Of a stretch of 64,000 nucleotides of DNA, positions 1-64,000 are shown piece by piece. A program made the position numbers and the translations under genes. Position 1 is the first letter of the stretch; each line of letters opens with the position of its first letter. The DNA is from an uncultured Spirochaetota bacterium (GTDB lineage Bacteria; Spirochaetota; Brevinematia; Brevinematales; JAOACQ01), in NCBI GenBank assembly GCA_963783575.1, contig CAWAOD010000010.1:160001-224000 (forward strand), read 5' to 3'. The notes under the pieces are model-generated. The model had not been told where the DNA came from. It ran no database searches and was given only the letters and a program-made list of their open reading frames with translations.

Positions 1-2167
1 TAGCCGCCTGATAAACCCATGAGGCGGTTCCAGAAAGCCAGCTATTCCTTGCCAGACCGAATTGCGGATGTTCGTCACCAAGAATATTCTGCGGATAGCA
101 ATACGGCTCACATTCATATTCATCAAGCTTTTTGTTTTTCGTTGCAGGGTTTATCTGAGAATAATATTGATAAGCCCTGTCGCCATTTCCGGCAATTGTT
201 TCAGCAATCATCACCCATGGATTTGTATGTAAAAATATACCGCCGTTTTCTTTAGCTCCCGGCGGGTAAGTAGAAATACCGCCTTTTAACGAATCATAAC
301 CGTTAAAACCAGGGTAGCTTAATTTAAGACCATTTTTGGTATTGAGCAGCTTATTGACTGAATTTAATGCTTTTTTTGCTCTATCTGCATTTGCAAAACC
401 TGAAATAACGGCCCATGATTGAGAATTTATATAAATTTTACCATATTGATTAATTTTGGAACCTAAAGGACTGCCGTCAAAATCAAAATACCTGGTGTAC
501 CATTCGCCATCCCAAGCATTTTTATTAACAATTTCTTTCATTTCTTCATAATATGAAATATAAAGTTTTTTTGAATCCGAATCTCCCAAATATTCCATTA
601 ATTCAATTATTTCAATAAGGGCTTTCCCGTATAAATCCGCTGTAAAAACTGATTCAGCGCCTGTTTTTAAATTTACAGTATCATTCCAGTCGGCAAAACC
701 TGCATGAGGAAGACCATGCATACCGACATCATTCTTTGTAAAATCAATGGCCCTCATTAAATGATCCAGGGCGGTTCCCGATTCAATAGGTTTATCATTT
801 TTATCTTTTTCATAATAGGGTATGACTTCTTTTAGAAAATCTAAGTTACCGGTTTCCTTAAGATAAGAACACACTGCCAGAACAATCCAGAGATGATCAT
901 CACTGTAATATTTAGGCCTGTCTGCATATTCTTTTGAATCTCCGACAGTTCCAACCATTGTTAAAGGATTGAATTGATGCATCGCCGAACCATTTTTCCG
1001 TTGTACATGAAGAAGCTTCCGTATTAAATCCAATCCTTCTTCCGGAACGTTACCCATTATTCCCATTACATCCTGAGAACTGTCTCTAAAGCCCATTCCA
1101 CGATCGCCACCGAAACCAAGCTGATATAGCGATAAATATCTGGACCAATTTTTTGTTGTGTAGCATTGCCTTGGATTATGAATATTAAGCATCGTGTTCA
1201 TATCAGGATCAGGTGTCTCAACCCGCATCATTGAAAGATAATCTTCCCAGAATAATTTTAAATTTCTAAAAGCATCGTCAACTACATTTTCATTTCTATA
1301 TTTATTAATTCCATCAATAGCCTTATTAATATTTTCTTCCTGCCCGAGCTGAGTAATTAAACGAATAGATTCACCGGGTTTGATTTTTCCGAAATGGTGA
1401 AGAATAGCTCCGATATTATCCCCACGGTTTGCTTCATAATTATCCAACTCGATATTATTTAAAGCTACCGGATTAGCCCAGGATCCGTATTCATTATTGC
1501 CTAAAAAACGTTTTCTATCGGATTCAAATGAGGAGACCGGATGATTGCTGGTAAAATAATTAATTTTAGTATCTCGATTCATAAACGCATATTGTATTAA
1601 TATTTTTTTTCCATCTTTCTCCGGATAAATCCGGCTCTGCATGGTTTGCGGTACCCAATCTGCATTAGTAAGCTGTTTTAAAGCATCAAAATGGGTATAT
1701 TCAATAACCGGTATTAAATCTAAATCAATAGTTTTACCTGATTTATTGGTTATTTTAATATCACGAATCATTCTTGATTCATTCATTGGAATAAAAACAG
1801 TTATATCAGAAAGTATCTCATTAAATTCCGTTATATATCTTGAATATCCCAAGCCCACATGGCATTCATATTTTTCATATTTATTTAAAGTCGGAACAAA
1901 ATACGGCGAAAAGAATTTATAATCTTCCGATTCTTCTTTATACCTTATGTACATTGTCTCACCTTTAAAATCGGAAGCCGGAAGCTGAGCGAAATACTTT
2001 ACGATTCTGTTTAAAGAAGGGTCTTTTTTACATATTAATGAGCCGCCGGTATTATCAATAAATCCGCCAAACGAAAGCTGGCCGATATAATTAATCCATT
2101 TTACCGGTGTCATAGGCGTGGTTATTATATATTCTTTATTCAAATCATTAAAATAGCCATAATCCAT
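1..2167 (-). CDS. GH94 glycoside phosphorylase (cellobiose/cellodextrin/chitobiose phosphorylase-like), 3' end outside window
   Basis: Not in ORF track because it has no stop in the window. Manual translation from ATG 2167 gives MDYGYFNDLNKEYIITTPMTPVKWINYIG..., later GMGFRDSSQD, YYSDDHLW and GFADWNDTVNL, which are GH94 hallmarks. It follows a sugar ABC operon. Confidence 0.88.
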   Translation of the reverse strand, partial: MDYGYFNDLNKEYIITTPMTPVKWINYIGQLSFGGFIDNTGGSLICKKDPSLNRIVKYFAQLPASDFKGETMYIRYKEESEDYKFFSPYFVPTLNKYEKYECHVGLGYSRYITEFNEILSDITVFIPMNESRMIRDIKITNKSGKTIDLDLIPVIEYTHFDALKQLTNADWVPQTMQSRIYPEKDGKKILIQYAFMNRDTKINYFTSNHPVSSFESDRKRFLGNNEYGSWANPVALNNIELDNYEANRGDNIGAILHHFGKIKPGESIRLITQLGQEENINKAIDGINKYRNENVVDDAFRNLKLFWEDYLSMMRVETPDPDMNTMLNIHNPRQCYTTKNWSRYLSLYQLGFGGDRGMGFRDSSQDVMGIMGNVPEEGLDLIRKLLHVQRKNGSAMHQFNPLTMVGTVGDSKEYADRPKYYSDDHLWIVLAVCSYLKETGNLDFLKEVIPYYEKDKNDKPIESGTALDHLMRAIDFTKNDVGMHGLPHAGFADWNDTVNLKTGAESVFTADLYGKALIEIIELMEYLGDSDSKKLYISYYEEMKEIVNKNAWDGEWYTRYFDFDGSPLGSKINQYGKIYINSQSWAVISGFANADRAKKALNSVNKLLNTKNGLKLSYPGFNGYDSLKGGISTYPPGAKENGGIFLHTNPWVMIAETIAGNGDRAYQYYSQINPATKNKKLDEYECEPYCYPQNILGDEHPQFGLARNSWLSGTASWVYQAA

Positions 2168-2223
2168 AAACAAGCCCTTCAATCAAATAACAGCAGACAT
2201 ATCATATTAAATTAATACCGGAA

Positions 2224-3129
2224 TTATCCTCTAATACCACCGGACAACCCTTCAATAAACTGTCTCTGGAATATTAAGAAGAATATTATAGGGATCACGG
2301 CTGAAATGAAGATTGTAAAGATCATGACATCATAAGGCTTTGCCATATTAACGCTATCCATAAATTGAAGCATCATCGGCATAGTAAACTTTGTGGGTGT
2401 TCTTAATATGATAAGAGGCATTAAAAAGTCATTCCATGTCGCTCTGAACTGGTAAATCGCCATAGCGGCAAGTACAGGCCTTCCAAGCGGTATGGTAATC
2501 TGCCACCATATTTGAAAATTATTGGCTCCGTCTATCCTTGCCGCTTCAATGTAAGATAATGGAATTTTTATAAAATATTGCCTGAGCAGAAACACCGCAG
2601 TTGCCGAAGCCCCGGCTGGAATAATCAGTCCAAGGAGGTTGTCTGTTATATTTATAATTCGAAGAATGCGATAAAAAGGCACAATCATGGTTACCGTTGG
2701 CAGCATCATTGTAGCAAGGATTAATACGAATATAATATTTTTCCCGGGAAAATTCATATAAGAAAAAGCATATGCGCACAGCGAACATACGATTAAAACA
2801 ACTGCTATCGCCGAGATTGTCACAAGCACTGAATTAAAAAATGCCCGGCCGATTTGCCATGTAACTCCGAATTGTGTAGTACCAACACCGAAAGATTTCA
2901 AAAGCGAACTTAAAGTATAGCCTTTTATTGATTTCATAATCGGCTGCGATAGAAAAACCGGAGGAACCCTGAATATATCAATTGCGGGTCTAAAAGCGGA
3001 ATCTGTAAGCCATATCATGGGATAGAAGTAAATCACAATAGCTATGACAAGCAAAAGCACTAATCCTAAAAAACTAAAAAACCTGAACGGTTTTCTATGT
3101 ATTATTACTTTTATTTTATTTGATGCCAT
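2224..3129 (-). CDS. Carbohydrate ABC transporter permease (MalG-like)
   Basis: EAA loop (IEAARIDGAN), multiple TM segments, WNDF motif. Confidence 0.92.
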   Translation of the reverse strand: MASNKIKVIIHRKPFRFFSFLGLVLLLVIAIVIYFYPMIWLTDSAFRPAIDIFRVPPVFLSQPIMKSIKGYTLSSLLKSFGVGTTQFGVTWQIGRAFFNSVLVTISAIAVVLIVCSLCAYAFSYMNFPGKNIIFVLILATMMLPTVTMIVPFYRILRIINITDNLLGLIIPAGASATAVFLLRQYFIKIPLSYIEAARIDGANNFQIWWQITIPLGRPVLAAMAIYQFRATWNDFLMPLIILRTPTKFTMPMMLQFMDSVNMAKPYDVMIFTIFISAVIPIIFFLIFQRQFIEGLSGGIRG

Positions 3130-3187
3130 TTTATTTATCCTCCTAAATTAATTAAAATATCGTATTACTAAAATTGTTTTATAATAG

Positions 3188-4120
3188 CTATTCTTCACCT
3201 GAATTACCCAGGCCAAGGAAGCGAAGTTGCAGCAAACTTACTGCCAGAATGATAAAAAACGTTATCCATCCTATTGATGTTGCATATCCAAGCCGCAAAT
3301 TCTGATAAAAACCCTGGTCCAATATATGACCTACTAATGTTCTAGCAATACCTCCAGGTCCATATGTGTTATTTGGAAACAGCATAAATACAATATCAAA
3401 GACCTGAAGTCCTCCAATGGCTGAAGTAACCATAACAAAAGTAAAAGCCGGACGCATTAAAGGCATTACAATTTGAAACAAAACCCTTGGAGCAGAAGCT
3501 CCGTCAATTTTTGCAACTTCAAATAAACTATTATCGATCGATTGGAGGCTGGCAAGAAAATATACCATATGATAGCCCATCCACTGCCAGAATAATACAA
3601 TAAGTATGAGTGGAAACGTATAAGATGAATTATTGATCCAATCAATCTTATTGGGTAAACCAACAAGCCCACAAATCCAATTAATAATACCGGTATCTTT
3701 ATTGAATAACATTCTGAAAAGAAGAGCTAATCCAATACTGCTCATTAAAACCGGAAAGAAAAATGACGCTCTTAAAAAACCCTGCATTTTTTTTGGAACA
3801 TTATTAAGAATATAAGCAAGAACAAACGCAACCGGAACCTGAGTAATAAGACTTCCAAACGCTATAATTAAAGTAGATATTACAGCATGAGAAAAGTTAT
3901 GCTGTTCGTCTTTAAAAATTTCTACATAATTAGCAAATCCAATAAAATCACCGGGGTTAATTCCCTGCATATCGGTGAAACTCATTTTAGCACCCCAGAT
4001 AAATAGAAGAATATTAAAAGTAAACAATAAAACTATAAACGGGGCTATAAACAAAAACGCCGTATAATTACTTTTGGCTTTATTAAATTTTATGGGCTTT
4101 TCTTTGGCTTGTTCTTTCAT
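3188..4120 (-). CDS. Carbohydrate ABC transporter permease (MalF-like)
   Basis: EAA loop (FEVAKIDGAS), TM segments. Confidence 0.92.
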   Translation of the reverse strand: MKEQAKEKPIKFNKAKSNYTAFLFIAPFIVLLFTFNILLFIWGAKMSFTDMQGINPGDFIGFANYVEIFKDEQHNFSHAVISTLIIAFGSLITQVPVAFVLAYILNNVPKKMQGFLRASFFFPVLMSSIGLALLFRMLFNKDTGIINWICGLVGLPNKIDWINNSSYTFPLILIVLFWQWMGYHMVYFLASLQSIDNSLFEVAKIDGASAPRVLFQIVMPLMRPAFTFVMVTSAIGGLQVFDIVFMLFPNNTYGPGGIARTLVGHILDQGFYQNLRLGYATSIGWITFFIILAVSLLQLRFLGLGNSGEE

Positions 4121-4154
4121 ATAACTCTCCTTAATGAAACAAATAATAGATAAA

Positions 4155-4181
4155 ATGGGGAAGCTATTAAAGCTCCCCCAT
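4155..4181 (-). terminator. Stem-loop after the SBP gene (partial terminator or mRNA stabiliser)
   Basis: ATGGGGAAGCT / AGCTCCCCCAT inverted repeat followed by a T-rich run on the minus strand. Confidence 0.6.
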
Positions 4182-4194
4182 CGTTTTTAAATAC

Positions 4195-5460
4195 TTACTT
4201 TATTCTCTGCATAGCTTTTTCTTGTGCATTCTTTAAACCATCATCAAGACTTTCTTTTCCGGCTGCAATTTCAGTATATTCAGAGTTGAAATCATTAATA
4301 GCATCCCAGAATATGTCTCCAGCCTGCATCTGAGGTATTCTCTTAGCAAGTTGAATCTGCAGCTGTGCCAGTTTGAATCCGCCGAAGCGAGGATCCGGCT
4401 GGTCAAAAGCTTCACCTGTCCAAGCAGTAGGAAGAGGTTTGAGCATTCCGGTCATCTTATAAGCACTTCTAACACCATCAGCGTCATACTGCATATATTC
4501 AAGCATTTTCCACAGGAAATCAGGATCTTTTGCTAATTTAGGAATAGCAAGGAAAGAACCGCCCCATGTTGATGTGTCATGTTTGCTGCTCATAATTTGA
4601 GGAAGCGGTCTGGCTTTAAACTGATAGATACCGCCATTATTGGTAGCAGCATCATTAACCTGAGGAACCCACCAGTCAGGAGAGCAGTAAGAAGCAAGCG
4701 TTCCGCCCTTTAACAGAGCAGCAAAGTTACCCCAATCCCAGGTCAGTAATTCGCCGGTCTTTACATAATCAAGCCATTTAGCAACAAAAGCTTTAAAAGC
4801 GGGATCGGTAAATTGCGGTTTGCCGTCTTTAGCAAGGAAGTTGGCACCTGATTCTACCCACAACATCCACATGGTTGTTCCCAGTCCGCCGAAATCATAA
4901 GGTAATGCATAATGAACCGGTTTCCCATCTTTCTGTTCTGCAATCAATTTCTTACCGGCATCAAAAAATTCGTCCCATGTTTTGATTGTAGCAACATCAA
5001 CGCCTACTGATTTCCAGAGAGTGTCATTGTAAATAAGAACTACTGGATGGCAGTCATGCGGTAAACCGTAAGTATGTCCACCATAAATCGACCATGCAAC
5101 ACGCCCAGGGATAACATCTTTCATAACAGGAGATGCTTTAACATATTTGTCCAAAGGGTAAACCAGACTCTTCTTAGGATCAGCATTCAGGATTCTGTTG
5201 TTTTCAATCAGCCATTCAATGATATCCGGAACATTTTTGCCGTCCATCATAACAGCCTGTAATCTCTGAACAAAAGCATTCTGAGCTACCAGTTCAAGAT
5301 CCATTTCGACACCGAATTTCTTTTCGATTTCAGCCTGTCTGCCTTTCCATTCTTCAAGGTTGTTAGCAGCAAAGCTCCACATCACGATTTTTCTTGGAGC
5401 ACTAAAAGATACTCCAAAAGCCAACACAACTAGAGTGACCAGGATCACTAGTTTTCTCAT
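4195..5460 (-). CDS. Sugar ABC transporter extracellular solute-binding protein
   Basis: N-terminal signal peptide, YGLP and WGGSFLAIP motifs of family-1 SBPs, upstream of two permeases. Confidence 0.9.
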   Translation of the reverse strand: MRKLVILVTLVVLAFGVSFSAPRKIVMWSFAANNLEEWKGRQAEIEKKFGVEMDLELVAQNAFVQRLQAVMMDGKNVPDIIEWLIENNRILNADPKKSLVYPLDKYVKASPVMKDVIPGRVAWSIYGGHTYGLPHDCHPVVLIYNDTLWKSVGVDVATIKTWDEFFDAGKKLIAEQKDGKPVHYALPYDFGGLGTTMWMLWVESGANFLAKDGKPQFTDPAFKAFVAKWLDYVKTGELLTWDWGNFAALLKGGTLASYCSPDWWVPQVNDAATNNGGIYQFKARPLPQIMSSKHDTSTWGGSFLAIPKLAKDPDFLWKMLEYMQYDADGVRSAYKMTGMLKPLPTAWTGEAFDQPDPRFGGFKLAQLQIQLAKRIPQMQAGDIFWDAINDFNSEYTEIAAGKESLDDGLKNAQEKAMQRIK

Positions 5461-5600
5461 ATTTATCCTCCTATGAAAATTTGGTTTTGATTACTAAACA
5501 GATAATATCACAAAATCAACTTATCTGTTTCCCCTCCGGGTATTAAGCCTTAAATTAAATACCCAAAACTTCCCTTATTAATTTCATTTATTTAAACTAA

Positions 5601-6623
5601 TCAAATAACTACAGTCGTTTTTCTCTCACCACATGATTCTCTTACAACAAGTTTAGTAGACATAGTAACAAATCTGCGGTTTACATTGCCTTCAAGCATA
5701 TCAAATATTAGATCTACAGCCATTTTACCCATTTCATATCTTTCGTAATGTACTGTAGTTAAAGGCGGTCTTACAATGGAAGCCAGACTTATATCATCAA
5801 ACCCTACAATAGCAATATCTTTCGGAACTTTTAAATCAAAGATCTCAAAAGCATGCATCACTCCGATCGCCATTTGATCATTAGCCGAAAAAAAAGCCTC
5901 CGGGATGTCGCCTCTTTTTATTAATTCTTTCATTGCATTGTATGCTGTATCTTCTTTATAATCTCCATGTATAATCCATTTTTTATTAATAGGTATATTA
6001 TAATCTTCCAAAATATCCTTATAGGCCTGAAACCTTTTTTTATTATCAAATGAGCCTTCGCTGCCGCTTACATAACCTATTTTCCTATAACCTTGACTTA
6101 TAAGATGTTTTACAGCTTCCGCTGCACCGTTATAATTGTCTATTACAATAACACAGACATAATTTTTGCGATTAAAATCAAAATCGGAATCTTTGTCGGA
6201 TAAAACAATTGGAATTCTTGTTGAGATTTCATTAATAAAATCATCTGAAATAACACTGGTACCAAAAATGATTGCGCCATCAACTCTGCCTTCCCTTAAC
6301 AGATTATAAGAATTACCCAAAATACCATCATGCACACTTGCTATGATCATCTCATAACCACGCCTGGATACCGCTTTTTCGACTCCCTCAATTATATCAC
6401 TATTATATGGTCCGCTAAAATCTTTTAAAAACAAACCAATAATGTTGTTTTTTCTCATTTTAAGGCTGCGAGCCGATCCGTTTGGGTGATACCCAAGTTC
6501 TTGCGCTATATGTATAATTTTTTCTTTGGTATTAATATTTACTTTTGGACTGTTATTCATTGCATATGAAACGGTTGAGATCGAAACACCTGCCTTTTTG
6601 GCCACTTCTTTAATATTAGCCAT
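5601..6623 (-). CDS. LacI-family transcriptional regulator
   Basis: N-terminal IKEVAKKAGVSISTVS HTH, GFDD and PPLTTV motifs. Confidence 0.96.
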   Translation of the reverse strand: MANIKEVAKKAGVSISTVSYAMNNSPKVNINTKEKIIHIAQELGYHPNGSARSLKMRKNNIIGLFLKDFSGPYNSDIIEGVEKAVSRRGYEMIIASVHDGILGNSYNLLREGRVDGAIIFGTSVISDDFINEISTRIPIVLSDKDSDFDFNRKNYVCVIVIDNYNGAAEAVKHLISQGYRKIGYVSGSEGSFDNKKRFQAYKDILEDYNIPINKKWIIHGDYKEDTAYNAMKELIKRGDIPEAFFSANDQMAIGVMHAFEIFDLKVPKDIAIVGFDDISLASIVRPPLTTVHYERYEMGKMAVDLIFDMLEGNVNRRFVTMSTKLVVRESCGERKTTVVI

Positions 6624-6706
6624 AAACTAATCCTCAAAACCAATATATCGGACCAAATCAGCATACTCAAATACAAATGTGCTCTATTATGCAGCAAGTG
6701 TATACA

Positions 6707-6720
6707 TCGAAACGTTTCAC
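6707..6720. promoter_or_regulatory. LacI-type operator TCGAAACGTTTCAC
   Basis: Palindromic GAAACGTTTC with central CG, just downstream of the predicted start site of the lacI/ABC promoter. Confidence 0.7.
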
Positions 6721-6732
6721 TAAAGGTAAATA

Positions 6733-6761
6733 ATTCTAGCTTAAAAACTTTTTTTTGTCAA
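6733..6761 (-). promoter_or_regulatory. sigma70 promoter for lacI-ABC-GH94
   Basis: TTGACA-17 nt-TAGAAT on the minus strand. Confidence 0.7.
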
Positions 6762-6917
6762 GAGAAAATTTGCGAATTAAAAAATATTTTTGGCTCAAAC
6801 TAAGTGATTTTCTCGGTGGTGAAGTTAGCTGACCTTGGCAACTTTAATTGATACAATAAAATAAATGAAGGGAACACTACTTTCTTTTATTTATATGATT
6901 TAAAAGTAATCAAAATA

Positions 6918-6946
6918 ATTCTATCATATATTATAATAAAAGTCAA
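6918..6946 (-). promoter_or_regulatory. Second upstream sigma70 promoter
   Basis: TTGACT-17 nt-TAGAAT with extended -10 TG. AAACATGTTT palindromes lie immediately upstream (6953-6980). Confidence 0.5.
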
Positions 6947-6985
6947 TGTTTAAAACATGTTTGTTGAAACATGTTTCGACTTAAA

Positions 6986-7005
6986 CCTAAACTGAGCGAT
7001 TTTTC
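6986..7005. mobile_element. Orphan IS1380-type terminal repeat
   Basis: CCTAAACTGAGCGATT is identical (16/16) to the left TIR of the IS at 60290. Confidence 0.65.
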
Positions 7006-7012
7006 GTTCTAT

Positions 7013-8500
7013 TTAACGGTCAAATTTTCTTATAATTGTGTTTAATCTTTTTGCAATAGATTTTGTTAAACTGCTTTTTTTAAATCGCCACTGCCAATTT
7101 CCGAATGATGTACCGGGGGTATTCATTCTTGCTTCACTGCCAAGTGATAATAAATCCTGTAAAGGCACAATTGAAAATACCGCCTTTGAGGACATAGCAA
7201 GAATTATTAGGTCCCAGTTTATCTCTTTCCCCGTAATATGAGTATATTCAAGAATAAATTTAATTACATTTTCATCTCTTTTATTATACCAACCGATTAT
7301 AGTATCATTGTCATGAGTTCCCGTATAAACAACGCAATTTTCTTTATAATGATGAGGCAAATAATCATTATTTTCATCGGAGTCGAAAGCGAATTGAAGA
7401 ACCTTCATACCCGGATAATCAAAAGCCTCCCTTAATTCTATAACATCGGGTGTTATAAAACCCAGATCTTCAGCTATGATCGGAAGGTTCCCCAAAGACT
7501 TTTCCACTGCGGCAAAGAACTTTTTACCGGGACCTGATTCCCACTTACCTTTAACAGCAGTTTCTTCACCGAACGGAACTGCCCAGTAACCAGCAAATCC
7601 GCGAAAATGATCAACACGCGTAATATCAACAAGTTCAAACATGGCATTAAACCGGCTTATCCACCATTGATAATCCAATTCTTCAAGTTTTTTCCAGTTG
7701 TAAATAGGATTTCCCCAAAGTTGCCCTGTTTTACTGAAATAATCCGGCGGAACACCGGCTACCTTGACCGGAATTTTATTATCATCGAAGCAAAACAATT
7801 CTGAATGAGCCCAGGCATCTGAACTGTCATAAGCAATAAAAATCGGAATATCTCCTATGATTTTTATTGATCTGGAATTTGTATAATTTTTTAAGTCAAG
7901 CCATTGTTTAAAAAACTGATACTGCATAAAATATTGAAATTCTATATTATCATTTAATAACTTTCGGTAATGATTTAAAGACGAAGACTTCCTGAAACGA
8001 ATATCCTCAGGCCAATCGCTCCAAGCTATGCCCCCAAAATGATCTTTTAAAGCCATAAAAAGCCCATAATCCGGAAGCCATTCGAATTTTCGCTTTGAGA
8101 ATTCATTAAAATCACCTTTCTGTTCGTTTGACGCTGAAATTTTAAAATTTTCAAAAGCCTTTTTTAAAATCGGATATTTTTCCAGGAATAATTTTCCATA
8201 ATCTACACCTTTATCATTAAATTTAACGCCATAAGGTAAATCTTTTTTTTCTAAAAGGCCTTCTTTTTTTAAAATCTCCAGGTTTATTAAAAGGGGATTT
8301 CCTGCAAATGCCGAAAAACACTGATATGGCGAATCACCGTATCCTGTCGGTCCAAGCGGCAAAACCTGCCAGAGTTTTTGCCCGGACAGAACCAAGAAAT
8401 TAACAAAGTCATACGCTTCTGTTCCTAAAGTACCGATCCCGAATTTTCCCGGCAATGATGTCGGATGCATCAAAACACCACTGCATCTTTCAAACTTCAT
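7013..8500 (-). CDS. malQ: 4-alpha-glucanotransferase (amylomaltase, GH77)
   Basis: HPTSLP, GDIPIF, GVPPDYFS, RVDHFRG, AEDLG and YTGTHDNDT motifs. Confidence 0.97.
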   Translation of the reverse strand: MKFERCSGVLMHPTSLPGKFGIGTLGTEAYDFVNFLVLSGQKLWQVLPLGPTGYGDSPYQCFSAFAGNPLLINLEILKKEGLLEKKDLPYGVKFNDKGVDYGKLFLEKYPILKKAFENFKISASNEQKGDFNEFSKRKFEWLPDYGLFMALKDHFGGIAWSDWPEDIRFRKSSSLNHYRKLLNDNIEFQYFMQYQFFKQWLDLKNYTNSRSIKIIGDIPIFIAYDSSDAWAHSELFCFDDNKIPVKVAGVPPDYFSKTGQLWGNPIYNWKKLEELDYQWWISRFNAMFELVDITRVDHFRGFAGYWAVPFGEETAVKGKWESGPGKKFFAAVEKSLGNLPIIAEDLGFITPDVIELREAFDYPGMKVLQFAFDSDENNDYLPHHYKENCVVYTGTHDNDTIIGWYNKRDENVIKFILEYTHITGKEINWDLIILAMSSKAVFSIVPLQDLLSLGSEARMNTPGTSFGNWQWRFKKSSLTKSIAKRLNTIIRKFDR

Positions 8501-8583
8501 GTTAAAACCTCAAAAATAGATAAAAAGTTAATAACATTAATCCTAATTGAGTTGATGATTTTTATCAAGAAACTTATATCCAA

Positions 8584-9360
8584 TCAAATGGAAATTTCTA
8601 TCTTTAATCCGTCATAAGCAAAATAAACATTTTCAGGAAGCCTTATAGTGTCCCTCTTATGCTTGAAATGGTGAGTCAAATGAATTAGAAACGTTTTATC
8701 TGGTTTTATCTTTGAAGCTACTTCCAGCGATTGGCCAAGGCTGAAATGTGTCGGGTGAGGTTCCACCCTGAGGGCATTAATTACTAATATTTTCGCACCT
8801 TTCATTATGTCAAGGCTTTCATTGGAAATAAAACTTGCGTCTGTAATGTAAACAAGATTGCCGATTCTGAAACATGTTATCGGTATTTCGCCATGTAAAA
8901 CCTCGATCGGTGTTATTTTCTGCTCTTTAATATGGAAATCTCCAATAATATTAATAAGCTCTATTTGAGGTTTTCCTCCACCTATCTGTGTAGGTTTAAA
9001 AATATAATCAAAACGATTACTGATTTCATCCAGAGTTAAACTATTTCCATATACCTGAATTTTTTGCCTCATAATAAAATTTATCTGCCTGATTTCATCC
9101 AGGCCGCCGATATGATCATAATGCGGATGTGTTATTAAAATCCCGTCAATCCATCTGATTCCGTTTGCCAATGATTGAAGCCGAAAATCGGGACCTATAT
9201 CTATCAAAATTCTAGTATTTTTGTCCGTGACAAATAAAGCGCTGCTTCTGAACCTTTTATCCTTAGGATCTTTTGAATTACATACATCGCAGTCGCAGCC
9301 TAGAACAGGCACACCACTGGATGTCCCTGTGCCAAGAAAAGTTAAATTACTCATCACCAT
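8584..9360 (-). CDS. MBL-fold metallohydrolase (PhnP/YycJ-like)
   Basis: FLGTGTSSGVP, CxCxxC, THPHYDHIGG. Confidence 0.9.
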   Translation of the reverse strand: MVMSNLTFLGTGTSSGVPVLGCDCDVCNSKDPKDKRFRSSALFVTDKNTRILIDIGPDFRLQSLANGIRWIDGILITHPHYDHIGGLDEIRQINFIMRQKIQVYGNSLTLDEISNRFDYIFKPTQIGGGKPQIELINIIGDFHIKEQKITPIEVLHGEIPITCFRIGNLVYITDASFISNESLDIMKGAKILVINALRVEPHPTHFSLGQSLEVASKIKPDKTFLIHLTHHFKHKRDTIRLPENVYFAYDGLKIEISI

Positions 9361-10630
9361 CCTTCTTATGAAGCTTTTTCATCCAATCGGCGATTTTTTT
9401 CTCAAAACCAAGCTCACCGGGTTGATAATATGAAACAGGCTTTTCTGTGTATTTTTGTTCGGTATAATGATTATGAAAATCATGCGGATATTTATATCCG
9501 ATCCCTCTTCCAAGATTTTCCGCTCCATAAAACCCGGCTTCTCTTAAATATGGCGGAACATTCATTAAATTTCCATTCTGGATATCCGAAAGCGCTTTGT
9601 CAATAGCAATAATTGCTGAATTACTTTTAGGTACCCCGGCTAAAAGTGCGGTTGTTTCTGCCAGAATAATTCTACCCTCAGGCATTCCTATTTTTTCAAT
9701 CGCATTATAGCAGCTTACGGCAACCGGAAGTGCTTCAGGGTAAGCGAGGCCAATATCCTCAGATGCAAGTATGATCAGCCTTCTTGCAATGAACAAGGGA
9801 TCTTCACCGCTGTGTATCATAAAAGCAAGATAATAAATTGCAGCATCAATATCACTGCCACGTACCGATTTGATAAAAGCTGAAATTACATCAAAATGGC
9901 CTTCCGTTTCTGAATATTTTGTGTCGGTTTTTTGTATGATATCCGCTATATCTTTATATGAAATTATAATTTTTTCGGAAGCAGGCTTCGATAATATTGC
10001 CATCTCAAGAGTGTTGAGAATCCGTCTGGCATCATTGGTTAAACGCAAAAGAAAGTCTTTTGCCTCATTATCCAATTCCACATTAATCTTTGAAAGAAAA
10101 GAATCTTTTTTTAAAGCATTCATAAGGATTTTTTCAAGCTCATTTTTTGAGTGAGGCTTGAATTCATAAATAAAAACCCTCGAGCGGAGAGCGGGCTGCA
10201 TAATAAAATAAGGATTTTCAGTTGTAGCACCGATTATTACTACCTCACCGTTTTCCAGGCTTGAAAGAAATGCGTCCTGTTTGGGCTTGATAAGACGGTG
10301 GATTTCATCTATAAATACTATTGTCTTAATTCCCGATAAGGATTTTTGAAAAGCAGTTTTTAAAATGTTTTTAATAGCTTCTGTATCAAGTGTTAACGCA
10401 TTTGTAGTGATAAAGTCATATTGAAGCTCATTTGAAATAATCTCCGCAAGGCTTGTTTTTCCCGTTGCGGGAGGACCGTAAAAAATCATTGAATGAATGG
10501 ATTTATTCCTGATCATGGTAAAAATGGGTTTTCCTTCCGACACAAGATGGATTTGACCTACAAATTCATCAAGTTTCCTTGGCATCATTCTTTTTGATAG
10601 TGGAAGGTTTTTTGATTGAAAAAGCTCCAT
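9347..10630 (-). CDS. rarA: Replication-associated recombination protein A (AAA+)
   Basis: GPPATGKT, FIDEIHR, GATTENP, SAFIKSVRGSD and ASEDIG motifs. Confidence 0.95.
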   Translation of the reverse strand: MELFQSKNLPLSKRMMPRKLDEFVGQIHLVSEGKPIFTMIRNKSIHSMIFYGPPATGKTSLAEIISNELQYDFITTNALTLDTEAIKNILKTAFQKSLSGIKTIVFIDEIHRLIKPKQDAFLSSLENGEVVIIGATTENPYFIMQPALRSRVFIYEFKPHSKNELEKILMNALKKDSFLSKINVELDNEAKDFLLRLTNDARRILNTLEMAILSKPASEKIIISYKDIADIIQKTDTKYSETEGHFDVISAFIKSVRGSDIDAAIYYLAFMIHSGEDPLFIARRLIILASEDIGLAYPEALPVAVSCYNAIEKIGMPEGRIILAETTALLAGVPKSNSAIIAIDKALSDIQNGNLMNVPPYLREAGFYGAENLGRGIGYKYPHDFHNHYTEQKYTEKPVSYYQPGELGFEKKIADWMKKLHKKDGDE

Positions 10631-11710
10631 TTATTTTTCCATCAATTTCATAAACTCATCGAATAAATAATTGGAATCATGAGGCCCGGGCGATGCTTCC
10701 GGATGATATTGAACAGAGAAGGCCGGAAAAGTTTTATGCCTGATTCCCTCGACAGTATGATCGTTTAAATTGATATGAGTAACTTCCATTCCAACCGGAA
10801 TATTATTTTCAACAATAGAAAATCCATGGTTTTGTGATGTGATCTCTACTCTTCCTGTTTTTAAATTCATAACAGGCTGGTTAGCCCCGCGGTGTCCGAA
10901 CTTCAGTTTGTATGTTTTTGCCCCAAGGGCAAGTCCAAGCATTTGATGCCCCAGGCATATCCCGAATATAGGAATCCTGCCGAGCAGGTTCTTAATAGTA
11001 TTTATAACATATGTAACAGCCGCCGGATCGCCAGGACCGTTAGAAATGAATACTCCGTCCGGCTTAAGATCAAGAATCTGACTGCCGGAATATGTCGCCG
11101 GTACAATGGTAATATTTGCATCTCTTAAGTCAAGAAGCCGCAAAATATTTTCTTTAATACCGGTATCCATCGCCACGATATGTTTTCTTCCGGATTGAAA
11201 CTCTTTCCAGCGTTTGGGTTCATGTAAAGTTACCCTTGGAACCAGATCAAGGCCTGTCATATCAGGAACTTTTTCCAGTTTGGCTATTAAACTATTCCGG
11301 TCATAATCAACAGCGGATAATATTCCGTTCATCGCACCTGCGATCCTTATTATCCTGGTTAATTTTCTTGTATCTATTCCTTCAATTCCTGTAACCTTAT
11401 TATTTAAGAGGTAATCCGCCAAACAACCATGGCGATTCCAGCTAGAATCAATTTTCGAAGCTTCTCTAACAATAAACCCCGCTGCCTGTATTTTTCCAGA
11501 TTCTGTATTTTGATCATTCACACCGTAATTTCCAATCAAAGGATAAGTCATCGTTATAATCTGCCCTGTATATGAGGGATCTGTTAAAATCTCCTGGTAT
11601 CCTGTCATTGATGTATTGAAAACTACCTCACCCATCGCCTCGCCCTTATAACCGAAATTCCGCCCGATGAACATTTCACCATTTTCCAGAAGCAGAACAG
11701 CTTTATCCAT
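10631..11710 (-). CDS. carA: Carbamoyl-phosphate synthase small subunit
   Basis: GEVVFNTSMTGYQE, SNGPGDP, GICLGHQ, QYHPEASPGPHD. Confidence 0.97.
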   Translation of the reverse strand: MDKAVLLLENGEMFIGRNFGYKGEAMGEVVFNTSMTGYQEILTDPSYTGQIITMTYPLIGNYGVNDQNTESGKIQAAGFIVREASKIDSSWNRHGCLADYLLNNKVTGIEGIDTRKLTRIIRIAGAMNGILSAVDYDRNSLIAKLEKVPDMTGLDLVPRVTLHEPKRWKEFQSGRKHIVAMDTGIKENILRLLDLRDANITIVPATYSGSQILDLKPDGVFISNGPGDPAAVTYVINTIKNLLGRIPIFGICLGHQMLGLALGAKTYKLKFGHRGANQPVMNLKTGRVEITSQNHGFSIVENNIPVGMEVTHINLNDHTVEGIRHKTFPAFSVQYHPEASPGPHDSNYLFDEFMKLMEK

Positions 11711-11827
11711 AAATAATTCCTCTATTTACTTTAAATATAATATAGATATTTTACCATAATATCAGCTTTATCACAAATTCAAAGGTGATCGGTCAGTTAT
11801 CTTGGAAGTTAATTAACTATTGTTACC

Positions 11828-11903
11828 ATTCCCCTTTTCAAAGGGGGCTAGGCGGATTTAAAATATTAGAAGAATCTCCCCACCCTCTTTGAAAAGTGGG
11901 AGT
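11828..11903. repeat. Inverted REP-like doublet (REPIN-like)
   Basis: CCCCTTTTCAAAGGGGG palindrome, then an inverted similar copy AATCTCCCCACCCTCTTTGAAAAGTGGGAGT, GC-rich within an AT-rich intergenic region. Confidence 0.65.
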
Positions 11904-11967
11904 TTATTACAAACATATTATAGTAGGTAATATATTACTACTATTTTAAAATAAAATTTAAAAACTA

Positions 11968-11996
11968 TTGACATAATTTATAAAAAGTGAGATAAT
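11968..11996 (+). promoter_or_regulatory. sigma70 promoter upstream of the ftsQAZ cluster
   Basis: TTGACA-17 nt-GATAAT. Confidence 0.5.
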
Positions 11997-12072
11997 GTTA
12001 TAAAGATGTGAAATAGCTAATAATATGAGATATTTTATTTAAAAAAATATTAATCCGTTTTCCTAATTAAGA

Positions 12073-12444
12073 TTGGGAATTAAAAAATTTGAGGGGAATC
12101 TTGTGGCAGAATTAACCGACCGTTTGAATTTACCGGCGGCAGGATTTTACGGATTTGAAATTAATACTACTTTAAAAACTTATAAAAAAAGCCCAAGGAT
12201 ATTTAATAATAAGCCAAAAAAACACTTCATAAATTTTATTTCTAAAAGTAGACTTGATGAAATCCCTTCCTTTAAATTACTTGATCGATTTTACAGCATT
12301 AACATATATAATTCCAGAACAGAATCCATTATATTTCAAATTATAAGATTAATAAAAAATACAATTTCTGCTATAACTGGATATATAACAGATATTATAT
12401 TTATTAGATATATTTCACATAAATCACCAAACCCTCATAATTAG
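12073..12444 (+). CDS. Hypothetical protein (probable start GTG 12103)
   Basis: ORF between promoter and ftsQ, GAGGGG RBS before GTG, no recognisable motif. Confidence 0.4.
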   Translation: MGIKKFEGNLVAELTDRLNLPAAGFYGFEINTTLKTYKKSPRIFNNKPKKHFINFISKSRLDEIPSFKLLDRFYSINIYNSRTESIIFQIIRLIKNTISAITGYITDIIFIRYISHKSPNPHN

Positions 12445-12452
12445 GAATTTTT

Positions 12453-13164
12453 ATGGAAAAGATTATTTCAAACTTTTTCATATTGCTTTTTTTTGGAGCA
12501 GTAATATTAGGATTACATTTCGTAATATATAAAATTTTAGTTAATCAAGGAGTCATGAAGCTTAAAGGGTATTTATGTTTCCGGCAACCGTTTATTACAA
12601 ACCGGTAATATTATTGAATCATCAGGCATTTCCAGAGGGATTGGTATTTTTGATTTTTCACTGCAGGAGCTGGCGGCAAATATCTGCACAAACAGGCTTG
12701 TAGAATTCGCTGAAGTGAAAAGATATCCTCCGGACAGCCTTGAAATAAAAATTAAAGAAAGACAGCCGGTATGCGCTGTTTCAATATTTAATAATTTTTA
12801 TATGTGTGATAAAAATGGACACATATTAATGAACGGATATTATAACGGATTCCCTGTTATAATCCCGGATTTCGATTTTTCATATAAGAATGATGAAATA
12901 AAAGATGAGTATATAAAATTAGTACTTAATAAACTATATAATGTTGCAAATTTAAATAGAATAAATAAAATTTATATAAAAAAAATAGAAGGAATTTATA
13001 TTACATTAAAAAATCTTGACGGAACATTGTTTTTTATAGGAAAAAATATATCTGATAATGATATATTCAATAAAATATTCAGTGTTGCAGACAAAATAAT
13101 AAGCGACAATTTAAAAATTAAGTTCATTGATATTAATAAAGAAAATGCTATCGGATTTAAATAA
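12453..13164 (+). CDS. ftsQ: Cell division protein FtsQ/DivIB, with a 1-nt frameshift at 12567-12569
   Basis: ATG 12453 encodes a TM anchor (FFILLFFGAVILGLHFVIY). Removing one G joins it to a POTRA-like IYVSGNRLL...VKRYPPDSLEIKIKER segment. It lies directly upstream of ftsA. Confidence 0.8.
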
Positions 13165-13223
13165 ATTCGTTATTTAGGTTTTTTGCCGCTGCGATTGATT
13201 TTATAATAGTACAGGAGGATAGC

Positions 13224-14459
13224 TTGGATCCGCGAATTGTTGTTGGTATGGATATTGGCACAACAAAAGTTTGTACCGTGGTTGCAAAAATCAACGAAAT
13301 TGATGAGCTTGAGATCCTTGGAGTCGGACTTGTACCTTCAAAGGGTTTAAGGAAAGGAGTTGTTATTAATATAGACAGTACTGCTTCATCAATTGCCGCC
13401 TCAGTTGAAAAATCTGAAATTCAGGCCGGCATCGAAGTCAAAGGAGTTTATATCGGAATATCAGGCGGTCATGTTGAAGGCATTAACAGTAAAGGAGTGA
13501 TTGCGGTTTCAGATAAAAACAAAGAAATCGGGGAAGCTGATGTCAGAAGAGTTATCGATGCCGCGACAGCAATTGTTATACCGGTTGACAGAGAAGTGAT
13601 TCATATTATCCCTCAAGAATTTATTGTTGACGACCAGGATGGGATAAAAGACCCTATCGGTATGTCCGGAATCCGACTTGAAGCTGTTGTAAATGTCATA
13701 ACGGCCGCCGCGACTTCTGTAAATAATATTGTAAAAAGTGTAAATAAAGCCGGCCTGGAAACTGCGGACATTGTTCTTGAACCGCTTGCTTCCGCGCAGG
13801 CAATACTTACGGAAGAAGAAAAAGAATTAGGCGTTGCCCTGGTGGATATCGGCGGTGGAACAACGGATTATGTTATTTTTGAAGAGGGAAGTTTGAGAAA
13901 AACCGGTATTTTTTCAATCGGGGGGAACCATATTACCAACGATATAGCCTTCGGGCTTAAAACGCCTCCGCTTGCCGCCGAGGAAATTAAAAGAAAGTAC
14001 GGCGCCGCAATTGCAGATTATGTTTCCGGTGAAGATGAAATCGAAGTCCCGGGATTAGGCGGGAGGCAGCCTACTTTTGAGAAAAGAAAAACATTAATTG
14101 ATATTATTGAGCCACGTATTGAAGAGATATTGTCACTTGTTAACAGTGAAATAGAAAAAACAGGGAAAAAAGAATTTCTTGCGGCCGGTATCGTATTAAC
14201 AGGCGGTGTTGCATTGACACCTTATATAGTGGACCTAGCTGGAGAGATATTCAACCTGCCTGTGAGAATCGGAAGGCCTTTAGGTATTAAAGGGCTTAAG
14301 GATATAGTCGACAGCCCTGTTTTTTCTACGGCGGTGGGATTGGCTTTATATGCAAAAGATAACCAGCCGAAACTGGGTCCAACAAATTCCAGGGATGATG
14401 AAAAGAATTTTAAATCAATAATTGATAGAATGAGGCAATGGTTCAACGAATTTTTTTGA
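13224..14459 (+). CDS. ftsA: Cell division protein FtsA
   Basis: GMDIGTTKV, VDIGGGTTD, VLTGG motifs. Confidence 0.98.
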   Translation: MDPRIVVGMDIGTTKVCTVVAKINEIDELEILGVGLVPSKGLRKGVVINIDSTASSIAASVEKSEIQAGIEVKGVYIGISGGHVEGINSKGVIAVSDKNKEIGEADVRRVIDAATAIVIPVDREVIHIIPQEFIVDDQDGIKDPIGMSGIRLEAVVNVITAAATSVNNIVKSVNKAGLETADIVLEPLASAQAILTEEEKELGVALVDIGGGTTDYVIFEEGSLRKTGIFSIGGNHITNDIAFGLKTPPLAAEEIKRKYGAAIADYVSGEDEIEVPGLGGRQPTFEKRKTLIDIIEPRIEEILSLVNSEIEKTGKKEFLAAGIVLTGGVALTPYIVDLAGEIFNLPVRIGRPLGIKGLKDIVDSPVFSTAVGLALYAKDNQPKLGPTNSRDDEKNFKSIIDRMRQWFNEFF

Positions 14460-14511
14460 TAGCAAAGTAATTAGTTAATATATTAAGATTTATTTTGGGA
14501 GGGAAGTCTTT

Positions 14512-15723
14512 ATGATGGTTGAAAGATATGCGGAATCAATCGCTAATAACATTCCGGGATTGATTGTCGAAGATGAAGTAATTACAAAGATCAAAGTCGT
14601 CGGTATCGGTGGAGCAGGTTGTAATGCTATCAACCGTATGATCGAAGACGGCATCAGCAACGTGGAGTTTGTCGCCGTCAACACCGATGCGCAGGTACTT
14701 AAAAACACCCTGGCAAAAACAACATTACAGATCGGCGCCAGATCGACCAAAGGACTGGGAGCCGGTGCAAAACCCGATGTGGGAGAAAAAGCCGCCCAGG
14801 AAGATGTGGAAGAAATTAAAAAGCTTCTGGATAAGAGCAATATGGTTTTTATAACAGCCGGAATGGGCGGAGGAACAGGAACCGGAGCCGCACCGGTTTT
14901 CGCAAAAGTGGCAAAGGATATGGGAGTCTTAACGGTTGCTGTTGTCACCATACCTTTTGATTTTGAGGGAAAAAGAAGGATTGAGGTTGCTTATCAGGGT
15001 ATTTCTAAATTAAAGGAACATGTCGATACGATGCTGGTCATCTCAAATTCCAGGATATTTAAAGTAATTGAGAGAAAAGCCGGGGTTAAGCAGGCTTTTC
15101 ACAAGATTGACGAAGTATTAAAACAGGCTGTCCAGGGAATATCAAGCATCATAACAGATGTTGGAATTATAAATGTTGATTTTGCCGATGTCAAAACCGT
15201 TCTTTCAAACCGCGGCGAAGCAATTATGGGGATTGGAATAGCACATGGCGAGAACAGGGCTATCGATGCAGCAAAAATGGCCCTGGAAAATCCGCTTATT
15301 GAGAATTCATCGTTCAAGAATGCGGGGGCAATGCTTGTCAATATAATAGGGGGCCCTGATTTCGCAATGTCGGAGTATGATGAAGCAGCTAAAACGATAG
15401 CGGAATACTGCAGAGAGGACGCCGAAATCATTGTTGGGTTGAATGTAGATGAGAATTTAAAAGATAAGATAAAGATAATTATAATTGCAACGGATTTTTT
15501 ACCGGCAAACACTACCATTGAAAATGAAACGGTACCTATACCTGCAGAAAGCATATTTGAAGAAAGAAAAGTCGTTTCACTGGCAGAGATCAGGCAGGAA
15601 AGATCAAGATTAAAAAACAGCCGGAATGAAATACCAAAAAATATTCTTAAAACCGAAGGGCACTCAAGAATAGAAGAAGATTATGAAACTCCGGCTTTTT
15701 TAAGAAAAAGAAAAATGGGTTAA
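14512..15723 (+). CDS. ftsZ: Cell division protein FtsZ
   Basis: GGGTGTG tubulin signature, NVDFADV, C-terminal PAFLRK. Confidence 0.99.
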   Translation: MMVERYAESIANNIPGLIVEDEVITKIKVVGIGGAGCNAINRMIEDGISNVEFVAVNTDAQVLKNTLAKTTLQIGARSTKGLGAGAKPDVGEKAAQEDVEEIKKLLDKSNMVFITAGMGGGTGTGAAPVFAKVAKDMGVLTVAVVTIPFDFEGKRRIEVAYQGISKLKEHVDTMLVISNSRIFKVIERKAGVKQAFHKIDEVLKQAVQGISSIITDVGIINVDFADVKTVLSNRGEAIMGIGIAHGENRAIDAAKMALENPLIENSSFKNAGAMLVNIIGGPDFAMSEYDEAAKTIAEYCREDAEIIVGLNVDENLKDKIKIIIIATDFLPANTTIENETVPIPAESIFEERKVVSLAEIRQERSRLKNSRNEIPKNILKTEGHSRIEEDYETPAFLRKRKMG

Positions 15724-15730
15724 ATGCCAA

Positions 15731-16444
15731 TTAAATTAATTCATTTAATATTGTTTCAACAGATTTAATCTTGCTTTCTGCTTCCAGTACGGAACGGCCC
15801 ATTACAATATAATCAGCCCCGAGTTTTTTTGCTGTTTTTGGATCCATTACTCGTTTCTGATCGCCATTGGATTCGCCGGGCATTCTAACGCCGGGTGTTA
15901 CAAGAGTTATATCATTGCCGAACTCTTTCCTTAAAATCTCAATTTCATACGGAGAGCAGACAAATCCTCTTATTCCTTCATTATATCCCAATCCGGCAAG
16001 GTGTTTTACCAATTCACCGGCGGACAGATTTATTTTAAGGTCATTTTTTAAAATACCGTCATTCATACTTGTTAATACTGTTACGCCGAGTATCAAAGGT
16101 TCTTTGTATCCCGGTTTTTTCTTTATTATGACTTCTTTTACTCCTTCAAGTGAGGCTTTAATCATTTCTCTCCCGCCAAGAAGATGAATTGTTAACATTT
16201 CTATTCCCAATTCTGCTGCTACGGAACAGATTCCTTTTACCGTATTGGGTATATCATAAAATTTCAAATCAAGAAAAACCTTTTTATCTTTTGAATGGAG
16301 ATAATCTATTATTTTATTTCCAGCTAAAGTATAAAGGATACTTCCGACCTTAAATATATCTACCATTGGCGACAATTCTTCAATTATTTTCTCGGCCTCA
16401 ATAAAATCCTTTACATCCAGAGCAACGATAAGTTTGGTCTGCAT
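15731..16444 (-). CDS. pyrF: Orotidine-5'-phosphate decarboxylase
   Basis: LDLKFYDIPNTV, TPGVR, DQKR motifs. Confidence 0.96.
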   Translation of the reverse strand: MQTKLIVALDVKDFIEAEKIIEELSPMVDIFKVGSILYTLAGNKIIDYLHSKDKKVFLDLKFYDIPNTVKGICSVAAELGIEMLTIHLLGGREMIKASLEGVKEVIIKKKPGYKEPLILGVTVLTSMNDGILKNDLKINLSAGELVKHLAGLGYNEGIRGFVCSPYEIEILRKEFGNDITLVTPGVRMPGESNGDQKRVMDPKTAKKLGADYIVMGRSVLEAESKIKSVETILNELI

Positions 16445-16524
16445 AATATTCTCCCCATATTAATCAATGATTATTATAATATATTATGAGAATTTAGTTA
16501 AAATATCCAATACATTATTTTACT

Positions 16525-16552
16525 TCAATTTCTCATTATCTTTTGACGATAA
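16525..16552 (+). promoter_or_regulatory. Possible sigma28/SigD-type promoter
   Basis: TCAA-16 nt-GACGATAA resembles the TAAA-N15/16-GCCGATAA consensus. Confidence 0.3.
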
Positions 16553-16666
16553 TTAGTCGAAAGTCATAGTCGGGAGATGAAAATAACATATAATTACTAA
16601 CAGGCTAATTAACTTTCGACTAACCGACTAATTGACTAGAAGACTAACTGACAAAGGATTACAAAT

Positions 16667-17308
16667 ATGCCAAAAAAAAGTTTTTATAAAATATTAACAG
16701 ATAATGAACTTTTTCTTTTAATAAAAAATAATCATCTTGCAGAAAATGAATTTTACAGAAGATATAAAATTAAAGTTAAGGGATTGATAAAGAATTATAG
16801 ATTAAATTCCCTTGAACGTGAAGACCTTATCCAGGAAGGAATGATCGGATTGTTCCAGGCAATAGAATCCTTCGATAAACAAAAAGGGGTAAAATTCTCA
16901 ACATATTCTATGGTATGCATAAAAAACAGAATTTACAATTCCCTTAATTCAATTTGGAAGCATAAAAAAAAGATCGATGAAGAAAAAGATATTGAAGAGA
17001 TCGTATCCGGGAATAATCCTGAAAGCGACACAATAAAGTCCGAACTTTCAGTTAATATCGAAAACGCGATATCGCATTTAAGCGAACTTGAACAGAAAAT
17101 AATTGAGAAATACCTGAATAATATGAGTTATAAAAATATTGCATCAGAGCTTGAAATTTCTACAAAAAAAGTTGATAATATCTTAATGAAGATTAAGTTA
17201 AAACTAACCAGATACCTGAATGAAAGCCAGAATATTATACCGGCTTCAAAAAAACAAGGGGAAAACCACAAAATCATTAAAAGATTCGCTGAAAAAGGGG
17301 GACAGTAA
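16667..17308 (+). CDS. Sigma-70 family RNA polymerase sigma factor (SigH-like)
   Basis: Region 2 EDLIQEGMIGLFQAI...KFSTYSMVCIKN and region 4 SYKNIASELEISTKKVDN. Confidence 0.88.
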   Translation: MPKKSFYKILTDNELFLLIKNNHLAENEFYRRYKIKVKGLIKNYRLNSLEREDLIQEGMIGLFQAIESFDKQKGVKFSTYSMVCIKNRIYNSLNSIWKHKKKIDEEKDIEEIVSGNNPESDTIKSELSVNIENAISHLSELEQKIIEKYLNNMSYKNIASELEISTKKVDNILMKIKLKLTRYLNESQNIIPASKKQGENHKIIKRFAEKGGQ

Positions 17309-17611
17309 ATGAAGTTAAATATTAAGGCTTTATCATTATCATTTTCTATTTTAGGGTTTTGTTTAAGTTTTGTCATCGGGATTTGGTTCAGCGCAACCGG
17401 TTATGGAAAGCTTGTGCTTGACTTGCTGTCTTCATTTTATGCTAATATCGTACAGTTTAGGTTCAATCCCTTATTATCGTTTGGGACTAATCTATCTTCA
17501 AACTTTTTATCTATTTTTCTTCTAAGTCTTTTTACTTTTATAGATGGCATAATCATTGGAATCATTTTCGGTTCACTTTATAATCTTTTTATTCCTAAGA
17601 CAAAAAAATAG
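17309..17611 (+). CDS. Small two-TM membrane protein
   Basis: Two hydrophobic segments, DGIIIGIIFGSLYN tail, starts immediately after the sigma gene stop. Confidence 0.7.
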   Translation: MKLNIKALSLSFSILGFCLSFVIGIWFSATGYGKLVLDLLSSFYANIVQFRFNPLLSFGTNLSSNFLSIFLLSLFTFIDGIIIGIIFGSLYNLFIPKTKK

Positions 17612-17623
17612 GATTATCTTATA

Positions 17624-18415
17624 ATGGAAACGCTGAAGAATTTAATAAAAAACATAACAAAATCCTTCGCATTGAAATTTAAATATTACGGAGGAATAGC
17701 ATCTCTAATTGTTTATTCAATTTCAAATTATATTAGTGATAATAAAGGAAGAAAGAGCATTAATAAAGTCATAATAATGCAGATTTATTTTACAGGAAAC
17801 CTGGCATTAAAGATCATCGGCCTCGTCGCTTTAGCTCTTGGAGCCATAACTGTAATACAACTTTTTACACAGCTCAGTAACGTCGGAGCCCTGGATTACG
17901 TGGGAAAAATTCTAAGCATTGTTATAATTCGTGAATTGGGACCAATTATTACTGCATTTATTGTGATCAGCCGTTCCGGTACTGCAATTGCCGCAGAAAT
18001 CGGCACAATGATGGTTAATGATGAGATCAATGCCCTTGAAATGCTTGGGATAAACACGCTCAAATATATAGTGTTCCCTAGAATAGCCGGAATGGTAATC
18101 GCTATGGTTCTTTTAACAATGTATTTCAATGCCATCGGTATCATTGGCGGATTTATTGTGGGAAGTATCTATGCTAATATTAGCTATGATATGTTCATCA
18201 CATATGTTATGAACTCGATCACCTATCTGGATATATTGACCAGTATAATTAAAAGCGCCGTTTTCGGCGTTTTTATTTCAACTATAGCAATTTATTATGG
18301 TTTTCAGGCGTTTGTGTCAACACAGATCCCCCAGGTAACAACAAAAGCAGTTGTAAGCACGATATTTGCAATGTTTTTCTTTGATGTTTTAATAACTTTA
18401 GTTATTTATTTGTAG
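17624..18415 (+). CDS. mlaE: MlaE-family lipid ABC permease
   Basis: RELGPIITAF...SRSGTAIAAEIGTM...EINALE motif. Confidence 0.92.
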   Translation: METLKNLIKNITKSFALKFKYYGGIASLIVYSISNYISDNKGRKSINKVIIMQIYFTGNLALKIIGLVALALGAITVIQLFTQLSNVGALDYVGKILSIVIIRELGPIITAFIVISRSGTAIAAEIGTMMVNDEINALEMLGINTLKYIVFPRIAGMVIAMVLLTMYFNAIGIIGGFIVGSIYANISYDMFITYVMNSITYLDILTSIIKSAVFGVFISTIAIYYGFQAFVSTQIPQVTTKAVVSTIFAMFFFDVLITLVIYL

Positions 18416-18422
18416 GTATGAT

Positions 18423-19151
18423 ATGGGAAATATCTCGTTGAAAAATGTTATATTAAAATATGAAAAAGAAACGGTAATAAACGATATAAGTGAGAATATT
18501 TATGACGGAGAAATTTATGCAGTCATCGGTTCTTCAGGAAGCGGCAAAACCGCCTTGCTTAAGGTAATAGCGGGATTAGCTCTTATAAATAGCGGAATAG
18601 TCGATGTCAAAGGAAAAAATATTGTAAAATTTTCTCAAAAACAGATGCTGAGTTATCATAAAAATTGCGGTTTTGTGTTCCAGAATTCCGCCTTGATAAG
18701 CAATATGAGTATTTACGAAAATCTTTCAATATATTATAATTATCATACGAGTATGAAGGAAATTGAAATATATGATAAGATAAAAAAGTTCCTGGATTAC
18801 GTAGGGTTTTCTGAAAATCTTTCATACAGGCCGAACTTCATCAGCACAGGTGAAAAAATGCTTGTAAATATTGTAAGAGCTATCTCTCATGACCCGGAGT
18901 TTGTTTTCTGGGATAATCCTTTTGCGAATCTTGATGCGATATACCAGAAAAGGGTTAAGAAAATTATTTCTGATCTGAAAAAACAGGGTAAAACTTTACT
19001 CCTGGTAACAAATGATTTTGACTTCGCCCTTTCTAACGCGGACAGAATTTGTATACTACACAAAGGATCAATAATTGAAAGCGGAACACCTGCTGATATT
19101 CAAAACTCTACACAAGAAATCACCAGGAAACTGATGAATAAGGGGGATTAA
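18423..19151 (+). CDS. MlaF-like ABC ATP-binding protein with degenerate motifs
   Basis: Walker A GSSGSGKT and FVFQ Q-loop present. Walker B reads FWDNP and H-loop reads VTND. Confidence 0.85.
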   Translation: MGNISLKNVILKYEKETVINDISENIYDGEIYAVIGSSGSGKTALLKVIAGLALINSGIVDVKGKNIVKFSQKQMLSYHKNCGFVFQNSALISNMSIYENLSIYYNYHTSMKEIEIYDKIKKFLDYVGFSENLSYRPNFISTGEKMLVNIVRAISHDPEFVFWDNPFANLDAIYQKRVKKIISDLKKQGKTLLLVTNDFDFALSNADRICILHKGSIIESGTPADIQNSTQEITRKLMNKGD

Positions 19152-19152
19152 A

Positions 19153-20133
19153 ATGCCTTTTACATTCAAGAACACCCAAAAAGCCGTAGCCGCGTTTTTT
19201 TTAATAGGAATTTTTTTATTTTTTGCGATTTTGTTTTTAGTCGGTAAAGGCAGCGATTTATTCACCTTCAAGGACAATTATTATTCAAATTATGATGAAG
19301 GTTACGGAATCGGAGGCGGATCGATCATAAAATATAAAGGTATTAACATCGGAAAGGTTAGAAAAATTACCCTTACTGAAATGGATAAAATCAGGGTTGA
19401 TTTATGGATAGACGCCGATTATACAAGAGTAGTCAAAGAAGGCTGTGTTATGAAAGTACAGACAAGCCTTTTAGGTTCGGCAAATCTGGAACTGGGTCCG
19501 ACTATGTTAACCGATGCGGTGCTTATACCGCCCGGTAATGAGATCCTATCCTCCGATACAGAGAAAGGAAGAGAAATTATTGCAAAAGCTTCGGAACAGG
19601 TACAGAAAAAAGATGACCTTCAGGCAAAGGCAAAGGAAATTCTTGATTATATCGCATCGCTTAAACCGGTGATAAGCGGCACCCTGGCCAATGTCAGGGA
19701 CTCTACTGCAAGCGTAAAGTCAATTCTCGGCGGATTGAAGGGAGATGAAAGGACAGTTGTATCCGATAAACTCCTTGCGACTATAGACAGCACAATGTCT
19801 ACAATTGAGAATGTAAAATCAATAGCTAAAACAATAAACGATTTTTCTACCCAGATAATATCAACAAATAATACAATCGGCGCTGTTGTTATGGATAACA
19901 AAACACTTTACAATAAAATTGACAGCATGATGAATTCTATTGATGCATCACTAAAAAATGTCAAAACAATCAGTGATAAGCTCGTTAATACTCCTGAGGA
20001 TGTGAAGAAACTAACATTCCTTTTGCAGGATAATCTTATTGAACTGAAGAAGGTTTTAGCAGGGATTAAAAATATCGTCGGCGGCGATAAGGTTGTTGAG
20101 AAAAATATTAATGCAGGGGATAGAAATCAATGA
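19153..20133 (+). CDS. MlaD/MCE-domain protein with helical extension
   Basis: N-terminal TM, IKYKGINIGKV MCE motif, long helical C-terminus. Confidence 0.88.
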   Translation: MPFTFKNTQKAVAAFFLIGIFLFFAILFLVGKGSDLFTFKDNYYSNYDEGYGIGGGSIIKYKGINIGKVRKITLTEMDKIRVDLWIDADYTRVVKEGCVMKVQTSLLGSANLELGPTMLTDAVLIPPGNEILSSDTEKGREIIAKASEQVQKKDDLQAKAKEILDYIASLKPVISGTLANVRDSTASVKSILGGLKGDERTVVSDKLLATIDSTMSTIENVKSIAKTINDFSTQIISTNNTIGAVVMDNKTLYNKIDSMMNSIDASLKNVKTISDKLVNTPEDVKKLTFLLQDNLIELKKVLAGIKNIVGGDKVVEKNINAGDRNQ

Positions 20134-20993
20134 AACAAATTTTTATATTTATTATATTTATTATATTTATTTTATTATTTTCATCTTGCGGCAGTAAAAA
20201 TCCAACTATAAGAAATAATATAAAAAAGAATATTTCGGATAATTTATCTGTGGGTATTGAAAGCTACAAAAGTGGAAACCTGGAGTCTGCAACACTCTTT
20301 CTTCAGCAGGCTTTAAAAGACGCTTATTCCATTGACAGTATTGATGATATAATTCTTGTTCTGCAAAGCCTGACCGAAGTTAATTTGAAAAATGAAAATT
20401 ATTCTCTGGCTTCAAATTATATTTTCCAGGCAGAGTCGCTCATCGGTATGGAAAATAATAATGACAACAATTTCTTAATCCAAAAAACAATCGGCAAATA
20501 TTATGAAAAAACCGCGAAAACTCAGGAAGATTACAACAAATCTTATCAATATTATATTAAAGCATCCGAATCTGCAAAAAAAGATGAAGAGAAAGCTCAG
20601 GCATATAATAATATAGGTACGGTCAAAATCGAGCTGAATCAACCGGATGAAGCACTGGAATGGTTTATTAAATCGAAAAATATCAATGAGTCAAAGAATA
20701 TTTATGATTCACTTGCAGATAATTATTACAATATCGGTGATATTTATGAGAAGAAAGGCAATTATGCCGAATCGCTGACAAATTACAATCTTGCTTTAAA
20801 AAACGATAAAATTAGCGAACATCTGAGCGGAATAATTGAAGATCTTAAACGTATCGCTTCGGTCTATTCAAGAATGGGAAATAAAGATGTTTCCCTTGAA
20901 TATTACAACAGGGCTCTAAATGCGGCGGTCAGTATTAATGATAAAAATCAATCGGATCAGATAAAAAGATTAATTGATGATCAAAGCCATTGA
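20130..20993 (+). CDS. TPR-repeat lipoprotein
   Basis: Lipobox-like FSSC, repeated AYNNIG / YYNIG TPR helices. Confidence 0.85.
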   Translation: MKQIFIFIIFIIFILLFSSCGSKNPTIRNNIKKNISDNLSVGIESYKSGNLESATLFLQQALKDAYSIDSIDDIILVLQSLTEVNLKNENYSLASNYIFQAESLIGMENNNDNNFLIQKTIGKYYEKTAKTQEDYNKSYQYYIKASESAKKDEEKAQAYNNIGTVKIELNQPDEALEWFIKSKNINESKNIYDSLADNYYNIGDIYEKKGNYAESLTNYNLALKNDKISEHLSGIIEDLKRIASVYSRMGNKDVSLEYYNRALNAAVSINDKNQSDQIKRLIDDQSH

Positions 20994-21004
20994 TCTTATG
21001 AATT

Positions 21005-22174
<1,170 letters not shown>

Positions 22175-22177
22175 TTA

Positions 22178-25100
22178 TTACTGGTATCTTGCAGGGACAA
22201 ATTTCTTGTTATAGTCGGGGAACCCTATCCCGTTTAATTCTGATGTTTTAAATGTAATAGTTATTTGTGGTTCCCAGAACAAAATCTGCGCAGTTGGATC
22301 TTCTTGCCTGGTTAAAGAGAAACTCAAGCTCATCACCCATTCATTCAAATAATGATCAAGTTCAAATTGGTATTTCTGGATTTTAAAATTTCCTCGCTTT
22401 AACGCATCATAATCCAGAATATTGACGCTGTCCAGCAGGTTTCCCCAGAATTCGATGTAAGGCTGCTGATACCTTGCCACGTTATCCTTAAAATATTGGT
22501 AAAGCCTTGTGTTTTGAACAACAGTTTGAAAACTTAAGCTCCAATATGGATTAAATAACATGGACAAATTCACATTTAGATTGAATATTGAATTTATCGG
22601 GTTCAAAAAGTCCCAATGAAACGAACTGGCAAAGGTTAAATTTGAGATTTCATAAACCACAAGCCCATAAGTTTTCACAATTGAATATTGAGAATTCACG
22701 TCTAATGTTAAATTTGTTTGTTTAATCAAATCATAATTATAAGTAATTACCGGGAGCGGATTGAATTGATTCGGAGGACTAAAAGCCAGCGTCAATGGGA
22801 TTGTTCCGATTGGGGTTAACCTGTTTGTAAAATTATCCATTGTTAATGCAAAATAATTCGTTTTCGTTTCCATGATATCCAATGTAAATCCTGTTGAAGC
22901 AGAAAGCCATGTTATTTTTAAAGCAGTATTGGCAGTCAATTGTCTTTGAGTGATATTATTCAGGATTATATCGTCTACATCATTTGTAATCCTGTACTTA
23001 ATAAAATGCGAGCCGCTTATACTGTAATCCAGATTATCCTTAAACATATTGAACCCGGTTCTCAGGCTTGTATTATGCGTATATTCGAGGGGTGTCGCTG
23101 CGTATGTCGTACGAAAAATCTGGTAATTAAATGTATGGTCAATAGTATAAGGGAAATCAACCTGCCAGATTGAATTGCTGTTAATTATATATGTTTTATT
23201 AATCGATGCATCGCTTGTAAAATCCAATTCATAACCTGATTGATTGAGGTTATTATAATCTTCATTTGTGAAAGTAGACCAGTATTTATTATTATTAAAA
23301 GTAAAAGTGTTGTTCCAATTTATAAAGCTGTTAAAAAGCCTCCCGTTAATGGCATAGGTGCCTGTCTCAACATGATGATACAGGTCGGAAACAGGAGTCG
23401 ACTGCAGATTGGTATCAAGCGTTTCAGAAGGCGTATAATTGACATTGGCATTAAGAGATGAAGAAAAACTATACAGCTCAAAGTTGTTTGTGGTTATCTG
23501 GTAAACAGCGGCGGATGGAGCCGGTTTTTGATTTGTGTCCTTCTGATCTATATTTTGTTGAGGCTGATTGGTTTTATCCTGCTGTACACTTTGATTATTT
23601 GTATCCTGCGATCCGGAAGATAATTTTGATGTACCTGTCTGTATACTGGTATTAAATCCTCCCGTCTGGTTTATATATTGACTGCTGATATCGTTGCCGG
23701 AAGTATTTAAATTGCTTTCAATTTTATTTGATTTAAAATCGTCCTGAGGTGATTTGCCTTCATTCGTAAAAATTTGATTTGTTCCATCGGATTCGTTTGT
23801 AAGTTTATTACTTTCGATAGTATGATTTTTTTCAAGATAGGCATTCGCGTCTTCATTCAGTCTGAGGCTGATATTTGTGTTAGAAGCCTTAAGTGTTTTT
23901 GAAACAGGGAACGTGTAATTGACATCCTTGAATATGTCAATATTCCCAAGTGTATAAGACATATTTGGAAAATTCACATTATATAAATAGAATTTATACC
24001 TATCGTTCAAATAAACATTTGAAACGGAAGGGTCAACCCAATAATTATACTGCCAGTTTCCCGATAATTGAAAATTTTTGTATTGGAGTAAAAAGCTTCT
24101 TGAATAAGTAGTAAAAGAAATTCCGGAATCATCCCTGCCGGCCCCATAAAAATTATTGTCGGAATTTAAAATTGCTTCTTTAACGGGATCAAATGATTCT
24201 CTTCGCGTATTATATTTTCTGCTGAAAAATGGATCATTAAGATCTTCCCAGCTAATTGCAAGGTTGATATCATTTGTTTCAATTACTGTTTGGACCTTAT
24301 AATGCCAGGCAAGCTGCTGAATATTGGTATAATAGTTTGTCGGCTGACCGTTTATAGTATCATTTACCAGAACCTGCTGGGAATACCTGTCATTAACCGA
24401 ATCATACATAACACGAACGTCGTTCGCCGCTTCACCGAAAAAACTTATGCTTTTGAATAATCCGATTTTATTGTTACTGTTCAACTTCAATTGAGAATAC
24501 TGTCCCAGTCTTTCATAAACATCCAGGCCTACAGATGAATTAAAGTTGCCAAAATCGAAATAAGCAGTATTCATCAAATACCATCCAATCCTGATTTCCT
24601 GGCCGAAAGAAGTTTTTATTCCTGTAAATTTTTCCCATCTGAAATAAAACGGCATATAAAAAAAATCTCCCTGGCCAACCGTATATGTATCATGAAGAGC
24701 AAATATGATATCTCCCTTAAAATACCATAGTTTTTGTGCAAAAAATTGGTATTGCGGTAACTCCGCAGGTGTAAAAGTCAGATTGACATCTTCCAGAACA
24801 ACCCTGTCATCCGAGAGTATCGTAACTTTTTTGGCATGATAATACCAGCCGTTAGACGCGCTTAAAAGTCCAATAGAGCCGCCCGATTGTTTGATATATG
24901 ACCGGACATTTTTCAATGTCCCCTTTTTTGTCTCGGGATTGAAATTCATATAATCCGCCAGATAGATGCTGTCGCCGTAATGAAACTCAACCTTTTCATA
25001 TGCGGCAATTTCCAGTATTTTATTACCGCTTGAAGTGATGATAACTGTTCTGGCTTTAAGTATATTACCTTCAAAACGTATTTTAACGTTCCCGAGAAAT

Positions 25101-25375
25101 TTTATATGCGTTACATTATCCTTCTCAAAATTCTGAATAACCACTTCGTCATAATTATCAAAAATAATATTGTTGTTTGGGTTCGCGTTTGATATATTAA
25201 TTTCACTTACAAATTGATTGGATATGTTTATATTGTTTGAATTAGATAAAATTAAATTTGTATTATTAATATTGGTGTTATTTATATTTGTATTAATAAT
25301 ATTAGTTGCTGAATATGCATGATAGAAGAAAAAAAGAAAAAGAACGGTTATTAAAATTTTCATTTTCAAGATCAA
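22178..25375 (-). CDS. LptD-like outer-membrane assembly protein
   Basis: Signal peptide, OstA-like jellyroll N-terminus (GNVKIRFEGNILKA, MNFNPETKKGTL), beta-strand-rich C-terminus, Asn/Gln-rich insert. Confidence 0.65.
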   Translation of the reverse strand: MILKMKILITVLFLFFFYHAYSATNIINTNINNTNINNTNLILSNSNNINISNQFVSEINISNANPNNNIIFDNYDEVVIQNFEKDNVTHIKFLGNVKIRFEGNILKARTVIITSSGNKILEIAAYEKVEFHYGDSIYLADYMNFNPETKKGTLKNVRSYIKQSGGSIGLLSASNGWYYHAKKVTILSDDRVVLEDVNLTFTPAELPQYQFFAQKLWYFKGDIIFALHDTYTVGQGDFFYMPFYFRWEKFTGIKTSFGQEIRIGWYLMNTAYFDFGNFNSSVGLDVYERLGQYSQLKLNSNNKIGLFKSISFFGEAANDVRVMYDSVNDRYSQQVLVNDTINGQPTNYYTNIQQLAWHYKVQTVIETNDINLAISWEDLNDPFFSRKYNTRRESFDPVKEAILNSDNNFYGAGRDDSGISFTTYSRSFLLQYKNFQLSGNWQYNYWVDPSVSNVYLNDRYKFYLYNVNFPNMSYTLGNIDIFKDVNYTFPVSKTLKASNTNISLRLNEDANAYLEKNHTIESNKLTNESDGTNQIFTNEGKSPQDDFKSNKIESNLNTSGNDISSQYINQTGGFNTSIQTGTSKLSSGSQDTNNQSVQQDKTNQPQQNIDQKDTNQKPAPSAAVYQITTNNFELYSFSSSLNANVNYTPSETLDTNLQSTPVSDLYHHVETGTYAINGRLFNSFINWNNTFTFNNNKYWSTFTNEDYNNLNQSGYELDFTSDASINKTYIINSNSIWQVDFPYTIDHTFNYQIFRTTYAATPLEYTHNTSLRTGFNMFKDNLDYSISGSHFIKYRITNDVDDIILNNITQRQLTANTALKITWLSASTGFTLDIMETKTNYFALTMDNFTNRLTPIGTIPLTLAFSPPNQFNPLPVITYNYDLIKQTNLTLDVNSQYSIVKTYGLVVYEISNLTFASSFHWDFLNPINSIFNLNVNLSMLFNPYWSLSFQTVVQNTRLYQYFKDNVARYQQPYIEFWGNLLDSVNILDYDALKRGNFKIQKYQFELDHYLNEWVMSLSFSLTRQEDPTAQILFWEPQITITFKTSELNGIGFPDYNKKFVPARYQ

Positions 25376-25731
25376 TGGAAATCTCCAATGAATAATTTAT
25401 CAGGTATAATGCTTTTTTTCAAACTTTATTTACATAAAAAACTATAAGAAATTTTATAGATAATTTTATCTGGACTACTTCAATTTAATGATGAACCGGC
25501 GAAACGCTGTTTTTTTATTAACTGCAACAAAAGACCGTTAAGTAAACCACGGATTTGCCCGGCATTCACAGGTCATCATTATAAGGCCACAAATAAAAAC
25601 AATCAATTTTGTAGTTCTTAAACAACTTATCTATTTAAATGAAAAATGAAGTGATTAACAAATCGAAAGGAACCGGAATGACATGAGAGAATTTTAAAGA
25701 AAGGATTGTATTTTTGAAATACTAACTGGAA

Positions 25732-25953
25732 TTATAGATCTTTCTGGTCTATATAACCTTCAAGCATAGCTTTACTTATATTTTCCGCTAATTTTTCTAT
25801 TGCAAAGGATATATATTTCGGGTCATTAATTTTTTTACGTAATACTTCCATTCTAGCATCAGATAAAGAACTGGAATTTGTTTTAACAATAATCCGATGA
25901 AAATTCCGTTTTTTTTCCAATAATACTTCTTCAATCACTTTTTTCTCCCTCAA
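25732..25953 (-). CDS. Small protein, FlgM-C-terminal-like
   Basis: RMEVLRKKINDPKYI resembles the FlgM RV.ELK..I..G.Y motif. It follows yraN. Confidence 0.45.
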   Translation of the reverse strand: MREKKVIEEVLLEKKRNFHRIIVKTNSSSLSDARMEVLRKKINDPKYISFAIEKLAENISKAMLEGYIDQKDL

Positions 25954-25969
25954 TCTCTTATGGAAAAAA

Positions 25970-26353
25970 CTAATAAAAGCCTTTTATATGTTTCATTTCA
26001 AAACAATCATCAACATCTTCTTTATCCTTTCTGCCGCATTTTATAAAAATTGCATCAACCCTAATTTCCTTAAAATTAATTCCGCTTTCACTGATATAAA
26101 TTTCGGCACTTTTTAAAATCTTTTTAATTTTTATTTTATTTATTGTCCTTTCAATCTCAAGCAGCTGATCACCTCTTCTTGTTTTCACCTCAACAAGGAC
26201 CAAGCATCCCTCATCCTTAAAAATAAGATCGATTTCTCCAAATTTTGTATGATAATTTGAAGCAAGAAATTCATATCCCCGAGAAACCAGGTATTCTTTA
26301 CCTATTGTTTCCCCTTTACGGCCCAGATTTATTTTATCAACTTTTATTTTCAT
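25970..26353 (-). CDS. yraN: YraN family (UPF0102) putative endonuclease
   Basis: LGRKGE, GEIDLI, VEVKTR motifs. Confidence 0.93.
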   Translation of the reverse strand: MKIKVDKINLGRKGETIGKEYLVSRGYEFLASNYHTKFGEIDLIFKDEGCLVLVEVKTRRGDQLLEIERTINKIKIKKILKSAEIYISESGINFKEIRVDAIFIKCGRKDKEDVDDCFEMKHIKGFY

Positions 26354-27494
26354 TACTGACTAATTTTGATTGTATGGCTTTAACTATATAAATATCCGTT
26401 TCCCTGGACAGTTTGATTACTTGACCGTTTTCAACTTCATCTCCGAATTCATCCCTCATTACTTTCACTGTCGGGCGGAAAGGAGAAACAGGATCGGCAG
26501 CAACAACTTTTGCAATTGCATTGGTATTAAGTTGAACAAAGCATCCAACCGGATAAATTGACATAAGCCCTAGAAATACTTTCAAAATTTCCGGATCCAG
26601 TTTTTTTGAACCCTCACCCAAAACCATTTTCATCGCGTCATAGGACTCTTTCCCTTCGCGGTAAACCCTATCCTTTGTGAGTGCTTCATAAGTATCAACA
26701 ACAGCAATAATTTTACTCATTTCGGACATTTCATAACCCTTAATTTTACGGGGATACCCTGTGCCGTCAAACCTCTCATGGTGTTCAAGCCCTACTCTGG
26801 CAATTTCAATGGGGAAATTCAAATCTTTTGCTATTACCTGATAACTGTGAACCGGATGAGTTTTAACCTGATTATATTCATCAGGGCTGAGTTTCTCTTC
26901 TTTTTCAGTAATATAAGCTGGTATTTTTATCATCCCCACATCATAAACCAGTGCCGCCAAAGCAAGATTTACCAGTTTAACCATTGAATAACCAAGCCTC
27001 TGCCCCAATATAACCGAAAGAATCGCGGTATTAATAATGTGATTGGCCAGATAATCGCCCTTACCTGCTATGTTAACAAGGTTTATAAAAATCTCTGGTC
27101 TTTTTTCAGCCATTATAGAATTTGCCATTTTAGTAGCAAGTGTTTGTATCTTATCAGGATCAAATCCCTGGCCGTTCCTGAATTTATTATACTGAACTCC
27201 AATGATATTCAGGCATTCCTGATAAAAATCCACATATTTTGCCGTTTCTTTATCAACGACAATCTTTTTTTTCTCAATCCCCTTATTTTCATATTCAATG
27301 GAAAGGGCCTTTTCTTCCATTATTTCTCCTGCGGTTTCAACATGTGTTATGTGTCTTGATTTCAAATTACTCAGCGTAAATTCATCCAATACTTTTCCCG
27401 CAGGCAGCACTATATTTAAATTGATGTCAAAAAGCGATTTGGAAAATCTAATACCAGGCTTTAAATCATCAATTATAATCTTGTGCATGGGCAT
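26337..27494 (-). CDS. HD-GYP domain protein
   Basis: HHERFDGTGYP present. HD dyad replaced by YD (LVYDVGM). Confidence 0.9.
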   Translation of the reverse strand: MPMHKIIIDDLKPGIRFSKSLFDINLNIVLPAGKVLDEFTLSNLKSRHITHVETAGEIMEEKALSIEYENKGIEKKKIVVDKETAKYVDFYQECLNIIGVQYNKFRNGQGFDPDKIQTLATKMANSIMAEKRPEIFINLVNIAGKGDYLANHIINTAILSVILGQRLGYSMVKLVNLALAALVYDVGMIKIPAYITEKEEKLSPDEYNQVKTHPVHSYQVIAKDLNFPIEIARVGLEHHERFDGTGYPRKIKGYEMSEMSKIIAVVDTYEALTKDRVYREGKESYDAMKMVLGEGSKKLDPEILKVFLGLMSIYPVGCFVQLNTNAIAKVVAADPVSPFRPTVKVMRDEFGDEVENGQVIKLSRETDIYIVKAIQSKLVSNENKS

Positions 27495-27525
27495 AATAAT
27501 TCTCCCGCAATTTAAATTTTAAATT

Positions 27526-27792
27526 TCAACCTTTTAAAGAATAAATAAAACTGAAAATTTCAGCAACAATTGTATATAATTCAACCGGAATTTCTTCATT
27601 TTGTTTTAACCGGTACAATGATTCCGCCAATTTATCATTTCTATAAACCGGAATATTATTTTTCCTTGCCAGTGAAACAATATAATCTCCTAAAGCTCCA
27701 ACCCCTTTTGCAAGTATATAAGGGGCTTCATTAATCGCATTATCGTATTTTAAAGCTACAGCTCTGTTCTGCATAGCATACTTGTTCTGCAT
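27526..27792 (-). CDS. FlhB cytoplasmic-domain-like protein (EscU/YscU/HrcU family)
   Basis: AVALKYD...APYILAKG...EIPVELYTIVAEI. Confidence 0.92.
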   Translation of the reverse strand: MQNKYAMQNRAVALKYDNAINEAPYILAKGVGALGDYIVSLARKNNIPVYRNDKLAESLYRLKQNEEIPVELYTIVAEIFSFIYSLKG

Positions 27793-27828
27793 AGCATCCT
27801 CCTTTTGAGTTTCATTTTTTTATATAAT

Positions 27829-28854
27829 TCAAACTGAAATATCTATGTTAAATATACCGCTGAAATCATCCTTTATCTGAAATAAATCTTCTTTCTGCCA
27901 GAAAAGAAATTGATTTTTTAATTCGCAGATTCTCAGCGATACTCTTTTATCTGGCAATAATCTGCCGATCTTTTTATTTAGAATTTCATAATCTATTTTT
28001 TTGTTTAAATACTCATTATACAGGTTTTTATTAATAAAAACATTAACCAGGCACTCCATTTTTTGAAGATCTATTACTATTAATACTTTTCCAAATTCTT
28101 CATTGTCAATATTAAAATAAAACTTCCGGGAATCATTTTCATTTGAGATTCTTTGTTGAATAATCAAATCCTTTCCCTCATAAAAAACATTATATGTTTT
28201 AAAAGAACTCTCCTCGCCAAAATATTTATAAAAAACATTATCAAGGATTCTTTCTTCACCGGATTTTTTTTCATTAAATATATCAATTAAATTCAAAATA
28301 TTCTTTTTCTCAGATTTGTTTTTAATAATCTTTTTATAAATTGAATTTAGATTGAAAAAAAAATCCGGGAAATCAATATCAATTACATAACCCTTTTCAA
28401 TAAAATTAAGCATTATATCACAAAAAACCTCACCATATTTCAATACTGCCAGATTGAGCAGTTTTATCATTGAAATATCCAGTTTACTGCCTATTGAATG
28501 CAGCTTAACAGCAGACCGGATATTTTCTTCTGATAAAGGCATGTTGTTATCAAGCAGAAATAACCTGGTTTGATCAATAAACTTTTTTTTACCGATTTCA
28601 TCAAAATCTTTTGAATTTTTAAGAGAACTTAAAACTCTCAGCCGGATCGATTTTCTTTCCTGCTCACCTGAAATCTCTATTAAAGCAAGAAAATTATCCG
28701 GTACTTCGGTTTCAATATTTGCCTCAGTTTTAAAACCATTAATTTCAATTACAGCAGAATTATCTTTTCTTTCAATAATCTTAACATTAACAATTGTTAA
28801 TGGCTACAGGATATTCTTATCTAAAAATTCAACATGATTTAATTGAATGTTCAA
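27829..28854 (-). CDS. Hypothetical protein, possibly FliK-related, with in-frame TAG at codon 17
   Basis: Reading frame stays open from 28542 up to TAG 28804-28806 and continues to TTG 28854, which is preceded by GGGGGA. It lies upstream of the FlhB-like gene. Confidence 0.5.
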
Positions 28855-29084
28855 AAGTCCCCCGTCTGGAACAAGCTTTATGCTTGTTCAAAATCCATAA
28901 TCCACTTCAAAAAAAAAGATTTTTAAAACACAGATGGTTATTTCTCTTATCGGAATTTTTCCTGAATAGATAATTATTATTGATAATTTGCATCTTTTCA
29001 GGTATTATTATACTTATTTTAATGAATGTAAGAAATATTAATATTTTTTTTATTATTTGCTCTTTTTACTGCAGGAGAAATCGC

Positions 29085-29597
29085 ATGGCCGGCGACACCT
29101 TTGAACTTTTTTTTAAAGAGAATGAAAATACGCTTTATAAGATAATCAGAAGTTATGTAAAATCTCCTGACACAGCAAAGGATATTGTTCTTGAAACCAT
29201 GATGAAAATATATGAGCGATGGGAAAATGTTCAATACTTTGAAAATAGTGTAGGATATGCTGTAAGAATAGGTATTAATATGGCCAAGAAAAATTTAATG
29301 GAAAACAAATTAAAATCATTTTTACCAATTCTGGGAGATGATGGCAATCAAAATCTTGCTTCCAATACTTATAATCCTGAAAACAGTGTCCTAAAAGATG
29401 AAGAAGATACATGGCTTGAGCAGGAACTTTATAAATTAAAAGAAATTGAAAGAAATGTTATAATCTTAAAAGATATAGATAAAAAAAAATTCGAAGAGAT
29501 CGCTGGAATTTTCAACCAAAAACTTTCTACTGTAAAATCACATTACAGAAGGGGAAAAATCAAATTATCCAAAAAATTGGAGGAAATATATGAATAA
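29085..29597 (+). CDS. ECF sigma factor
   Basis: AGGAG RBS then ATG 29085. Region 2 AKDIVLETMMKIY and region 4 EEIAGIFNQKLSTVKSHYRRG. Confidence 0.88.
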   Translation: MAGDTFELFFKENENTLYKIIRSYVKSPDTAKDIVLETMMKIYERWENVQYFENSVGYAVRIGINMAKKNLMENKLKSFLPILGDDGNQNLASNTYNPENSVLKDEEDTWLEQELYKLKEIERNVIILKDIDKKKFEEIAGIFNQKLSTVKSHYRRGKIKLSKKLEEIYE

Positions 29598-30108
29598 TTC
29601 AATTAAATGCGATCAATTTATGGAATGGATCGATCATTCCGGTGAAAACGAAATAAATAATATGCCGAAAGTTATGGAAGATCATATAAAAATCTGCCGC
29701 GATTGCTATTATTATCGTATGGTTTCATTAAAATTAAACAAAAATTCTTTACAGAGTGAAAAAATTGAAATCTGGCAGGAATTTGAGGATTTATGGCCGC
29801 TGGCAGAGGAAAAAGAAAAATATTCTGCTGTCAGAAGATCCCGCTTAAAACTTGCCGGTGCTGTTTTAAGCTTTATTCTTGTTGCGGGTGTTTTTATTGG
29901 GATTTATAATTTCAATCTTAATGTAAAGAATACTGATAATTTCAATATGAACAACAGCAACTTTGTAAATAACGGATTTAAAAATAACACGCCTGCAAAT
30001 ATTTATAATAAAAGCGGTAATTATGGCAACTCCGTGATTTCGGACGCAGGTTATTATTATGAAACAAGCGATCTGGATTACTATTATGATATATCGATGC
30101 AGATGTAA
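29590..30108 (+). CDS. Anti-sigma factor (HxxxCxxC ZAS motif + TM)
   Basis: HIKICRDC, single TM, overlaps the ECF stop codon. Confidence 0.75.
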   Translation: MNNSIKCDQFMEWIDHSGENEINNMPKVMEDHIKICRDCYYYRMVSLKLNKNSLQSEKIEIWQEFEDLWPLAEEKEKYSAVRRSRLKLAGAVLSFILVAGVFIGIYNFNLNVKNTDNFNMNNSNFVNNGFKNNTPANIYNKSGNYGNSVISDAGYYYETSDLDYYYDISMQM

Positions 30109-30151
30109 GATTTTTGACGGTTATTGTTGGTTTTTTTATAATAATCAAGCA

Positions 30152-30178
30152 GCCTTGTCCTGAGCTTGACGAAGGGGC
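30152..30178 (+). repeat. REP-like element (CTGAGCTTGxCGAAG family)
   Basis: GTCCTGAGCTTGACGAAGG matches a widespread intergenic REP-like motif. Confidence 0.55.
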
Positions 30179-30199
30179 ATGCTTGTTAAGGAGTTTATA

Positions 30200-30832
30200 A
30201 TGAAAAATTTTTTATTTTTTATTATGATATTTGCCATACTGGCATTATTTTCAGGGATTATTTCAGCACAGGAAAAAAGAAGCCGGGATGAAGAGAATGA
30301 AAGCACATCCAATAAAATGTTTTTAAGATATAATAGTTTCCGGATGATGGGTACGGATAATGGGAACCATTTCAGCGGGTCAATGATGATGGGAGGATAT
30401 GGACTGCGCGAAGGTTATTTTAATCCGGATTTATTTACAATAATTGAAAATTACAGGATTAAAATTCAAAAAATTTACCTTGATGCAGGACAATCAAAAA
30501 TCAGCCTTGATACTAAAAGGATTGATCTATACATTAGGCTTAATGAGTTTGCCGAAAAATATAAATCCGATAAAACTTTAACAAATGATGTGATTAATAC
30601 TATTAAGGATTTAAATGCCATACAAAATCAGATTCATGGCATAGATCAGGATGCTATGAAGAAAATAGAGACTTTAATTATAAGCAGGGAAAAAGAAATC
30701 GAGGCAGCCAACGATGCCTGGATTAAAAAACTTGCAAAAGATGATAAGGAATTGGAAAATTACCTGGAATATATTAATTTAAGATCCCGCAGGATGTTAT
30801 TATTTACAAATTCCAGCCCGGAAAACCATTGA
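30200..30832 (+). CDS. Exported Met/Gly-rich helical protein (Spy/CpxP-like, tentative)
   Basis: AAGGAG RBS, signal peptide, MMG/MMMGGYG segment then coiled helices. Third gene of the ECF/anti-sigma locus. Confidence 0.55.
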   Translation: MKNFLFFIMIFAILALFSGIISAQEKRSRDEENESTSNKMFLRYNSFRMMGTDNGNHFSGSMMMGGYGLREGYFNPDLFTIIENYRIKIQKIYLDAGQSKISLDTKRIDLYIRLNEFAEKYKSDKTLTNDVINTIKDLNAIQNQIHGIDQDAMKKIETLIISREKEIEAANDAWIKKLAKDDKELENYLEYINLRSRRMLLFTNSSPENH

Positions 30833-30864
30833 TTTTAATACCGGGCCGCCTCCTTAAAGATTTG

Positions 30865-30923
30865 GAGTTGTCCTTAACGATCATCCCGCTTTTGCCCGGT
30901 GACCGTGGGGACAGCTCTTTTTT
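30865..30923 (+). terminator. Putative intrinsic terminator
   Basis: GAGTTGTCC...GGGACAGCTC followed by a T run, between convergent genes. Confidence 0.45.
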
Positions 30924-30933
30924 AATATTTTAT

Positions 30934-32016
30934 TTATTTAGATTTTAACGCAGGTTTATTTGTATTAATAATATTAGTATTTACCGGCTGCTTATTTGTA
31001 TTAACAGTATTAGTAGCTATAGTTTTCAAAGACTGCGTACTTGTATTTGTGTTGCTTTTTCCCAGATTTTCAACATCGATTCCCATATTCTGTAAGGCTT
31101 TTTTAGATTCTTTTACAACAGTCAGGTCCGGATCATAAAGGGCTTTGTATGTCAGAATTTCGGCAGAAGTATTGTTTTTAAGAATTCCCAGCGCTTTCAC
31201 GGCTTCTAAGCGGATTCTTACATTGTCAACTTTTGTAAATCCGATTAGTTTTTGAAGAACCGCATCTCCACTTAAATATCCGAACCCGGCAATTGACCAG
31301 AGACGTATATTTAAATCCTCATTTTCATTTTCAACAAAAGGTGATAATATAATTAGCGCCTGAGGATCGCCTGTTTTTCCTATTGCATAAGCCGAGTACA
31401 TCCTTACTTCCTTAATTTCGCCGGTATTCTGCAGAAGGGATTGTAAAACCGGGATATACTTAACTTCTCCTATATCTCCAAGGGCTATAGCCGAAGCTCC
31501 TCGTAATTCGGCCGGATTGTCGGTATTGGTCAGCGAACCAAGTATTATGTCTCCAGCAGGTTTATACCCGATATTGCCGAGTGTCCGAATTATTGTAGCC
31601 GTAAGAGCTGTTTCTTTCGGATTCTTAACCTTATTTGTTAGAATATCAAATAATTTTGGTCCGGCTGTTTTGATACCAAGTTCACTGATACCGAAAACAA
31701 TCCTTCTCAAGACATCCGAATTACTTTCGGAAGATAATACTGAAAGCCAGGATGACTCATTACTAACCTTTAAACTTATAAGCGTATAAGCTGCTTCCCC
31801 TCGAATATCAGGGTTCGGATCATTTTTCAAAGCATCTTCAATAAAACTATATGCATCGGTGACTTTATTATCTTCAATCGATTTTATAACTCCCGATCTC
31901 TGGGACGAAATACCATATTTCATTGTTTTTTGCCAGTATTCCAGGGTCTTTTGATCTGTGGAATAGATAAAAGTAATCAGGCAAGTCAGAAAAATAAATA
32001 TAAGCCATTTTCTCAT
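30934..32016 (-). CDS. Exported HEAT-repeat protein
   Basis: Signal peptide, repeated IRGEAAYTL / LRGASAIALG / IRLEAVKALG units, Thr/Asn-rich tail. Confidence 0.88.
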   Translation of the reverse strand: MRKWLIFIFLTCLITFIYSTDQKTLEYWQKTMKYGISSQRSGVIKSIEDNKVTDAYSFIEDALKNDPNPDIRGEAAYTLISLKVSNESSWLSVLSSESNSDVLRRIVFGISELGIKTAGPKLFDILTNKVKNPKETALTATIIRTLGNIGYKPAGDIILGSLTNTDNPAELRGASAIALGDIGEVKYIPVLQSLLQNTGEIKEVRMYSAYAIGKTGDPQALIILSPFVENENEDLNIRLWSIAGFGYLSGDAVLQKLIGFTKVDNVRIRLEAVKALGILKNNTSAEILTYKALYDPDLTVVKESKKALQNMGIDVENLGKSNTNTSTQSLKTIATNTVNTNKQPVNTNIINTNKPALKSK

Positions 32017-32113
32017 ACTTAGAATCTCCTTTGTTTATTCTTTCGCTGTTTTAAGGATCGGAAAAAATTAATAAACAATAAATATTTGATGTAAGCATTA
32101 TGATTGCTTATAA

Positions 32114-34183
<2,070 letters not shown>

Positions 34184-34195
34184 ACGGAGTTTTTT

Positions 34196-34897
34196 ATGCA
34201 CTTAACCGCCGTTACTATATTAAAAGAAAATTTTCCTGCTAATAATGTCTATCCATTCAATCTTGAAATTTTCCACAAAAGCAGGCATCTTGATTTTCAG
34301 GCTCCGGTTACTTTTTTTGTCGGAGAGAACGGCACAGGTAAATCAACATTACTCTATGCAATTGCCAAAAGATGCAAAATAAACATATGGAAAGATATTG
34401 ACGGACGGCGTTTTCAAAACAACCCTTATGAAGAAAGATTTTATCAGTATGTGGAAGCGAAATGGAGTAATGACCCAGTTCCAGGATCATATTTCTCTTC
34501 TGATATATTCAGGGACTTTTCAAGGTTCCTTGATGATTGGGCTGCATCCGACCCCGGCATCCTCGAGTGTTACGGAGGCAAATCGCTGATTACGCAATCT
34601 CATGGGCAATCACTTATGACTTATTTTAACACAAGGTATAAAATCAGGGGCTTATACTTTCTGGATGAGCCTGAAACCGCGCTGTCGCCGGCCCGCCAGT
34701 TCGAACTTCTCAAAGTCATACAGAGTGAAAGTAAAGCCGGCCATGCGCAGTTTATTATAGCTACACATTCTCCGATATTGATATCATGCCCCGGCGCATT
34801 GATCTACAATTTTAATTCAATGCCGATACAAAAAGTCAATTATAAAAATACCGATCTATTCAGAATGTACCGGTCTTTTTTTCAATCGATGGAATAA
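34196..34897 (+). CDS. AAA-family predicted ATPase
   Basis: GENGTGKST, SHGQS, FLDEPETALSP, ATHSP. Confidence 0.88.
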   Translation: MHLTAVTILKENFPANNVYPFNLEIFHKSRHLDFQAPVTFFVGENGTGKSTLLYAIAKRCKINIWKDIDGRRFQNNPYEERFYQYVEAKWSNDPVPGSYFSSDIFRDFSRFLDDWAASDPGILECYGGKSLITQSHGQSLMTYFNTRYKIRGLYFLDEPETALSPARQFELLKVIQSESKAGHAQFIIATHSPILISCPGALIYNFNSMPIQKVNYKNTDLFRMYRSFFQSME

Positions 34898-34924
34898 ATG
34901 GTTTATTGATAATTTCCCAATCTT

Positions 34925-35467
34925 CTACAAAAATCTTTCTTTCAATTGGCTTATCAAATTGGAATATTTTTCATGAATCATATTCCTGTCAAAATCCTCA
35001 TATTTTTTCAGCAGAATATCCAGTTCTGCCTGGCTGAAATACTTTTCAGTATCCGGGAAAAAGCTTGCATCTTCTTTTTTAATATGCCTGGGATAGAATT
35101 CTATAAGCCATTTCAACTTTTGAATAATAATATCAAATTCATCCTTTGCACCCTTCAGGTATTTTTCATTCGATTCAACCAATTCCCTGACGGTTTTTCT
35201 TGCTTTTTTATGATCTTCTATAAGTTCAAGCATCATTTTCATATCAGGTGCCGAGATATTTTTTTTCTCAAGTTCCTTGAATAAAATATCCTCTTCTTTT
35301 CCATGATGAGTTCTGTCAGCATAAGTCCTTATGAAATCAACCGCCGAATCAATGAATAAAGAATCGATTTTACTTTCATTCAATGACTTTTTAATCTCTA
35401 GGTCAATCAAAGCCAGCATTTTTTCAATTAAACGGTGTTCGATCATCAATAATCCTCTTGGTTTCAT
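34925..35467 (-). CDS. Hemerythrin-domain protein
   Basis: EHRLI, HHGKEEDILF, EDH and HIKKED metal-ligand pattern. Confidence 0.88.
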   Translation of the reverse strand: MKPRGLLMIEHRLIEKMLALIDLEIKKSLNESKIDSLFIDSAVDFIRTYADRTHHGKEEDILFKELEKKNISAPDMKMMLELIEDHKKARKTVRELVESNEKYLKGAKDEFDIIIQKLKWLIEFYPRHIKKEDASFFPDTEKYFSQAELDILLKKYEDFDRNMIHEKYSNLISQLKERFL

Positions 35468-35518
35468 AAAATCCTCCGATTTATATTTCCGAAATTTTGA
35501 AATATCGCATAAAAATTT

Positions 35519-35995
35519 TCAAATACTCTTTTCCATTCTATAATTAGTTAATGAAATTCCTCTTATTTCAACCCTTTGTTCTTTAATTAATGTAAAACCA
35601 TGTTTTTCGAAAAAATAAATAGCCGTTTTACTGACTTCAGCATAAATTTTCTTTAATTTTAACATTCCTGCTTTATTTTCAATTGTTTTCAATAATAATT
35701 TCCCGGCTCCCCTATTCTGATATTTAAAATGAACATAAAAACAATCAATATGCCCATTCTGTTCGAATTCAGCAAAGCCTATTATTTTATCAATATCCAG
35801 GACAACCAGAGGCTTTTTTATTCTTAAACGGTTTAACCAATTTTCATAATCTATTTGAACAGGCGCCCAGGCATCAATTTGCTTTTCATCGTAATCTTTA
35901 GAATTGATCTTACGCACTGTCCAGGTAAATAATTCGGCTATTTCAAATGTATCCTGTTCTTTATAATCTCTGATTATATAATCACGAATTATCAT
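35519..35995 (-). CDS. GNAT acetyltransferase (YafP-like)
   Basis: GHIDCFYVH...QNRGAGKLLL, FFEKHGF. Confidence 0.88.
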   Translation of the reverse strand: MIIRDYIIRDYKEQDTFEIAELFTWTVRKINSKDYDEKQIDAWAPVQIDYENWLNRLRIKKPLVVLDIDKIIGFAEFEQNGHIDCFYVHFKYQNRGAGKLLLKTIENKAGMLKLKKIYAEVSKTAIYFFEKHGFTLIKEQRVEIRGISLTNYRMEKSI

Positions 35996-36049
35996 TAAAT
36001 CTCCTCTAATCCATAAAGATAAATCAATGGGTTTCCGTTCAAGCTCTAA

Positions 36050-36880
36050 TCAGTCTTTTCCGTAATCCATTTTTAAAAGACCGGCTATTATTCTGTCCAT
36101 AAGTCTTTTAGGAAGATATACCGGCGCGTAATTGGAAAGATTCTTTTTTGCTATGATATACCTGGGCTTAGGATTTTTCTTAAGCATAATCTTGAGGATC
36201 ATTTCCGCGGCAAGGTCCGGATCCAGCCCGTAGTTTCCGCCGTCAATAATCGTGTCTCTTAGCGCTGTCATGCTTTTCATATATTTCTCATCTATAAAAG
36301 AACTGTCCTGTTCTTTTCCTTTATTCCAGATCGGAGTGGCAATACCGCCGGGTTCAAGAATTACAGTTCTTATTCCGAAGGGCTTCAATTCCCTGCGCAG
36401 AGATTCTCCGAAACCTTCGATGGCAAATTTTGAAGCGGTATATGGAGAGAGGAACGGAAGCGCCACTCGTCCGCCAGTCGATCCAATCAAATAAATCCCG
36501 CCTTTGCTTTCGATAAGCAATGGTATGAGTTTCTGGATCAGCGAGAAAGCACCGAAAAAATTCACCTCGAGAACTTCCCTGACCAATTTCATCGGAATGT
36601 TTTCAACCGGTCCTCCAAGAGCAATACCGGCATTGCTTACCAGACCATATAAAACATAATCATATCCGCATAGTTTTTTTACAAATGACGCAAATTCTGA
36701 TATTTCCCCCTCATTTCTCAAATCCATTTTTTGGGCAAAAATTTCATTTTCCCCGGTAAAAGGATTTTCATTCAGGTAAGAAATTGCCATAGAATAACCC
36801 TTATTATGAAGTATTTTACAGATACTCTTGCCGATACCCGAATCGCATCCGGTAATAACGATCAGTCTCTTTTTTTCCAT
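36050..36880 (-). CDS. Short-chain dehydrogenase/reductase
   Basis: TGCDSGIG, NAG, YTASK catalytic motif. Confidence 0.93.
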   Translation of the reverse strand: MEKKRLIVITGCDSGIGKSICKILHNKGYSMAISYLNENPFTGENEIFAQKMDLRNEGEISEFASFVKKLCGYDYVLYGLVSNAGIALGGPVENIPMKLVREVLEVNFFGAFSLIQKLIPLLIESKGGIYLIGSTGGRVALPFLSPYTASKFAIEGFGESLRRELKPFGIRTVILEPGGIATPIWNKGKEQDSSFIDEKYMKSMTALRDTIIDGGNYGLDPDLAAEMILKIMLKKNPKPRYIIAKKNLSNYAPVYLPKRLMDRIIAGLLKMDYGKD

Positions 36881-37114
36881 CTCAGTCTCCTTAAATTTAT
36901 ATTAAAGAAATCGATAATTAGAAAATGTTAAGCATAGCCGGCAAAAACGGCAAATTATTATTTTACAATTTTAATCCAATAGGGTTGAAAATCTTCATTG
37001 ATTGTATATTTTAGATAATAACTTGATTTATTCAAAATAAATGATTAGTTTAAAAACAAATTTAAATGCATGTTTTAAAATTGATTTAATATTTTATAAA
37101 AACAGGAGGCCAAT

Positions 37115-37522
37115 ATGAATTTTTTTGCAGGTATGAACTGGCTGGCGATTGTTGTATCGGCTTTCGTTTACTTTATCATCGGAGCAATATGGTACAGCAA
37201 CGTCCTTTTCGCTAAAGAATGGGTTAAACAATCGGGAGTCACAATGGGCGGCGGGAAGTCAATGCCGGTTATGCCTATGATCGGGCAATTTATAGGCAGC
37301 TTGATTTATACAATAGGCATTGCCGCAACAATCAAGCTGATGAATGGAAGCGGCGCCTTAACCGGTCTTGCAACAGGATTGTTTGTGACTGTTTTGTTCG
37401 CCCTTCCGATCAACTTATCAACCTGGTTTTTCAAAAGCAAACCGGTTCTATTTTTTATAGAATGGGGATATCAGGGAATCGGCGCGGTAATAATCGGTAT
37501 CATCCTGGGAATCTGGAAATAA
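37115..37522 (+). CDS. DUF1761-like membrane protein
   Basis: NWLAIVVSA...IGAIWYS..LFAKEW pattern, four TM segments. Confidence 0.75.
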   Translation: MNFFAGMNWLAIVVSAFVYFIIGAIWYSNVLFAKEWVKQSGVTMGGGKSMPVMPMIGQFIGSLIYTIGIAATIKLMNGSGALTGLATGLFVTVLFALPINLSTWFFKSKPVLFFIEWGYQGIGAVIIGIILGIWK

Positions 37523-37603
37523 TATATTCGAAATACAAATTAATCTTTAATAAATCGAAATGATTCAAACATTTTAAATAATTAAATTATAAGGAGTAAT
37601 TTT

Positions 37604-38068
37604 ATGAAAGGAAACACGAAACTGATCGAAACTTTAAATTCTCTGCTTGCCGATGAGTTGTCCGCAATTAACCAGTATATTGTGCATGCAGAGATCGCTG
37701 AAAACTGGGGCTATAAAAAGCTTCATGATCATTTTGAAAAACGCGCCATTGATGAAATGCGCCATGCCGAGAAGCTTATAGGAAGAATAATTTTCTTGGA
37801 GGGAATTCCCATCGTTTCGGAATACCGGAAAATAACTATAGGTTCCGAAGTTCCCAAACAGCTTGAAAACGATCATACTCTTGAAGACGGCGCCGTAAAA
37901 GCTTATAATGAAGCCATTAAATTGGCCGGCGAAGTTTTGGATTATGCTACACGTGAAATCCTTGAGTCAATTCTGAATGATGAAGACCGGCATATTGACG
38001 ATATTGAGAACCTTCAGGATCAGATAGGACAAATGGGCCTTCCTGTTTTCTTATCGATTCAAATTTGA
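37604..38068 (+). CDS. bfr: Bacterioferritin
   Basis: MKG start, ELSAINQY, DEMRHA (heme Met), DEDRHID. Confidence 0.95.
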   Translation: MKGNTKLIETLNSLLADELSAINQYIVHAEIAENWGYKKLHDHFEKRAIDEMRHAEKLIGRIIFLEGIPIVSEYRKITIGSEVPKQLENDHTLEDGAVKAYNEAIKLAGEVLDYATREILESILNDEDRHIDDIENLQDQIGQMGLPVFLSIQI

Positions 38069-38073
38069 ATTGT

Positions 38074-39300
38074 TTAAATTTTTTTCTTGAGATTATTTAT
38101 TACTTCCATTAATTCGGCGCATACTATTTCAACTTCTTCCAGGGTCATCTTCGAAAAAAGCGGAAGGGTTATTTCATTGCTGTAGGCTATATATGAATTT
38201 TGATAATCCCTGATTTTATACCCGAGTTTTGTATAAGCCGGATGCATTACTATAGGAATATAATGGACATTCAAAGCGATTTTCCTTTCGGACATTTTAT
38301 CGATTATAACGTCTCTGAAATGTTCATCGGCATTTCTGATCCGTACAGGAAAAAGGTGGTATGATAAAATCCTGTCTTCCCCGTTAAACGGCGGAAGAGT
38401 AATTTCCTCATTATCCAGAAGCTTCAGGTACGTTTCATAAATTATTTTACGTTTGGGGAGTATTTCCGCATCATATCTCTTTAATTGCGCGATTCCCATT
38501 GCGGCCTGTATATCGGTCATATTGAATTTATAGCCCAGAAGATCAATGGAATACCTCCAGCTTCCGGCCTGCACTTTTGATAATGCGTCCTTATTCTGCC
38601 CGTGAAGCGATAAAAGCTGAAACTTTTTATAGCAGTCTTCAGCGGATAGACCATCAAACGAATTGAATACAACGGCCCCGCCTTCGGCTGTTGTCAGGTT
38701 TTTTACCGCATGAAAGGAAAATACCGAGAAATCGGCCAGCCCTCCGGATTTTATGCCTTTATAGGAAGCCCCGAAGGAATGCGCGCAATCCGCAAGAATT
38801 ACAGGCTTCTCAAAAAACTCCTGCAAGGTACCTTTTTTAGGTTTGTACTTTTTTTTATTCCTGACTAAAATTTCATGGATTTCGTCATAATCGCAGGGAT
38901 ATCCGCCTACATCCACAGGTATAACGGCCTTTGTTTTTTTTGTTATGGCTTTTTCAATTGAAGATGGATCGATATTGAATTCATCTTTCTTAATATCCGC
39001 AAAAACCGGTTTAGCGCCTGTATGCAGAATCACATTTGCCGTGGCGGAATAAGAGTATGGGGTCGTGATAACCTCATCGCCAGGGCCGATATCCAGAAGC
39101 CTTAAAACCAGTTCAAGACCGGCTGTCGCTGAATTTAAACAAACAGCGGTTTCGGTATTACAGTAACCGGCAATCTGCCGCTCAAAAGTTTTTGTTTTCG
39201 GGCCGGTGGTTATCCAGCCTGATTTGAGAGTGTCGACAACTTCGTCAATTTCAAGCTGCGTGATATCCGGCGGCGAGAATGGAATTGCTTTGTAAGACAT
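38074..39300 (-). CDS. DegT/DnrJ/EryC1 PLP sugar aminotransferase (PglE-like)
   Basis: SGWITTGPK, DCAHSFG, FSFHAVKNLTTAEGG, GYKFNMTDI. Confidence 0.93.
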   Translation of the reverse strand: MSYKAIPFSPPDITQLEIDEVVDTLKSGWITTGPKTKTFERQIAGYCNTETAVCLNSATAGLELVLRLLDIGPGDEVITTPYSYSATANVILHTGAKPVFADIKKDEFNIDPSSIEKAITKKTKAVIPVDVGGYPCDYDEIHEILVRNKKKYKPKKGTLQEFFEKPVILADCAHSFGASYKGIKSGGLADFSVFSFHAVKNLTTAEGGAVVFNSFDGLSAEDCYKKFQLLSLHGQNKDALSKVQAGSWRYSIDLLGYKFNMTDIQAAMGIAQLKRYDAEILPKRKIIYETYLKLLDNEEITLPPFNGEDRILSYHLFPVRIRNADEHFRDVIIDKMSERKIALNVHYIPIVMHPAYTKLGYKIRDYQNSYIAYSNEITLPLFSKMTLEEVEIVCAELMEVINNLKKKI

Positions 39301-40724
39301 TGTGAAAAATCTCCCCGATATTCATTTAAATGTTTTTTAATGGCCTTTTTTATAAGACCGGGATCATAAGTATTAACCGCTTCATTTAAATCCCGGAAAA
39401 TATTTTTTATTTCCTGCATACTTAATAATTCAGAATCCTCCATGGAAATGAAAAGTTTTTCATATTCCGAGGGGGTAAGGTTATCTTTTGAGTAAATAAG
39501 CTCTTCATGCATTTTCTCACCTTTTCTCAAGCCTGTGAAATTTATAATTATTTCATCTTCATTGTAGCCGTATAATTTTATAAGATTTTTTGCAAGATCA
39601 AGAATCTTAACCGGCTGACCCATGTCCAGAACGAAAATCCTTCCACGGTCCAGGGCGCCCGCTTTGATAACAAGCCTTGCCGCCTCCGGAATTGACATAA
39701 AATACCGGGTTATTTCGGGATGAGTTATTGTTACCGGGCCTCCGTTCTCAATCTGCTGAGTAAATACCGGAATAACACTGCCCCTCGATCCAAGGACATT
39801 GCCGAACCTTGTGACAGAAAATTCGGTGTTTTTCTGTATCCGGTTCAGGGACATTATAATCTTTTCAGCAATTCTTTTCGTGGCTCCCATTACGGATGAC
39901 GGATTCACGGCTTTATCCGTTGAAATAAAAACAAAATTACTTGCATGGTTCTCTATAGCGGCAATGGCAATGTTGTAAGTACCTACCACATTTGTTTTCA
40001 CAGCCTCATCCGGGTAATCCTCCATCAGCGGGACATGCTTATGAGCAGCGGCATGGAAAATGATATCCGGCTTATATCTTCCGATTTCATGCATCAATTT
40101 CGGTAAATCCCTGACATCACCTATGCAGTATGAAAATCTTTTATCATTTCCCAACGTGGTTATTAAAGAATGAATCGAATTTTCACCATGCCCGAAAGCA
40201 ATAACCTTCTTTATGGGAAGTTTTAGTATTTGCCTGAAAATCTCCTGGCCGATAGAGCCTCCGGCTCCCGAAACGAATATGGTTTTATCCTTGTAAAAAG
40301 GCGATATTTTTTCGCTGTCAAAACCGACCTCTTCCCTTCCCAATAAGTCCTGCGGTTTTATCTGCCGTATCTGGTTGAAATTTACTTTGCCTTCAATAAT
40401 CTCATAAATACCCGGCACGATTTTAACAGGAACCATACAGCCGGCGAGAATGGATACAATTCTCCGGATAACATCGCTGCCGGCGGAAGGAATAGCAATA
40501 ATGACCTCATTAATATTATTACGCTGTATTACTCCTGGAATTTCATCAATTTTACCAAGAACAGGTATTAATGCTGAATTGACAGAAACACCGCCTTTCT
40601 TTGCCGGGTCATCGTCTATAAAGCCGGAAATATGGTATTTTGCGGATATATTTTGTTTATGAAGAACTTCAAGAGCAACCATTATTCCAGCGCTTCCGGC
40701 GCCGATAATCAAGAGATTTTTCAT
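39210..40724 (-). CDS. Nucleoside-diphosphate sugar 4,6-dehydratase (CapD/PglF-like), no N-terminal TM domain
   Basis: GAGGSIG, HAAAHKHVP, STDKAVNP, RFGNVLGSRGSV. Confidence 0.93.
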   Translation of the reverse strand: MKNLLIIGAGSAGIMVALEVLHKQNISAKYHISGFIDDDPAKKGGVSVNSALIPVLGKIDEIPGVIQRNNINEVIIAIPSAGSDVIRRIVSILAGCMVPVKIVPGIYEIIEGKVNFNQIRQIKPQDLLGREEVGFDSEKISPFYKDKTIFVSGAGGSIGQEIFRQILKLPIKKVIAFGHGENSIHSLITTLGNDKRFSYCIGDVRDLPKLMHEIGRYKPDIIFHAAAHKHVPLMEDYPDEAVKTNVVGTYNIAIAAIENHASNFVFISTDKAVNPSSVMGATKRIAEKIIMSLNRIQKNTEFSVTRFGNVLGSRGSVIPVFTQQIENGGPVTITHPEITRYFMSIPEAARLVIKAGALDRGRIFVLDMGQPVKILDLAKNLIKLYGYNEDEIIINFTGLRKGEKMHEELIYSKDNLTPSEYEKLFISMEDSELLSMQEIKNIFRDLNEAVNTYDPGLIKKAIKKHLNEYRGDFSQCLTKQFHSRRRISRSLKLTKLSTLSNQAG

Positions 40725-40848
40725 AATATCTCCAAAGGAATCTGTCTTTATTCATATGATTCCATATCTAAATATATCGGTTTTATTTTTTTTTGAATTA
40801 TCTGAAAGGGAAAAAGAATTTTTGCCAGAAGCCGGCAATGGGGCTTTA

Positions 40849-41131
40849 TTACTTTTTCTTTGGCGCCAAAGAAAAAGTAATCAAAAAGAAAGCGCCCTCC
40901 GCAGTTTCCATAGCGTAGACATCTTTTGTTTAAAGTTGCATTATCCAATTTAATTTTCAATTCCTTTTTTCTTAAATAGCGGCTCATTAAAACATCCTGT
41001 TTTGATTCACCGCTGACGCGCGTCCTGCGCTTTCCATCTTTACAATTCTATATAATAAAAGCAGATAATGCGCTTTTCAACATAGCAAGATTGATTCCTT
41101 TATCTTAAGATCACCGGGAAACTGCTGAGGG
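40849..41131. repeat. Non-coding composite palindromic element (MITE/REP-like)
   Basis: 32-bp perfect palindrome 40849-40880, a 15-bp IR pair 40895-40909 / 41117-41131 (14/15) and nested stems. Confidence 0.7.
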
Positions 41132-41250
41132 AAATGAATGATTTTAAGATTTATTTAAGGATAATTTTTTAGAAGTTCAGTTAAAGAAAAACTGTTTTTA
41201 TACTAATATTTCAACCTAAATAACTCAATCGGAAATGGCGCTAATGTACA

Positions 41251-41279
41251 TTGACAGATTAATTTATTTTTGCTAAGAT
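41251..41279 (+). promoter_or_regulatory. sigma70 promoter for the island ORF
   Basis: TTGACA-17 nt-TAAGAT. Confidence 0.55.
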
Positions 41280-41365
41280 GATCTATAGTTTAAAATAATA
41301 TTCTTAGTTAAATTTGTAAATCATAAATTAAAAAACATAATATTAATCATTGAGGATAAAATTCT

Positions 41366-42133
41366 ATGGAGAAACAAAATTTTTCAAAATTATCAGATGC
41401 ATTAACATATATCAATCTTAGAAAAGATAATATTTATATCGAAGGAGATGGTCCTGATTTATTATCTTATCATTCTATAGATCCGGATCCCAAACCCTTT
41501 ATAATCCAGGCAAGAAAAGATTTGATTAATGCTAATAATAGTGAATATTTTAATTCAATTCTTAATTCCAGGAGGGCTGTCCGCGCTCAAGTAGATCGAA
41601 TATTGAATAGTTTGGGTTTTGAAGCCAAAAAAATGAATATTAAGAAAAAAATACAATTACTAAGACAATTGGGTTTGCCCTCTCCGAATATTTTAAAACG
41701 TATTGATGAACCAAGGAATAATCTTGAACATAATTATGTTATTCCAAAAAAAGAAGATGTTGAGGACGCACTGGATATTGCGGAATTGTTTCTTGAAGCA
41801 ACAAGCAGAGGATTAAATCCAATTGAAACTAGAATATATATAAAAGTAAAAGATGATAAAAAGAAAACAAAAATTAAAAAGAGGATGCTTATGGAATATG
41901 AACTTGGAGAAAAGTTTATTGATATTGATGTGGATCAGATTTATAAACTTTTTTCCATAAAAGATTACTGGAAACATGCTAAAGATCATATTTGTTTTTT
42001 TAAATCAAAAATATATAGTTCTGATAATTTATATATACCTATACTGAGATTAATGATTGTATTTGATAAAGGAGATAATGACTTAGAAAATACTGTAGTT
42101 AAAGAATTAATTGATAAGATATATCAAGATTAA
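41366..42133 (+). CDS. Hypothetical protein with HEPN-like RxxxxH motif
   Basis: Helical pattern NSRRAVRAQVDRIL...PRNNLEHNY...EDALDIAELF. GAGG RBS. Confidence 0.6.
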   Translation: MEKQNFSKLSDALTYINLRKDNIYIEGDGPDLLSYHSIDPDPKPFIIQARKDLINANNSEYFNSILNSRRAVRAQVDRILNSLGFEAKKMNIKKKIQLLRQLGLPSPNILKRIDEPRNNLEHNYVIPKKEDVEDALDIAELFLEATSRGLNPIETRIYIKVKDDKKKTKIKKRMLMEYELGEKFIDIDVDQIYKLFSIKDYWKHAKDHICFFKSKIYSSDNLYIPILRLMIVFDKGDNDLENTVVKELIDKIYQD

Positions 42134-42230
42134 TCTTATATTTCACTTGAATCCGATTTTATGATACAATAAATTAAGAATTTTCATCCAACGTACATTT
42201 AATAAATCTCTGGAAATTGGGAGTACCGGT

Positions 42231-44970
42231 ATGAACGATATGGAAATAATCAGGGAGATTGAGAAAGAATTGAAGATTAAACTCAATTTAGTTGATAAAC
42301 TGTATATTAATAGCAAATGCTATACTTTAGACCAATATGAACGGGTAAAAGGAATAAGTCTGGTTGATTTAATAATAAATGATTTGCACAAAATTTCAGA
42401 GTTTCTAATCAGCTTAAATAATCTTAATGAATTATTTTTGATTATTAATCGAATCAATGATATAAATGCACTTCAAGGTTTGATCAGTCTAACAAAATTA
42501 GATTTAAGCGGTAATCTAATCAGCGATATTAAAGCGCTTCAAGGTTTGACTAGCCTAGCAGAATTATATTTAATTGAAAATCGAATCAGCAATATCAATG
42601 TACTTCAAGGTTTGACAAACCTGACAAAATTAGATTTAAACATCAATCAAATCAGCGACATCAATGCACTTCAAGGTTTAACTAGACTGACAAAATTAAA
42701 TTTGAGCAACAATCGAATCAGTGACATCAGTGCTCTTCAAGGTTTGACCAACCTGACAAAATTAAATTTAAACAACAATCAAATCTTTGACATCAGTGCT
42801 CTTCAAGGTTTGACCAACCTTACAGAATTAGATTTAAGCGGCAATCAAATCTTTGATATTTGTGAACTAAAAGGTTTGACCAACCTTAGAATATTAGATT
42901 TATGTGAAAATAAACTTAAAATTCTACCTGAATGGATTATTAAGTTCGATATGGTTAATATAATTGAAGGAACATATTATACTGATGGAATTAACTTATT
43001 TGGCAATCCCCTCGAAAGCCCACCACTGGAAATCGTGAAACAGGGGAAAGAAGCGGTAAAGAACTATTTCGAACAATTGAAACTTCAGGGTGAAGACCTG
43101 ATTTACGAAGCCAAGCTGATGATCGTGGGAGAACCGGGTGTTGGAAAAACATGCCTTTCCCGCATGCTTTTTGACCGCGGCTACGATATTCGCGATCCCG
43201 GATTAAAGTCGACAACCGGCATCAAAGTCCGTTCGGGCTGGGAATTCACCGTTAATGACAAAATTAATTTCAGCGCCCATGTCCTCCATCAATTTTTTCT
43301 GACTTCGGACTGTCTCTATGTCCTTATGGCTGAAAAGAGGAAAGAGCTGGCCAATTTTGACTACTGGCTCAATATCCTCCACATCCTCGGGAAAGACAGC
43401 CCTATCATCATTCTTTTTAATGAAATTGACCGGGACAATGTAGCTACTTTCATTTATGATGAGAAGAAATACAAATATCTTTTCCCGGATATGAACATTA
43501 CCAGGCTTGACATCAACCTTGCGGAAATCAGGGACGGCAGGTTCGACACACTGATTAATAACATCCGCGGATTTTTGAAAAACCTTCCTCATGTCGGTCA
43601 GACCGTGCCTGCACGCTGGAAAGACATCAGATTGGAACTTGAGAAAAGAAAAGGCGAGAAACGCATATCGGTCGAAGAATATTATGGAATCTGTAAAAAG
43701 TTCCAGATTAACCGAAGGGAAGACCAGGAATTGATCCTGAACTATTTCCACCTTCTTGGAATTGCTCTTTACTTTAAGGACGATCCTCAGATTAACGACA
43801 CCCTCTTTCTTGACCCGAACTGGACAGTAAATGCAGTTTATTCCATTCTTTCGGATAAAACGATAGAGCCTTATGACGGCCGTGTTGAATACGCTTTCAT
43901 TAAGAAAATATGGGACAAGAATGGCTATACTGCCGGAGAACAGGCGAAAATCCTCTCGTTGATGCTTAAAGACGCCTTTGAACTCTGCTATGTCTGTCCT
44001 ACGGATAAAAGATTTTATATCGTGCCTTCACTTCTGCCGAAGATTAAGCCACAAAATTTAATATGGAATGAAACTGGCAATCTAACTTTCCGCTTCCAAT
44101 ACCCTTTCATGCCCGAAAGGTATTGTTAGTCGCCTTATTGTACGACTTAACGAATATATAGAAAACAACATCGTTTGGAATGAAGGGGTCATCTTTCAAA
44201 AAGAAGGCGCTAAAGCCCTTGTCGTTGAAAAAGCCACTACAAGGGAGGGGCTCAAGATAATCGAAATAAAACTTTCAGGCGAGCCCGAAAATCGTAAAAC
44301 ACTATTGACCCTGATCCGGGAAGAGGTAAAAAAGATTCAGGAAAGCTCTTTTCCAAATTTGCCATATTATGAAATGGTCCCATGCAATTGCGAAAAATGC
44401 AGTATAAATGAGGAACCGGAATTTTTCAGATATAATTTACTCATGGATTGCTTGAGTACGGGCGACTTTGAAATACAATGCCATAGAAGCCGGAAGATGG
44501 TAAAGGTGATAGAATTGATAGATGCAGTCTTTACATATAATGAAAAAGCACAAGTAATAGGTGCGGGAAAATTCAGCGATAAAACTGAATTTCATTTTCA
44601 TACTGATGGAGGTGATTTAAATATGGGAGATAGCTATAATGTAACTCAAGGTATAGCCGGGAAAAACGTATCAGTCAATACCGCGAATTTTTATCAGTCT
44701 CAATGGGAAGAAATCCAATCCCGGATCGATATTGAAAAGTTAATCGAAGAATTAAAATTGCTGAAAGAAAATCTTGTCAAACAAGCCAAAACCCCCCAGC
44801 ATTATTCAGCAATCGCAGAAGTAGCAAAAGCCGAAGAAGCCGCGCAAAAGAAAGACGGCCCGAAGGTTCTGGAGTTTTTGAAAAATGCCGGCAAATGGGC
44901 GCTTGATGCGGCGACAAGCATAGGAACAACAATAGCCGCCGATGTTATTAAGAAAAGCATGGGGATTTGA
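42231..44970 (+). CDS. LRR-Roc-COR (Roco) protein, 1-nt frameshift at 44112-44114
   Basis: 22-aa LRRs, GNPLESPP, EAKLMIVGEPGVGKT P-loop, COR segments. Removing one C restores FMPKGIVSRLIVR and joins the 44305 ORF (about 912 aa). Confidence 0.85.
42428..42910 (+). repeat. Intragenic 66-bp tandem repeats encoding LRRs
   Basis: Recurrent CTTCAAGGTTTGAC...AAATTAGATTTAA units with 66-nt period. Confidence 0.85.
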
Positions 44971-45097
44971 TAAAAACTCAATTCGCCAAGCCCAAGTAAC
45001 CCTGGGAACAGGATGTTCCATGAGGACTACTCTGCAACCATTCAGACAGCCGAGCGTCAGCTCGGCAGCGCAGCGACTGCGCAAGGTTACAGCCATG
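44971..45097 (+). repeat. Composite hairpin repeat, units 1-2
   Basis: ATTCGCCAAGCCCAAGTAACCCTGGGAACAGGATGTTCCATG and GCCGAGCGTCAGCTCGGCAGCGCAGCGACTGCGC, with homologs at 45809-45997. Confidence 0.8.
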
Positions 45098-45110
45098 TTT
45101 AAATAATTAT

Positions 45111-45139
45111 TTGACAATATTGTCTATATTTGGTATTAT
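45111..45139 (+). promoter_or_regulatory. TA operon promoter with overlapping palindrome
   Basis: TTGACA-17 nt-TATTAT. Palindrome GACAATATTGTC (45113-45124) overlaps the -35 box. Confidence 0.7.
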
Positions 45140-45172
45140 ATTTAGTCTGGAATTGATTGTTAGGAGTATCTT

Positions 45173-45445
45173 ATGAATATCAAAGAAGACATTCAGCCCA
45201 TATCTTTTGTAAAAGCACATGCCACGGAAATTTTGACTCAAATTAATCAAACACACAGGCCATTATATGTAACTCAAAATGGCAAAGCAAAAGCAGTAAT
45301 TGTTGATCCTGATAGTTTTGATAATATGAAAAAAGCAATATCAATTTTAAAAATAATCACTTTTGGAGAAAAAGAATATAAAGAAGGGAAATATACAAAG
45401 CAGGAAGATGTTTTTGCAGAGATTGAAAGTAAATATAGTTGGTAG
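45173..45445 (+). CDS. Phd/YefM-family antitoxin
   Basis: DIQPISFVKAH...PLYVTQNGKAKAVIVD. Confidence 0.92.
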   Translation: MNIKEDIQPISFVKAHATEILTQINQTHRPLYVTQNGKAKAVIVDPDSFDNMKKAISILKIITFGEKEYKEGKYTKQEDVFAEIESKYSW

Positions 45446-45450
45446 CCTAA

Positions 45451-45777
45451 ATGGAAAATTATTCTGTAATATGGATTGACTCTGCAAAAAAGGATTTACT
45501 GGATATAATTGATTATATTGCCCAGGACAAAATAGACACAGCAAAATCTATTTATCATAAACTTAAGGACAAAGCATCTTCATTATCTAATATGCCATTA
45601 AAAGGTCGAATAGTACCAGAATTGAAAATTTATGGTATTGATATATATAGAGAAATAATTGAAAATCCATGGAGAATAATATATCGTGTTCAAAATGATG
45701 AAATAATTATTTTGGTAGTTATAGATGGAAGAAGAAATATAGAAGATATTATCTTTGAAAAAATACTTGAAAAATAA
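45451..45777 (+). CDS. RelE/ParE-family toxin
   Basis: AKKDLLDIIDYIA, GRIVPEL, WRIIYRV, VIDGRRN. Confidence 0.92.
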   Translation: MENYSVIWIDSAKKDLLDIIDYIAQDKIDTAKSIYHKLKDKASSLSNMPLKGRIVPELKIYGIDIYREIIENPWRIIYRVQNDEIIILVVIDGRRNIEDIIFEKILEK

Positions 45778-45808
45778 AAGGTTACCAAACCACCGGGTTG
45801 AATTCACC

Positions 45809-45997
45809 GGCAAAATTTTATTCGCCAAATCCAAGTAACCTTGGGAGCACGGACGCTCCATGGGAGCTTTACTCTAATAATCATATAGTGGCGAACATCA
45901 GTTCGCCAAGCGACACGATGTAGCAAGGATGCGCCATGATAATTTCTCTTTAATCACAAAGGCCGCCGAACTGCGTTCGGCAGCGCAACGACTGCGC
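45809..45997 (+). repeat. Composite hairpin repeat, units 3-5
   Basis: ATTCGCCAAATCCAAGTAACCTTGGGAGCACGGACGCTCCATG, GGCGAACATCAGTTCGCC...GCAAGGATGCGCCATG, GCCGAACTGCGTTCGGCAGCGCAACGACTGCGC. Confidence 0.8.
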
Positions 45998-47306
45998 CTA
46001 GCGTTGTTTCACGGAAATGAATGGCTTTTCATCTTCACCGGTATAAATCTGGCGAGGCCGCATTATCTTCTGTTCGGGATCGGCTTTCATTTCAAGCCAG
46101 TGGGCTATCCATCCGGGAAGCCTGCCTATAGCGAACATTACTGTGAACATGTTTGTCGGGATTCCCATGGCCCGGTATGCTATCCCGGTATAATAATCCA
46201 CGTTGGGATATAGGTTTTTATCCTGAAAATACGAATCCGCAAGGGCTTTTTCCTCAAGTTCCATTGCTATTTCAAGCAGAGGGTCGTTTTTCATTCCCAG
46301 GTAATCCAGAAACTGACGGCAGGTTTGTTTGGCGATTTTTGCCCTCGGGTCGTAGGATTTATAAACCCTGTGCCCGAAACCCATCAATCTCATTTTGGAA
46401 TCTTTGCGCTTAGCCATTTCGATCACATCATTCACCTTCATTCCACCTCTGTAAATTCCTTCAAGCATCTCTATAACGGCCTGGTTCGCCCCGCCATGCA
46501 GACAGGCCCCAGAGCGCGCATATGCCGGCGGCTATCGAGGCATATAGATTGGCGCCTGAACTTCCGACTGTCCTGACTACGGTAGTGGAACAGTTCTGCT
46601 CATGATCGGCATGAAGAATAAGAAAGATGTTAAGCACGCGTTCCACAACCTGGTCAATCCTGTAGTTATTTACCGGCGAAGAGAACATCATATTGAGAAA
46701 ATTCTCGCAATACCGGTATTTATAACTCGGGTAAATAAAAGGTTCGCCGATCGATTTTTTGTAAGAAAAAGCGGCTATTGTCCTCATTTTTGAAAGCAGG
46801 CGGGTAACCGTTTTATCTATTGATTCTTCAACGGGCTCTTTCTCAAGTTCGGGATAAAAAGATGAAAGCGAAACGACCATAGCTGAAAGAACTGCCATAG
46901 GGTGGGAATTTTCAGGAAAGTTGATGAAAAAACGCTGCATATCTTCATGAATCAGCGAATGCTCGTTCATCAGATCGGAAAATTTCTTCCTTTCAGTCAT
47001 GTTGGGCAGTTTCCCGAATATCAATAAATAAGCGACTTCAAGAAACATACAATTTTCCGCAAGCTCGTCGATTTTATAACCCCTGTGAAGCAGAATTCCC
47101 TTTTCACCGTCGACAAATGTAATATCGCTTGATGTGATACCTGTATTCGCGAGGCCCGGATCATAAGTGACATAACCTGTTTCTTTTCTTAAAACGGTTA
47201 TATCTATTGCCTTCTCATATTTTGAACCTTCATAAAGAGGTAATTTTACCTTTTGCCCGTCAATTTTCAATTCAGCATTCCCTTTTAACGGCATTTTATC
47301 CTTCAT
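45998..47306 (-). CDS. gltA: Citrate synthase, 1-nt frameshift near 46503
   Basis: [25 protein letters not shown]. Removing one base restores [13 protein letters not shown] and joins the two ORFs. Confidence 0.93.
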
Positions 47307-47424
47307 AGAAAAATCCTTATAATTATTTCATAATTATTTAAATTATTTTGCGATTATTTTAATATGTAAATTGTTTATTTGCAAAAAAGATCTGTATTAA
47401 TCAAGATTAATTAATCAACATTAA

Positions 47425-48585
47425 TTAATCAATTAAATCCTGTAACGCTCTTTCCTTAAGGAATATTTTTACAGCCGGTATTACCGATGCCGCTAATATT
47501 GCCATGCCTATAAAGATTGCCATTGTACCGAAATAATCACCGATTATTCCAAGCAGGGAAGAGATTCCGACATTACCGAATGTATAAAAAGCTAAAAATG
47601 AATTATTCATAATCAGCTTATCGTTTTCACCGCCGCTTTCAACATATGCGGTGTTAAGAACCGGGTAAAGAATGGAATGTGCAATCCCGTATATTATTCC
47701 GGTAATATAAAGCTGCCAGAAGGAAAAAAGCGACGCGGTAAAAGCCATTGCAACGGCCATTAATGACAATGAAAAGATTATCAGAATTTTCTTCGACAAC
47801 CTGTCGATAAAACCTGAAAAGAAAAATCTTGAAAGGATCGCGATAACTGATAATGATATAAAATATGATGAAATATTGGCTATCCCCAGCCTTTCTTTTG
47901 ATAAATTCGGTATGAATGTGGACAGAGTACTCCATGCACCCCCGAGGATTATTGATGCCGCCATCAGTATTATCAATTCCTTCTGCCTGAGAACACTGAA
48001 GAAAGTCCGGTTATGGCCTTCGCTCCTTTTTTGCTCATGAATAAACGGTACTATGATTATAGACGCTATGCAGAATAAAGCGCCCAGAAGAAAAAGATAC
48101 CGGGGATGATGGAACTTCAGGGCTAATTCGCCAAGGTAGGAACCGGCAGGATTGGCGATCACCCCTGATATTCCATAAAAAGCAATCCCGCTTACCCTGC
48201 TTCCTTTCGGAAGTATTTCAAAAGCAAGCAGCGAATTTAAGGTAAAGCCGAATGCGTATGAAAATGAAGCCATCGATCTGAAAAAAAGAAGCATGAGAAG
48301 ATCTCCGGGGAAAAAGTACATTGCAATAAGTGAAATTAATTGCAGTATAAATCCACTCAAAAGGATATGCTTTATATTTATCCTTCCGATTTTACTGCTG
48401 AAAAATATTACAAAAAGAACCAGCGTCAATGAATTGACATTCATAAAGAATCCTATAAACCCTTTCGACGCTCCCAGATCGGATAAATATGGCGGCAGTA
48501 AATTAAGCGATGCATGGCTTGTAAAAAAGAGGAAATTAAGCAGGAAAATAATTAAAAAAGCAGGCTGAAAAATTGTCTTTTTCAT
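47425..48585 (-). CDS. MFS transporter
   Basis: About 12 TM segments, SSKIGR and FIDRLSKK loop motifs. Confidence 0.88.
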   Translation of the reverse strand: MKKTIFQPAFLIIFLLNFLFFTSHASLNLLPPYLSDLGASKGFIGFFMNVNSLTLVLFVIFFSSKIGRINIKHILLSGFILQLISLIAMYFFPGDLLMLLFFRSMASFSYAFGFTLNSLLAFEILPKGSRVSGIAFYGISGVIANPAGSYLGELALKFHHPRYLFLLGALFCIASIIIVPFIHEQKRSEGHNRTFFSVLRQKELIILMAASIILGGAWSTLSTFIPNLSKERLGIANISSYFISLSVIAILSRFFFSGFIDRLSKKILIIFSLSLMAVAMAFTASLFSFWQLYITGIIYGIAHSILYPVLNTAYVESGGENDKLIMNNSFLAFYTFGNVGISSLLGIIGDYFGTMAIFIGMAILAASVIPAVKIFLKERALQDLID

Positions 48586-48788
48586 AATTTTAAAATGCCT
48601 TCCTTATTCCGGGATATTATAAATATTTGATAGCTTTGAATTCAAAACAGTAATTTTAAAGACAGGCCGGTAAAACCACAAGCATTATGATTGACAGAGG
48701 TTTTGTTCAGATTGTTCTGCCTTAATCTATTATTGATTAATCCGGTTGATTGTTTTATAATAACTGTTTTGATTATAAGCAGGATATT

Positions 48789-49985
48789 ATGATAGATATA
48801 ATAAGAAAAAAAATCGCTTTAATACCGGCTGATTTGCTGTTGTTTTTTATTGCAATCTCGATTTACAGCTTTGCTCAAAGTATTGTCGATGCGACATTCA
48901 ACAATTTTTTAAATGAAACTTACAAATTAACCAATTTTGCAAGGGGCATGCTGGAATTGCCGCGGGAACTTCCGGGATTTCTTGTAATTTTTGTATCGGC
49001 GCTCCTTTTTTTCCTCTGCAGCAGAAGACTTGCCTCTCTGGCAAATGTAATCGGCGCAATCGGCATATTCCTGATCGGACTTTTTACTTTAAAACTGCCT
49101 TTTCTTTTAATATGCCTTTTTATATTCAGTATCGGACAGCACCTTTTCCTGCCGTTGAATTCGAGCATAGGCATGGAACTCGCGAAAGACGGTAAAACCG
49201 GAAAAATTCTGGGGCAGTTAAGCGGAGCAGGCAATATTTTTGCCATAGCCGGGAGTTTTGTGATATTTATAGGCTTTAAATTTTTTAATTTCAATTTTAG
49301 GATTTCATTTATTCTAGCTTCCACAGGATTTCTTATTGCGGCCTTATTTATATTACTAATGAAACCTAACAAGCCTATGCCGATGAAATCGAAATTTGTT
49401 TTAAAAAAAGAATACAGGCTTTTTTACTGGCTTTCCATCCTTTATGGGACAAGAAAGCAGATATTTATAACCTTTGCGCCATGGGTTCTGGTAACAGTGT
49501 TTCATCAAAAGACTCAGGTTATAGCCACCCTTCTAACAATCGGCGGAATTATCGGTATTGTTTTTAAACCGCTTCTGGGCCATGCGATTGATAAACTCGG
49601 TGAAAAGGTCATTCTGGCCGGGGAGGCTTTGGTCTTGATTATTATCTGCATAGGATACGGTTTCTCAAGAATGTTATTTTCAGAGGGAACAGCATTATTG
49701 ATAACTTTTTCCTGTTATATAATTGACCAGCTGTTGATGTCCGTCAGTATGGCCAGGGCTACTTATCTGAAAAAAATCGCTGTAAATCCCGATGATGTGT
49801 CTCAAACATTAACCATGGGAGTTACAATCGATCATACATTCTCAATATCAATAGCAATGATCAGCGGCCTTGTGTGGCTTAAATTCGGATATCAGTTTGT
49901 ATTTCTGATCGGGGCAGTTCTGGCTTTTGTTAACCTTTTTTCCGCTTTAAGGATAAAAATAATTTCTTCAACAAAACCCGCATGA
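48789..49985 (+). CDS. MFS transporter
   Basis: About 12 TM segments, RELPGF, GHAIDKLGEK. Start placed after AGGA RBS. Confidence 0.88.
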   Translation: MIDIIRKKIALIPADLLLFFIAISIYSFAQSIVDATFNNFLNETYKLTNFARGMLELPRELPGFLVIFVSALLFFLCSRRLASLANVIGAIGIFLIGLFTLKLPFLLICLFIFSIGQHLFLPLNSSIGMELAKDGKTGKILGQLSGAGNIFAIAGSFVIFIGFKFFNFNFRISFILASTGFLIAALFILLMKPNKPMPMKSKFVLKKEYRLFYWLSILYGTRKQIFITFAPWVLVTVFHQKTQVIATLLTIGGIIGIVFKPLLGHAIDKLGEKVILAGEALVLIIICIGYGFSRMLFSEGTALLITFSCYIIDQLLMSVSMARATYLKKIAVNPDDVSQTLTMGVTIDHTFSISIAMISGLVWLKFGYQFVFLIGAVLAFVNLFSALRIKIISSTKPA

Positions 49986-50031
49986 TTTGATTTAATTTAT
50001 AGTTACAAAATAACATAATAGTTTTAATTGA

Positions 50032-50060
50032 TTGACAATCAGATAAAATAAAGATAGAAT
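50032..50060 (+). promoter_or_regulatory. sigma70 promoter for the TolC-like pair
   Basis: TTGACA-17 nt-TAGAAT. Confidence 0.65.
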
Positions 50061-50078
50061 GATTTTAAGCTTGAATTA

Positions 50079-51329
50079 TTGGGAGTAATTGTTTTGCAGA
50101 TATTAAAAATATTAATTTATTCAAAATTCAGTTTAATATTAACATTTGCCCTTTTTCCAGTTGTATTCTATTCCGATGAACTGGATGATATAATACGATT
50201 CGCCTTATCAAATTCGATAATGAGCCATAGTTTAACAAATAATATTGAGATCGCGAAATTGAGACATGACCAGATCTGGTTTTCTATAATTCCCGAAGCT
50301 TCCATAAGCGCAAACTATACTTATCAGAATAACGAACCCAACACAAATTATTCCATAACGCTTGGAATATCAAAGAATTTTGGTGATATTGACAGTTCAA
50401 TACAGCAATTTCGTATTGCAGAGAACGATTATAAATCCAGTAAAATTGATCAGGAACTGGATAAAATAAATTTTATAAATTCAATAATTGTTAATTATAT
50501 CGATCTTTCTGAAATTATACACCAGAAAGAAATCTATGAACAGGAAATTTCCAACGACTTTTACATTTATAATATTGTTTTATTTAAAGTAAAGACAGGC
50601 TCTGAAGATCCTTCAGCTTTAGTTCAGTACTCAAATGAAATCCATTTAAAGTCTGATGATCTGGAACTTGATAAATACGATTTCAGCAGCAGAATTGATA
50701 AATTTACCCAGATTACTGCAACTAATCCTGTGCTTTACCAACTGAACAATTTGACTGAATCCGATTATAATAACATTGTTAGTTATATAAAAATAAGCAA
50801 TCAATTGTTTTCATCCATTTCTAAAAAAAATATTGAGATAAGTAATAATTTGATACTGCTTTCGAAAAAAAACAGGGAAATATTATTACCGACTCTGGGT
50901 TTATCTGCAAGCCTGGGATTTGACTTTCTGGCAGGCAGATTCAACTATGGTTATGGAACCAGCCTCAGTTACCCGATATTTGATTTATTCAAAAAATTTG
51001 ATGATATTAAAATATATGCTTTACAGATTTCTAATATAAACATAGATATTTCAAATAAAATTAAAGAAGTCAGGAATAATATTCGTCTTGTGGATAATGA
51101 GGAAAAAACTCTACAGCAGAAAATTAGTTTTTTAGATACTGAAATAAAAATTGAAAGTGAACTTCAAAACGGATATTTTAATGACTATCAAATGGGTAAA
51201 ATTGATTTTTATGATTTTAAAAAGAGAAAACAGGAATTGATTTTAGATGAACTGGAATTAATCCATTCAAAAGCTTTACTGTTCAGATTACACAAGCGAT
51301 TGCAGTACGGCATTCTGGTACAGGATTAA
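50079..51329 (+). CDS. TolC-family outer membrane efflux protein
   Basis: Two OEP-like repeats (IPEASISANY, LPTLGLSASL...LSYPIFD), YQMGKIDFYDF. Confidence 0.7.
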   Translation: MGVIVLQILKILIYSKFSLILTFALFPVVFYSDELDDIIRFALSNSIMSHSLTNNIEIAKLRHDQIWFSIIPEASISANYTYQNNEPNTNYSITLGISKNFGDIDSSIQQFRIAENDYKSSKIDQELDKINFINSIIVNYIDLSEIIHQKEIYEQEISNDFYIYNIVLFKVKTGSEDPSALVQYSNEIHLKSDDLELDKYDFSSRIDKFTQITATNPVLYQLNNLTESDYNNIVSYIKISNQLFSSISKKNIEISNNLILLSKKNREILLPTLGLSASLGFDFLAGRFNYGYGTSLSYPIFDLFKKFDDIKIYALQISNINIDISNKIKEVRNNIRLVDNEEKTLQQKISFLDTEIKIESELQNGYFNDYQMGKIDFYDFKKRKQELILDELELIHSKALLFRLHKRLQYGILVQD

Positions 51330-51341
51330 AGGATTAATAAA

Positions 51342-52412
51342 ATGAATCGTATAATTATTTATTTAACAATAATTATTTTAATATTTATTTCCGGATGCGG
51401 ATTGTATCATGATGTTCAGGCAAACGCAAATCCCATATTTAATTCGAGCGGTTATATGGTTAATGGTGTAGAAATCGGAGCGAATGTTGAAAAATCTTTA
51501 GCCGATTTTGATACAATTCTTCAGCAATCTAAACTAACCTATCCTATTTCGGCAATACAAGCATCGATCGACAAAAAAAATTATATAGACTCGATTATAA
51601 CCGATTATGCGGAATTATCATATTATCCCTCTGAAATAAAAATTAAAGAAGAGCAGATCAGGATTTATCAGAATTTATTCATAGATATAAGCACAAATCA
51701 CAATAAGTTGAAATATCGCCTTGAAGAATATACTTACTTATCCAACAACATATACATTGAAAAGCAGGATCTGCTTCTTATGGATGAAATATACTCGAGT
51801 CATCTGAGTAATTTCCTTGAATATACAGGATTAAGTCAGAAAAATATAAATATGGACCTATTATTTTCAAATAATGATAAAACATCGGAAATCACTCTTG
51901 AATATCAAAATTTGAAAGCGGAGCAGGGAAATAATAAGCAAACCATAAGAAGGCAAAATCTCCAGAATTACCTTCCCTATCTGGATTTATCAATCGATAC
52001 AAGTAATTATTTAATATCCGGTGAACCCGCTTTAGCGGCAGGTTCAAGCCTTGATTTTTCATTTTCAGATATATTCAGAAGAATTAATTATAATAAAATA
52101 CTTGAATTGGAAAACAGAAACATAGATGAAAAAATACCTTATGAAATATTTGAGAATAGAAGCATCAGCAACCTCATAGAAAGAAGAATTGAAACATTAA
52201 AATCTAAGATCGCTATTTTAAAGGAAACAATAAAAAGAAATCAGGATTATAATTCATCCTATTATAAGTTATATAAATCCAAAAAGATTGATTTATATAA
52301 ATTAATTACCCGTTTTGACGATTCAATAAATATAAAACTAGATTTTATTGAAAGTCAAAGGCAGCTCTTTATTTTAAGAAAACGTCTCGAATATGGCATA
52401 TTAAGTAGTTAG
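51342..52412 (+). CDS. Divergent TolC-like lipoprotein
   Basis: Lipobox-like ISGC, YLPYLDLS, YKSKKIDLYKL, C-terminus RLEYGIL shared with the upstream gene. Confidence 0.55.
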   Translation: MNRIIIYLTIIILIFISGCGLYHDVQANANPIFNSSGYMVNGVEIGANVEKSLADFDTILQQSKLTYPISAIQASIDKKNYIDSIITDYAELSYYPSEIKIKEEQIRIYQNLFIDISTNHNKLKYRLEEYTYLSNNIYIEKQDLLLMDEIYSSHLSNFLEYTGLSQKNINMDLLFSNNDKTSEITLEYQNLKAEQGNNKQTIRRQNLQNYLPYLDLSIDTSNYLISGEPALAAGSSLDFSFSDIFRRINYNKILELENRNIDEKIPYEIFENRSISNLIERRIETLKSKIAILKETIKRNQDYNSSYYKLYKSKKIDLYKLITRFDDSINIKLDFIESQRQLFILRKRLEYGILSS

Positions 52413-52436
52413 TACTTTCTGAAAGATTCATCTTTT

Positions 52437-54335
52437 CTACCTGCCTTTCAGGTATATCATCATAATTTGAATGGCGGCGGGTCTGACGCCTGAAATTCTT
52501 GAAGCCTGGCCCAGGTTAACCGGTTTAACAGTGCCGAGTTTTTCCATTTCTTCCTTCTTTAAACCGGAAAGGGAATTATAATCCATATCAGAAGGAATTT
52601 TAATATGTTCAAGTTTCTTAAAACTATTTACAAGATTTTTTTCTTCAGAAATATATCCCTCATATTTTACCTCAATTTCTACTTCCTCCATCACCTGATT
52701 TAATAAATTTCTGTCTTTTATTAACTTAATTTTTTTTGAGGGGAAAAATCGATCAATATCAAGATAGCTTACTTCAGGCCTTCGAAGTATTTCAAGTAAT
52801 TTATACGGCCTGTTTATTTCGGAAGTTCCCATTTTATGGAGAAGACTTTGCGACTCCTCTGTAGGTGTGATGTTTAAACTGGTCAATCTTTCCAATTCTT
52901 CATTTATTAATCTCTCTTTTTCGGCAGTTTTCCGGTATAGATTTTCAGGTAGAAGCCCAAGTTCATAGCCTTTTTTCGACAGTCTCCTGTCCGCATTATC
53001 TTCCCTTAGGATCAATCTGTACTCAACCCTCGATGTAAACATACGATATGGCTCATTTGTACCCTTTGTCGTTAAATCATCAATCAAGACTCCGATATAA
53101 CCGTCGCTTCTGTCAATTATAAATTCCGACCTGCCCAATGAATTATTGGCGGCATTGATACCGGCTATAAGCCCCTGCGCCCCGGCTTCCTCATAACCGG
53201 TGGTCCCATTTATCTGGCCGGCCATAAACAGGTTCTTAACCTTTTTTGCCTCAAGTGTCGGAAGTAATTCCATAGGATCGACATAATCATGCTCAATGGC
53301 ATATGCCGGCCTGGTCATAACCGCTTTTTCCAGGCCCGGTACGCTGCGGATAATATCAAGCTGAATATCTACAGGGAATCCATTTGATAATCCATTGGGA
53401 TAATATTCAATAGTTTCCCTGCCTTCAGGCTCAATAAAAACATGGTGGCGCTCACGGTCCGGGAACTTCATAACTTTATCTTCCACAGATGGACAGTAAC
53501 GTACACCGGTTGCCTTAATTTTACCGGAATACATCGGGGCCAGATTTATATTATTTCGAATGATCTCATGCGTTTTTGCCGATGTATAGGTTAAAAAGCA
53601 GGGCATTTGATCAATATGTGTAAAGCCTTCATCCGGATCGGTCCAAAAAGAAAATGGTTTAATTGGTATATCGCCGTTCTGCACTTCCATAGACTTAAAA
53701 TCAATAGTCCTTTTGTCCAAGCGAGCCGGTGTTCCGGTCTTGAAGCGGCCTGTTTTAAAACCAAGTTTTTTAAGAGTGTCGGAAAGCTTGACTGAAGGCA
53801 TCTCACCCATTCTTCCTGCCGGATAAGTTTCACCTCCGATATGTATTATGCCGTTCAGGAAAGTTCCCGGAGTAATAACCACGCAAACAGAATGATAAAA
53901 TACATTAAATGCCGTTATGATACCGATAATTTTCCCATTCTCAACAATTATGTCTTCGGCCATGTCCTGCTTAACATCCAGGTTTTGCTGATTTTGAACC
54001 GTATTCTGCATATAAATCCTGTATAATGATTTATCTGCCTGCGCCCTGGAAGAACGCACCGCTGGTCCTTTACGTGTGTTAAGAGTCCTGAATTGAACCC
54101 CGGTTTTATCTATTGCTCTTCCCATCTCGCCGCCTAAAGCATCGATCTCTTTGACAAGCTGGCCCTTTCCAATACCACCGATTGAAGGATTGCAAGGCAT
54201 CTGCCCGATAAGATCAGGATTAGATGATAAAAGCAGGGTTTTTGCCCCAATTCTGGCGGATGCAAGACTTGCCTCAATCCCCGCATGACCTCCTCCTATT
54301 ACAATAACATCATATTTAAACGGGTATTCTGTCAT
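52437..54335 (-). CDS. mnmG: tRNA uridine-5-carboxymethylaminomethyl synthesis enzyme
   Basis: [44 protein letters not shown]. Start set at ATG 54335 after GGAG. Confidence 0.98.
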
Positions 54336-54537
54336 CTGAAACTTCTCCGAAATATGCCGGGTAATTTTATATATTGATTCCGGTATATAACCTGTTATTA
54401 TAAGGAAAAAGAACGGATTATACAAAAAAGAGAGGATTTTCTCTATAAATAATCATTATCAAAGTCATAATTTTATTTTTTTGGATATTAGCATTATAAT
54501 ATATATTCGATCAAAATAATAGATCCGGAGGTTTAAG

Positions 54538-54735
54538 TTGAAAACAGGAAAACGGCTATTGATTATTTTATTGATACAAACCGGTTTATCTTTTGTTATT
54601 GCGGCTTTATTTGTAATTTTTTACTTCAGGATTTTTCCTCAGAAAATGGAACTGGTTTTTCCTGGTTCTCTTGCTCTTGGAATAATCTTCGGCCTGCTGT
54701 TCTATCTTCCAATTAAATATTTTTTAGAAAAATAA
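54538..54735 (+). CDS. Small two-TM membrane protein
   Basis: GGAGG RBS + TTG, two hydrophobic helices. Confidence 0.65.
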   Translation: MKTGKRLLIILLIQTGLSFVIAALFVIFYFRIFPQKMELVFPGSLALGIIFGLLFYLPIKYFLEK

Positions 54736-54751
54736 TCATCAGGAGAAATAA

Positions 54752-56812
54752 ATGAAAATTTTGAGGATAATTTCATATATAATTTTAAGCATATTGGTAA
54801 TTATACTGCTACTGGGAAATATTTTTTATCTGCAGGCTCGAAAGTTTATAGATAAAACCAATGTTATGATAGAATTGAACGAGGAGGAAATTTCCCGGTT
54901 TAATAAACAGAAAAATCCTGATTATAACCTTGCGATTTATACCGATAAAAATGTTTATAATAAATATGAAAAAATAAAGATTTTTGCACAAATAATCAAT
55001 AAAAAAAACGGAAGCATTCCTGAAAATTCGGTTATCGAGGCAGAATTTTATAATAATGGAAATAAATTAAGCGGTCTGAACGGATCGGAGCGTATTAAGC
55101 TTATTTATAATAAAGATAATAAAATTTGGGCCGGTTTCTGGTATCCTCAGAATCAGGATTTATCCGGGAACATAGATGTCAATGCATCCGGATACCCCGA
55201 TAAACCGGAAGCTCCCATAATTGCCAAAACCAGTTTTTATATAACAGAAGTAACTCCAAAATTTACACTGAATAAGGGTATGGCCTTTATGGGCATCGAT
55301 TCCCTTGAAAGAATTTCCAAAAGAAATATTTTATCTGCGGATAGTAAGGAAGTTGACTGGAATTATATTCCCGAGTGGCTGAATTTTATTTCGGCAGATG
55401 GTATCCTGATGCTTGGCGGAATAACAAAAACTTTTCAGGAAGATATTACTCTTGACTCCCCATGGGACAATGATAAAATTAATGAATCGATTATTCTGGC
55501 TGAGAAACTTAAACAAAAATCGAAAAGTATCGGCATATGGATGAGAACGCTCAAAGTAGAGGGTATTTATGCAAAAAAAATGGGGTATAGACCCGCTTTA
55601 AGTATCAAAGATGATAAGTATGTAGAAGATAACTCAACAATTTCAATACTTGATGAAAACAGGAAAAAAAGTATATCCAAGCTTTTTACATCGTTTATGG
55701 ATAATGATAATATTTCCTATGTCGGTATTTCAGATATGTTTCTTCCGCCTGAAAGCGGTATCGAACTGCTGGATAAGTTCGTTCAGGAATTTCAGATAAA
55801 CGTTCCCGATGATTGGTCTGATATGGATTTTGACAGCAAATTCGATTATTTTGCCGGAAAAATTGCTGACAAGCAAATGTTTCAAAACTTTGTAACCTGG
55901 AAGCAATATGTAATTACGGAATATATTAAAGATATAATTAATAATTCCGGGCATAAAAAACCTATTTTTTACTATATGGATTATAAAGATGCAATTGATA
56001 ATCCTGATTTGATCTCGATTGTTTTTAATTCCGGAATTGACTTTGTTGTATTGGTTTTTAATACAAGTTATGATAATATTATGGAAAGTCTTGACAGGAT
56101 AAGTAATATTAATAAAATATCAAAATATTATAACCGGCTGGTTGTTTCATATTATATCGATTATCAAAACATTGATATGAAAGACTTTGAAATCAGTGCC
56201 ATCGATAACTATGTAAATGCAAACCTTCAATTAACAAAATTCGGTTCGTTAACGCTTAATGCAAACGGTATAATGATCAATGACTTATACAAGGCCATGT
56301 TCGGTAAAAGAGGGCCATATTCTCCATATGAGTGGATGCTGGGAATCGGAGAAACTATTTACCGCTTCAAAGATATGAATAAAGTTTTACCGGTAAATGT
56401 TGATTTTAGTGCACCGGAAAATGTAAATTATGGTGAAGAATTTCCTATTAAGATAAAACTAATAAATACTTCCGCAAAACCAATTGGAAACTTTAAAATT
56501 GATGTTCTTCCAATTCATGGAAAAAGTGTACAAAAAAATTCGACCATCAGTATCCTCCCTCCCGGTAAAGAAACCTCTTTAGAAATACCGCTTCAAATAG
56601 AGACAAATTCATCACAATTTATCAGGAAAAAAAGCTTTATCGGAATTAGAATTTCCTGGACTGAAAATAAAGATTCTGCAACATCAACACAGGGCGGGTA
56701 TGTACTTTTCAGGGCAATTAACCTGAATCAGGAAATAGCGGGAATAAATTCTTCTACTAATACGGTTAGCAACAGAACTTCAGGAAAAACAAATTCAAAA
56801 TTAAACAAATAA
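54752..56812 (+). CDS. Membrane-anchored hypothetical protein (Ig-like ends, central alpha/beta domain)
   Basis: N-terminal TM, YTDKNVY..YEKIKIFA (MG-like) segment, C-terminal CARDB-like GEEFPIKIKLIN...LPPGKETSLEI. Confidence 0.65.
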   Translation: MKILRIISYIILSILVIILLLGNIFYLQARKFIDKTNVMIELNEEEISRFNKQKNPDYNLAIYTDKNVYNKYEKIKIFAQIINKKNGSIPENSVIEAEFYNNGNKLSGLNGSERIKLIYNKDNKIWAGFWYPQNQDLSGNIDVNASGYPDKPEAPIIAKTSFYITEVTPKFTLNKGMAFMGIDSLERISKRNILSADSKEVDWNYIPEWLNFISADGILMLGGITKTFQEDITLDSPWDNDKINESIILAEKLKQKSKSIGIWMRTLKVEGIYAKKMGYRPALSIKDDKYVEDNSTISILDENRKKSISKLFTSFMDNDNISYVGISDMFLPPESGIELLDKFVQEFQINVPDDWSDMDFDSKFDYFAGKIADKQMFQNFVTWKQYVITEYIKDIINNSGHKKPIFYYMDYKDAIDNPDLISIVFNSGIDFVVLVFNTSYDNIMESLDRISNINKISKYYNRLVVSYYIDYQNIDMKDFEISAIDNYVNANLQLTKFGSLTLNANGIMINDLYKAMFGKRGPYSPYEWMLGIGETIYRFKDMNKVLPVNVDFSAPENVNYGEEFPIKIKLINTSAKPIGNFKIDVLPIHGKSVQKNSTISILPPGKETSLEIPLQIETNSSQFIRKKSFIGIRISWTENKDSATSTQGGYVLFRAINLNQEIAGINSSTNTVSNRTSGKTNSKLNK

Positions 56813-56869
56813 TTGATGAAGTTCAAAAATCTGGTCAAGAGAGCTATGTTAAATAAATCTGCACTGCCC

Positions 56870-57601
56870 TCAAGTAATAATCTTTTCTGAAAGCTTTCTT
56901 ACCATTCCAGCAATATCATCTTCCCCTATAATCCCGCTAATCAGAGCAATTGTTCTGGCTCCCCTATTTAAGACTTCAGAAATATTATTTTCCTTAATGC
57001 CGCCGATTGCAACAAAAGGCAAAGGAATATTTTTGACCACATAATCAAGGTATTCCAGACCGACGGGATCGCATACATCTTTCTTCGTGTTGGTACGGTA
57101 AATAGGCCCCACTCCAATGTAATCAGCCCCTTCTTTTAAAGCGGCCATTGCCTGAATTGGAGAACTTGTAGACAATCCAATTATCCTGTTCCCGATAAGC
57201 TTCCTGACTTCATTTATCGGAATGTCATCCTGGCCAATATGAACACCGTCTGCATCAGTCAGCATTGCAATATCAATAAAATCATTTACAATAAACATAA
57301 CCCCGGCATCTTTAGTCATTTTACGGATTTCCTTACATTCCAGGAATTTCTCTCGAATTGTTTTTTCTTCTTTTTCCCGGTATTGTATAATCTTGATTCC
57401 TCCTCTAATCAATTCACCGGCGACAAAAATACTTTTTCTGCCTTTTGAAAAACTTTCTGTAATAATACCATAGATGCCACCAGGTAAAACACTACTTCTT
57501 TTCAAATCCATTGAGCTATCCTTATAATTAATGTTCAATTCGATATCTTTTATTTCCAAGTTGTCATTTTTCATAATATTAACGACTGTTAAAAACTCCA
57601 T
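56870..57601 (-). CDS. thiE: Thiamine-phosphate synthase (true start may be ATG 57511)
   Basis: IQYREK, FIVND, DGVHIGQDD, GPIYRTNTK, VAIGGI. Confidence 0.95.
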   Translation of the reverse strand: MEFLTVVNIMKNDNLEIKDIELNINYKDSSMDLKRSSVLPGGIYGIITESFSKGRKSIFVAGELIRGGIKIIQYREKEEKTIREKFLECKEIRKMTKDAGVMFIVNDFIDIAMLTDADGVHIGQDDIPINEVRKLIGNRIIGLSTSSPIQAMAALKEGADYIGVGPIYRTNTKKDVCDPVGLEYLDYVVKNIPLPFVAIGGIKENNISEVLNRGARTIALISGIIGEDDIAGMVRKLSEKIIT

Positions 57602-57668
57602 TAATTCCAGCCATTAATATTCTTATAATTTTTTATTTTATAAGCAACATACCTAATTTTAAATATCT

Positions 57669-58214
57669 TTATTTTCTTTTATAATCATCACAAAAGAATT
57701 CGTTATATTTACCCAGAATACCGCCGATTAAAATAAATAAATTCTCAATATCCTCAGGAGTAACAGGATAATCGTTAAAAGCCTTGTCTTTATTCATGAA
57801 ATATTTTCTGTCAATATGAGCATAATATTTATCGCGCAAACCCAGGATATTTTTAACAGCTTTATGCATAATTTTTAGCGATGCTTTATCGTCATTTATA
57901 AATTTATTTACAATCTCCGGTTCGATTTTCCTGAAAATTCTAGGATGATTTCCAACAAAACCCAGATATTTTTCAATTCCCTTTGAATCGGGATGTTCAT
58001 CGATCAACCTGAATAAATGCATTAAAGCCGAATCAAAATGGGCTTTTTTTGTAAGGTATTGCTCATCAATATTATTTATTTCACCTGATTTGTTATTCTC
58101 CAATTCTTTCCATATAATAAAATGTCTCATCCCAATCCGGCATTCATCAGAAAGTGTTTTTGAAATCCCTTTGAAATATGTCTTTGAATCCAAATTTAAC
58201 CCCTTTCTTAACAA
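57669..58214 (-). CDS. AbiU2-like HEPN-domain protein
   Basis: ALMHLFRLIDE...LRDKYYAHID fits the R-x-K-x-x-A-H HEPN pattern. Confidence 0.6.
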   Translation of the reverse strand: MLRKGLNLDSKTYFKGISKTLSDECRIGMRHFIIWKELENNKSGEINNIDEQYLTKKAHFDSALMHLFRLIDEHPDSKGIEKYLGFVGNHPRIFRKIEPEIVNKFINDDKASLKIMHKAVKNILGLRDKYYAHIDRKYFMNKDKAFNDYPVTPEDIENLFILIGGILGKYNEFFCDDYKRK

Positions 58215-58508
58215 TGAATTATTTATCTTGAACTAGATTTTGATGATTATTTCGGCACAGTGCTGCTGCAAAAAACAAATATTATTATAATATCAAATTT
58301 ATCCGGACTCAACTATTCATTAAAAAGTCTTTAGAGGGCATGCAGAGAAATTAAGGTAATTTCAAGTTAAAGCTTATCTTAATCACCTGTAAAATCAATA
58401 AGATTGACTTATTAATTTATTGTTAAATATTATTAATACTATTAATACAATATTATAACAATAATTTACAAATAAATTTGATTATGGAATATAAAAGAGG
58501 AGATTATT

Positions 58509-60029
58509 ATGGTAACAAAGCTTTCATCCATTTCATATTACGGACTTCAAACAATTCCAATAGAGATTGAAGTTGACATACAAACTAAGGTTTATGAATT
58601 TGAAATAGTAGGTATGGCAGATGTTTCGGTAAAGGAATCGGTTAAAAGAATTGAAACTGCAATTCAGAATTCCGGTTATCATTTTCCGGGAAAAAGGATT
58701 ATTGTAAATTTAGCCCCGGCAGGGATAAGAAAAGTCGGGGCGCTATTTGACCTGCCAATTGCTATTGGTATAATGAATGAAGCCTTTGAATTTCAAAACC
58801 TCAATGAATATATTATTGTCGGAGAATTATCACTTGACGGACAAATTCGTTCAATTCCAGGGGCTTTACCAATTGCTCACAAATCTGAGAAGTTAGGGTT
58901 TAAAAAAATTCTCTGCCCGGGAAAAAATGCCGAAGAAATGGCTCTGGTCAAAGGATTGGATGTAATTCCGGTTTCATCTATTAAGGAAGTTGTCGAATAT
59001 TTTAATGGTGAAAATTTAATATCTCCATTTTGTCAAACAAAAATAAACAATGATAATTTTCAGTCTACTCAGAACCTATTGGATATGTCGGATATTAAAG
59101 GGCAGGAATCGGCAAAAAGAGCGCTTGAGATAAGCGCGGCTGGGGGGCATAACGCTCTTATGATCGGACCGCCCGGGACAGGTAAAACAATGCTTGCAAA
59201 ACGTATCCCGACAATTTTGCCAAAAATGACGGTTGAGGAGGCGCTTGAAACTACTATGATTTACAGTGTGGCAGGTATGGTCGATCCAAAGAAACCTTTA
59301 TTGACTGAAAGACCGTTCCGTACTCCCCATCATACCGCATCAGATATCTCAATTATCGGTGGTGGCAAATTTCCAAAACCGGGAGAAGTTAGTCTGGCTC
59401 ATAACGGAGTTCTATTTCTTGATGAAATCCAACTCTTCAGAAGTAATGTTCTTCAGGTTTTAAGACAGCCCCTGGAGGAAGAAAAAATAACAATCTCCAG
59501 GGCTGAAGGTTCTGTTGAATTTCCTGCCAACTTTATGCTTATAGCAGCTCTCAACCCTTCCAAAAGAAATATCGACATAAATCAATGGGATGTAAAGGAG
59601 ATGAAAACTGTTTTGAATAAATTATCAGGCCCTCTCCTTGACAGAATTGACATCCAGATTCAGGTTTCAAGAATTAAATACGATCAGATAAACTCAAAGA
59701 TCAGGCAGGAGTCTTCGGAAGAAATCCGTAACCGGGTAGAAAAAGCTAAACATATCCAATACAAAAGATTTGAAAATCAAAAAATATATAGTAATTCGCA
59801 GATGAACCATAAACAAGTCGAAGCATATTGTTGTCTTACTTCTGGCGGAAACAGCCTTTTAAAACTCGCTATGGAAAAATTTATTCTAAGCATTAGGGTA
59901 TATGATAAATTATTGAAAATATCAAGAACAATTGCCGATCTTGACGGAGAGAAGCAAATTCAAGACTATCATATCAGTGAAGCTTTACAATACAGAGTTC
60001 TTGACAGAGTGCTGAATTTTATAAATTGA
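58509..60029 (+). CDS. YifB/ComM-family Mg-chelatase-like AAA ATPase
   Basis: NLAPAG, GELSLDG, GPPGTGKT, PFRTPHHTAS, PGEVSLAHNGVLFLDE, SGPLLDRID. Confidence 0.95.
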   Translation: MVTKLSSISYYGLQTIPIEIEVDIQTKVYEFEIVGMADVSVKESVKRIETAIQNSGYHFPGKRIIVNLAPAGIRKVGALFDLPIAIGIMNEAFEFQNLNEYIIVGELSLDGQIRSIPGALPIAHKSEKLGFKKILCPGKNAEEMALVKGLDVIPVSSIKEVVEYFNGENLISPFCQTKINNDNFQSTQNLLDMSDIKGQESAKRALEISAAGGHNALMIGPPGTGKTMLAKRIPTILPKMTVEEALETTMIYSVAGMVDPKKPLLTERPFRTPHHTASDISIIGGGKFPKPGEVSLAHNGVLFLDEIQLFRSNVLQVLRQPLEEEKITISRAEGSVEFPANFMLIAALNPSKRNIDINQWDVKEMKTVLNKLSGPLLDRIDIQIQVSRIKYDQINSKIRQESSEEIRNRVEKAKHIQYKRFENQKIYSNSQMNHKQVEAYCCLTSGGNSLLKLAMEKFILSIRVYDKLLKISRTIADLDGEKQIQDYHISEALQYRVLDRVLNFIN

Positions 60030-60130
60030 TTTTAATAAACTAAATTGAGAACTTCTTATATTAACCTTAGTTTATTATTTCTCTAATTTCTATTGATTAT
60101 AGAAGTTAAAAGCATAAAGTTTTAAAGTGA

Positions 60131-60176
60131 TTCGGTGAGCCCATTCGATTCCTCAGGGCAGGCTCTGTCAAACCAT
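60131..60176. repeat. Degenerate REP-like element (TGAGC...TTCGA...CTCAGG family)
   Basis: GGTGAGCCCATTCGATTCCTCAGGGCAGGCTCTGTCAAACC resembles the motif at 30152 in a nested arrangement. Confidence 0.45.
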
Positions 60177-60289
60177 TCAATAAAAAACTTATCAAATGTT
60201 TCTTTTAACTTTACACTTTATAATGCAACAAAATATAGGCTTGCTAATTTTTAAATATAAACATTTATTAGAATCTCACTTTAGGTTAT

Positions 60290-61997
60290 CCTAAACTGAG
60301 CGATTCTTAACTATCCATAAAAATAAAACCATGCTAAAATAAAATGGGGTAAGGAAATGGTTACAGCCATCCTTACCCCGGAATAACACCCATTGGGTGC
60401 AAAAGCAGGTAAATTATGACTGAAAAAAATAAAAATCGCAAAATTCAGGGAAATGAGATTCAAAAAATCGGCATAACGAAAGATTGTCTTACCAGCCGCG
60501 GCGGGCTTACGTTTGTCCTGAGATATCTCAAGAATATTAAAGTTATTCCCCTGATCAGCGAAGTATTTCAGGGAATTCGCAAGAGCCGCAAAGGTAAAGA
60601 TATAGAAAAAATTATTTCTCAATTGATGCTGTTTTTCATAGATGGAAGCAAATTTACCATGACCCGGTTTGATGAATTGGCAAATGATATCGGGCACAGA
60701 AAGGCCATTGAATGCAGCAAAGACAATATGTGCTCATCCCATGTGATAAAGAGATTTTTTCAGTGGTAAAAAAGACAATGTTTAAAGAGCTTCAAAAGAT
60801 TCTAATTAAGCTTTTTGTCTGGCGTCTCAAGATAAAGAACCCGAAAGTTATTATTCTCGGACTTGATACGATGGTACTGAATAATGATGACGCTAAAAAG
60901 CGAAACGGCGTGACTTATACCTACAAAAAGGTTAACGGGTATCATCCGCTGCATATGTATTGGAATGGTTTTATCGTGAACCTGGCGTTCCACGAAGGAA
61001 GCGAATCCCCGAATCACGGTGACGATCTGTTTACAATGCTGGAAGAAACAGTGAAGGAAATCCGGAAATGCTATGACAAAGAGGTGCCGATTATCGTTGT
61101 GTCTGATAGCGGGTTTTTTGACCAAAAGTATTTTAAGAAGCTGGAAGACCTGAAACTGTTCTTTATATGCGGCGGGAGAATACTGGATTCAATCAAACTC
61201 GATTTGATGAAGCGATTGCCGGAAGAATGGAGAAGGTTTGAGAAAAAAGGAGATGTAATTGAATACCTGGACTTTCGGGACAGACGGGATAGCTGGGAAA
61301 AGGGATACCGTGCCATTTATACCAAATATGAATGTGAAGACGGGGTTTTCAGATTAGCGTTCGACAGGCCTGAAAATATTATTTATACAAATCTTGAAGA
61401 AGCGGAAGTATTGAAAGAAAAGGGGCTTGTGAAATATATGACGGCAGAGGAAATAGTGAGGCTCTATCATCTGAGGGCAAAAGATGAACTGGTGAACCGT
61501 GGAATAAAAGAATTCGTGGATGAAACACTGCCGTTTAAGAGTTTTGTATCAAACGGTGTATATTATTTTTTATCGATAATAGCGTATAATCTGCTGTCGG
61601 CTTATCAGGCGGATATGGATATACCGGAAATACCAGTGGAAAGTTATCCGGATACGGTCAGGCGAATATTTATTGATATTGCGGGAAAGATTGTTAAAAC
61701 AGGCGGGCGGGCTATTTTAAAATTCAGGGAAGAAGTAGTTGACAGGTTTAAATTGTTAGATTTGTGGGAGAAATGCGGAACGGTTACCCCGATTTAAAGA
61801 TGCGCTCTGTTTTCATGGATTAATAAGGGGGTATTGCGCCAAAAATTGAAAATATCTCAGAGATTGATGATTTTAGTGCTTTCAAACGCATAAATTCGGC
61901 AAATTAACCGGTGACAAAAAAATATATCCAAATTTTTATAAATTTTGGCTTTTATAAACCTGTTTTTGGTATTTATTAAAAAATCGCTCAGTTTGGG
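60290..61997 (+). mobile_element. IS1380-family insertion sequence (1708 bp)
   Basis: TIRs CCTAAACTGAGCGATT (60290-60305) and AATCGCTCAGTTTGGG (61982-61997, 15/16). GTTAT is duplicated on both flanks. Confidence 0.92.
60416..61797 (+). CDS. IS1380-family DDE transposase, frameshift in T6 run at 60755-60760
   Basis: LTSRGGL N-terminus, LGLDTMV, GYHPL, SDSGFF, YHLRAKDELVNRGIKE. Two overlapping ORFs are joined by adding one T. Confidence 0.88.
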
Positions 61998-62060
61998 GTT
62001 ATAATAAATATGATTAACTTGACTTAAACTATACTTTTCATTAAAATACATGTACTTTTA

Positions 62061-62134
62061 GGGCCCATAGCTCAGTCGGTTAGAGCAACTGACTCATAAT
62101 CAGTGGGTCCCTGGTTCGATCCCAGGTGGGCCCA
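62061..62134 (+). tRNA. tRNA with CAT anticodon, most likely tRNA-Ile2 (lysidine); CCA not encoded
   Basis: Cloverleaf GGGCCCA/TGGGCCC, D-arm AGCTCAGTCGGTTAGAGC, anticodon loop CTCATAA, GTTCGA T-loop. Promoter TTGACT-17-TAAAAT at 62019-62047. Confidence 0.93.
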
Positions 62135-62255
62135 CATAAATGTAGATAAGCGGGAAGCCGGATTGCTGTCAGCACTTCGAGAATGTTTGAGATAGACTCA
62201 TTAATTACGAGGAATTGTTTTAATCAAGCGGCACGCTTGTTAAAAAGGAGATAAT

Positions 62256-63008
62256 ATGGAAAATATAGAAAGAATCGAAAAACTTGTTGATTTTCAGAAT
62301 CTTTACAATAGAGAAAAAGAGATACGAAATCTTTACATTGAAGAAGAGAAAAAACTTGAAAAAGTAAAATTAGAGAATGAATCTTTGGATTCTGTTAATA
62401 ACGATATGTCAATTAATATTGAGGAAATGAATAAAAAGATCACCGAAGAGCTAATAAAAAGAGATGAGATCAACAGGCGTATTACAAGTCTAAATGATGG
62501 TAAAGATAAAATTAAGATTGCAAGGCAGATAAAATCCTGGGAAAAAGAAATGGAAAAACAACAGCAGGAACTCAGCCTTATACAAGCTCAGATCGATTAT
62601 GACACATCCAAACAGGTCGAAATGGATAATGAATTGGATAAAATCAAGGCAAAGATTGATGAAAACAATAATAAAATATCCGAACTGAATAATCATATAA
62701 ATTCCATTATGGAACAACATAAAAAGGAATTGGATGATATTGAAAATAAGAAAAAACAAATACGGATAGATTTCGATATACAATTTATTGAGTATTTTGA
62801 ATCTCTTTTAAAGAAAACAAAAGGTACTGCAATTGTTGAGGTTGATCAGGATGCCTGTGCCGGATGTTACACGATTCTCCCGACAGTACTTCAGGGTGAA
62901 CTTGGAGAAGAACTAGCCAAGGAAAACATTGAATTATACCAGTGTCCTCATTGCTTCCGCTATCTCTTTTATCAGGTTTGGCTGGATAAAAGAAATAATG
63001 CCGCATAG
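62256..63008 (+). CDS. Coiled-coil protein with C4 zinc ribbon (DUF164-like)
   Basis: Long coiled coil, CAGC and CPHC pairs. Confidence 0.9.
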   Translation: MENIERIEKLVDFQNLYNREKEIRNLYIEEEKKLEKVKLENESLDSVNNDMSINIEEMNKKITEELIKRDEINRRITSLNDGKDKIKIARQIKSWEKEMEKQQQELSLIQAQIDYDTSKQVEMDNELDKIKAKIDENNNKISELNNHINSIMEQHKKELDDIENKKKQIRIDFDIQFIEYFESLLKKTKGTAIVEVDQDACAGCYTILPTVLQGELGEELAKENIELYQCPHCFRYLFYQVWLDKRNNAA

Positions 63009-63051
63009 ATTATCCCATAATAATAACTATTGATACAAACCATTTCATTTA

Positions 63052-64000
63052 TCAATAAAACATTTCAACAATTTTATCCGCATATTTATAAAGCAAATCT
63101 CTATCATTAATAAAATGGAATATGGTATATCTGGGTCTTATCTCCATAGCATGGATTATGCTTTGATAAAAAACTTCCATACTTATTCCAAGTTCAGCCG
63201 GATGATTAACACAGCCGGCAGATTTTAAAATATCTTGCAATGTTTCTGAACTTGGCATCTCAAGGTTTAGGTTAAGATCTTTAGCCGCCATTTCATATAA
63301 TATAGCCGAAATAACAGTCCCGACACCCACCATATTGCCATGAAGAGGATGATCTTCCTTATTTTTCAATGCTTCCATTTCCCAGAAATGAGCAAGATGA
63401 TGTTCGGCGCCTGAAGCCGGCCTTGAGTTACCAACCAGCCCCATTGATATGCCCGATAATATCAATCCGTTAAAAATACTCAGGATAGCTTTTTCGTCAC
63501 GGGAAGGTATTTTCCCTGATACTTCAACGCAATTAGATAAAGCCTTTTCCACCAGAGATGCAGATGCAGAACAGAAATATTCCCCATTAATGTTTCTTGA
63601 TAATTTCCAATCAGCAAGAGCAGTATATTTGCCCAGCATATCTCCGAATCCGGCTCGAATCATATTTTGCGGAGAATTCTTTATTATTTCAGTGTCCGCG
63701 ATTATTGCAGCCGGGAAACATGCATCAAATGTTTTTTTAAAACCATCAATAATAAGCGGTGAAACAACAGATGCATAACCATCCATAGAAGGCGCCGTGG
63801 CAATTATTATATAGGAAATATTTAATTTATAGCTCAAGTACCTGGCAAGATCATTCAATGTACCGGATCCTACCGATATTATCAAATCAATATCCTTATC
63901 TATCTCAATAAAAAGCCTTCCGACAGCTTTTTCATCGGGAACCAGGGCTTCTTTCCTGGTAAAAGTAAATACATTTAAATTATAACCCGATTGTTTTATT
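63052..64000 (-). CDS. sn-glycerol-1-phosphate dehydrogenase (EgsA/AraM-like), 5' end outside window
   Basis: GSGTLNDL, TAPSMDGYAS, SRPASGAEHHLAH, LHGNMVG. The frame stays open to the window end. Confidence 0.9.
   Translation of the reverse strand, partial: IKQSGYNLNVFTFTRKEALVPDEKAVGRLFIEIDKDIDLIISVGSGTLNDLARYLSYKLNISYIIIATAPSMDGYASVVSPLIIDGFKKTFDACFPAAIIADTEIIKNSPQNMIRAGFGDMLGKYTALADWKLSRNINGEYFCSASASLVEKALSNCVEVSGKIPSRDEKAILSIFNGLILSGISMGLVGNSRPASGAEHHLAHFWEMEALKNKEDHPLHGNMVGVGTVISAILYEMAAKDLNLNLEMPSSETLQDILKSAGCVNHPAELGISMEVFYQSIIHAMEIRPRYTIFHFINDRDLLYKYADKIVEMFY

Follow-up and report, generated by a model that had tools for sequence, protein, structure and literature searches.

The window, a 64,000-nucleotide stretch of DNA from an uncultured Spirochaetota bacterium, carries a Roco gene in which LRR, Roc, COR-A and COR-B follow each other in the usual order. 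The Chlorobium tepidum protein is reportedly an example of this bacterial type (LRR–Roc–COR). The copy in the window differs from it: the DxxG motif is missing, the reading frame is shifted, and an extra tail module is present that only some relatives have. Pfam recognized LRR_4 (1.2e-35), Roc (1.5e-10, residues 295–400) and COR-A (3.4e-35, residues 460–602) in piece A, and COR-B (9.7e-31, residues 10–146) in piece B (Table 1). The Roc GTPase has a P-loop, GEPGVGKT, at 43128–43151. Its switch II DxxG was not found in the comparison with P0152, P0153, P0155 and P0159. At this point the window reads FSAHV followed directly by LHQFF, where the four relatives have ..AHIWDFGGQQIQYMLHQFF.. or (A)HIWDFGGQQIQYMLHQFF. 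At the frameshift site, the same relatives read unbroken through YPFMPKGIVSRLIVR, P0152 being 84% identical. In the sequence as assembled, COR-A and COR-B do not both follow Roc in one polypeptide: each lies in a frame of its own, and a stop falls at 44127–44129. The earlier note had placed the site of interest inside the Roco gene. That gene is not a single intact ORF, because LRR–Roc–COR-A and COR-B plus tail occupy separate frames; both the frameshift and the loss of DxxG had gone unnoticed there.

Table 1. Features of the Roco locus and its tail module (positions in the window).
Feature	Position	Strand	Basis or remark
Roco piece A (LRR, Roc GTPase, COR-A), premature TAG at its end	42231..44129	+	Pfam and ORF list
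In-frame loss of about 11 residues, removing the Roc DxxG (switch II)	43281..43286	+	Comparison with P0152, P0153, P0155, P0159
Roco piece B, COR-B then tail module	44086..44970 (stop-to-stop frame)	+	ORF list
Frameshift site	44113..44118	+	ATGCCCGAAAGG, one base more than the intact relatives' reading ..YPFMPKGIVSRL..
Shine–Dalgarno (SD) GGAGGTGAT	44608..44616	+	Complementary to the 16S 3' tail over 9 bases; codes within the peptide ..DGGDL..
Internal in-frame ATG, module codon 1	44623..44625	+	Homologous codon start-capable in 44/50 distinct loci
Tail module ORF, 115 aa and TGA	44623..44970	+	Relatives in 1,916 representative clusters at E ≤ 0.001
G/N/Q/A-rich conserved head (MGDSYNVTQGIAGKNVSVNTANFYQSQW)	44623..44706	+	Alignments
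Helical bundle, five predicted helices	44707..44967	+	AlphaFold2 model m2f90efe7e645

Intact Roco relatives with 58% identity exist. The tail module is carried by the Roco relatives P0152, P0155 and P0112, and P0153 and P0159 have a different tail. P0152, the closest relative, is called from the middle of its Roc domain, which suggests damage there too. In the window, the neighbouring housekeeping gene, citrate synthase, is also split (near 46470), so the Roco frameshift may be an assembly error. As it stands, the sensor part looks degraded in this genome, and the self-starting tail may therefore be the sole piece here with a good start signal.

That start signal lies inside piece B. The SD GGAGGTGA proposed in the earlier note was confirmed at 44608–44615, separated from the ATG by the 7-nt spacer TTTAAAT; counted from the 9-mer GGAGGTGAT, the spacer is 6 nt. 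Both 16S genes of this genome terminate in ...GGATCACCTCCTTA, so the site pairs with the anti-SD over 9 bases. The ATG shares the frame of the ORF closing at TGA 44968–44970, and the 115-aa product is identical to the sequence quoted before. As in genes within genes, an in-frame start with an SD at working distance is thus found inside a longer ORF (44608–44625).

The genome uses SD sequences. Matches of at least 5 nt preceded 1,329/3,131 (42%) of the first ATGs of long ORFs vs 1,939/25,534 (7.6%) of the internal in-frame ATGs. For matches of at least 8 nt, the counts were 64/3,131 and 10/25,534, respectively. A 9-mer match was found at 2 of the 25,534 internal ATGs genome-wide, ATG 44623 being one of the two. 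By chance, such a 9-mer would be uncommon, though possible, in a 64-kb window with a few hundred internal ATGs. It is the comparative evidence, beyond the rarity in its own genome, that raises the site above chance.

We searched for relatives of the tail using phmmer, with window positions 44536–44967 as the query, in which the Met is residue 30. The search returned 1,916 representative clusters (50% identity) at E ≤ 0.001. Among the matches listed, alignments began at about query residues 25–38 and extended near the C-terminus of the protein. The tail forms a portable C-terminal module that has no family name and is composed of a 28-aa conserved head and a helical bundle. Its fusion partners include pentapeptide repeats, Roc–COR, AbiTii, SPFH, HEAT, AAA, and many domains without a name. 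The module is found as a gene of its own too. The short proteins P0007, P0146 and P0098 start at the homologous Met, and P0146, P0126, P0051 and P0125 lie on contigs of 29–399 kb, hence they are not contig-edge fragments. In the split forms L012, L034, L036 and L004, a same-strand upstream ORF stops at or just before the module start; for L012, the NCBI record begins the protein at the module GTG (P0125).

No family in Pfam-A 2025, NCBIfam 20.0 or PADLOC 2.0 matched the 115-aa tail. For P0152 and P0112, which carry the tail, precomputed Pfam lists contained Roc, COR or FG-GAP alone, with nothing for the tail. The genome has no second copy, none of 400 other genomes searched in the phylum contained the module (0/400), and no relative turned up in the viral contigs searched. 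The plasmid search gave one match, in a Hymenobacter record, annotated there as one hypothetical CDS. No conserved partner gene was found beside the module across 18 homologous loci, which fits a self-contained gene. Rfam gave no match over 41000–46500. A promoter scan yielded 27 sites vs 21.5 ± 4.9 in shuffles; a 9-of-12 match at 44452–44479 gives no indication of a tail promoter. The distribution is patchy, with the module present in roughly 1% of the sampled genomes. Judged from this distribution and the fusion partners, the module family would probably be a system of the conflict or abortive-infection type.

AlphaFold2 predicted the head to be disordered over its 28 residues, with pLDDT below 50 over most of its length and without secondary structure. 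The family consensus of the head is M-GD-x-Y ... GQAGAVGPNA-A ... F-Q-x-W. For the bundle, the mean pLDDT was 82 in the first 10-residue block and 91–98 beyond it. Helices were predicted at residues 30–42, 47–64, 68–85, 89–110 and 113–122 of the translated window segment 44593–44967. The model of P0002, a natural tandem-module protein, had a pTM of 0.41 and disordered heads, and is therefore uninformative on head-to-head pairing. Foldseek with the tail model gave no match at E ≤ 0.001 against the PDB (best 0.29) or BFVD. Death-like and other adaptor folds were dropped for the tail, as a fold match was absent. Ribosomal L9 came up with the tail profile against PDB sequences, and its best E value of 0.046 was not credible. 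In the ESM Atlas, the nearest clusters were unnamed hypothetical proteins (0.91–0.92); TCAD2 (0.88) is no more than a lead.

Conservation of the SD and ATG at the nucleotide level had been put forward as the check on the proposal. Related loci were found with a 5-sequence alignment as the seed. Among those with a fused gene are L008 in Hoeflea alexandrii DSM 16655, L025 in Paracoccus amoyensis and L031 in Rhizobium pisi DSM 30132, all cultivable. Seven module matches were dropped, since their local alignment fell short of the start column; five of those had no head at all. At the protein level, the aligned residue in 120 fused representatives was M (95), V (12), L (3), I (1) or another residue (9). 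M, V, L and I form a conservative hydrophobic set as well. At the codon level, 50 distinct loci had ATG (37), GTG (6), TTG (1) or another codon (6), and in two of these last six an ATG occupied the adjacent codon. A start-capable codon was thus absent at or next to the column in 4/50 loci (L010 GGC, L011_1050 TCC, L029 AAT, L044_167 GCT). Valine at this column was encoded by GTG in 6/6 cases, although GTG accounts for no more than 21–35% of valine codons in the ORFs concerned (product 3.3e-4), and the lone Leu was TTG. These start-capable replacements imply continued selection.

The SD statistics were calculated for 35 fused loci outside Bacteroidota, using synonymous recoding with the codon usage of each gene. 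The mean anti-SD duplex energy at the column was -7.09 kcal/mol. The synonymous expectation was weaker, at -4.80 kcal/mol (Wilcoxon 1.6e-5), and the remaining in-frame ATGs in these ORFs were weaker still, at -2.50 kcal/mol (p 8e-8 against the site). Excluding the window locus (n = 34) left p values of 3.1e-5 and 1.6e-7, respectively. The loci are mutually related, so these p values overstate independence. Six decoy offsets showed no SD excess (p 0.32–0.91). Residues -4 and -3 vary (G, K, R, Q or E, then E or D), and the bases stay AGGAG, GGGAG or GGAGG. Pairing was weak in several fused loci (L006, L016, L032, L056, L067). As a control, four fused loci from Bacteroidota were without SD-like runs (mean +0.5); the control is imperfect, since L068, from the same sample and left out of the statistics, carries GAGGAGGT. 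The check thus revealed both a start-capable codon and an SD excess among homologous tails, and these homologs keep their start signals beyond what the protein sequence needs.

The folding energy of the mRNA pointed the same way across the family. Over 60 nt at the site, it was -6.5 kcal/mol vs -11.3 kcal/mol elsewhere in the ORFs (39 fused loci; p 4.6e-10), which may partly be explained by the lower GC content at the site (0.41 vs 0.47). The window's own site was not more weakly structured (-9.0 vs -8.3 kcal/mol). SD-induced ribosome pausing at the domain boundary was dropped as a candidate role, because it leaves the choice of GTG and TTG unexplained.

Relatives in numerous phyla retain both the SD and the start codon, so the tail is likely made as a separate protein as well. 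According to the sequence comparison, the conserved ribosome-binding site and start codon inside the gene probably cause separate translation of the last 115 codons, beside any full-length product. Several other readings were weighed against this. The SD-like run and the Met could be incidental to a peptide, G-[ED]-x-x-M-G-D, that is conserved at the module start for folding, docking or proteolytic release of the tail, with no initiation at all. The head is strongly conserved at the protein level, M, V, L and I are chemically alike, and four loci do without a start codon. In addition, the amino acids alone lift the SD-likeness above that of the control ATGs (-4.8 vs -2.5), so the signal could partly reflect conservation of the peptide. 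We consider this reading unlikely, as the peptide accounts neither for the use of GTG and TTG nor for pairing that exceeds synonymous recoding at this column only. The residues found at -4 have codon letters, not chemistry, in common; the mRNA is weakly structured at the site; and separate genes begin at the same codon. The signals could also be relics of a free-standing module gene that was fused repeatedly through stop-codon loss, its old SD and ATG lingering unused. Free-standing and split forms and the great diversity of partner domains would agree with such a history. It is nevertheless highly improbable: the modules are about 40–50% identical to each other, so the fusions are not all recent, and unused signals would be expected to drift to the synonymous expectation, whereas these stay above it. 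The GTG and TTG replacements, again, imply selection that continues.

A different question is whether anything functional is made in this genome. The Roco gene may be a decaying pseudogene, with the start signals of its tail inherited from an intact ancestor. We regard this as possible but doubtful. The frameshift and the Roc deletion with its DxxG favor it, as does the mid-Roc call of P0152, and a recent dispensable acquisition would be expected to be missing from the rest of the phylum, as it was from the 400 other genomes searched. Against this, the tail ORF is intact and has kept a perfect 9-base SD, and the split citrate synthase next to it leaves room for an assembly error at the frameshift. 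The proposal that one gene yields both a sensor and a free tail is supported in part. Comparison of the sequences favors it, with the start placed at the boundary of a mobile module; the Roco ORF in the window is broken.

The head had also been likened to RHIM/BASS-type amyloid signalling motifs, so that an activated long protein would template the short one, which would then damage the membrane. The head is indeed a conserved, low-complexity segment with abundant G, N, Q and A, and the model of the monomer leaves it disordered; both the long and the short form would contain it, and bacterial defence has amyloid signalling, e.g., Bab/Agp. The G-phi-Q-phi-G core described as common to RHIM, PP and BASS3 (Dyrka et al. 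2020 preprint) is not present, however: neither ..VTQGIAGKNV.. in the window nor the family consensus ..GQAGAVGPN.. fits it. No Pfam family, amyloid-motif or other, matched the tail at E ≤ 0.01, and no Pfam family of the amyloid-motif kind turned up among 45 representatives. AlphaFold2 predicted no strands, either for the monomer or for P0002. The domain order is reversed as well. In the BASS/Bell and HET-S layout, the helical effector domain is N-terminal and its motif C-terminal, as described for Bab, and the sensor carries the motif N-terminally; here, the helical domain comes after the motif, which lies on the C-terminal side of the sensor. As for the amphipathic end, thought to be possibly membrane-active, the model predicts that it packs into a helical bundle of high confidence, in which the C-terminal helices associate with each other and include Asp residues. 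The amyloid comparison was therefore not upheld, and we deem templating followed by membrane damage very unlikely. The wider scheme is equally improbable in our view. In that scheme, nearly two thousand clusters of conflict-type sensors would each make a tethered and a free copy of the 115-aa module, and the tethered copy of a fired sensor would template free copies through the disordered head into a higher-order, cell-killing assembly, as prion-like signalling of the NLR/HET-S type from one gene.

Close parallels to the proposed separate translation of the tail are found in two systems. Rpn_S is described as a small C-terminal domain whose separate translation begins in frame within a larger defence-related gene; its sequence is that of the Rpn_L tail, and it binds Rpn_L (Zhong et al. 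2023, 10.1101/2023.05.02.539157 / PNAS). The tail module is alike in having its own predicted in-frame internal start and a sequence common to the tail of the long form. The accounts differ in that Rpn_S is a highly variable member of a single nuclease family, whereas the tail module is a single conserved unit on many unrelated N-terminal domains. Binding to the long form is reported for Rpn_S; the tail module is known here from its sequence and predicted structure. In Cas10d/Cas11d and Cas8/Cas11, a helical small subunit is reported to arise from an in-frame internal start in the large-subunit gene, conserved over many systems and present as a separate gene in others (McBride et al. 2020, 10.1101/2020.04.18.045682). 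The likeness to Cas11d, drawn at the sequence level, lies in the predicted small helical protein, the widely kept internal start and the separate-gene version; the fold family and the system, as described there, are different.

The amyloid signalling pairs Bab/Agp (BASS11), the BASS motifs of Bell and NLR proteins, and HET-S/NWD2 (Ibarlosa et al. 2024 preprint; Dyrka et al. 2020 preprint) share with the module a short, low-complexity, conserved motif beside a small helical domain, occurring in a large sensor and a small protein. As those sources present them, they differ in the order of the motif and in drawing the two copies from two genes, when both would come from one gene here. NTP-dependent conflict systems are described as constant adaptor or effector modules combined with variable domains (Kaur, Burroughs, Iyer, Aravind 2020, eLife, PMC7159879). 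The variable partners (pentapeptide, HEAT, Band7/SPFH, Roc–COR) on one constant module and the patchy distribution are alike. The tail module differs in matching no named family in Pfam, NCBIfam or PADLOC, and an internal start is not among the features of the modules described in the parts of PMC7159879 drawn on here.

If ribosomes initiate at module codon 1, the gene would give a long form (sensor and module) and a short form (module alone). By analogy with Rpn_L/Rpn_S and Cas10d/Cas11d, the two might meet through their common module. The short form could then either cap, and so hold in check, or extend an assembly nucleated by the long form.

A few gene families, namely Rpn and those of the Cas large subunits, are known to have internal in-frame starts that free a C-terminal domain. 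In the tail module, the start signal travels with the domain, being kept at its first residue under many N-terminal partners. Confirmation would define a new domain family and change the annotation of hundreds of 'single' genes to two products each. It would also provide a sequence-only recipe for genes within genes, namely a start-capable codon, SD pairing stronger than synonymous recoding predicts and weakly folded mRNA where domains meet, together with a handle on signalling by bacterial Roco, AbiTii and pentapeptide-repeat proteins.

The internal start site stands in the sequence as the earlier note had quoted it, with a Shine–Dalgarno (SD) stretch, an in-frame ATG, and a 115-residue product (see table). 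In the host genome (4.9 Mb, 37% G+C, 18 contigs), both 16S genes end in ...GGATCACCTCCTTA; therefore, the site at 44608–44616 pairs perfectly with the 16S tail over nine bases. SD is in use in this organism: among the first ATGs of long ORFs, 1,329 of 3,131 (42%) had a match of at least 5 nt ahead of them, vs 1,939 of 25,534 (7.6%) among internal in-frame ATGs, and matches of at least 8 nt preceded 64 vs 10. A nine-base match was found before two of the 25,534 internal ATGs, one of which is the window site.

Features of the Roco locus and its neighbors (window coordinates)
Feature	Position	Strand	Remark
LRR + Roc + COR-A	42231-44129	+	ORF and domain search
COR-B + tail	44086-44970 (stop-to-stop)	+	different frame from LRR/Roc/COR-A
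SD GGAGGTGA	44608-44615	+	sequence; extends as GGAGGTGAT to 44616
Internal ATG	44623	+	spacer TTTAAAT between SD and ATG
ORF end TGA	44968-44970	+	same frame as ATG 44623; product 115 aa
Direct repeats flanking Phd/YefM-ParE pair	44973-45010 / 45812-45849		82% identical
Direct repeats flanking Phd/YefM-ParE pair	45062-45082 / 45977-45997		95% identical
Phd/YefM-ParE toxin-antitoxin pair	45173-45445, 45451-45777		
Citrate synthase, Pfam model positions 226-357	46001-46468	minus	
Citrate synthase, Pfam model positions 1-212	46464-47306	minus	

Homologous DNA came from 42 loci in genomes, 13 in metagenomes, and a small number added by genome searches, and the modules (the 115-codon tail and its homologs) were aligned to a profile in which the Met of the window occupies column 35. 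From 60 module hits, we dropped seven that did not reach this column (five lacked the head altogether) and three exact duplicates, resulting in 50 distinct loci, window included. The codon at the column was ATG in 37, GTG in 6, TTG in 1, and another in 6; two of the last group (L031 and L057) carried ATG one codon away, and the other four had no start codon there. Val was encoded by GTG in 6/6 cases, while the share of GTG among Val codons of the ORFs concerned was 21–35% (product 3.3e-4), and the sole Leu was TTG. Among 120 representatives with the module fused C-terminally to other sequence, the residue was M in 95, V in 12, L in 3, I in 1, and another in 9.

For the SD, bases −20 to −4 were paired with the anti-SD in the 35 fused loci not labelled Bacteroidota. 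The mean of −7.09 kcal/mol compared with −4.80 after synonymous codons were redrawn according to the usage of each ORF (Wilcoxon 1.6e-5) and −2.50 at the remaining in-frame ATGs of these ORFs (8e-8); all p-values given here overstate independence because the loci are related sequences. Omission of the window changed little, and six decoy offsets showed no excess in the same test (p 0.32–0.91). Residues −4/−3 were variable (G, K, E, R, Q, then E, D, G), with the bases reading AGGAG, GGGAG, or GGAGG. Across 39 fused loci, mRNA folding of the 60 nt around the site yielded −6.5 kcal/mol vs −11.3 kcal/mol at other places in these ORFs (p 4.6e-10), a difference to which lower G+C (0.41 vs 0.47) may contribute. 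The mRNA of the window itself was not less structured at the site than elsewhere. Bacteroidota rely little on SD, and four fused Bacteroidota loci had no SD-like run (mean +0.5). L068 (reverse strand 130-1848), a fused locus of the Bacteroidota-phylum sample, departs from these four: a strong SD-like GAGGAGGT precedes its internal ATG, which makes the control imperfect. The statistics leave out L068, as the scan behind them covered the plus strand.

The module also occurs as a separate gene. The short proteins P0007, P0146, and P0098 (115–124 aa) begin at the homologous Met, and four gene calls starting at the module (P0146, P0126, P0051, and P0125) sit on 29–399 kb contigs. At the split loci L012, L034, L036, and L004, an upstream ORF on the same strand stops at the module start or shortly ahead of it; in the NCBI record for L012, the protein (P0125) begins at exactly this start codon, a GTG. 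Four signatures thus agree, namely start-capable codon choice, an SD beyond the amino-acid requirement, open mRNA, and separate genes from the same codon. From these sequence signatures, we infer that ribosomes would initiate at the module's first codon within fused genes. The earlier proposal that one gene also yields a free tail protein gains from nucleotide-level conservation, as most of the 50 loci keep a start-capable codon and SD pairing exceeds the synonymous expectation; against it, 4 of the 50 lack a start codon.

The tail matched no family in Pfam, NCBIfam, or PADLOC, and no second copy was found in its own genome. A phmmer search of 1.84 billion representatives gave 1,916 matches at E ≤ 0.001 (818 at E ≤ 1e-10); among the matches listed, alignments ran from about query residue 25–38 (Met being residue 30) to near the protein end. 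A family scan of 45 longer representatives identified pentapeptide repeats (9), Roc/COR (3), SPFH/Band 7 (2), AbiTii (2), HEAT (1), a ferredoxin domain (1), and a weak PAS match (1), leaving 26 without a family. Among 40 fused ORFs from the fetched loci, we found pentapeptide repeats (3), AbiTii (3), AAA (1), a weak RINT1 match (1), and nothing in 32. Distribution is sparse: the module was present in 0/400 other genomes of the window's phylum, on one plasmid, and in none of the viral contigs, and two more phylum samples yielded it in 2/300 other genomes apiece. The neighbors at 18 homologous loci included no shared partner gene; some were mobile or defence-like (PIN, Fic, CHAT, HEPN, transposases), others housekeeping. 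Modules also cluster. P0002 holds two in tandem within one protein, Pseudomonas spelaei has adjacent module-bearing genes (L011 1050-2402 and 2419-3348, the first without a start codon at the column), L044 has two module genes (167-655 and 1837-3243), and at L027 a partial copy without the head follows just downstream (3376-3675).

AlphaFold2 (61 sequences; mean pLDDT 83, pTM 0.68) predicted five helices for the tail, at mean pLDDT of 82 to 98 per 10-residue block, with the C-terminal helices packed in the bundle. The first ~28 residues, including MGDSYNVTQGIAGKNVSV, were modelled without secondary structure, at pLDDT below 50; this head is conserved and predicted to be disordered, which calls for explanation. 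Foldseek with the model gave no match at E ≤ 0.001 in PDB or BFVD, and nothing usable came from ESM Atlas or from a profile search against PDB sequences. The earlier note had read the head as an amyloid-like motif and the free tail protein as possibly membrane-active. The tail lacks the G-phi-Q-phi-G core given for RHIM/PP/BASS3 in the accessible part of Dyrka 2020 (preprint). Its motif precedes the helical domain, the reverse of known effectors such as Bab, as far as the available text of Ibarlosa et al. 2024 (preprint) describes them. No strands were predicted, including in the natural tandem P0002 (pTM 0.41). Because these tests are weak, the amyloid and membrane ideas are graded as unsupported.

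The Roco gene, which the earlier note took as a single gene around the internal start, is split over two ORFs in different frames. An unbroken ..YPFMPKGIVSRLIVR.. stands in P0152, the closest relative (84% identical), and in three full-length relatives at 58% identity; therefore, the window has one extra base in ATGCCCGAAAGG (~44113–44118). The Roc domain also lacks ~11 residues holding the DxxG motif (~43281–43286; FSAHV joined to LHQFF vs ..HIWDFGGQQIQYMLHQFF.. in relatives). The P0152 gene call (131-kb contig) begins mid-Roc (MIWDFGGQ...) at the same spot, which suggests that P0152 is also disrupted there. The adjoining citrate synthase gene (45998–47306, minus strand) is likewise split over two frames, near 46470–46500, as either a second pseudogene or through assembly indel errors, so assembly indels are a live possibility for the Roco frameshift. 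The frameshift lies inside a small hairpin, CCTTTC-ATGCCC-GAAAGG (44103–44120), where no sign of a programmed site was seen; if tRNA-Pro slipped by +1 on CCC-G, this would, by inference only, restore exactly the conserved ..FMPKGIVSRL... P0153 and P0159, Roco relatives at 58% identity, carry a different helical tail (..AFSELEKAA..GKKE..KALRLVSKGAEKVQ..) instead of the module; therefore, these Roco proteins have swappable C-terminal tails.

The region at ~41.0–46.4 kb is flanked by housekeeping genes (sugar-nucleotide enzymes, citrate synthase, MFS transporters) and resembles a small inserted island. The gene preceding the Roco gene (41366-42133) gave a weak DUF4145 match only (E 0.006, below cut-off). 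The Phd/YefM-ParE pair looks like a cassette between two copies of a ~130-nt element, the 26-nt core of which has four copies in the genome (contig C10 twice, C11, C13).

By analogy, the short and long forms may meet through the shared module, and the family may belong to conflict systems. The precedents for an internal-start short form are Rpn_L/Rpn_S (bioRxiv 10.1101/2023.05.02.539157) and Cas10d/Cas11d (bioRxiv 10.1101/2020.04.18.045682), as portrayed in the available portions of these texts, and the partner domains match variable domains of NTP-dependent conflict systems in the accessible part of PMC7159879. Full-text literature searches, which do not accept a sequence as query, returned no paper describing the module or internal initiation in Roco genes. 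Internal starts are already known in Rpn and Cas11; the new aspect would be that the start moves together with a portable domain.
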